The notes below the pieces were generated by a model. The model made no database searches, was not told where the DNA came from, and saw only the letters and a program-made list of their open reading frames with translations. From Candidatus Woesearchaeota archaeon (GTDB taxonomy: Archaea > Nanobdellota > Nanobdellia > Woesearchaeales > UBA10216), in the NCBI GenBank assembly GCA_016935265.1, contig JAFGRH010000002.1, positions 6,423-30,422 on the forward strand: a DNA stretch of 24,000 bases, read 5' to 3'. Positions 1 to 24,000 of the stretch are shown piece after piece. The translations under genes and the position numbers were made by a program. Each line of letters opens with the position of its first letter. Positions within the stretch are counted from its first letter, which is position 1.

Positions 1-87
1 AGCATCAATAGCCTTTGCTACAGCTTTGTAGACTTCTTCAGGGGCGTCCCTTACCTGCAGTATGGCTTCGTAGTATTGCGAGTGCAT
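1..87 (-). CDS. 5' end of an unidentified protein-coding gene that runs out of the window
   Basis: A reverse-strand ATG at 85-87 opens MHSQYYEAILQVRDAPEEVYKAVAKAIDA with no stop before the window edge. Only 29 codons are visible. AILQVR is reminiscent of NMD3-type proteins, but the fragment is too short to call. Confidence 0.3.
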   Translation of the reverse strand, partial: MHSQYYEAILQVRDAPEEVYKAVAKAIDA

Positions 88-177
88 AAGGGCTGCTAAG
101 TGCCAGATAGTTAAAAAGTTATGTATCGCTTGAAAAAAACGATAGCTTTTTATGCTATCCAAGTGCGCTGGTATGCT

Positions 178-783
178 ATGTTCAGGAAGAAGCAAAAGAG
201 TAAGCCTGAAAGCTTTCTCGGAAGGGCTTGGTACTTCATATGGGATGACAACAGCGTGTGGAGCTGGCTTGTCAACATACTGCTGGCTTTTGTGCTTATT
301 AAGTTCGTTGTCTACCCCGGGCTGGGGCTTGTCCTCTCTACCTCGCACCCTGTTGTTGCGGTTGTTTCAGACAGCATGCACCACGATGCCTCTTTCGATG
401 AATGGTGGTCTTCCCACAGCGACAAGTATCAGGATTACAGCATAACAAAAGAGGAATTCAGGAGCTTCAAGCTTCACAACGGATTCAACAAGGGCGACAT
501 CATAGTCCTTAGGGGAAGCGAACCACAAGGTTTAAAAGTGGGTGATATAATAGTCTTTTTCGGGAAAGAGCCAGACCCTATAATCCACAGGGTCATACAG
601 ACCTGGCAGGAAGGGGACACGCATTACTTCAAGACAAAAGGGGACAAGAATCCCGGCTTTGTTGCTGGTGAGGAAGAAATAAGCGAAGACCGTGTTGTAG
701 GTCGGGCATGGTTCAGGATTCCGTTTGTTGGCTACGTTAAGATAATATTCACTGAGGTGTTGAGAATTTTGGGGGTGGGCTAG
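178..783 (+). CDS. Signal peptidase I, archaeal/eukaryal Sec11 type (S26B)
   Basis: N-terminal TM segment WLVNILLAFVLIKFVVY. Catalytic-Ser box VVSDSMHH, GDIIVL box, His box IIHRVI (His rather than the bacterial Lys) and TKGDKNPG box. The longest ORF starts at 121. I prefer ATG 178 because the T-rich box tttttatg (147-154) lies about 27 nt upstream, matching the leaderless pattern seen elsewhere in the window. Confidence 0.75.
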   Translation: MFRKKQKSKPESFLGRAWYFIWDDNSVWSWLVNILLAFVLIKFVVYPGLGLVLSTSHPVVAVVSDSMHHDASFDEWWSSHSDKYQDYSITKEEFRSFKLHNGFNKGDIIVLRGSEPQGLKVGDIIVFFGKEPDPIIHRVIQTWQEGDTHYFKTKGDKNPGFVAGEEEISEDRVVGRAWFRIPFVGYVKIIFTEVLRILGVG

Positions 784-1100
784 TGCTTTTTTGCCCGAAG
801 TGCGGAGCTATATTGGTTCCAAAGAAGTCTAACAACAAGCGCGTTATGGCTTGTTCTTGCGGCTACGTGAACCGCAACATAGTGAGCGCAACTATAACAG
901 AAGAGACTGCTGAAAAGGCAAAAGAGGTTGAGATTGTTGAGGAACAGCCTGAAACGCTTCCAAAGACAGAGGCAGAATGCCCCAAGTGCAGGCACAAGGT
1001 TGCTTATTACTGGATGCAGCAGACCAGAGCTGCTGATGAGGGCGAGACCAAGTTCTTAAAATGCGAGAAGTGCGGGCACATCTGGCGGGATTATGGTTAG
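783..1100 (+). CDS. tfs: Transcription factor S (TFS / RpoM-like transcript cleavage factor)
   Basis: GTG start overlaps the upstream TAG by 1 nt. N-terminal zinc ribbon CPKCG...CSCGY. C-terminal zinc ribbon CPKC...QTRAADEGETKFLKCEKCGHIWR with the acidic DE hairpin typical of TFS/TFIIS domain III. Confidence 0.85.
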   Translation: MLFCPKCGAILVPKKSNNKRVMACSCGYVNRNIVSATITEETAEKAKEVEIVEEQPETLPKTEAECPKCRHKVAYYWMQQTRAADEGETKFLKCEKCGHIWRDYG

Positions 1101-1323
1101 CGTCAAAGAAAGAACATTCAGCGTTATAGTCAAGCCTAATTCTTCAAGGAATGAAATAGTTGGCTACGACAAGGAGAGGAGGGCTTACAAAGTTAGCATA
1201 GCCGCGCCTGCCGATGGCGGCAAGGCGAATAAGGAGCTCGTTAAGTTCCTTTCAAAAGAGCTAAAAAGGAAGGTAAGGATAAAGTCCGGCTTTACCTCAA
1301 GGAAGAAGCTACTTTCTGACTAG
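1093..1323 (+). CDS. DUF167 (YggU/UPF0235) family protein
   Basis: 76 aa; VKPNSSRNEIVGY...VSIAAPADGGKANKELVKFLSKELKRKVRIKSGFTSRKK matches the DUF167 pattern (KAN.ELI.FL...V.I..G..SR.K). Overlaps tfs by 8 nt. Confidence 0.7.
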   Translation: MVSVKERTFSVIVKPNSSRNEIVGYDKERRAYKVSIAAPADGGKANKELVKFLSKELKRKVRIKSGFTSRKKLLSD

Positions 1324-2574
1324 CTGCGCTTCAAGGCAGTATCTCTTCTCTAAAGCCCCGCCGATTGAGAAGGCTTTTTTTGGAAGGAGACCATTATTTG
1401 CTAGTGAGAAAAAATCTTCCTTTGCCATGACAGGAGGGAAAAAGGCTATCTGGCTTTTTTTTAAATTATAGACTATAGCAGGCTCTGCTTCGTGGACATA
1501 CTCAACATTCAATTCGGGCTGGCTTTCAAGGAATGACTGCAGGGTTTCAACTTCAAGTTTTGGCTTGTTCGGGCCTGTGATGACTGCCATTTCTTTAAGG
1601 TAATTCTCATCTGGAGATGAGAAAGGAATTACATGGTCACCTTTCTCTCTGAGCCTCTTCGCCATCTTTTCCCTGTCTTCTTGGTCTGAAAAGCCCTGAC
1701 GGCAGAAACCAAAACCGCGCTGTCTGTAAAAAGCTTCCATAGATTTTAAAAATTCAGAACCCACTCCTGAGATAACTCTGTTTATCGGCTGGAAATTAAG
1801 CCCGGCGTCATAGACATTGACAATTTCAACAAGAGCGTATCTTGCAGGGTGGTCTAAAGGGGCGCCTTGCCGCTTCAGCCTTTTCCAGTTGTCGCTCCTT
1901 TCCCTAATCTCATGGTTTCCGTCCCCAACAAGCAGGGGGTCTGTAATCTGAAGAATGTTTCTTTCAAGCTCGCTTATGGGCGGTGGAGCGTTGACTGCGT
2001 AGCCTGTTATGTGACCGCCGCCAAGCATCAATTCGAAATCATATATCTGCTTGTTAGGCATTTCAAAAAGAGGCTCTATAACGCTCTGCCTTGGATCGTT
2101 AATAAGGACAATGCTGTGAGGAATGTGGAGAGGTGCATTTCTCCCAATTTTCCTCCTTAAAGCAAGCCTTTCAGGGATTGTTCCTTCAGTGGGCCTTATT
2201 TGCTTGCCTGAGCCGTACTCCTCAAGGTCTATCGAGGCGAGAAGCCCTTTTCTTGAGCCTGCTTTGGGAGTTTGCCTATCGATAAGAACAAAGCCTAGCT
2301 CCTTCTGGAAAAGCAAATTCTGGACGCACCACTTCATATGGAGGTTGATTTCGTTGATAACCTCATCCTCGTCTTTTGAGCCGATAAAAGCCTCAGGGTA
2401 AATAAGGTCAAGGGTTGAGTCAGAAATGCCTACTGTTTTTCTGACAAGATCCCAGTATGCTTTGCTCTCCTTGAACTGGTCCGGCGCTATTACAGCCCAA
2501 AGGCGCATGTCAATTCCTTCGTTTGGCAAAAGAATACTGTCGGGGACCTTCAAACCCATTTCTTCAAGAGGCAT
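1309..2574 (-). CDS. Divergent DUF1015-like protein
   Basis: 421 aa. The order of blocks resembles DUF1015: AVIAPDQF (compare PPYDVI), GFVLIDRQ...RKGLLASIDLEEY..G.QIRPTEGTIPERLALRRKI...HSIVLINDP (compare HE.T...DRL) and LLVGDGNHEIRE (compare ADGHHR). Several signature residues are substituted. Confidence 0.5.
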   Translation of the reverse strand: MPLEEMGLKVPDSILLPNEGIDMRLWAVIAPDQFKESKAYWDLVRKTVGISDSTLDLIYPEAFIGSKDEDEVINEINLHMKWCVQNLLFQKELGFVLIDRQTPKAGSRKGLLASIDLEEYGSGKQIRPTEGTIPERLALRRKIGRNAPLHIPHSIVLINDPRQSVIEPLFEMPNKQIYDFELMLGGGHITGYAVNAPPPISELERNILQITDPLLVGDGNHEIRERSDNWKRLKRQGAPLDHPARYALVEIVNVYDAGLNFQPINRVISGVGSEFLKSMEAFYRQRGFGFCRQGFSDQEDREKMAKRLREKGDHVIPFSSPDENYLKEMAVITGPNKPKLEVETLQSFLESQPELNVEYVHEAEPAIVYNLKKSQIAFFPPVMAKEDFFSLANNGLLPKKAFSIGGALEKRYCLEAQLVRK

Positions 2575-2594
2575 TTTACAACAGCCGTTAAGCG

Positions 2595-4880
2595 CTACTT
2601 TTTATTTTCTTTCTTTTCTTCAAAGAACTCCTTCAGGTCGACAACGTCCTCGTCTTCTTTCTTTTCCTCTTTTTTAGGCTCTTCCTTTTCCTCTTTTTTC
2701 TCTTCTTTTTTCTCTTCCCTTTCTTCTTCCTTCTTGCCGCGCGACAGGAAGGCTATAATGATTATCAGTACGGCTAACCCCACCACAATGTAATACTTGT
2801 ACTGCTCAATGAAGCTTACCGGCACTTCCTCGCCCTCTTCCTCAGCTTCTTCAGGGCACTGCTCTGGCCCGCCTACATAGCACCTGCACTCGCCATCTGC
2901 CTCATCATAGTAGCAGTCAAACCAGTACCTTCCCTCCTCCTTTTTCTGGCACTCGTAAGTGTTAACGCATTCAGCTTCTTTTTCCTCCACAGTGGCCTCT
3001 TCTGTTATGTTTATGATTTCCTGCGGCATTTCAACCGTAACATTTTCTTCGGTTAAGTTTTCTGAAATAAGTTCAGGCTCAGGCTCTTCTGTTATGTTCT
3101 CTGAGATAAGCACAGGCTTTTCCTCTGTCACATTTTCTTCGGTGACGTTCTGCCCAGCAAGATCCTCAAGGAATTCCTCTAGCGTTACGTTCAGAGGCTC
3201 CTCCTCAGGAATTTCCTCTGTTATGTTCTCTGGTGCCTCTTCAGGGACAGGCTCTAAAACTTCTTCAGGAACCTCTTCAGTTACTTCTTCAGGAACGATT
3301 TCTTCCGAAATTTCTTCCTCAACCTCCTCTGTAACATTATCAGGAATGGGAATTGTGGTTGTAATTGTATCTTCGATTTCATCGCCAACCGGCTGGGTAA
3401 GGAAGTAAAGCGCGCCTGCTATTATCAGGAGAAGGAAAACCGCAAGCACTACATAAGGCCAGAAAGGTCCCCCTTTATCTTCTTTTTTGGGCTCCTTTTT
3501 TCCCTCAGGCTCTTCCTCTGTAAAGAAATCAGCCGTTGCCTTTGATACTTTCGCAACAAATCCTTCCTTCTTTGCCTCTTTGACCCCTTTCTTTGCCTCT
3601 GATATGGCTGCCTTAAGCTCCTTTTTTGACTCCTTGAGCTCTTTCCTTAGCTGGATTACCTCCTCCTCAAAGGACCTTGCCTGCTGCTTGAGCTCCTCGC
3701 TGCTTGCCATATTGTCGAGAACGTAAGAAACATCATCCCTGACCTTCCTGAAATCCTTTTCTTCTGAAAGCTTTCTAGTGATTGCCCTTTCTTCCCTGCC
3801 CGTCTCCCTGAAAGAATCCACCCTTTTGCTGAGCTCCTTAACGTCATCTGCAAGCCCTTCAAACTCTGCTTCGGAAACGAGCTGCTTTTGGAGAGAGTCA
3901 ATGCTCCTCTGTAGCTGATCAATATCTTCTTTAGCCTTAATGGTATCTGTTGCGTAATTCTCAAGCTCCTTTACTGACTTCTTTAATTCGCCCAGCTTAG
4001 CTGATTGATCCAGATCTGACTGAAGCTTTTTCACAACGCCTTTTAGATGGTCTTTCGTAGTGTAATCGTCAAGCTCTGTTTCTACCATTGAGCTCTCTAT
4101 TTTTTCGTCAAGTTTGCCAATTTTTGCTCTGACGTCGCTTATCTTGCTCTCCAATTCTTTTCTGGAAGCAGCTTCTTCCTTAAGCGAGCTTAATCCTGAT
4201 TCTGTTTTTGAGGCTGCTTTTTTCAGCTCTGCGATGCTGTCCTGGAGAAGCTTTATTCTTGAAATTTCTGAGGAAAGGCCCTCAACGCTGTTTTTTACTA
4301 TTTGAAGCTGTGAAAGCTCCTGCTTCAGCTTGTCATCTGATTTTTTTGATGCTTTTTCAAAATCTTTGAGGGAAAGCGAGCTGTTGTTTAGAGCCTCAAC
4401 TTTCTGCTTTAGGTCCCTGATTTCTCCCTTGTAGCTTTCGAGTGTTCCGATCTTTTCAAGCTGCCTTTTGAGGTCAGAGAGTTTTTTGTTGACTCCGTCT
4501 AATTCCTTCTGGAAGTCCTTTTGAGCTAATTTTTTTTCATCAAGGCCCTCTACCTTTCCCCTAAGCTTTCTTACTTCAGCAAGCCCTTCAGCAATGTGGT
4601 CGTGCTTCTCAACTGCCTTGCGGAGGTCTTTCAGCCTCACATCAATATTATTGGCAAGCACCGCTGTATCTGCCTTTTCTGCATATGTGCTTTCAATCTG
4701 CTGCAGCTTTGCGTCAAGCTTGTTGACAAAGCTGTAGAATTCCTCTTTCGTTGCCAGGACAGAAACTGAATCAGAAAGCTTGTCAAGCCTGAAAACATCC
4801 TGATTAATCGCACGCCTTAACTCATTAATGTCCTCTTTTACTTTAGAAAATGCTCTTTTTATATCCTCATCCCTGCCCAT
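2595..4880 (-). CDS. Large two-TM membrane protein: about 470-aa N-terminal coiled coil, acidic N-x-T-rich ectodomain, 6-Cys module, KE-rich tail
   Basis: 761-aa ORF. GGGGGAG lies upstream of the ATG and a TATA-like tttatatatt lies further upstream on the minus strand. Heptad-like K/E/L-rich repeats carry a recurring KDF/KEEF motif. TM1 is FWPYVVLAVFLLLIIAGALYFL. Nine N-[IVL]-T sequons sit in about 125 acidic residues. The Cys module is ECVNTYECQKKEEGRYWFDCYYDEADGECRCYVGGPEQC. TM2 is YYIVVGLAVLIIIIAFLS. The C-terminal tail is a KKEEEREEKKEEKKEEKEE-type run. Confidence 0.8.
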   Translation of the reverse strand: MGRDEDIKRAFSKVKEDINELRRAINQDVFRLDKLSDSVSVLATKEEFYSFVNKLDAKLQQIESTYAEKADTAVLANNIDVRLKDLRKAVEKHDHIAEGLAEVRKLRGKVEGLDEKKLAQKDFQKELDGVNKKLSDLKRQLEKIGTLESYKGEIRDLKQKVEALNNSSLSLKDFEKASKKSDDKLKQELSQLQIVKNSVEGLSSEISRIKLLQDSIAELKKAASKTESGLSSLKEEAASRKELESKISDVRAKIGKLDEKIESSMVETELDDYTTKDHLKGVVKKLQSDLDQSAKLGELKKSVKELENYATDTIKAKEDIDQLQRSIDSLQKQLVSEAEFEGLADDVKELSKRVDSFRETGREERAITRKLSEEKDFRKVRDDVSYVLDNMASSEELKQQARSFEEEVIQLRKELKESKKELKAAISEAKKGVKEAKKEGFVAKVSKATADFFTEEEPEGKKEPKKEDKGGPFWPYVVLAVFLLLIIAGALYFLTQPVGDEIEDTITTTIPIPDNVTEEVEEEISEEIVPEEVTEEVPEEVLEPVPEEAPENITEEIPEEEPLNVTLEEFLEDLAGQNVTEENVTEEKPVLISENITEEPEPELISENLTEENVTVEMPQEIINITEEATVEEKEAECVNTYECQKKEEGRYWFDCYYDEADGECRCYVGGPEQCPEEAEEEGEEVPVSFIEQYKYYIVVGLAVLIIIIAFLSRGKKEEEREEKKEEKKEEKEEPKKEEKKEDEDVVDLKEFFEEKKENKK
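2960..3340 (-). repeat. Degenerate in-frame DNA repeats encoding the acidic ENITEE/ENVTEE modules
   Basis: Exact repeated words: ctcttctgttatgtt at 2997-3011 and 3084-3098; acattttcttcggt at 3040-3053 and 3130-3143; ctgttatgttctctg at 3089-3103 and 3218-3232. All lie inside the 2595-4880 CDS. Confidence 0.6.
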
Positions 4881-4950
4881 CCAACTCCCCCAAAAACGTA
4901 TTTATGCTACAGTAGCACATTAATATATAAACTTTTCGGTAGAGACAAAA

Positions 4951-6114
4951 TTATTTTTTGCCTTTAAGCGCCGCAAGCGCAGGAAGTTCTTTTCCTTCCA
5001 AGAATTCAAGCATTGCTCCGCCGCCTGTCGATACAAAAGTAAACTTTTCCTTAAGCCCTGCCCTTTCCATGGCTGCAATTGTATCTCCCCCGCCCAATAT
5101 CGTGGTTGCGCCTGAGAAGGTTATGGCTTTTCCAAGCTCAAAAGTCCCCTTTGAGAAAGGCTCAGACTCGAAAACGCCCATCGGCCCGTTCCAAAGTATT
5201 GTTTTAGCCGAGCTTATCTTTTCAGAGAAGATTTCCACTGTTTTAGGGCCTATGTCAAGCCCTTTTTTGTCCTTGGGCATGCTGTCAACACTTACAACTT
5301 CTGTTTCAGATGAATCTGCAGTTTCTGCAAAAACTGCATCCACAGGAAGGATAACTTCCTCGTTCAGAAGGCTGTTTGCAACCTCAAGCTTCTCGTTCTC
5401 GACAAGGCTTCTTCCAACTTCCTTTCCCTCTGACTTAAGGAAGGTGAACATCATCGCTCCTCCAATCAGCAGGTAATCTGCCTTTTCAGCGAGCTTTCGT
5501 ATCACACCTATCTTGTCTGATACTTTCGCGCCGCCAAGAACCGCGACAAAAGGCCTTTTAGCTTTATCAATAAGCTTCGAGAGCGTTTCCACTTCCTTTT
5601 GCAGGAGCAAGCCTGCGTAGCTGGGCAGAAATTTAGTGATTGCAACAACAGAGGCATTTGCCCTGTGGGATACGCCAAAAGCGTCATTTACATAGATTTC
5701 AGCGAGCTCTGCTAATTGCTTAGCAAAGCCCTCATCGTTAGCCTCCTCTTCAGAGTGGAAGCGGAGGTTTTCAAGCATAAGTATTTCCCCCTCGTTAAGG
5801 GATTCTGCAACTGCCTTTATTTCCCCACCAACGCAGTCATTGACCTTTTCAACATCCTTGTGCAGGAGCTCGGAAAGGTGCTCTGCAACAGCATCCAGCC
5901 TCATCTCAGGAACAGCTTTCCCTCTCGGCCTGCCGAGGTGCGACATTATTATTACCTTGGCGTGCCCCTCAAGAAGGTATTTTATTGTAGGCAGGGACTC
6001 CTTTAATCGGGTATCGTCAACAACCTTTTCCCCTTTCAAAGGGACGTTGTAGTCAAACCTTACAAGAACCCTTTTGCCCTTTACATCAGCGTCTTTCAGA
6101 AGAGGCAGCTCCAT
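4951..6114 (-). CDS. pgk: Phosphoglycerate kinase
   Basis: [26 protein letters not shown]...SHLGRPRGK...GGGDT...STGGGAMLEFLEGKELPALAAL. Start chosen at the ATG (6112-6114) that overlaps the gap TAA by 1 nt (TAATG). The ORF track extends 16 codons further, into gap. Confidence 0.93.
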   Translation of the reverse strand: MELPLLKDADVKGKRVLVRFDYNVPLKGEKVVDDTRLKESLPTIKYLLEGHAKVIIMSHLGRPRGKAVPEMRLDAVAEHLSELLHKDVEKVNDCVGGEIKAVAESLNEGEILMLENLRFHSEEEANDEGFAKQLAELAEIYVNDAFGVSHRANASVVAITKFLPSYAGLLLQKEVETLSKLIDKAKRPFVAVLGGAKVSDKIGVIRKLAEKADYLLIGGAMMFTFLKSEGKEVGRSLVENEKLEVANSLLNEEVILPVDAVFAETADSSETEVVSVDSMPKDKKGLDIGPKTVEIFSEKISSAKTILWNGPMGVFESEPFSKGTFELGKAITFSGATTILGGGDTIAAMERAGLKEKFTFVSTGGGAMLEFLEGKELPALAALKGKK

Positions 6115-7109
6115 TAAACCATCTCCTTGAGGACTTCGACCATCCTGCAGGAAAAGCCCCACTCGTTGTCATACCAGGTAACTATCTTAACGAGGTTTCC
6201 ATCAACTACATTTGTCATCAGGGAGTCAAATATGCTGCTGTGGGGGTTTCCTATTATGTCTGTTGAAACCAGAGGCTCGTCAGAATACTGTATTATGCCG
6301 CGCATGTAGCCAAGCGCAGCCTGCTTGAAAGCCTTGTTCACTGCTTCTACTGTTGTGGTTTTCTCAACTTCGCAGACAAAGTCAGTAACTGAGCCGTTCG
6401 GGACAGGCACGCGCATTGATATGCCATCCAGCTTTCCCTTGAGTTCAGGAATAACTTCTGCAACAGACTTAGCAGCTCCCGTAGTTGTGGGTATTATATT
6501 AATAGCTGCTGCTCTTGCCCTTCTCAGGTCCTTGTGCGGCAAATCCAATATTTTCTGGTCGTTTGTGTAGGCGTGTATTGTTGTGAGGAAGCCGTGCTTT
6601 ATGCTGAAGTTGTCGTGCAGCACCTTAACAGCAGGCGCCAAAGAGTTGGTAGTGCATGATGCGTTCGAGCAGATGTTGTGCTTTTTCTTGTCGTAATCCT
6701 GATCGTTGACGCCCCTGACCATTGTTAAGTCAGGCTTTCCCTTTGCAGGTGCAGAGATTAATACCTTTTTTGCGCCTGCCTTTATGTGTTTTGCAGCGTC
6801 CTCAGGCTTTGTGAACAGCCCTGTGCTCTCAACAACGATGTCTATCTTCAGCTTTGCCCACGGCAATTTTTCAGGGTCCTTTTCAGAAAGGACTATAATC
6901 CTTTTGTTGTTAATCGAAAGGTCATTACCGGCTGCTTTTACGTCTGCCTGGAGCTTTCCGTGCACAGAGTCGTACTTCAGGAGGTGGGCAAGCGTCTTTG
7001 CGTCCGTGAGGTCGTTAACAGCGACAAACTCAAGGCGCTTTTCCTTCAGGCCAGCCCTTACGAGCATCCTCCCTATCCTTCCGAAGCCATTGATTGCGAT
7101 TCTTACCAT
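6114..7109 (-). CDS. gap: Glyceraldehyde-3-phosphate dehydrogenase, type I (bacterial/eukaryal GapA-like)
   Basis: [17 protein letters not shown]-binding start, active site SNASCTTN, and WYDNEWGFS near the C-terminus. The SD-like aggggtgat sits directly upstream on the minus strand. Confidence 0.95.
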
Positions 7110-7255
7110 AATATCACCCCTTTAGGCAAGCTACTAGTTTTTTATTTAAAGTTTATTATTGCAAGAACATTTAAATATGTTGTCGTGTTATCATTTAGCA
7201 AACTTAGGGCGATGTGACTATACTTTGAAAAGGATAATTTGCGGAGCGGTTAAAA

Positions 7256-8002
7256 ATGGCTGAAGGACCAGGAGGACATAAAGCGGATGCTACAGGCCCG
7301 CATGGAAGGGGCGCTGGACCGGGCGGCGGAACAGGGACTGAAGAAGCTTACCGAAAGGATGGTAAATCTGCAAATGTGCCTTCGAAGGAAGGAATGGTTT
7401 CAGGACCGGGCGGAAACGTTCCTGACGGTACAGGAACAAAGGGCTACGGTATGGATGCAGGGCCAGGCGGCGGAAAGGAAGAGGGCATGGGGCTTTATTT
7501 TCGTGAGGAGTTTGAAAATCTTCGCAAGCAGAATCCAAGCAAGGGAAAAGAAATCGATTCTTACATAGCCAGCTACGATTCAGATGCCACCAAACTAAAA
7601 TTAGAAGGCAAGGAAAGGTGGGAATACGTATTGAACAGGGTAAAAGAAAGAGTAAAGTTTGAAGAGAAAAGAGAGGCTGAAAGAAAGGATAAATCAGCAA
7701 ATAGTTCATCTCTGGAGAAAATAGTGGATTCTTCAAATTCTGATGATTTAAAGGAGGAGTATGATTCGCTGTATTCAGAGCACCAAGAAATAGATGAAAT
7801 TGGTGAAAAAGTAAAAAAGTATCATAACGAGGCTGTTGAGAAGGGATATAAGGGAGAGGAAAGGAAAGATTACGTTAAGAAAAAAGTCAAGGAAGAAGCT
7901 GAGAAAAAAAGTGAAGAAAGCAAAAAGAAAAATGATGGGGATGAGGGAGTCTCGGAAGATGGCCAGGATAGTAGTTCTAACGAAACCACTAATTCTGAAT
8001 AG
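7256..8002 (+). CDS. Hypothetical protein: duplicated Gly-rich GPGG...DxTG...AGPGGG module plus KE-rich helical C-terminal half
   Basis: 248-aa ORF with ggag 10 nt upstream. Two copies of one module: GPGGHKADATGPHGRGAGPGGGTGTEE and GPGGNVPDGTGTKGYGMDAGPGGGKEEG. A second internal duplication is LEGKERWEYVLNRVKERVKFEEK versus YKGEERKDYVKKKVKEEAEKKSE. The Gly-rich motif resembles the DGTGP.G.GP.TGRG signature of DUF5320, recalled from memory. Confidence 0.6.
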   Translation: MAEGPGGHKADATGPHGRGAGPGGGTGTEEAYRKDGKSANVPSKEGMVSGPGGNVPDGTGTKGYGMDAGPGGGKEEGMGLYFREEFENLRKQNPSKGKEIDSYIASYDSDATKLKLEGKERWEYVLNRVKERVKFEEKREAERKDKSANSSSLEKIVDSSNSDDLKEEYDSLYSEHQEIDEIGEKVKKYHNEAVEKGYKGEERKDYVKKKVKEEAEKKSEESKKKNDGDEGVSEDGQDSSSNETTNSE

Positions 8003-8028
8003 GATTTTAATAATAACAAACAGCAAAC

Positions 8029-8036
8029 TTTATAAA
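8029..8036 (+). promoter_or_regulatory. TATA-like box for the carA operon
   Basis: tttataaa is centred about 27-30 nt upstream of the carA start (TTG 8060 / ATG 8063), implying a leaderless or near-leaderless transcript. Confidence 0.35.
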
Positions 8037-8053
8037 CAACTCGGAGCTTTCTC

Positions 8054-8061
8054 TTTTTTTT
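8054..8061 (+). terminator. Oligo-T tract, a possible archaeal terminator for the upstream gene
   Basis: A run of 8 T lies 52 nt after the TAG of the 7256-8002 ORF. Archaeal termination commonly uses T runs. It sits directly against the carA start, so its role is uncertain. Confidence 0.25.
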
Positions 8062-8062
8062 G

Positions 8063-9124
8063 ATGAGTGCTAAACTTGTGCTTGAAGACAAGAGCGTTTT
8101 CTACGGGGCTTCATTTGGTGCTTCTCGTTCTGTAGCAGGAGAGGTAGTCTTCAATACAAGCATGGTTGGCTATCCTGAAGCAATGACTGATCCCTCTTAC
8201 AGGGGGCAGATATTAGTCCTTACTTATCCCTTAGTTGGCAACTACGGAGTTCCATCAGATGAAAAGGATGAGCTTGGCCTGCTAAAGAACTTTGAGTCAG
8301 ATAAGATACAGATAAGCGGCCTTATAATTTCTGATTATTCTTACAAGCACAGCCACTGGAGCTCTGTAAGGAGCCTTGCGGACTGGATGAAGAAGCAGAA
8401 TATTCCGGGAATTGCGGGCGTGGACACAAGGGCCCTCACTAAAAAGCTGCGCGAGAAGGGCGTTATGCTTGGCAAGATGGTGATAGAGGGGAAAATTGAT
8501 TTTGAAGACCCAAACAAAAGGAACCTTGCCGCAGAGGTTTCTGTAAGGGAAAAGGTTGTTTATAACGAGAGCGGAAAGAAAAAAGTAGTTCTTGTTGACT
8601 GCGGTGCAAAGAACAACATAATAAGGAGCCTTGCCCAGCGCGGATGCTGCGTCATACGAGTTCCCTGGGATTACAATTTTCTTGAGGAGGAGTTTGACGG
8701 CTTAATGGTAAGCAACGGACCAGGCGACCCGAAGATGTGCGATGCTGCGATAAAGAACGTTGCTGCCACGATGAAGAAGGGAATCCCTACTTTCGGCATA
8801 TGCCTGGGAAACCAGATAGTGGGGCTCGCCGCAGGGTGTGATACCTATAAGCTGAAGTACGGCCACCGCTCGCAGAACCAGCCCTGCACCGATATGGAAA
8901 CAAAAAGGTGCTACATCACTACGCAGAACCACGGATTTGCTGTTGACGCAAGAAAGATGCCTTCCGGCTGGGAGGAGTGGTTCAGGAACGAGAACGACGG
9001 CACAAATGAAGGGCTTAGGCACAAAACAAAGCCTTTCATGTCTGTCCAGTTCCATCCTGAAGCGACGCCAGGCCCTGTTGATACTGCATTCCTCTTTGAC
9101 AGGTTTGTGGGGATGATGAAATGA
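8063..9124 (+). CDS. carA: Carbamoyl-phosphate synthase small (glutamine amidotransferase) subunit
   Basis: VFNTSMVGYPEAMTDPSYRGQILVLTYPLVGNYG, nucleophile elbow GICLGNQ, HGFAV, and QFHPE (His/Glu of the triad). An alternative TTG start lies at 8060. Confidence 0.93.
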   Translation: MSAKLVLEDKSVFYGASFGASRSVAGEVVFNTSMVGYPEAMTDPSYRGQILVLTYPLVGNYGVPSDEKDELGLLKNFESDKIQISGLIISDYSYKHSHWSSVRSLADWMKKQNIPGIAGVDTRALTKKLREKGVMLGKMVIEGKIDFEDPNKRNLAAEVSVREKVVYNESGKKKVVLVDCGAKNNIIRSLAQRGCCVIRVPWDYNFLEEEFDGLMVSNGPGDPKMCDAAIKNVAATMKKGIPTFGICLGNQIVGLAAGCDTYKLKYGHRSQNQPCTDMETKRCYITTQNHGFAVDARKMPSGWEEWFRNENDGTNEGLRHKTKPFMSVQFHPEATPGPVDTAFLFDRFVGMMK

Positions 9125-9798
9125 TGAAAATAGGCCACCGCGGGGCTGCAGACCTTGAGCCTGAGAACACTCTGCTCGGAATAAAGAGAGCGATTGAGCT
9201 TGGCATGGATGCAGTGGAAGTCGATGTTCGCAAGACAAAGGACAACCACCTCGTTGTCATTCACGATGAAAAGGTTGACCGGACAACTGACGGAAAGGGC
9301 TATGTCTGCGAGATGACCCTTGAACAGATTCAGAAGCTGAAGTCAGGGAAAGGAGAAAGAATACCCACGATACAGCAAGTGATTGATGCGGTTAAGGGAA
9401 AATGCAAGCTCATCATCGAGCTTAAGGAGCACACGACAGAAATTGCAGTTGCTGAAATAATTAAGAAGAATAAGCTGGAGGAAGAATGCTACGTCATTTC
9501 TTTCCACCACCCGATTATAAGGATGATTAAGTCCTACTGCCCAGAACTTCATACAGGATTGCTTTTCGTGGGCGAGCCTGTTGAACCTGTGAAGGTGGCA
9601 GAAGAGGCAAATTCAGAAGCCCTATTCCCGAACTACAAGTTTTTAACCAACCAGATGACTTCAAAGCTGCACAACGCAGGGATGAAAATTTTTGTATGGA
9701 ACTGCGATACAAAAGAAGACATAGAATGCATGAAAAAGGCAGGCGTTGACGGCATAAGCAGCAACAGGCCTGATTTGCTGGCAGAGGTGCTTGGATGA
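9121..9798 (+). CDS. Glycerophosphodiester phosphodiesterase (GDPD family)
   Basis: MMKIGHRGAADLEPENTLLGIKRAIELGMDAVEVDVRKTKDNHLVVIHDEKVDRTTDG is the canonical GDPD N-terminal signature (HRG...ENT...E.DV...D...V.HD). Overlaps the carA stop (ATGA). Confidence 0.85.
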   Translation: MMKIGHRGAADLEPENTLLGIKRAIELGMDAVEVDVRKTKDNHLVVIHDEKVDRTTDGKGYVCEMTLEQIQKLKSGKGERIPTIQQVIDAVKGKCKLIIELKEHTTEIAVAEIIKKNKLEEECYVISFHHPIIRMIKSYCPELHTGLLFVGEPVEPVKVAEEANSEALFPNYKFLTNQMTSKLHNAGMKIFVWNCDTKEDIECMKKAGVDGISSNRPDLLAEVLG

Positions 9799-9810
9799 GA
9801 AATGTGAAAG

Positions 9811-10060
9811 AATTCCTGAAAAAACAAAAGATTTTCAGAGAATCCGCACTAGCCACTGGTCAGGCTCGGCTAGGACATATAAAACGGAAGTGTACTTATA
9901 ATTCTACGCTCGAGGCGCACGCAGACCGCCTAAATTATGGCTTTTGGTCTAACGACCAAAACCCATTTACGGCGGTCCGCTTAACGCGCCCCTCGCTCCG
10001 GAAGAGTGAGATTTCCAACATCCACTGTGGAAATCTCACATTAAATGAGTTTTCCGGAGA
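9811..10060 (+). ncRNA. Unclassified highly structured RNA region (a leader or ncRNA) upstream of the homing endonuclease core
   Basis: Perfect helices read directly from the sequence. H1: ctgaaaa 9816-9822 pairs with ttttcag 9832-9838. H2: ctagcc 9849-9854 pairs with ggctag 9868-9873. H3: cgaggcgc 9911-9918 pairs with gcgc(cc)cctcg 9986-9995, and encloses H4. H4: gaccgcc 9924-9930 pairs with ggcggtc 9971-9977, with an apical ttttggtc 9942-9949 paired to gaccaaaa 9954-9961 (loop taac). H5: ctccggaa 9996-10003 pairs with ttccggag 10052-10059, plus the 12-bp gtgagatttcca 10006-10017 paired to tggaaatctcac 10028-10039. The 3' strand of H5 contains the ggag that sits 8 nt before ATG 10068. TATA-like atataaaa (9877-9884) lies about 27 nt before H3. 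The stems are locally GC-rich and the Arg codons are CGN-rich, unlike neighbouring genes. Confidence 0.5.
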
Positions 10061-10067
10061 AAGAAAA

Positions 10068-11027
10068 ATGGAAACAAAGTTTGAAGTGCACTTTTGGAAC
10101 TTATCTAATAGAGCAAGATATCACCTAGGTGCTTCTTTCTTAAAAAGGCTCTTTGACAACGCCGGAGCCGGGGATTTGCGCCAGCTGGCAAAACATATAG
10201 GTGTTTCTTATCCTTACATCTCACCATTAGTTAGGGGAGTTTACAGCATACCTACAAACCTTCTTGTAAAGCTTGCTGAAAAAGCAAATATCGGATTAGA
10301 AGAGGTTGAAAAAAACATAGTTGCTGTCAGGACTAGACACGGAAAGGTTTGTAGATTGAAATTTCCGATATTACCATCTGCTTCAATGGCTTCTTTGATA
10401 GGGCATGTGTTTGGCGATGGTTACATTGGAAACAAGAAAAGGCAATTTGAGTATTGTAACGACAATCCTAATCTATTAGCAGAGGTAAAGAAGCATTTAA
10501 GGGTTGCTTTTGGATTAGAACCGATGACAGAAAGGGCGAATAGAATAGGCTACTCATCTATTGTTGGAGAAATATTGGTAGCGTTTGGCTCTCACGTTGC
10601 GCCTAAAGTAAAATCAGAGAAACAGATACCTGAATGGATTAAATCAGGACCGAAAGAATACAAAGCTTCGTTCTTAAAGGCGCTTTTTGATGATGACGGC
10701 TCGGTCCTCTATTCCGAAGGTTACAATGCTAAAGGGGTCAACTTTTATCAGATAAGGGAGAAGAATATTCTACAAAAATCCCACCAGCTCCTTGACGAAA
10801 TAAAACAATTGCTGCAGGAATTTGAAATTTTCCCGGGAGAACCGCATTTGAGAAAAACCTATTTTAGCCATGGCGAAGAGCATGCAATCAGCTATATCAA
10901 TATCACAAATTACAAGAGCATTTTAAATTTCTACTCAAAGATAGGTTTGGCCGACGGAGATAAGAATAATCGGCTTAAAAAGATTGTAGCAAGAAGAATT
11001 CACAATAATCTAGGAGGTAACTTATGA
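10068..11027 (+). CDS. Free-standing double-motif LAGLIDADG homing endonuclease with an N-terminal HTH domain
   Basis: Motif 1 is SLIGHVFGDGYIG and motif 2 is ASFLKALFDDDGSV, about 100 aa apart, which is the monomeric two-domain architecture; the acidic catalytic residues are retained. An HTH-like LRQLAKHIGVSYPYISPLVRGVYSIPTNLLVKLAE lies upstream of them. The same frame stays open back to ATG 9795 (an ATGA overlap with GDPD), so a 410-aa form is possible. The stop TGA 11025-11027 overlaps the carB ATG. Confidence 0.8.
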   Translation: METKFEVHFWNLSNRARYHLGASFLKRLFDNAGAGDLRQLAKHIGVSYPYISPLVRGVYSIPTNLLVKLAEKANIGLEEVEKNIVAVRTRHGKVCRLKFPILPSASMASLIGHVFGDGYIGNKKRQFEYCNDNPNLLAEVKKHLRVAFGLEPMTERANRIGYSSIVGEILVAFGSHVAPKVKSEKQIPEWIKSGPKEYKASFLKALFDDDGSVLYSEGYNAKGVNFYQIREKNILQKSHQLLDEIKQLLQEFEIFPGEPHLRKTYFSHGEEHAISYINITNYKSILNFYSKIGLADGDKNNRLKKIVARRIHNNLGGNL

Positions 11028-14000
11028 AAGAAAAGCCACACAAAGTTTTAGTGCTAGGCAGTGGGGCTCTTAAAATCGGAGAGGCCGGCGAGAGTGCCTA
11101 AAAGCACCGCCATTTCGACTACTCCGGTTCACAAGCCCTGAAAGCGCTTAAGGAAGAAGGCATAAAGACAGTCCTGATTAACCCTAACATTGCTACTATT
11201 CAGACTGACAAGAGGTTTGCTGACAGCATTTACTTCCTGCCTGTCAATGCAGACTTTGCAACTAAAGTGATTGCTAAGGAAAAGCCTGACGGCATCCTGC
11301 TCAGCTTCGGCGGGCAGACAGCGCTGAACTGCGGCGTTGAGCTGGAGAGGCGGGGTGTTTTGAAGAAATACGGCGTAAAAGTTCTTGGAACGCCTGTCGA
11401 AACGATAAGGAATACTGAGGACAGGCAGCTTTTTGTTGATAAGCTTAACGAGATAAACAAGAAGACCCCGAGAAGCTTTGCTGTGAAGACAGTTTCGGAT
11501 GCTGTAAAAGCTGCCAAAAAGCTCGGCTTCCCAATAATCATAAGGTGCGCTTTCTCGCTTGGCGGGCAGGGCTCGAACATCTGCTACGAAGAGGAATCTT
11601 TGAAGAAAAGCGCTGCAATAGCGCTGTCGAACACTCCCCAGATTCTTGTTGAGGAATACCTTGGAGGCTGGAAGGAAGTTGAGTATGAAGTTGTGCGAGA
11701 TTCCTATGACAACTGCATTACTGTCTGCAACATGGAGAACTTTGACCCGCTCGGCATACACACAGGAGAGAGCATAGTTGTTGCTCCATCGCAAACACTC
11801 ACCAATCATGAATACCACAAGCTCAGGGAAATCTCAATCGCTGTTATAAAGCACCTAGGGATTATTGGGGAGTGCAACATACAGTTCGCCCTTGACCCAA
11901 AGAGCGATGATTACAGGATTATAGAGGTAAATGCCCGCCTTTCCAGAAGCTCTGCCTTGGCGAGCAAGGCTACAGGCTACCCTCTTGCTTTTGTAGCTGC
12001 AAAGCTTGCGCTGGGATACTCCCTGCCTGAGCTAAGGAACTCGATAACAAAGTCAACAACTGCCTGCTTCGAGCCTGCGTTGGATTACATCGTTGTTAAG
12101 ATTCCGAGATGGGACCTTAAGAAGTTCAAGAACGTCTCAAAGCTCATAGGCACAGGGATGAAAAGCGTTGGCGAGGTAATGGCAATAGGCAGAAATTTTG
12201 AGGAGTCATTCCAGAAAGCCCTGAGGATGCTTGACATAGGAATGTACGGGCTTGCAGCTAACAACATGGAGTTCAGCGACCTTGACAGCGAGCTGAAAAA
12301 CCCCACGGATGAGCGGGTTTTCGCAATAGCAGAGGCTTTCAGAAAAGGCTATACTGTTGAAAAGGTGAATGCCTTCTCGAGGATAGATTGCTGGTATTTA
12401 GAAAAGATGAAGGGAATAATGGACATTGAAAAAGAGATTCGCGGAAAGCTCAGCCCTGAAGTTCTCCTGAGGGCAAAGAAGGCGGGCTTTTCAGACAAGC
12501 AGATATCCCTTCTGCAGGACAAGCCTGAGCTAGAGATAAGGAAGTACAGGAAGGAAAACAGGATAATGCCTGTTGTCAAGCAGATAGACACCCTTGCCGC
12601 AGAATACCCTGCGAAGACGAATTACCTCTATATGACTTACAACGGCATTGAGAATGACATAGAGTTCAGCAACAAAAAAACTGTCATAGTGCTCGGCTCA
12701 GGGGCTTACCGAATCGGCAGCTCAGTAGAGTTTGACTGGTGCTGCGTAAACGCTGTTTTTACACTAAGAAAGCTGGGCTACAACACCATAATGATAAATT
12801 ACAATCCGGAAACGGTCTCGACTGACTATGACGAGTGCGACAGGCTTTACTTTGACGAGCTTTCCTTCGAAAACGTTGCTGACATCTATGACAGGGAAAA
12901 GCCTGAGGGTGTGATAATATCGATGGGCGGGCAGATTCCGAACAACATTGCGATGAAGCTTAGGAATTACGGCTGCAGGATATTCGGCACAAAGCCTGAA
13001 AGCATAGACAACGCGGAAGACAGGTACAAGTTCTCAAGCCTCCTTGACAGGCTAGGCGTTGAGCAGCCTGAGTGGAGGGAATTGAAAAGCGCAAAGGAGG
13101 CAAAGGAATTTGCGCAGAAGGCAGGCTATCCTGTCCTTGTCAGGCCCTCTTACGTGCTCAGCGGCGCTGCCATGAGCGTCGCAACAAATGACGATGAGCT
13201 TCAGGAATACCTAACTAAAGCCTCAAAGGTGAACCAGGAGTATCCTGTTGTGATAAGCAAGTTCATAACCAACGCGAGGGAAATTGAGATTGATGCTGTG
13301 GCTAATAACGGCAAGCTTGTTGTGTGGGCTGTTACAGAACACCTCGAGAACGCAGGGGTGCATTCAGGCGATGCAACAATGGTTCTTCCGCCTCAGAAGA
13401 CCTACCTCGAAACCATTAGGAGAATTGAAAAGACAGCAAGGGTTATAGCACATTCGCTCAAGATAACAGGACCTTTCAACATACAGTTCCTAGCGAAGGA
13501 GGGATTCATCAAGGTTATAGAGTGCAACCTCCGCGCGTCAAGAAGCTTTCCTTTTGTTTCCAAGGTCCTTAAGACAAACTTCATAGAGCTGGCTGTAAAA
13601 ATGATAATGGGCAGGAGTGTCTCAGAGGAAGTTGCAAGCCAGCGAACATTCGCAACGCTTGACTACGTGGGGGTTAAGGCTCCGCAGTTCTCATTCTCAA
13701 GGCTCACAGGCGCAGACCCGATAGTTACTGTTGAGATGTCGTCAACAGGGGAAGTTGCTTGTTTGGGTGAGGACGCTGAGGAAGCCCTGCTGAAGTCAAT
13801 GCTTGCCACGGGATTCAGGTTTCCGAAGAAAAGGGTGCTTTTGAGCATTGGGGGCAATGAGAACAAGGTTAGGATGCTCGAAACCGCAAGGGTGCTGAAG
13901 AAGCTCGGGCTTGAGATATGCGCAACTGAGAAAACCTCAAAGTTCCTTGAGCAGGAAGGCATAGGCAACACCCTGCTTAACAAGATTGGAGAGAGGAAAA

Positions 14001-14227
14001 AGCCTAACATATATGACTATCTTACTGGCAAGAAGATTGACCTTGTCATAAACATCCCTATAGGCATGAGCTGGCGTGAGAGGCAGGACGGCTACATAAT
14101 AAGAAGGGCTGCTGCTGACTTCAGCATACCGCTTATAACAAACGCGCAACTCGCCAAATCAGTTGTAAACGCAATAGCCATGAAAAAGCACAAGGACCTC
14201 CAGATAAAGTCGTGGGAGGAATATTAG
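11024..14227 (+). CDS. carB: Carbamoyl-phosphate synthase large subunit, interrupted by a 21-nt insert carrying an in-frame TAA; proposed mature CDS join(11024..11092,11114..14227), 1060 aa
   Basis: Strong SD aggaggt (11012-11018) lies 5 nt before ATG 11024. The protein reads MKEKPHKVLVLGSGALKIGEAGE, then [SA*KHRH], then FDYSGSQALKALKEEGIKTVLINPNIATIQTD...GGQTALNCG. Two ATP-grasp halves are present (EVNARLSRSSALASKATGYPLA and ECNLRASRSFPFVSK) plus a C-terminal MGS-like domain. The ORF track only reports the part from internal Met 11267. All 1037 codons downstream of the insert are intact. Confidence 0.9.
11093..11113 (+). other. Candidate bulge-helix-bulge (relaxed BHB) mini-intron in the carB mRNA
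   Basis: The 21 nt are agtgcctaaaagcaccgccat. Central 4-bp helix: ggcg 11087-11090 pairs with cgcc 11108-11111. Unpaired aga lies at 11091-11093. Helix gtgc 11094-11097 pairs with gcac 11104-11107 and closes the loop ctaaaa, which holds the TAA. Unpaired att lies at 11112-11114. Cuts after the second nt of each 3-nt element remove exactly these 21 nt and recreate GAG|TTC (E-F). Confidence 0.4.
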
Positions 14228-14261
14228 CGGAAAGAATAAAAAGGCGCTAGGAATAACCAAA

Positions 14262-15179
14262 ATGGTGGACATAACTGCCAAACTCGGAAGGCTGAAGCTT
14301 GATAACCCGACAGTGCTAGCCTCAGGAATTCTGGGTGTTACGAAAGCCTCGCTGAAGTACGTTGCTTCTAACGGGGCAGGCGCTGTAACCATGAAGTCCG
14401 TTACTGTTGAGCCCAGAGCAGGGCACCACGCGCCTATAATACTGACTTATGAGGGCGGCATGCTTAACTCTGTTGGCTATTCCAACCAGGGCATAAAGGA
14501 GGCAAAAAAAGAATTTATAAGCCTTAAGGATGTTGGCGCTCCTGTTATTGCAAGCATAACTGCAGGCAGCAAAAAGGACTTCGCTTTCCTCGCAGAGCAG
14601 GTAAATGAAATGGGCTTTGCTGCAGTTGAGGCTGTGATTTCATGCCCGCACACCCCTGGCTTTGGGACGATGGCAGGGCAGGGAACTCCTGATTCCACAA
14701 GGGAAATAACTGCTGCTGTGAGAGATAAGACAAAGCTGCCGCTGTTCGTTAAGCTTTCCCCTTCTGTGCAGGGAATAGGCGAGGTTGCAAAGGCAGCTGA
14801 GGATGCAGGGGCAGATGCCATAACCGCAATTAATACCGGCGGTCCGGGTATGATTATAGATGTTAAGACCGGGAAGCCTATTCTCGGCGGGACAGTTGGC
14901 GGACTGAGCGGCGATGCCCTAAGGCCTATAGCAGTAAGGTGTGTTTATGATATCTACAAGTCTGTCAGGATACCAATAATAGGGACTGGTGGAGTGATGA
15001 CAGGGGAGCACGCCGCGCAGATGATTCTTGCAGGCGCCTCTGCTGTCGGCATAGGCACTGCGGTTTATTATCGCGGCGCTGACGTTTTCAGAAAGGTCTG
15101 CGATGAGCTTCAGGGAGTAATGAAGGAGGCAGGCTACAAAAACATATACGGCATGAGGGGTATGGCACATGAAGAGTGA
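14262..15179 (+). CDS. pyrD: Dihydroorotate dehydrogenase, class 1B catalytic subunit
   Basis: LKLDNPTVLASGILG...SVGYSNQGI...ISCPHTPG...FVKLSP...AINTGG...GGLSGDALRPIAVRCV...IPIIGTGGV. Followed directly by pyrK. Confidence 0.9.
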   Translation: MVDITAKLGRLKLDNPTVLASGILGVTKASLKYVASNGAGAVTMKSVTVEPRAGHHAPIILTYEGGMLNSVGYSNQGIKEAKKEFISLKDVGAPVIASITAGSKKDFAFLAEQVNEMGFAAVEAVISCPHTPGFGTMAGQGTPDSTREITAAVRDKTKLPLFVKLSPSVQGIGEVAKAAEDAGADAITAINTGGPGMIIDVKTGKPILGGTVGGLSGDALRPIAVRCVYDIYKSVRIPIIGTGGVMTGEHAAQMILAGASAVGIGTAVYYRGADVFRKVCDELQGVMKEAGYKNIYGMRGMAHEE

Positions 15180-15966
15180 ACTGCCAATAACGCTGCCTGT
15201 TGAAAAGGTAATTGACGAGGCTGAGGGAGTAAAAAGCCTTATTTTCAGGCATAAGCTGGATGCAAAGCCGGGGCAGTTTTTGATGGTTTGGATTCCGAGG
15301 GTTGATTTAAAGCCGTTCGGAGTTTCTTATCTTGAAGAGGGAAGCTTTGGAATAACTGTGTGCAAAGTAGGCCCTACATCAGAGAAGCTTTGCAGGGCAA
15401 AAAAGGGAGACCTGCTCGGCATCATGGGGCCTTACGGAAAGCCATTTACCCTTGAAGGCAGGAGGATAATATTAGTTGCTGGCGGCTACGGCGCTGCACC
15501 GCTTTTCCCGTTAGCAGAGGAAGCAAAAAAGAAGGGAATAACAACAACTTTCATTATCGGCGCCAAAAGCGAGAGCTACCTGATTTACAGGGAAAGGGCA
15601 AAGAAAGCAGGGATTAACACAATTATTACGACTGATGACGGGAGCTGCGGAAGGAAATGCTTTACGACAGATGCGCTTGAGGATGCTTTGAAGGCAGGCG
15701 GCATTGACAAGGTATACAGCTGCGGACCTGAGATTATGCTGAAAAAAGTTGCTGAACTGTGCAGGCGCCACCAAGTAAAGTGCGAGGTAAGCATGCACCG
15801 CTACATGAAGTGCGGCTTCGGCGTGTGCGGAAGCTGCTCTGTAGACGACCAGGGCTTCCCGCTCTGCAAGAAAGTAGTGCTTACAGGAGAAGAAGCTTTA
15901 AGGATAAAGGAGTTCGGACAGCACTCAAGGGATGCTTCAGGAACTAAGCAGCCTTTTGCAAGATGA
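15169..15966 (+). CDS. pyrK: Dihydroorotate dehydrogenase electron-transfer subunit (FAD / 2Fe-2S)
   Basis: PGQFLMVWIP...ILVAGGYGAAPL and a C-terminal cluster motif MKCGFGVCGSCSV...CKK. Overlaps pyrD by 11 nt. Confidence 0.87.
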   Translation: MKSELPITLPVEKVIDEAEGVKSLIFRHKLDAKPGQFLMVWIPRVDLKPFGVSYLEEGSFGITVCKVGPTSEKLCRAKKGDLLGIMGPYGKPFTLEGRRIILVAGGYGAAPLFPLAEEAKKKGITTTFIIGAKSESYLIYRERAKKAGINTIITTDDGSCGRKCFTTDALEDALKAGGIDKVYSCGPEIMLKKVAELCRRHQVKCEVSMHRYMKCGFGVCGSCSVDDQGFPLCKKVVLTGEEALRIKEFGQHSRDASGTKQPFAR

Positions 15967-17243
15967 TAATAAAAAACGGCAAGGTCTTCTATAAGGGAGT
16001 GATTGTAAAGAAGAATATTGTGGTAGAAGGCGGGAAAATAGTCTCTTTTGGTAAGGGAAAGGGGGAGAGCTTTGACGCCTCGGGAATGGTTGTGATTCCG
16101 GGCGTTATAGATGTCCATGTCCACTTCCGCGAGCCTGGCGCTACGCAGAAGGAGGACTTCCTTTCAGGGTCGAGGGCAGCTGCCTCTGGCGGCGTAACAA
16201 CAGTCATAGACATGCCGAACACATCTCCTCCGACAACTACTGTTGAGACTCTGGAGCAGAAACGCGCAATAGCAAAAAAGAGCATGGTTAATTACGGGTT
16301 CTACTTTGGCGCAACTGAAACCAACATGGACGAGATAAGGAAAGCTAAGAATATAGCAGGCATTAAGGTTTTCATGGGCTCCTCCACGGGCGATTTGCTC
16401 GTTACTGACAATACTGCGCTGAATGCTATCTTTGCGTGCGGCAGACCGGTGGTTGTACACGCAGAGGATGAGGCTATCATAAAAAAGAACGCTGAGAAGT
16501 ACAAAAATGAGCACGACCCGATAGTTCACACTAGGATAAGGAGCAACGAGTGTGCAGAGGCTGCCGTAAGAAAGGCAATAGAGCTTGCGGGAAGGAATAA
16601 GACAAAATTGCACATACTGCACGCAAGCACAAAGCAGGAGATGGAGCTGATAGCTGCCGCGAAGGAGAGCGTTGACTTAAGCTGCGAAGCAACGCCGCAC
16701 CATTTGTTCCTTACAGCGAATGATATGAAAAAGCTGGGCAACTTCGCGAGGATGAACCCTCCGCTGAGAAGCCAGCAGGATGTTGACGCGCTGTGGAACG
16801 GGATAAAAAACGGCACTATAGATCTGGTTGCAACAGACCACGCACCCCACCTTCCTTGGGAGAAGGATGTTGACTACTGGAAAGCCCCCTCAGGCGTTCC
16901 GGGAGTGGAAACTTCACTGCCGCTTCTTCTTAATGCGGTCAATAGCAATAGGCTATCGCTTCAGCAGCTTGTAAGGCTGACTTCAGAAACGCCTGCAAGG
17001 AGGTTCTGCATAAGGGGGAAAGGAATGATTGAAAAAGGAATGGATGCTGACCTTACAGTAGTGGACCTGAAAAAAGAGAAAACAATTAAAAACTCTGATA
17101 TCGTGAGCAAATGCGGGTGGACTCCTTTCAACGGATTCAAGGTTAAAGGTGCTGTTATTGCCACTGTGGTTGGAGGGCAGCTGGCTTACGAAAAGGGCGA
17201 ATTTGGAGAAGCAAGGGGAGCTGAGATAAAATATGGAAACTGA
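15963..17243 (+). CDS. pyrC: Dihydroorotase
   Basis: Metal-binding GVIDVHVHFREPG, VHAED, and ATDHAPH. ATGA overlap with pyrK. Confidence 0.9.
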   Translation: MIIKNGKVFYKGVIVKKNIVVEGGKIVSFGKGKGESFDASGMVVIPGVIDVHVHFREPGATQKEDFLSGSRAAASGGVTTVIDMPNTSPPTTTVETLEQKRAIAKKSMVNYGFYFGATETNMDEIRKAKNIAGIKVFMGSSTGDLLVTDNTALNAIFACGRPVVVHAEDEAIIKKNAEKYKNEHDPIVHTRIRSNECAEAAVRKAIELAGRNKTKLHILHASTKQEMELIAAAKESVDLSCEATPHHLFLTANDMKKLGNFARMNPPLRSQQDVDALWNGIKNGTIDLVATDHAPHLPWEKDVDYWKAPSGVPGVETSLPLLLNAVNSNRLSLQQLVRLTSETPARRFCIRGKGMIEKGMDADLTVVDLKKEKTIKNSDIVSKCGWTPFNGFKVKGAVIATVVGGQLAYEKGEFGEARGAEIKYGN

Positions 17244-17856
17244 TGTTGCGGAGATACTTTTGAGGAAGGACGCAGTTACGCTTAGGCCTGAGAACCCATT
17301 CAAGTACGCTTCGGGAATACTCTCGCCTATTTACTGCGATAACAGGATTCTGATGTCCTACGTGAAGGAACGAACCAAGATAGTTGACTTCTTCCTTGAG
17401 GCAATAAGGAAAAACGACCTTGACGTTGATGTAATTGCGGGAACAGAAGCTGCCGGCATTCCCTGGGCTGCGTGGATAGCTGCCCGCCTTAACAAGCCCA
17501 TGGTTTTTGTCAGGAAAAAGCAGAAGGACCACGGCAAGGAAAACAGGATTGAGGGGCATCTTCACAAATCAACAAACGTTGTCGTTATTGAGGACCTTGT
17601 CAGCACAGGAGGAAGCTCGCTGGCTGCTGTTGAGGCTGTAAGGGAAGCAGGAGGGGATGTAATTGCCTGCGTTGCAATATTTGACTACGGGATGGCTGCC
17701 TCAAAGAAGGCTTTTGAGGCTGCCAAGTGCAGGCTGATTTCGCTCAGCAATTTCCAGACACTTGTAGATGTGGCTGTAAAGAAGGGCTACATAAAAAGCG
17801 ATGAGAAAAAACTGGTGCTTGACTGGAGCAAGGCGCCTGAAAAGTGGGGGAAGTAA
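17233..17856 (+). CDS. pyrE: Orotate phosphoribosyltransferase
   Basis: FKYASGILSPIYCDNR and PRPP loop VVVIEDLVSTGGSS. Overlaps pyrC by 11 nt. Confidence 0.9.
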   Translation: METDVAEILLRKDAVTLRPENPFKYASGILSPIYCDNRILMSYVKERTKIVDFFLEAIRKNDLDVDVIAGTEAAGIPWAAWIAARLNKPMVFVRKKQKDHGKENRIEGHLHKSTNVVVIEDLVSTGGSSLAAVEAVREAGGDVIACVAIFDYGMAASKKAFEAAKCRLISLSNFQTLVDVAVKKGYIKSDEKKLVLDWSKAPEKWGK

Positions 17857-18264
17857 ATGAATTGGGAAGAACTTCAGGGACACGTAAAAAAGCTGTGCGC
17901 AAAATTTGACTTCACGCCGGACATAATAGCAGCGATTGCAAGAGGCGGGGTAATTCCTGGCGTGATGATAGCAGAAAAGCTCGGAATAAAGGACATGTAC
18001 GCGATAACGGTAAAGAAGCAGGAAGGGAAAAGGAAGGTGATGACAAAGCTTGCGGATGAAATCAGCGGGAAAAAGGTACTGCTGGTTGAGGACGCCATTG
18101 AAAGCGGGAAAAGCATGCTTACCGCAAAGAAATACCTTGAAGGAAAGGGAGCTATTGTAAAGACGGCGACCCTCTTTGTTAAGGGAAAAAGCGTGATAAG
18201 GCCTGATTACTCACTTGAGCTTGTTCCTGATATCGATTTTCCCTGGGAAGAGGTGCAAAAATGA
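17857..18264 (+). CDS. Small type-I phosphoribosyltransferase, Gpt-like (purine PRTase family)
   Basis: 135 aa. Layout parallels E. coli Gpt: W..L...V..L, then IIAAIARGGVIPGVMIAEKLGI, then PRPP loop KVLLVEDAIESGKSM, then a C-terminal DIDFPWE. The PRPP loop is atypical (ESGKS instead of DTGGT). Confidence 0.65.
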   Translation: MNWEELQGHVKKLCAKFDFTPDIIAAIARGGVIPGVMIAEKLGIKDMYAITVKKQEGKRKVMTKLADEISGKKVLLVEDAIESGKSMLTAKKYLEGKGAIVKTATLFVKGKSVIRPDYSLELVPDIDFPWEEVQK

Positions 18265-18824
18265 AGCTAAAGATAGGAATTATAGGTTCCGGAACGCCAA
18301 GGCTGCCGGAAAAAGTGAAGAGGCTTGCATTCAGGACAGGCAAGGCGATTGCAGAGCACAACTGCATCCTGGTTAATGGGGCGTGCACTGGTGTCCCCTA
18401 TGAGTCTTCAAAGGGCGCCAAGAAGGCAGACGGCTTTGTCGTCGGGATTTCCCCTGCAAAGGATATGGACGAGCACCTTAAGCACTACAAGTTTCCGCAG
18501 GACAAGTTTGACGTGCTGATTTTCTCCGGCTTCGGCTTCAAGGGGAGGAATGTTCTTAACGTAAGCAGCGCAGACTGCATCATAATGATATGCGGCAGCA
18601 CAGGAACGCTGAACGAGTTCAGCATAGCATATGATGAAGGGAGAGTGATAGGCGTGCTGCTCGGAAGCGGCGGGATATCAGACCAAGTAAGGGAAATAAT
18701 AAGGCTCTGCAACAAGGAAACAGGAGCAACAATGATTTACGAGAAAGACCCCTATATTCTGGTAAAGAAGGTAATCCTCGCAACAAGGAAGAGGGGAAAC
18801 AATTTCGCAAGGAGAACAGACTGA
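18261..18824 (+). CDS. LOG / TIGR00725-like (SLOG Rossmann-fold) protein
   Basis: KIGIIGSG start, then VNGACTGVPYE, then IMICGSTGTLNEF (a variant of the GGxGTxxE LOG motif). ATGA overlap with the upstream PRTase and TGATG with pyrF. Confidence 0.6.
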   Translation: MKLKIGIIGSGTPRLPEKVKRLAFRTGKAIAEHNCILVNGACTGVPYESSKGAKKADGFVVGISPAKDMDEHLKHYKFPQDKFDVLIFSGFGFKGRNVLNVSSADCIIMICGSTGTLNEFSIAYDEGRVIGVLLGSGGISDQVREIIRLCNKETGATMIYEKDPYILVKKVILATRKRGNNFARRTD

Positions 18825-19672
18825 TGGGCTATGTTGAAAAGCTAAGGGAATCTGCTGAGAAGAACGGAAGCATAGTCTGCATGGGCATGGATCCTGTTCT
18901 TGAGAAAATACCTATAAGTAGGGGTGATGCCGAGAAGAAGATTACGAAGTTCTACACTGATATTCTCGACGCTGCAGAGTCCGAAAATGCAAAGCCGGGA
19001 ATACTGAAGCCAAACTATGCATTCTACGCGCAGTACGGCTTTCCGGGGCTGAGGGCGCTTGAGAACGTCATGAAGTATGCGCACAAGAAAGGGCTTATGG
19101 TCATAATGGACGGCAAAAGGGCAGACATAGGAAAGACAAGCGCAGCCTACGCCAAAGAGGCTTTTGACTTCTGGAAAGCTGACTCGGTTACTTTAGCCCC
19201 TTACATGGGAAAGGACAGCCTCATGCCTTTCATCGAGCAGACAGAAAAAGGCAAGGGAGTTTACATACTTGTAAGGACTTCAAATATGGGCGCTCTCGAC
19301 ATCCAAAGCCTTAAGGTTGACGGCAAGACAGTATTCATGAAGACCGCTGAGAAAGTTGCGGGGGACTGGCACAAGCCGGGCGTCGGCGCTGTTGTAGGCG
19401 CTACTGCCCCAAAAGAGCTCGAGGAAATATCAAAGTTTTTTGTCTCAACAGGAAAGGAAGTTCCCTTGCTGATACCCGGAGTTGGTGCGCAGGGCGGAAC
19501 TGCGCAAGAAGTTGTATCTGCGCTCAAAAAAAGCGGCAATGACTTAGCACTGCACAGGATTAACAGCAGCAGCGGATTGAATTACGCCTATGAGAAGTAC
19601 AAAACGGACGATTATGCAGGAGCTGCTGTAAAGGCAATAAAGGAGCTGAACAGAGAAATAGGGTTCACTTAG
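18824..19672 (+). CDS. pyrF: Orotidine 5'-phosphate decarboxylase, type 2
   Basis: VCMGMDPV, ILKPNYAFY, IMDGKRADIGKTS, and LIPGVGAQGG, at a length of 282 aa typical of type 2. Confidence 0.88.
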   Translation: MGYVEKLRESAEKNGSIVCMGMDPVLEKIPISRGDAEKKITKFYTDILDAAESENAKPGILKPNYAFYAQYGFPGLRALENVMKYAHKKGLMVIMDGKRADIGKTSAAYAKEAFDFWKADSVTLAPYMGKDSLMPFIEQTEKGKGVYILVRTSNMGALDIQSLKVDGKTVFMKTAEKVAGDWHKPGVGAVVGATAPKELEEISKFFVSTGKEVPLLIPGVGAQGGTAQEVVSALKKSGNDLALHRINSSSGLNYAYEKYKTDDYAGAAVKAIKELNREIGFT

Positions 19673-19937
19673 GCTTTTTCTTCTTTTTCAGCACGCAATC
19701 AAGCTTCTCGTTTATTAGGAGAAGCCCTTCCTCAATCTCCTCCATCCTCTTCCTTATCATGTAGGATTCCCTCCAGCGGAGGATTAAAAGGATTATGGAA
19801 ACCCCGATTATCCCGCCGAAGATGAAGTAGAGGGAGTTTATGATGTTGGCGAGGGAGTTAACTACAGGGACGTCTACCCCTGTTACGTTGATAAGGTCCC
19901 CGTTGCCAGTCAAGCCGCCTATTATAGCAAACAACAT
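19665..19937 (-). CDS. Small hypothetical membrane protein
   Basis: 90 aa. Hydrophobic segment YFIFGGIIGVSIILLILRW, then an amphipathic RKRMEEIEEGLLLINEKLD and a KKKKKPK tail. Lies downstream of and co-oriented with the regulator gene. Convergent 8-nt overlap with pyrF. Confidence 0.45.
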   Translation of the reverse strand: MLFAIIGGLTGNGDLINVTGVDVPVVNSLANIINSLYFIFGGIIGVSIILLILRWRESYMIRKRMEEIEEGLLLINEKLDCVLKKKKKPK

Positions 19938-19978
19938 AGCTGGTTGTATGCCTAAGTGGTTTATTAAGCTTGCGGAAA

Positions 19979-20686
19979 CTAAGCCTCAACAAGGAAAAGG
20001 TAGCTAACCTTGAACTTCCTCTTGACCTGCCTGTAGGCTGTGCCGGTTATGAAGATTGCGAATATTCCTGTTACGTTTGCCTTTGCCTGGTCGCAGATGC
20101 TCATTAGCGCGTCAAAGGTTGTCCCGCCCCTTACGACGTCATCCACTATGAGCACGTTCTCGTTCCTCTTAAGCAGGTTCTTCGGCAGGTAAAATGGCGC
20201 TGTCAGGGGCTTGTCTGCGATGTTGCTTTTCGATACGTAGTGGTCAGAAAATGATAGCTCCTGCGTTTTCTTTGCGAAGACGCACCTTGCGTTCAGGAAC
20301 TCTGCGACCTTCACTGCGAGAGGTATGCCGTCAACAGCTGCTGTGAAGACTTTCTGTATGCGGTCTGTAAAGGTCCTTGAAACCTTGTATGCTATCAGGT
20401 TGAGAAGGAAGGGCTGGGAGAGTATGTCTGCGGTTACTATGTACTTCGTCCCTTTTCTCTGGGAGCTTTCCGAGACTATCTTCTGGAGGTAGTTCTTGAT
20501 GAAAAGGTCTATTATGCTGTTTGCCCTGTCCAGCTTTGGGAGCACGTAGCCGTTTATGTAGCGGTTTAGCACGCCGGCAGGCAGGGAAAGCTCCTTTGAG
20601 AGCACCCTGAAGGTCTTCTTCTCCTTCATTGCCTTCAGGCAGTCTACTGCCAGAAGCTTGATTTTGGTTTCCTGTATGGCGTTCAT
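19979..20686 (-). CDS. HTH plus phosphoribosyltransferase-domain regulator (PurR / GfcR-like architecture)
   Basis: N-terminal HTH-like FRVLSKELSLPAGVLNRYINGYVLP and C-terminal PRPP-binding loop NENVLIVDDVVRGGTTFDAL. Start chosen at ATG 20684-20686 (MNAIQETKIK); the ORF track extends 18 codons further, into the promoter region. Confidence 0.62.
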   Translation of the reverse strand: MNAIQETKIKLLAVDCLKAMKEKKTFRVLSKELSLPAGVLNRYINGYVLPKLDRANSIIDLFIKNYLQKIVSESSQRKGTKYIVTADILSQPFLLNLIAYKVSRTFTDRIQKVFTAAVDGIPLAVKVAEFLNARCVFAKKTQELSFSDHYVSKSNIADKPLTAPFYLPKNLLKRNENVLIVDDVVRGGTTFDALMSICDQAKANVTGIFAIFITGTAYRQVKRKFKVSYLFLVEA

Positions 20687-20712
20687 GCTAGTTACATGAG
20701 CGTGTTCAAAAC

Positions 20713-20726
20713 ATATATAAATATTT
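20713..20726. promoter_or_regulatory. Shared A/T block acting as back-to-back TATA boxes for divergent leaderless genes
   Basis: atatataaatattt lies in the 62-nt gap between ATG 20686 (minus) and ATG 20749 (plus). Its two halves are centred about 27 nt from each start codon. Confidence 0.4.
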
Positions 20727-20748
20727 GCCTGTTCATACATTCCGCAAA

Positions 20749-22062
20749 ATGGCTAAAAACGTGGTGGTTGTCGGAGCCTATTGGGGTGATGAGGGCAAGG
20801 GCAAGATAGTTGATTTCTTATCCGGCGATGTTGAGTTTGTTGCGAGGTTTAACGGCGGGGATAATGCGGGCCATACGATAACTATTGAGGGCAAAGAGTA
20901 CAAGGTACACCTTATCCCTTCAGGCGTTTTCCAGGGGAAGAAGGTTGCAATCGGACCGGGAGTTCTCGTTAATCCTGAAACGCTCTGCAATGAGTATGAT
21001 TATCTTGAGGAAGCTGGATTCAAGCCAAAGCTTTCAATTGACGCACGCGCCAATGTTATAATGCCTTACCACATTGAGATTGACAAGGCAAGGGAAGGCT
21101 CCGGAAAGGGTGTTGGCAGCACAAAGAAGGGCATCGGGCCTTGCATGGAGGATGCCGCAAGGAGGACAACAGCCATAATAATAGATGACCTTGTAAGTGA
21201 TGCGTTAAGGCCGAGGCTGAAAAAGGTTATTTCGCTTAAAGAGGATGAGCTGAGGAAGTATGATATTCTGAGCAATGGAATTGACGAATATGTTGAAGAG
21301 ATTGCAGTCTCTTACGAGAAATTCGGGAAGAAGATTAAGGGATTTGTTACTGACGAGCTTACATACACGCTTACAGAAGCATCGATGAAAGGCGGCGTGC
21401 TTGTTGAGGGCGGGCAGGGAACGCTGCTTGACTTAATGCACGGCACAAAGCCTTACCAGACATCTACAATAACTACGGCAGAGGCTGCTTTCGCAACTCT
21501 TGGTCTGGATGGAAGGCTTTTCAAAAGAGTTCTCGTTGCTAAGGCTTACCCGACAAGGGTCGGGGATGGACCTTTCCCGACAAAGATTGAGGGAGAGCTC
21601 GCAAAGCAGATAAGGGACAAGGGGAATGAGTACGGAACGACAACAGGCCGCCCAAGGGATGTAGGCATGCCTGACTTTGTCGCGCTGAGATATTCTGCCC
21701 ATATTAACGGGCTTTCAAGGGATGACGGCTGGGCGCTTACTTTGGTTGATGTTCTTGCTGGCATTCCTTTCAAGATAGCAGTGGCTTACGAAAAAGATGG
21801 AAAGAGAACGACTTTCCCTGCAAGGCTTGACGGCTGGAAGCCTGTCTATGAGGAAGCAGAGGGCTGGCCTGAAATTAGCAAGGATGAAGCGAAGGCAATC
21901 TGCAGCAAAGGCTATGAAGCGCTGCCTGAAGGAGTTAAGGGCTACTGCAAAAGGCTTGTCGGGTTCACAGGCGTTCCTTTAGAGATTGTATCGCTCGGCA
22001 AGGACCGCTCACTTACGCTGGTAAAGGGTGTCCGTGAAAGGACATTGGAGTACCTAAAATGA
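20749..22062 (+). CDS. purA: Adenylosuccinate synthetase
   Basis: MAKNVVVVGAYWGDEGKGKIVD, GGDNAGHTI, and GTTTGRPRD. The ORF track's TTG at 20725 falls in the promoter block, so ATG 20749 is preferred. Confidence 0.93.
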   Translation: MAKNVVVVGAYWGDEGKGKIVDFLSGDVEFVARFNGGDNAGHTITIEGKEYKVHLIPSGVFQGKKVAIGPGVLVNPETLCNEYDYLEEAGFKPKLSIDARANVIMPYHIEIDKAREGSGKGVGSTKKGIGPCMEDAARRTTAIIIDDLVSDALRPRLKKVISLKEDELRKYDILSNGIDEYVEEIAVSYEKFGKKIKGFVTDELTYTLTEASMKGGVLVEGGQGTLLDLMHGTKPYQTSTITTAEAAFATLGLDGRLFKRVLVAKAYPTRVGDGPFPTKIEGELAKQIRDKGNEYGTTTGRPRDVGMPDFVALRYSAHINGLSRDDGWALTLVDVLAGIPFKIAVAYEKDGKRTTFPARLDGWKPVYEEAEGWPEISKDEAKAICSKGYEALPEGVKGYCKRLVGFTGVPLEIVSLGKDRSLTLVKGVRERTLEYLK

Positions 22063-22757
22063 AAGTCGATGACCTTGTTAAGGTTAACCGCGCGATAATA
22101 AGCGCTTACGACAAGAAAGGGCTTGCTGACTTTGCAGAATCTCTCGTTAAGCTTAACCCAGAACTGGAAATTTACAGCAGCAGCGGCACTGCCGCAGAGC
22201 TTCAGAAGAAGGTTATGAAGAACATCAAGGAAATATCAGACTACACGAAGTTCCCTGAGATGCCCTCTGGTCTGGTTAAGACGCTTCATCCGAAAATACA
22301 CGCAGGCATACTCGCAGAGCCGGGCAACGGGGAGCACTCAGCCTATCTTCAGATGCACGGCATAAAGCAATTCGACATGATTGTTGTTAACTTGTATCCT
22401 TTTTCCGCAGTTGCCTCTGACCCGATGAAGACGGTTGAGGACGCAAGGCAGAATATGGACATAGGCGGCGTTTCGCTTATAGAGGCTGCCTCGAAGAACT
22501 TTTTGAGGGTGGCTGTAATCACAGACCCAGGAGATTACGGGTGGGTCATAGCTAACCTGAAAAAGAACAAAGGCTCTGCTGACCTGAAGACTCGAGTCAC
22601 TCTCGCAAAAAAGGCCCTGAAGTATCTTAGCAATTATCTCGGCAGCATTTCTGCCTATTACGAGAAAAAGCCTGATAACGATATCCAAAAATTCTACGGC
22701 GTTGAGAAGCATGAGTGGGCAGAAAGACTACAAGAAAGACTACGCAAGGATAGTTGA
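22059..22757 (+). CDS. purH: IMP cyclohydrolase (MGS-like N-terminal domain of PurH) as a stand-alone ORF
   Basis: RAIISAYDKKGL...SSGTAAEL...ISDYTKFPEMPSGLVKTLHPKIHAGILA...FDMIVVNLYPF...DIGGVSLIEAASKNF. ATGA overlap with purA. Confidence 0.8.
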   Translation: MKVDDLVKVNRAIISAYDKKGLADFAESLVKLNPELEIYSSSGTAAELQKKVMKNIKEISDYTKFPEMPSGLVKTLHPKIHAGILAEPGNGEHSAYLQMHGIKQFDMIVVNLYPFSAVASDPMKTVEDARQNMDIGGVSLIEAASKNFLRVAVITDPGDYGWVIANLKKNKGSADLKTRVTLAKKALKYLSNYLGSISAYYEKKPDNDIQKFYGVEKHEWAERLQERLRKDS

Positions 22758-24000
22758 CGAGCACTTTCCTGATGAGCTCAGAATATCCTTGGGCGAGCAG
22801 ACACTGCTCTACAAAAAGAGGAACTGGAGCATACCTGAAAAGGGCGAGATTGTAAAGCGGGGGCTGAGGTACGGCGAAAACCCTGGTCAGGAGGCTGCAA
22901 TTTATGAACTAGTCCAGGGCAACCTTGTCATAGGCGAATGCTCTTACATCACGCCTGGCAACGGTCTTGTAAGCTCGGTCTCAGAAAAGGACCTCATACA
23001 GATTGGAAAGCACCCAAGCATGAATAACCTCACCGATGTTGACAGCGCCCTGAACATACTTAAGTTCTTCCCTGAAAAGCCTACAGTGGTTATTGTGAAG
23101 CACAGCAACCCTTCAGGCGTTGCGCAGCGCGAAACTCTTAAGGAAGCTTACATAGAGGCAAACCTTGCGGACAGGCTCGCCGCTTTCGGCGGGGCGGCTG
23201 TTTTCAACAGGAAGCTTGACCGCGAGACCGCTGAGGAAATAATCAAAAACTACCTTGAGGTTGTCTGCGCGCCTGAGTTTGATGAAAAGGCGCTTGAAAT
23301 AATGAAGACAAAGAAGAACCTCAGGATAATACTCATCAGGAACATAAAGAACCTTGAAAGATACCAGAATATGCGTTTTCTGGACTTCAAATCAATGACT
23401 GACGGCGGGATTGTAGTCCAGCAGTCGCCAATATTGACAATCACCAGCAAGAATGACCTTGAGCCTGCAACCGCAACAAAGGAGGAGAGGGACTACAAAA
23501 TAGAAAGGGCCCCTACAGAGCAGGAGTATGAGGACATGATTTTCGGCTGGAAAGTGGAATATGGCGTGAAGTCAAACTCAGTAATATACGTAAAGAACAA
23601 AGCCACTGTTGCCATTGGGACTGGCGGGCAGGACAGGGTAGGCGTTGCTGAGATGGCTGCTGCAAAGGCATACACGAAGTATGCGGACAGGATTTGCGCA
23701 GAAAAGCAAGGCATGCCATACTGGGTTTTCTCAATGAAAGTAAAGAAGGGAGAGATTGCAGAGAGTGAAAAGAAAAAGATTGATGATGAGGTAGAGAGGC
23801 AAAAAGGCAACCTGAAAGGGTCAGTGATGGTTTCTGACGGATTCTTCCCGTTCCGCGATACTGTTGATGTTGCTGCAAAGTACGGAGTTACGGCAATAAT
23901 ACAGCCGGGCGGCTCGATAAGGGACTTTGAGAGCATTGAAGCCTGCAACGAGCACGGCATATCAATGGTCTTCACAGGGCAGCGTGCTTTCAAGCACTAG
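22711..24000 (+). CDS. purH: AICAR formyltransferase (C-terminal domain of PurH) as a separate ORF in the +1 frame
   Basis: FPDELRISL...LRYGENPGQEAAIY...VIVKHSNPSGVA...AFGGAAVFN...VSDGFFPFRDTVDVAAKYGVTAIIQPGGSIRD...RAFKH then stop. Overlaps the preceding ORF by 47 nt. An alternative TTG start lies at 22702. Confidence 0.85.
   Translation: MSGQKDYKKDYARIVDEHFPDELRISLGEQTLLYKKRNWSIPEKGEIVKRGLRYGENPGQEAAIYELVQGNLVIGECSYITPGNGLVSSVSEKDLIQIGKHPSMNNLTDVDSALNILKFFPEKPTVVIVKHSNPSGVAQRETLKEAYIEANLADRLAAFGGAAVFNRKLDRETAEEIIKNYLEVVCAPEFDEKALEIMKTKKNLRIILIRNIKNLERYQNMRFLDFKSMTDGGIVVQQSPILTITSKNDLEPATATKEERDYKIERAPTEQEYEDMIFGWKVEYGVKSNSVIYVKNKATVAIGTGGQDRVGVAEMAAAKAYTKYADRICAEKQGMPYWVFSMKVKKGEIAESEKKKIDDEVERQKGNLKGSVMVSDGFFPFRDTVDVAAKYGVTAIIQPGGSIRDFESIEACNEHGISMVFTGQRAFKH

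What the first reader, a model, noticed from the sequence alone, without database searches (positions are those of the whole stretch)
9795..11113. Free-standing LAGLIDADG endonuclease abutting the interrupted carB: possible collaborative homing of an endonuclease and an ORF-less intron
A two-motif LAGLIDADG enzyme with intact catalytic Asp residues is wedged into the carA...carB operon. Its TGA overlaps the carB ATG, and the carB SD (aggaggt) lies inside its 3' end. The 21-nt insert interrupts one of the most conserved DNA stretches of carB only 66 nt downstream. Highly conserved coding sequence is the typical target of a homing endonuclease, and a LAGLIDADG site (about 20 bp) spanning ggcgag|ttcgac would be destroyed by the insert. 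This mirrors the arrangement described for the phage and cyanophage free-standing endonucleases (the mobE type, and F-CphI with the psbA intron). In those cases the endonuclease cuts intron-less alleles and the neighbouring ORF-less intron provides self-immunity, so the two elements move together. An archaeal version using a BHB intron rather than a group I intron has not, to my knowledge, been described.
Basis: inference. Interest (0 to 1): 0.7.

Follow-up and report, generated by a model that had tools for sequence, protein, structure and literature searches.

The report
Homing endonuclease beside carB mini-intron
An essential archaeal gene (carB) is interrupted by a 21-base intron of the tRNA-splicing type, and right in front of it sits a selfish DNA-cutting enzyme gene that comparative data show has spread between genomes together with that intron; this would be only the second protein-coding sequence known to carry such introns.

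Summary
The window is from a Woesearchaeota (DPANN) genome. carB (ATG 11024) carries a 21-nt insert (11093-11113) with an in-frame TAA. The 410-aa ORF at 9795-11027 is an HTH plus two-domain LAGLIDADG endonuclease whose TGA overlaps the carB ATG.

The insert is a relaxed bulge-helix-bulge (BHB) intron. I found 72 distinct versions at the same codon boundary in Woesearchaeota and Nitrososphaeria. They are 16-40 nt long with no 3n bias, and none can be read through. All share a fixed 4-bp helix, a 3-nt bulge and a covarying hairpin. The canonical cut rule restores GE|FDYSG. Relatives have two further mini-intron sites that obey the same rule.

The endonuclease lies directly upstream of carB in all 13 lineages with DNA, always with the intron. 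It is absent from a related intron-bearing genome as a clean 1.2-kb indel. Four lineages keep a remnant of an older carB 5' end upstream of it.

Between two HEG-bearing genomes, nucleotide identity by segment is:
- carA: 73%
- cassette: 90%
- carB exon 1, intron and next 84 nt: 98%
- rest of carB: 76%

So endonuclease and intron have travelled together. At least 59 intron-bearing loci lack the endonuclease. Cleavage specificity and intron-conferred immunity remain untested.

The parts
9121..9798 (+). Upstream neighbour: glycerophosphodiester phosphodiesterase gene. Its TGA overlaps the ATG of the endonuclease ORF (ATGA at 9795-9798).
   Evidence: Pfam GDPD E 4.5e-45; sequence. Upstream neighbours differ among relatives: NUDIX, MazG, HAD, a 101-aa ORF, or carA itself.
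9795..11027 (+). Long ORF (410 aa) of the free-standing HTH-LAGLIDADG homing endonuclease. NCBI annotated only the 319-aa form starting at 10068.
   Evidence: The frame upstream of the conserved core is open in 13/13 lineages, while the other two frames hold 2-13 stops each. A conserved N-terminal peptide T-G-H-W-T..Y-[IL]-K is seen in most lineages; it is degenerate here (ATGQARLGHIKRK).
9795..10067 (+). N-terminal extension or leader of the endonuclease ORF. It is translated-through but its amino-acid sequence is unconstrained.
   Evidence: Substitutions in the extension are evenly spread over codon positions (11/8/11; synonymous 6, non-synonymous 17). In the core they are 16/11/64 (synonymous 57, non-synonymous 25). 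AlphaFold pLDDT is below 50 for residues 1-88. No Pfam hit.
9853..9862 (+). Conserved motif CCACTGGWCA near the 5' boundary of the cassette.
   Evidence: Found in 10 of the 12 HEG-bearing loci scanned; invariant columns in A2.
9912..9992 (+). Long conserved RNA hairpin inside the leader.
   Evidence: Window fold z -7.07. RNAalifold and pair counts on 7 lineages: 92.9% of cells paired against 31-49% when slid, 15 pairs with compensatory changes, 0/500 shuffles reach the observed values. Coordinates mapped. No Rfam match.
9998..10057 (+). Second conserved hairpin. Its basal helix pairs with the GG of the internal Shine-Dalgarno GGAG (10055-10058) that precedes ATG 10068.
   Evidence: helices 3-5. 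Compensatory variants: CCGGAA/UUCCGG (window), CAGAAC/GUUCUG (L001, L169), CCAGAA/UUCUGG (L004), seen.
10131..10313 (+). Five-helix Cro/C1-type HTH domain of the endonuclease.
   Evidence: Pfam HTH_3 E 3e-4. PDB sequence hit to a Cro-like protein. AF2 helices at residues 113-173. Foldseek hit to C.AhdI.
10380..10421 (+). LAGLIDADG motif 1 (MASLIGHVFGDG) with catalytic D208 (10416-10418).
   Evidence: Invariant G207 D208 G209; helix 196-206 in the model.
10653..10706 (+). LAGLIDADG motif 2 (FLKALFDDDGSV) with D300/D301 (10692-10697).
   Evidence: Invariant D300 and G302; D299 and D301 at least 90% conserved. Pfam LAGLIDADG_3. The fold matches intein endonuclease domains and I-Tsp061I.
11012..11018 (+). 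Shine-Dalgarno AGGAGGT for carB, located inside the 3' end of the endonuclease ORF.
   Evidence: Sequence. Relatives have an equivalent GGAGG at the same place.
11024..11092 (+). carB exon 1 (23 codons, MKEKPHKVLVLGSGALKIGEAGE). In relatives this segment is the replacement 5' end carried at the 3' end of the cassette.
   Evidence: Duplicate older carB 5' ends lie upstream of the cassette in L211, L208, P0002 and P0003.
11087..11090 (+). Exon strand (GGCG) of the 4-bp central helix H of the BHB motif. It pairs with 11108-11111 (CGCC).
   Evidence: H forms 4/4 pairs in every true carB intron. The free third position always pairs (C-G 67, U-G 4, U-A 1). The Gly wobble is Y in 72/72 intron-bearing alleles, against T30/C22/A18/G7 in 77 intron-less alleles.
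11091..11093 (+). 3-nt bulge AG|A holding the predicted 5' splice site (cut after 11092).
   Evidence: The bulge is AAA, AGA, AAT or AGT in 72/72 introns. The canonical BHB cut after bulge nucleotide 2 coincides with the exon boundary required by the protein.
11093..11113 (+). 21-nt mini-intron (site 2, GE|FDYSG). Layout: A + h' hairpin GUGC-CUAAAA-GCAC (11094-11107) + H3' CGCC (11108-11111) + AU (11112-11113). The predicted 3' splice site is after 11113.
   Evidence: There are 72 distinct homologous introns. h' pairs 1-4 are canonical in 72/72, 72/72, 69/72 and 67/69, against 8-82% in slid registers. 67 have an in-frame stop and 5 shift the frame.
11114..14227 (+). carB exon 2 (1037 codons plus stop), intact.
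   Evidence: Exon-2 ORFs of 1020-1100 aa in loci long enough to hold them.

Best explanation
Two linked elements sit at the 5' end of carB.

(1) The mini-intron. The 21-nt insert is an archaeal splicing-endonuclease intron of the relaxed BHB (HBh') type. In the pre-mRNA, exon GGCG pairs with intron CGCC to form the 4-bp central helix. The 5' cut falls after the second nucleotide of the AGA bulge. A short hairpin (h') follows. The 3' cut falls two nucleotides after the helix strand. Ligation, presumably by RtcB, restores ...IGEAGE|FDYSG.... Without splicing no CarB can be made.

(2) The endonuclease cassette. Directly upstream is a mobile cassette encoding an HTH-LAGLIDADG homing endonuclease. 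The cassette has inserted into the very 5' end of carB. The endonuclease ORF is fused to, or translationally coupled with, whatever start lies upstream: the old carB start in some relatives, the GDPD stop/start overlap here. The 3' end of the cassette supplies a new Shine-Dalgarno, a new start codon and the first ~23 codons of carB. The host gene is therefore rebuilt rather than spliced.

(3) The link between them. The cassette, carB exon 1, the mini-intron and about 84 nt of exon 2 have been transferred between genomes as one conversion tract. The most likely mechanism is inferred, not shown. The enzyme cuts cassette-less, intron-less carB alleles within the roughly 30-bp GSGALKIGEAGE|FDYSG coding stretch. 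Repair then copies cassette and intron together. The intron (or introns) interrupting that stretch in the resident functional copy protects it from self-cleavage.

The intron is older and much more widespread than the endonuclease and does not need it.
For: Intron:
- Same position, 72 distinct sequences, 16-40 nt, length mod 3 = 31/29/12, none readable.
- Covarying h' hairpin and H helix, with slid-register controls.
- The exon wobble base is constrained only in intron-bearing alleles.
- Two further sites obey the same cut rule and give the consensus residue. Site 1 does so in 10/10 loci. Site 3 is in L212.
- Intron-bearing carB ORFs are otherwise intact.
- Hosts are archaea: Woesearchaeota and Nitrososphaeria. 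These groups have splicing endonucleases linked to relaxed motifs and disrupted tRNA genes (PMC5829648).
- The size and relaxed motif match the cbf5 intron (PMC2738675).

Endonuclease:
- Pfam matches, conserved active-site residues and fold.
- Purifying selection on the core.
- Always directly upstream of carB.
- Clean 1224-bp indel relative to L164.
- Remnant carB 5' ends upstream of the cassette.

Co-mobility (L004 versus L169):
- carA 73.3%, cassette 89.9%, carB nt 0-168 including the intron 98.2%, carB nt 169-1500 75.7% (p 2e-15).
- The breakpoint at +169 is abrupt.
- The HEG-less control L164 shows 85.7% versus 79.1%.
- Endonuclease and carB divergence are uncorrelated.
- Intron-less Woesearchaeota alleles, the potential targets, exist.
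- No locus has the endonuclease without the intron (0 of 13 lineages).
Against: - No RNA data: splicing is inferred.
- The outer helix h of a strict BHB is missing. The relaxed motif carries little information; a permissive scan finds dozens of chance matches in 400 nt.
- EndA and RtcB of this genome are not in the window.
- The intron occurs without the endonuclease in roughly 59 or more loci with adequate flank, including a different phylum. Immunity cannot be its general reason for existing.
- The intron-bearing loci were found with an intron-specific pattern, so the intron's frequency is not estimated without bias.
- Remnant ends lie 15-24 nt upstream of site 2. A 22-bp site centred there would not reach the intron.
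- The high-identity tract could reflect gene conversion that needed no endonuclease.
- No recognisable remnant is left in the window itself.
Confidence: 0.6

Rival explanations
1. The two elements are independent neighbours. The endonuclease is a free-standing homing element whose target lies at the carB start or the upstream junction. The cassette insertion itself, or base differences, give immunity. The mini-intron is an older, vertically inherited feature of carB that merely lies inside the conversion tract and plays no part in immunity.
For: - The intron is present in roughly 59 or more endonuclease-free loci, including Nitrososphaeria.
- Intron hairpin types track carB lineages.
- Remnant ends (GSGA| or LKI|) lie 15-24 nt upstream of site 2.
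- Any marker within about 170 nt of the cassette would be co-converted.
Against: - In window-type alleles the functional carB copy is uninterrupted from its start to site 2. A target lying wholly upstream of site 2 would be present intact in the endonuclease's own genome.
- 0 of 13 endonuclease lineages lack an intron in this stretch, although intron-less Woesearchaeota alleles exist.
- Two separate intron sites bracket the same 24-nt stretch.
Confidence: 0.3
2. The protein is a domesticated HTH-LAGLIDADG DNA-binding protein, like WhiA. It regulates the carA-carB/pyrimidine operon and is not a nuclease.
For: - Foldseek hits include WhiA (8dy9_I, 3hyj).
- It has an extra HTH domain.
- It occupies a constant position in a pyrimidine biosynthesis cluster.
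- It is under purifying selection.
Against: - The catalytic Asp of both motifs is invariant.
- It is patchy among related genomes, with a clean 1.2-kb indel.
- Its upstream context varies, and duplicated carB 5' remnants are typical of insertion.
- The cassette is much more similar between genomes than the flanking housekeeping genes.
- Only about 32 homologues were found among 5.8 billion protein clusters.
Confidence: 0.05
3. The insert is not removed from the RNA. carB would then be a pseudogene, the insert an assembly artefact, or the ribosome bypasses it or reads through the stop.
For: - NCBI left carB uncalled in L004, L207 and L208.
- L207 carries an additional in-frame TAG in exon 2.
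- There are no RNA data.
Against: - 72 distinct inserts at one codon boundary come from independent assemblies. Their structure is conserved and the 1030-1060-aa downstream ORFs are intact.
- Lengths are mostly not multiples of 3, so read-through cannot work.
- There are no matching take-off and landing codons for bypassing (GAG versus CAT, TTA or TAA).
Confidence: 0.03

Closest known systems
cbf5 pre-mRNA intron of Crenarchaeota (Watanabe 2002; Yokobori 2009, PMC2738675)
   Same: - A short ORF-less intron (16-44 nt there, 16-40 nt here) inside a protein-coding sequence.
- A relaxed BHB cleavage motif.
- Patchy distribution pointing to gain and loss.
- Hosts whose splicing endonucleases have, or are associated with, broad substrate range.
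   Different: - A different gene (carB) and different phyla (Woesearchaeota/DPANN and Nitrososphaeria).
- Up to three sites in one gene.
- Here a homing endonuclease gene is physically and evolutionarily linked to the intron. The cbf5 authors noted that their intron is too short to encode a nuclease and found no correlation between its variants and those of the homing-endonuclease-bearing rRNA introns.
- As of 2020, cbf5 was the only mRNA BHB intron reported before that study added the HVO_1309 5'-UTR case (PMC7714728).
Collaborative (trans) homing: cyanophage F-CphI with the psbA group I intron, and T4 mobE with the I-TevIII intron (PMC6083498, PMC2790892)
   Same: - A free-standing endonuclease gene lies next to an ORF-less intron in a highly conserved coding stretch.
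- Endonuclease and intron are co-inherited in one conversion tract.
- The intron occurs without the endonuclease, but the endonuclease is not seen without the intron.
   Different: - A cellular archaeal chromosome, not a phage.
- A LAGLIDADG enzyme, not an Endo VII-type or HNH enzyme.
- A protein-dependent BHB mini-intron, not a self-splicing group I intron.
- The cassette also rebuilds the 5' end of the target gene.
- Cleavage at the intron insertion site has not been demonstrated here.
Archaeal rRNA-intron LAGLIDADG endonucleases (I-DmoI, I-Tsp061I, I-PorI) and intein endonuclease domains (PI-SceI, TliVMA)
   Same: - A two-domain monomeric LAGLIDADG fold. The best structural matches are 7qsu, 1um2 and 2dch.
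- Archaeal hosts.
- An association with BHB introns.
   Different: - It is encoded neither inside the intron nor inside an intein.
- It has an N-terminal Cro-like HTH and an unstructured leader that contains a conserved RNA structure.
- Sequence similarity to solved structures is marginal: E about 0.08 for the single sequence, and no hit with the family profile.
Integrative elements that carry a replacement copy of the gene end they disrupt (for example tRNA-gene-targeting integrative elements). This comparison rests on my own knowledge.
   Same: Insertion into a gene is made harmless by supplying a new copy of the displaced end. A decaying remnant is left on the other side.
   Different: Here the mover is a homing endonuclease using homologous repair, not an integrase. 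The duplicated part is a 5' coding end with its own Shine-Dalgarno and start. The old start appears to be reused to translate the endonuclease.

Membership tests
Archaeal BHB (splicing-endonuclease) introns | A central helix of exactly 4 bp between exon and intron strands | tested here: met
   GGCG/CGCC in the window. 4/4 pairs in all true carB site-2 introns. The free position covaries: C-G, U-G, U-A.
Archaeal BHB (splicing-endonuclease) introns | A 3-nt bulge 3' of each central-helix strand, cut after the second nucleotide; the resulting exon junction must be functional | tested here: met
   The 5' bulge is A[AG][AT] in 72/72 introns. Cuts after bulge nucleotide 2, and 2 nt after H3', give exactly GE|FDYSG. 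At site 1 the same rule gives GSGA-L/I-KIGEAGE in 10/10 loci. At site 3 it gives NIAT|IQT.
Archaeal BHB (splicing-endonuclease) introns | Outer helices h and h' flanking both bulges (strict hBHBh') | tested here: not met
   h' is present and covaries. No helix h abuts the 3' bulge. The nearest exon-exon pairing (CGGAG/CUCCG) lies across a 5x10 internal loop. The motif is therefore the relaxed HBh' form, as in cbf5 and many non-canonical tRNA introns.
Archaeal BHB (splicing-endonuclease) introns | The host encodes EndA and an RtcB-type ligase, and the RNA is spliced in vivo | not testable with these tools
   These genes are not in the 24-kb window and no transcript data are available. The hosts are archaea (TFS/RpoM-like gene at 783-1100; taxon names).
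LAGLIDADG homing endonucleases | Two LAGLIDADG motifs, each ending in a catalytic acidic residue, in a pseudo-dimeric alpha-beta-beta-alpha-beta-beta-alpha fold | tested here: met
   D208 and D300/D301 are conserved. The AF2 model has pLDDT above 90 for residues 92-404. Foldseek E 3.6e-9 to 1e-6 against intein and intron LAGLIDADG enzymes.
LAGLIDADG homing endonucleases | A fixed genomic site with presence/absence polymorphism and evidence of horizontal spread | tested here: met
   Always directly upstream of carB (13 lineages). L164 lacks it cleanly. The cassette is 85-90% identical between genomes, against 73-76% for flanking carA.
LAGLIDADG homing endonucleases | Site-specific double-strand cleavage of the empty allele | not testable with these tools
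   This needs the purified protein and carB substrates.
Collaborative homing pair (free-standing endonuclease plus ORF-less intron) | The endonuclease gene is adjacent to, not inside, the intron, and both are co-converted | tested here: met
   The intron starts 66 nt after the endonuclease stop. The high-identity tract covers the cassette, exon 1, the intron and 84 nt of exon 2.
Collaborative homing pair (free-standing endonuclease plus ORF-less intron) | The enzyme cuts intron-less alleles at or near the intron insertion site, and the intron disrupts the site | not tested
   Only indirect evidence: 0 of 13 endonuclease lineages lack the intron, remnant ends lie 15-24 nt from site 2, and intron-less Woesearchaeota alleles exist.
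WhiA-like domesticated LAGLIDADG regulators | Loss of the catalytic acidic residues and uniform vertical conservation in a clade | tested here: not met
   The catalytic Asp residues are invariant. Distribution is patchy, with insertion scars.
Group I intron with a LAGLIDADG ORF | A group I ribozyme core detectable with covariance models | tested here: not met
   No Rfam hit at gathering score or at E up to 10 in 9700-11250. The conserved RNA consists of two hairpins inside an open reading frame.
Programmed translational bypassing (T4 gene 60 type) | Matching take-off and landing codons flanking the gap | tested here: not met
   GAG before the insert; CAT, TTA or TAA before exon 2.

The most novel reading that the evidence does not exclude
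A new kind of homing element in archaeal chromosomes. A LAGLIDADG endonuclease cassette is made harmless not by being spliced out but by replacing the 5' end of its target gene, and it takes over the old start site for its own translation. It drives the horizontal spread of BHB mini-introns, which in turn act as immunity by breaking its recognition site. This would be the first mechanism for mobility and gain of BHB introns in protein-coding genes. It would also explain why two or three mini-introns cluster in one ~30-bp, ultra-conserved stretch of carB.
Probability: 0.35. Interest if true: 0.85.

Novelty: new variant of a known kind. Interest (0 to 1): 0.8.

Why it matters
- Rarity of such introns. 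Introns cut by the tRNA-splicing endonuclease have been reported in only one coding sequence (cbf5, 2002) and in one 5' UTR (PMC7714728). A second gene family would change that picture. carB has up to three such sites and dozens of variants in two phyla, including abundant soil ammonia oxidisers.
- Annotation. These genes are currently truncated or flagged as pseudogenes, as in L004, L207 and L208.
- An open question becomes testable. How BHB introns are gained is unresolved. Here an intron travels in the same conversion tract as a homing endonuclease. The idea can be tested with one protein, two DNA substrates and one RT-PCR.
- A new cassette design. Rebuilding the 5' end of the target gene instead of splicing is a strategy not described for homing endonucleases, as far as I could find.

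Tried and rejected
1. Rfam at gathering score and at E up to 10 found no known RNA family for the structured region or the insert. ARAGORN found no tRNA.
2. I first mis-assigned BHB polarity and judged the motif 'mirrored'. Re-deriving the geometry from the canonical 37/38 tRNA intron showed that the observed layout is the canonical one. In that intron the 7-nt anticodon loop splits as 4 helix nt, 2 bulge nt and 1 bulge nt.
3. Bypassing and read-through were rejected: codons do not match and lengths are not multiples of 3.
4. The whole cassette as one large BHB intron from the upstream remnant was rejected. The duplicated exon strands are identical, not complementary, and GEAGE would be lost.
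5. The genome-contig scan with spliced CarB returned only uninterrupted, mostly Bacteroidota genes. It was useless for intron frequency but served as an intron-less control.
6. DNA for the two closest relatives (P0002, P0003) could not be fetched.
7. A PDB profile search found nothing. One viral-contig scan found no relative.
8. A permissive BHB-rule scanner gave dozens of chance hits, so the motif alone is not evidence.
9. The purH split at 22702-22757 was inspected by eye for a mini-intron. I saw no convincing compact hairpin.
10. The unknown 212-aa ORF upstream of carB in L159 is not a detectable endonuclease.

Full report
WHAT IS IN THE WINDOW

The window comes from a Candidatus Woesearchaeota (DPANN) genome. 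The 319-aa endonuclease is 100% identical to NCBI protein JXB11_00100. A TFS/RpoM-type zinc-ribbon gene lies at 783-1100. The region is a pyrimidine/purine biosynthesis cluster. It holds carA (8060-9124), a GDPD gene (9121-9798), the 410-aa ORF (9795-11027) and carB. Downstream are a dihydroorotate dehydrogenase gene and its electron-transfer subunit, an amidohydrolase (dihydroorotase-type), phosphoribosyltransferases, an OMP decarboxylase gene, an adenylosuccinate synthetase gene and an AICARFT/IMPCHase (PurH-type) gene.

- The endonuclease TGA (11025-11027) overlaps the carB ATG (11024-11026).
- AGGAGGT lies at 11012-11018.
- A 21-nt insert (11093-11113, agtgcctaaaagcaccgccat) with an in-frame TAA splits ...LKIGEAGE from FDYSGSQA....

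THE INSERT IS A BHB-TYPE INTRON

In the window the exon bases GGCG (11087-11090) pair with CGCC (11108-11111). Between them lie a 3-nt bulge AGA and a hairpin GUGC-CUAAAA-GCAC.

The canonical archaeal motif can be derived from the 37/38 tRNA intron (established knowledge: Marck and Grosjean 2003; Xue et al. 2006). The exon strand of the 4-bp helix is followed by a 3-nt bulge cut after its second base. The intron strand of the helix is followed by a second bulge cut after its second base. Applied here, this predicts cuts after 11092 and after 11113. That is exactly the 21 nt whose removal the protein requires. The outer helix next to the 3' site is missing, so the motif is the relaxed HBh' form.

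On one sequence this would be weak. The local fold has z -2.65, and a permissive motif scan finds dozens of chance matches. The weight comes from comparison.

A degenerate pattern for an insert at this codon boundary hit the window and all loci then in hand that carry the endonuclease. It hit none of 80 uninterrupted carB loci. Together with loci reached through endonuclease homologues, this gives 72 distinct inserts:
- Lengths are 16-40 nt, with length mod 3 = 31/29/12.
- 67 contain an in-frame stop and the other 5 shift the frame.
- The first four hairpin pairs are canonical in 72/72, 72/72, 69/72 and 67/69 cases, with 3-6 pair types each. Slid registers give 8-82%.
- The unconstrained position of the central helix always pairs (C-G 67, U-G 4, U-A 1).
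- The exon Gly wobble base is C or T in all 72. In 77 intron-less alleles it is T30/C22/A18/G7.
- Downstream carB ORFs are intact at 1020-1100 aa wherever the contig is long enough.

Two further insert sites appear in relatives. Site 1 lies between GSGA and [L/I]KIGEAGE, 24 nt upstream of site 2. In 10/10 loci the register with the best BHB geometry gives the consensus Leu or Ile through a split codon. Site 3 is in L212 (4602-4622). It has a perfect UGCG/CGCA helix and an ACA bulge, and the cut rule gives NIAT|IQT.

The hosts fall into two groups. One has a Woesearchaeota-type carB, 67-74% identical to the window. The other is Nitrososphaeria, 52-61% identical, with the names Nitrososphaeraceae, Nitrosocosmicus and Nitrososphaera among the closest proteins. 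Both groups also have intron-less alleles.

The literature I could search knows only cbf5 in Crenarchaeota as a coding-region BHB intron. That intron is 16-44 nt with a relaxed motif. There is also one 5'-UTR case in Haloferax. I found nothing on carB.

THE ENDONUCLEASE

From residue 92 onward the protein is confidently modelled (pLDDT above 90). It has a five-helix Cro-like HTH followed by a two-domain LAGLIDADG core. The best structural matches are intein endonuclease domains (TliVMA, PI-SceI), the archaeal intron enzyme I-Tsp061I, and WhiA. Both catalytic Asp positions are invariant in 17 homologues.

The core evolves under purifying selection. Between L004 and L169, differences at codon positions 1/2/3 are 16/11/64, with 57 synonymous and 25 non-synonymous codon changes.

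Only about 32 homologues exist among 5.8 billion protein clusters, and one viral-contig scan found none in viral contigs. Every one of the 13 lineages with retrievable DNA has the gene immediately upstream of the carB start. So does the P0002 contig, known only from its gene table. The upstream neighbours differ: GDPD, NUDIX, MazG, HAD, a 101-aa ORF, or carA itself.

THE CASSETTE IS AN INSERTION INTO THE 5' END OF carB

L164 is a relative of L004 and L169, about 79% identical in nucleotides. It has carA, a stop, one base and then the carB ATG, with the intron but no endonuclease. Relative to L164, L169 carries a clean 1224-bp insertion.

In L211 the first ~31 nt of the L164 carB match twice. 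One match is just after carA (MKQEDKIVKPKKVLVLGSGS-SQK*). The other is after the endonuclease, as the functional start. L208 has MKKNIKKVLILGSGVLKI-AGK* upstream of the cassette. In P0002 and P0003 the endonuclease ORF itself begins with M..PKKVL[LV]LGSGA(LKI).

So the cassette sits inside an older carB 5' end and brings a new Shine-Dalgarno, a new start and the first ~23 codons. The endonuclease ORF is fused to, or overlaps by ATGA, whatever start lies upstream. The remnants end at GSGA| or LKI|, 15-24 nt before site 2 and at or next to site 1.

ENDONUCLEASE AND INTRON HAVE MOVED TOGETHER

Nucleotide identity between L004 and L169, by segment:
- carA: 73.3%
- cassette: 89.9%
- first 168 nt of carB (exon 1, intron, 84 nt of exon 2): 98.2%
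- following 1.3 kb of carB: 75.7% (Fisher p 2e-15)

The mismatch map shows 5 differences between -50 and +168. From +169 on there is a difference every few bases. The pairs L004-L211 and L169-L211 show the same pattern: 92-93% against 76-78%. The endonuclease-free control L164 shows only the mild rise expected from protein conservation (85.7% against 79.1%). Endonuclease and carB divergence are uncorrelated across 11 lineages (Spearman 0.13).

This is the signature of homing with exon co-conversion. The tract contains the intron.

WHAT REMAINS INFERENCE

I could not test that the enzyme cuts intron-less carB in the GSGALKIGEAGE|FDYSG stretch, or that the intron protects the resident copy.

For it:
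- No endonuclease lineage lacks the intron (0 of 13), although intron-less Woesearchaeota alleles exist.
- In window-type genomes the functional copy is uninterrupted from its start to site 2. An active enzyme that targets this region must therefore recognise something the intron breaks.
- Two intron sites bracket the same 24 nt.

Against it:
- The intron is present in many endonuclease-free genomes. Of the HEG-negative pattern loci, 62 have at least 1.5 kb of upstream flank, and about 59 of those are true carB loci. They include another phylum, so immunity is not its general reason for existing.
- My intron-bearing sample is biased by the search pattern.
- A 22-bp site centred on the remnant ends would stop short of site 2. 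The extra HTH domain could lengthen the site, as the DNA-recognition region does in PI-SceI (my own knowledge).

THE LEADER RNA

The first 91 codons of the long ORF (9795-10067) fold very strongly (z -7.07). In seven lineages two hairpins (window 9912-9992 and 9998-10057) are conserved. 92.9% of cells are paired against 31-49% when slid. 15 of 43 pairs carry compensatory changes, and 0/500 shuffles reach these values. The base of the second hairpin pairs with the GG of an internal GGAG that precedes ATG 10068.

Yet the frame is open in 13/13 lineages, while the amino-acid sequence drifts freely (11/8/11; synonymous 6, non-synonymous 17). AlphaFold sees no structure there.

My reading is that the endonuclease is translated by ribosomes arriving from the upstream gene or remnant, through a leader whose RNA structure, not its peptide, is selected. 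The structure perhaps keeps the internal start closed. Its function is unexplained. It matches no Rfam family, and some lineages lack it (L097, L209).

VERDICT

The intron, the endonuclease and their co-mobility are well supported. The target site and the immunity role are plausible but untested.

Relative to known systems, the intron is a new member of the cbf5 kind. The endonuclease-plus-BHB-intron pairing, with gene-end replacement, is a new variant of collaborative homing.

Noticed in passing
window 9912-10057: Two covarying RNA hairpins lie inside the open but amino-acid-unconstrained leader of the endonuclease ORF. The second sequesters part of the internal SD before ATG 10068. No Rfam family matches, and lineages L097 and L209 lack the structure. 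Function unknown.
   Followed up: partly
L006 4253-4285; L208 about 5371-5399; L212, L213, L128, L159, L139, L174, L199, L201 (site 1); L212 4602-4622 (site 3): Additional BHB-type mini-introns of 14-33 nt occur in carB of relatives. Site 1 is GSGA|[L/I]KIG and site 3 is NIAT|IQT. Both split a codon and obey the same cut rule. The window itself has only site 2.
   Followed up: yes
window 11024-14227 versus L007-L086: This Woesearchaeota carB is 71-77% identical in protein to Bacteroidota, Ignavibacteriota and KSB1 carB, but only 52-61% identical to Nitrososphaeria carB. This suggests inter-domain transfer of carB. The same intron site would then have been occupied in two unrelated carB lineages.
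   Followed up: partly
window 22059-22757 and 22702-24000: The purH-like gene is split into two overlapping ORFs in different frames. The first covers MGS plus AICARFT profile positions 1-66; the second covers AICARFT positions 76-311. A tandem 12-nt repeat lies at about 22728-22751. By eye I saw no convincing BHB hairpin. It could be a gene fission, a frameshift or an assembly error.
   Followed up: partly
L207 about 5380-5390: carB exon 2 in L207 has an in-frame TAG where relatives have Glu (QTS*GMAD against QTSEGMAD). This copy may be a true pseudogene or may carry a sequencing error.
   Followed up: no
site-2 introns of all loci: 67 of 72 distinct introns carry an in-frame stop, usually UAA or UGA in the hairpin loop. 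This is more than I would expect from length alone. It may reflect selection to abort translation of unspliced mRNA, or simply A-rich loops.
   Followed up: no
L001 2140-2156; L211 2683-2700; L004 6013-6030: The conserved motif at the cassette's 5' boundary is a tandem 7-mer (CACTGGA-CACTGGA or CCACTAA-CCACTGG). It encodes the peptide T-G-H-W-T. It is unclear whether it matters as DNA, RNA or peptide.
   Followed up: no
L201 4846-6540: A long ORF downstream of carB gives a weak match to the endonuclease family profile (E 1.2e-4). It may be an intein-containing or other LAGLIDADG protein.
   Followed up: no
L004, L207, L208 (NCBI records): carB is left uncalled in these deposited MAG annotations, and in other loci it is called from a downstream start. 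Mini-introns therefore make an essential gene look absent or truncated in metabolic reconstructions.
   Followed up: partly

Follow-up and report, generated by a model that had tools for sequence, protein, structure and literature searches.

The 21 nucleotides at positions 11093-11113, which interrupt the carB gene of a Woesearchaeota archaeon, can be read, with a probability that we would put at roughly 0.85, as a splicing-endonuclease intron whose bulge-helix-bulge (BHB) motif belongs to the relaxed HBh' type. An earlier note on the window (i.e. the whole 24,000-nucleotide stretch of DNA analysed here) had proposed such an mRNA mini-intron, and this reading is now supported by the sequence comparison of around 30 carB loci, where inserts were found at the same Glu|Phe junction with covarying stems.

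The insert in carB and its predicted fold

The features discussed here are listed in Table 1. In 119 of the 120 closest CarB proteins the N-terminus agrees with the product of carB exon 1 and, leaving the insert aside, the CarB of the window is full length and shares 60-71% identity with the retrieved CarB sequences, both proteins and loci. Translated in the carB frame, the insert reads SA*KHRH, and the TTC that follows it opens the sequence FDYSGSQ. The start codon, the split between GAG and TTC and the TAA-bearing insert of 21 nt had been located in the earlier note exactly to the base, and its further claims, that a Shine-Dalgarno sequence precedes the gene and that the remaining 1037 codons are intact, were borne out by direct reading of the sequence and by translation up to the terminal TAG. 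The Glu-Phe pair can be obtained solely by deleting 11093-11113, that is, by cutting after the second nucleotide of each 3-nt segment, while a shift of one base gives Asp-Phe or Glu-Ile. Recoding of the stop codon, already regarded as a poor fit, was rejected: TAA, TAG and TGA all terminate genes in the 24-kb window (3, 7 and 10 gene ends, respectively), and the homologous inserts change the reading frame in half of the cases.

Table 1. Position of carB, its insert, the predicted RNA elements and the upstream gene in the window.
Feature	Position	Strand	Description	Basis
Free-standing two-motif LAGLIDADG endonuclease ORF	9795-11027	+	N-terminal Cro-like HTH region	Pfam, NCBIfam
GGAGG, Shine-Dalgarno-like	11013-11017	+	6 nt 5' of carB ATG	Direct sequence reading
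carB exon 1	11024-11092	+	23 codons, MKEKPHKVLVLGSGALKIGEAGE; ATG 11024, last codon GAG 11090-11092	Translation
Displaced exon-exon helix, 5' strand	11074-11083	+		MFE fold
Central 4-bp helix H, 5' strand ggcg (exon 1)	11087-11090	+		MFE fold; paired in 21/21 aligned sequences
5' bulge aga, 3 nt	11091-11093	+	Predicted cut after 11092	Unpaired in MFE fold
Candidate mini-intron, 21 nt	11093-11113	+	agtgcctaaaagcaccgccat; hairpin loop carries TAA 11099-11101	Homologous inserts at the same junction in ~30 loci
Intron hairpin h' (gtgc, loop ctaaaa, gcac)	11094-11107	+		MFE fold; covariation
Central 4-bp helix H, 3' strand cgcc (intron)	11108-11111	+		MFE fold; alignment
3' segment att, 3 nt	11112-11114	+	Predicted cut after 11113; without adjacent closing helix	MFE fold
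Displaced exon-exon helix, 3' strand	11119-11129	+		MFE fold; relatives
carB exon 2	11114-14227	+	1037 codons and TAG 14225-14227; no further lesion	Translation

The minimum free energy (MFE) fold of the segment 11060-11140 (z = -2.4) gave helix H, the aga bulge and the gtgc:gcac hairpin, thereby reproducing the proposed pairing of ggcg with cgcc, with aga unpaired and gtgc:gcac closing the loop ctaaaa. With respect to the two 3-nt bulges that had been proposed, the 5' one is a true bulge between H and h', and its 3-nt spacing is kept in all 26 tabulated inserts, but the 3' segment att is bounded by H only and belongs to an unpaired strand of 7 nt, opposite which three nucleotides are unpaired. 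An outer exon-exon helix, previously described as not evident, was in fact found, although offset by 4-5 nt from the 3' cut site, so that the helix h adjacent to the bulge is absent. This displaced helix is 95.9% paired across relatives, covariation being absent, and synonymous sites in its region are unusually conserved. With its 3' segment unclosed, the motif is of a relaxed kind, corresponding to the HBh' or bulge-helix-loop class defined previously (PMC3978253, PMC6379350). Because the 3' site is unclosed and the nearest exon-exon helix lies 4-5 nt further on, cutting by an EndA of strict specificity would be unexpected. DPANN archaea, including Woesearchaeota, have an alpha4 EndA with an L3 loop, which has been linked to more disrupted tRNA genes, and the enzyme of Thaumarchaeota is the broad-specificity (alpha-beta)2 form (PMC5829648).

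The compact helix-bulge-hairpin geometry is by itself not diagnostic, since the window yielded 47 matches and shuffled sequences 34 on average; the chance of finding it at one specified cut-site pair is around 2e-5. Besides the one at 11092/11113, no match in the window-wide scan for these compact motifs was located at a broken gene. The purH gene is split in the window into two overlapping ORFs, and no motif was found when this split was examined for a hidden mini-intron. Rfam gave no match in 10800-11400. Intron-bearing tRNA genes, against which the cut rule could be checked internally, were found neither in the window nor in the other loci, where the intron calls made by ARAGORN were spurious.

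According to the mechanism that we propose, the exon sequence ggcg would pair in the pre-mRNA with the intron sequence cgcc to form the 4-bp central helix, leaving the bulge aga between this helix and the gtgc/gcac hairpin, and att after the other strand of the helix. The tRNA splicing endonuclease EndA would cut each 3-nt segment after its second base, which is the cut position within the bulge established for tRNA introns, and RtcB would ligate the exons, giving GAG-TTC and restoring the motif GEAGEFDYSG. The junction region of the predicted spliced product is IGEAGEFDYSGSQ. Since the TAA lies in the hairpin loop, unspliced RNA would yield only a peptide of 25 residues. We infer the roles of EndA and RtcB, as well as the splicing event, from what is known of the BHB/EndA family.

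Inserts at the same junction in other archaea

Around 30 other carB loci, from at least two archaeal phyla, are interrupted by an insert at exactly this Glu|Phe junction. Carriers belong to DPANN (Woesearchaeota and Diapherotrites) and to Thaumarchaeota, and an insert of 22 nt is present in carB of the complete genome of Cenarchaeum symbiosum A (DP000238.1). One locus, L081 (20 nt), was reached via the truncated protein P0108, and others via the LAGLIDADG protein described below: L202 (20 nt), L204 (17 nt), L205 (39 nt), L206 (18 nt), L208/209 (22 nt) and L210 (19 nt). A further 20 loci came from a scan of metagenome DNA with the pattern GGCGAR...CGCC plus FDY codons. Helix H is built into this pattern, and only the 8-9 loci found by the protein routes, where H was not demanded (L081, L202, L204-L208 and L210), are unbiased for it.

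The inserts range from 17 to 40 nt. Since 13 of the 26 tabulated are not multiples of three and 25 contain an in-frame stop codon, they cannot be tolerated protein loops; an insertion of seven codons accommodated in the protein was discarded as an explanation on the same grounds as recoding. The hairpin h', of 3-7 bp, is present in exact register in every insert, and the rule of cutting after the second nucleotide restores Glu-Phe in silico in all 26 as well as in four further loci. Helix H is paired through G-C or G-U pairs, the latter in three of the 21 aligned sequences, and all four hairpin pairs that were scored show compensatory changes among the aligned relatives, in counts that ignore shared ancestry. 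Paired cells amount to 98.8% for the hairpin; a value of 99.4% in register compares with 26-58% when the partners are slid, and 36 double-change cells were counted versus 9.6 +/- 3.6 in shuffles, none of 500 shuffles being as high, again with shared ancestry uncorrected. As a negative control, three or more in-register pairs were present in only 6 of 102 pattern matches outside carB, compared with 20 of 20 matches in carB. In addition, two loci harbor a second carB insert eight codons upstream (30 nt in L081, 31 nt in L206) to which the same cut rule applies, the restored junction codons, ATC (Ile) and TTG (Leu), being in both cases the clade consensus.

Other explanations for the interruption have to be weighed against these data. 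The ribosome might bypass the insert by programmed hopping, with no RNA splicing involved, as it does across the coding gap of phage T4 gene 60, which the carB insert resembles in having a stop codon in a hairpin soon after the break. Several features make this very improbable: take-off and landing codons are unmatched (GAG or GAA before the gap, and CAT, CAA, CAG or CTA before TTC), the sole matching pair in the window, GCC, lands out of frame, the length of the gap varies as indicated above, and hopping would have no need for a conserved 4-bp helix between exon and intron, nor for the 3-nt offsets.

Even less credit can be given to the idea of a carB pseudogene in decay, disabled by a functionless insertion of 21 nt, which the earlier note also considered a poor fit. 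NCBI leaves carB uncalled in several relatives, and in L204 the gene has also lost residues 466-519 and carries a frameshift, so some copies, such as this one, may be truly decaying. However, the coding sequence of the window beyond the insert is intact and well conserved, and in some 30 independent lineages the insert occupies one junction between codons and keeps a covarying hairpin, with the downstream carB ORFs otherwise intact wherever checked among insert-bearing loci. Random decay would neither strike the same junction repeatedly nor preserve base pairing, which contradicts the pseudogene explanation. An artefact of sequencing or assembly can be practically dismissed, since, although the source of the insert is a MAG, many projects have independently assembled homologous inserts, and one is present in the finished C. 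symbiosum A genome. Covarying inserts at the same junction in all these loci thus exclude decay, assembly artefact and recoding as general explanations, and favor splicing of a BHB mini-intron.

Intron-bearing alleles display a local conservation at the nucleotide level, with a synonymous codon identity of 0.62-0.72 only in the eight codons on either side of the junction, compared with 0.3-0.45 elsewhere and 0.38-0.40 in the same codons of intron-less genes. Insert-bearing carB genes are called truncated, 'partial' or pseudogene by gene callers and NCBI, or left uncalled. Among the matches listed in a scan of GTDB genomes with CarB, only intron-less relatives were found, at 60-67% identity.

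The LAGLIDADG gene upstream of carB

Between a GDPD gene and carB, with an ATGA overlap at each end, lies an ORF that matches LAGLIDADG_3 (7.8e-11) and HTH_3 in Pfam, and endonuclease domains of inteins in NCBIfam. This gene, like the displaced exon-exon helix, had been overlooked in the first reading of the sequence. Its product has two LAGLIDADG motifs, HVFGDGYIG and ALFDDDGSV, as in a single-chain enzyme, with a catalytic acidic residue at the end of each; GDG and DDDG/DDG are invariant in 27 relatives. A sequence search of the PDB returned marginal matches only, to a Cro-like HTH protein and to PI-PkoII, and no relatives of the family were found in viral contigs.

By analogy with known systems, the LAGLIDADG protein could be a putative free-standing homing endonuclease that cuts intron-less carB at or near the junction, the intron protecting its own genome and both elements spreading through break repair; we give this proposal slightly less than an even chance. 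More tentatively, the mini-intron and the LAGLIDADG gene might make up a two-part mobile element, a protein-spliced equivalent in archaea of the collaborative homing known from phages, in which the endonuclease would cut the intron-less GEAGE|FDYSG codons and the EndA-dependent intron of 17-40 nt would confer immunity free of cost for the host, and the pair, or the intron with short exon flanks, would have moved between DPANN and Thaumarchaeota. If this were true, movement between phyla would explain why the insertion site is shared and why synonymous positions next to the junction are nearly identical, and protein genes would harbor BHB introns that are still mobile, systematically concealed by gene callers that report pseudogenes.

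It is also quite conceivable, if short of even odds, that the intron is real and the LAGLIDADG ORF unrelated to it, serving the pyrimidine operon as a domesticated regulator, for instance, or being a homing endonuclease for the carA-carB spacer. In this regard, the protein carries the extra HTH region, and L081, L129 and L177, as well as all Thaumarchaeota, have the intron with no LAGLIDADG gene within the available flanks. Against this, all 10 family members with readable context are located directly 5' of a carB gene that is interrupted, whereas among the 120 closest CarB proteins a single one shows an N-terminal truncation. The upstream neighbour of the family changes (GDPD, NUDIX, carA, HAD hydrolase or a small ORF) while the downstream partner is constant, the catalytic acidic residues are invariant, and the intron is situated 66-175 nt beyond the end of the ORF, a distance within the range of co-conversion.

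Comparison with known introns and implications

Introns in cbf5 pre-mRNAs of Crenarchaeota were reportedly described by Watanabe in 2002 and Yoshinari in 2006. These introns, also treated by Yokobori (2009; PMC2738675), resemble the carB inserts in being tiny (16-44 bp versus 17-40 nt), in lying within protein-coding sequence with no room to encode a protein, in their patchy presence among relatives and in being often mis-annotated as a frameshift or a split gene. There are also differences, since cbf5 encodes an RNA-modification enzyme and carB a core metabolic enzyme, and the cbf5 introns are found in Sulfolobales and Desulfurococcales whereas the candidate carB intron is found in DPANN and Thaumarchaeota. 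Unlike cbf5, carB has one insertion site common to several phyla, linked in DPANN to an adjacent endonuclease gene. Furthermore, splicing of cbf5 has been proven experimentally, while that of carB is predicted from sequence.

Archaeal rRNA and tRNA BHB introns can encode LAGLIDADG homing endonucleases, e.g. I-DmoI and I-PorI. Such introns (cf. PMC2738675) share with carB the combination of an EndA-type intron and a LAGLIDADG protein, presumed to move as a unit and inserted at a highly conserved site, but in carB the endonuclease is encoded by an ORF of its own, lying 5' of the start codon and not within the intron, the intron is ORF-less and the host gene codes for a protein. A parallel in gene arrangement is offered by the cyanophage S-PM2, where F-CphI adjoins the intron-containing psbA in what has been termed collaborative homing (Zeng, Bonocora and Shub 2009, described in PMC6083498), a model in which self-cleavage is prevented by the intron, which owes its mobility to the endonuclease (PMC6083498); the trans-homing of T4 mobE and I-TevIII is a related case (PMC2790892). 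Both F-CphI/psbA and carB have a free-standing endonuclease gene beside a gene with an ORF-less intron at a conserved site. However, the psbA intron is a self-splicing group I ribozyme from a phage, whereas that of carB would be a protein-dependent BHB mini-intron from cellular archaea. The endonucleases belong to different families (Endo VII-like and LAGLIDADG, respectively), and cleavage and protection have been demonstrated for F-CphI, while the function of the carB neighbour is putative, by analogy. Finally, the BHB intron of HVO_1309 in Haloferax volcanii (PMC7714728) is, as proposed for carB, an EndA-type substrate in an mRNA, rather than in tRNA or rRNA, but it lies in the 5' UTR and leaves the reading frame uninterrupted, in contrast with the location of the carB insert within the coding sequence.

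Papers from 2020 and 2025 cite cbf5 as the sole archaeal case of a BHB intron in a coding sequence, and no report of an mRNA intron in carB, in Thaumarchaeota or in DPANN was found in the open literature searched; the earlier note had suggested that such an intron in a core metabolic gene would be new. Judging from the loci compared, the carB insert is very probably a tiny RNA intron removed by the tRNA-splicing enzyme, and a second family of this kind would show that tRNA-type introns in protein genes are neither a crenarchaeal curiosity nor limited to RNA-processing genes. carB is a core gene for nucleotide and arginine biosynthesis, and its candidate intron is common to DPANN and to the ammonia-oxidising Thaumarchaeota. 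Mis-called carB genes may cause pyrimidine and arginine synthesis to be wrongly scored as missing in these lineages. The pairing of the LAGLIDADG gene with carB provides a testable model for the spread of ORF-less archaeal mini-introns, a question left open for cbf5 (PMC2738675). Some of the intron carriers fall in groups with cultured members.

The interrupted carB gene and the fold of its insert

The window holds a pyrimidine and purine biosynthesis cluster, whose features are listed in the table below. The ATG of carB has a GGAGG six bases ahead of it, and the translated frame runs as MKEKPHKVLVLGSGALKIGEAGE, then SA*KHRH, then FDYSGSQ and 1030 more codons free of lesions. The 21-nt interruption comes precisely after GAG and before TTC in GEAGEFDYSG, a near-universal motif that is unbroken in 119 of the 120 best-matching CarB proteins. 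Re-reading and translating the sequence confirmed all coordinates that an earlier note had given for the insert, as well as its statement that carB is otherwise intact. That note also took TAA as a genuine stop here, and TAA, TAG and TGA do each terminate genes within the window. Its interpretation of the insert as a bulge-helix-bulge (BHB) mini-intron is supported by inserts at the same junction in relatives, by a covarying hairpin and by a check of the cut rule; from these comparisons of sequences we would put the probability that the insert is an EndA-type mini-intron at about 0.85.

Features of the window, with positions (nt) and strand
Feature	Position	Strand
pgk (longest ORF, GTG start)	4951-6162	minus
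gap	6114-7109	minus
carA	8060-9124	plus
GDPD-family gene	9121-9798	plus
410-codon ORF	9795-11027	plus
carB, start codon ATG	11024	plus
Insert in carB	11093-11113	plus
pyrD, pyrK, pyrC, pyrE, pyrF, purA (in this order after carB)		plus
purH, ORF with MGS/IMPCH domain	22059-22757	plus
purH, ORF with AICARFT domain	22702-24000	plus

When positions 11060-11140 were folded with RNAfold, the helix-bulge-hairpin structure proposed in the earlier note was recovered as both the minimum-free-energy and the centroid structure, with a central helix between ggcg (11087-90) and cgcc (11108-11), unpaired aga (11091-93) and a gtgc:gcac hairpin closing the loop ctaaaa, which contains the TAA. The outer exon-exon helix, described in that note as not evident, is present in the fold: positions 11074-83 pair with 11119-29, with three unpaired bases on the 5' side and seven on the 3' side. 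In tRNA introns, either strand of the central helix is followed on its 3' side by a bulge that is cut after its second base, in accordance with the anticodon-intron pair rule. Given this rule, the modelled geometry would be that of a genuine BHB in its relaxed HBh' form, a type defined in PMC3978253 and PMC6379350. The compact motif is common per se, with 47 instances in the window vs 34 in shuffles, and because of this the weight of the evidence lies in the position of the motif rather than in the fold; the chance of landing on the sole pair of positions that restores CarB is around 2e-5 per specified pair.

Inserts at the same junction in relatives

Homologous inserts were sought by three independent routes: a truncated protein, a DNA pattern and relatives of the ORF upstream of carB. 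The truncated CarB homologue P0108 starts with MNRRHFDYSG, and its locus (L081, GCA_030636085.1) carries a 20-nt insert at the Glu|Phe junction, with central helix and bulges identical to those of the window and a wholly different hairpin (cctat/atagg). The pattern used on metagenome DNA (GGCGAR, a gap, CGCC, two free bases and the FDYSG codons) retrieved at least 120 loci; among the matches listed, 20 were in carB and 102 were chance matches elsewhere. The third route led to L100, L202, L204, L205, L206, L208/209 and L210, with an insert in each. The 26 inserts tabulated are 17-40 nt long. Half of them (13/26) are not divisible by three and 25 contain an in-frame stop, while the remaining one shifts the frame, so that the relatives do not carry the stop-free seven-codon insertion contemplated in the earlier note. 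All 26 have a helix of 3-7 bp running from exactly one base past the predicted 5' cut to the edge of the central helix; among the 102 chance matches listed, such a helix of at least 3 bp was found in six and an in-frame stop in seven.

The stop is usually the third intron codon in the frame of exon 1 (TAA, TAG or TGA) and lies in the hairpin loop (11099-11101 in the window), being far commoner in inserts (25/26) than in the chance matches listed (7/102). Such a stop might act as a safeguard that halts ribosomes on unspliced RNA after around 25 residues, or just reflect shared ancestry.

Across relatives the insert is thus present at the same junction, and its hairpin pairs covary. In an alignment of 21 distinct sequences, loop-trimmed and made gap-free by replacing loops with a fixed spacer, 99.4% of cells were paired, vs 26-58% with the partners slid, and compensatory double changes were observed at all four hairpin pairs. 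Double-change cells amounted to 36, vs 9.6 ± 3.6 in shuffles (0/500 as high), although the sequences share kinship and these counts are not independent events. The central helix was built into the search pattern and is therefore imposed on the pattern-derived loci.

A second carB insert site, unbroken in the window, is located eight codons upstream, at GSGA|I/L, in L081 (826-855, 30 nt) and L206 (around 6339-6369, 31 nt), each insert containing a long hairpin. A naive junction in L081 would give GSGA-F-RIGQ, a reading that was replaced by that of the BHB rule (central helix, 3-nt bulge, cut after base 2), which yields gca a|tc and GSGA-I-RIGQAGE. The same rule applied to L206 gives gca t|tg and GSGA-L-KIGEAGE; the Ile and Leu forms match precisely the two consensus sequences of the clade. 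The central helix consists here of three Watson-Crick pairs and one G-A mismatch. This site serves as an independent check of the cut rule.

These results bear on other explanations of the insert. That carB is a decaying gene, which the earlier note considered a poor fit, is ruled out as a general explanation, since inserts recur at one junction, pairing is maintained and the downstream frames are intact. L204 may, however, be decaying as well: in this LAGLIDADG-associated carB, CarB residues 466-519 are missing at 7613-7631, the conserved VKQIDTLAAEYPAKT motif among them, and the frame changes there. The gap reflects a true deletion, a misassembly or a pseudogene. Ribosomal bypass of the insert would require matched take-off and landing codons, which are absent, and would leave the conserved helix-bulge register unexplained. 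Stop-codon recoding, also judged a poor fit at the outset, and a tolerated insertion are ruled out by homologous insert lengths that shift the frame. An assembly artefact is excluded, since inserts at this junction are present in independent assemblies and in one finished genome.

Carriers, flanking exons and the upstream LAGLIDADG gene

The window itself belongs to a Candidatus Woesearchaeota MAG. Other carriers among DPANN, with CarB 59-67% identical to that of the window, include Woesearchaeota or Nanoarchaeota MAGs and one Diapherotrites MAG (L205). A second group, with CarB around 50% identical, is regarded as thaumarchaeal because its best protein matches are named Nitrosopumilus, Nitrosotalea, Nitrososphaera and Cenarchaeum. 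In the finished genome of Cenarchaeum symbiosum A (DP000238.1), a 22-nt insert, agccgccaaaagcggccgccag, occupies the Glu|Phe junction, and the annotated carB begins only at an ATG farther downstream. Among the best 120 proteins of the thaumarchaeal search, 38 have an unbroken IG[EQ][AG]GE-FDYSG junction and 15 more are unbroken as the variants IGEAAEFDYSG or IGKAAEFDYSG. Most of the remainder either start just past the motif (MKSVLINPN..., MLINPN..., MATIQ...) or open with an out-of-frame read-through of exon 1 and insert, MGQLKSEKQAKVTSSGRQ-FDYSG; some of these calls may be cut by contig ends. Judging from these proteins, the intron thus appears to be common, not universal, in this group.

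The C. symbiosum gene (L207) is also split into ORFs of 656 and 370 residues that share 4 nt (4968-4971), and the best 120 thaumarchaeal or Bathyarchaeota CarB calls all stay within 951 residues, those on contigs above 100 kb included. Another break, or a natural division of the gene, may lie close to the C-terminal domain.

The exons next to the junction show a marked codon pattern. In intron-less carB genes, GGC (Gly before the junction) is used in 19/64, TTC in 26/64, GAC in 26/64 and GGA (the earlier Gly) in 15/64, while the six intron alleles compared that were found without the DNA pattern (the window, L081, L202, L204, L205 and L206) have GGC, TTC and GAC in 6/6 and GGA in 5/6. Codon identity, measured where the amino acid is the same, was 0.62-0.72 among intron-bearing alleles over eight codons either side of the junction, vs 0.3-0.45 in the remainder of the gene and 0.38-0.40 for the same 8+8 codons of intron-less genes. 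The raised synonymous identity (11066-11092 and 11114-11137 in the window) holds even between DPANN and Thaumarchaeota, and the codons affected coincide with the central helix and the displaced exon-exon helix, the latter being 95.9% paired with covariation absent. The pattern fits an RNA-structure constraint on around 25 nt of exon each side; short co-conversion tracts travelling with a mobile intron would fit equally.

The 410-codon ORF has ATGA overlaps with the GDPD gene and with carB. It matches Pfam LAGLIDADG_3 and, weakly, HTH_3 (an N-terminal HTH region), and resembles the endonuclease domains of RtcB, PolII, RFC and GyrA inteins; intein splicing blocks are absent. The protein is free-standing, with two LAGLIDADG motifs whose GDG and DDDG are invariant in 27 homologues (45-79% identity). 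These are the clear family members (E-value 2e-63 or better) out of 31 matches, all from Woesearchaeota, Nanoarchaeota, Diapherotrites or unnamed archaea; P0121 (locus tag JXB11_00100) is 100% identical to the ORF. The ORF was directly upstream of carB in all ten readable contexts, and the adjacent carB carried the Glu|Phe insert in all ten, in the P0122 contig as judged solely from a truncated 1029-residue call; in contrast, only one of the 120 best-matching CarB proteins is truncated. The intron also occurs without the ORF, within the flanks examined, in L081, L129, L177 and all thaumarchaeal loci. The upstream neighbor of the ORF varies (GDPD, NUDIX, carA, a 101-105-residue ORF or a HAD hydrolase). 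Since some Woesearchaeota fuse GDPD in frame to CarB (P0026, 1284 residues; P0082, 1104 residues), GDPD-carB adjacency would be the older state and the ORF an insertion. The association of ORF and intron is well documented, and the gene arrangement offers a tentative case, at slightly less than even odds, for collaborative homing of the two.

Known systems and other genes of the cluster

Among known systems the crenarchaeal cbf5 intron comes closest, with 16-44 bp, relaxed BHB borders and too little length to encode a nuclease (PMC2738675). A 2020 study mentions cbf5 as the only further reported mRNA BHB intron and adds one in a 5' UTR (PMC7714728); the cbf5 work is still the only one cited in a 2025 paper (PMC12397907). 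In the open-access literature searched, no carB intron turned up, nor did an mRNA intron from any DPANN archaeon or thaumarchaeon. In archaeal rRNA introns the endonuclease gene is inside the intron, whereas the LAGLIDADG gene is free-standing here. The arrangement matches that described for cyanophage S-PM2, with F-CphI and the group I intron of psbA, where the intron keeps its own allele from being cut and mobility of both elements is provided by the free-standing endonuclease (PMC6083498); in carB the likeness lies in the gene arrangement. What is new in the carB intron is a site shared across phyla, a free-standing LAGLIDADG partner and a phage-like collaborative arrangement.

Elsewhere in the window, purH consists of two ORFs in different frames, overlapping by around 50 nt, the second with a possible ATG at 22711. 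Two naturally separate genes or a frameshift could explain this; no helix-bulge-hairpin motif was found in the overlap. The longest pgk ORF runs 49 nt into the end of gap, and its true start is probably an internal Met (MELPLLKD...). Although the genome is archaeal, its pgk and gap are of bacterial type.
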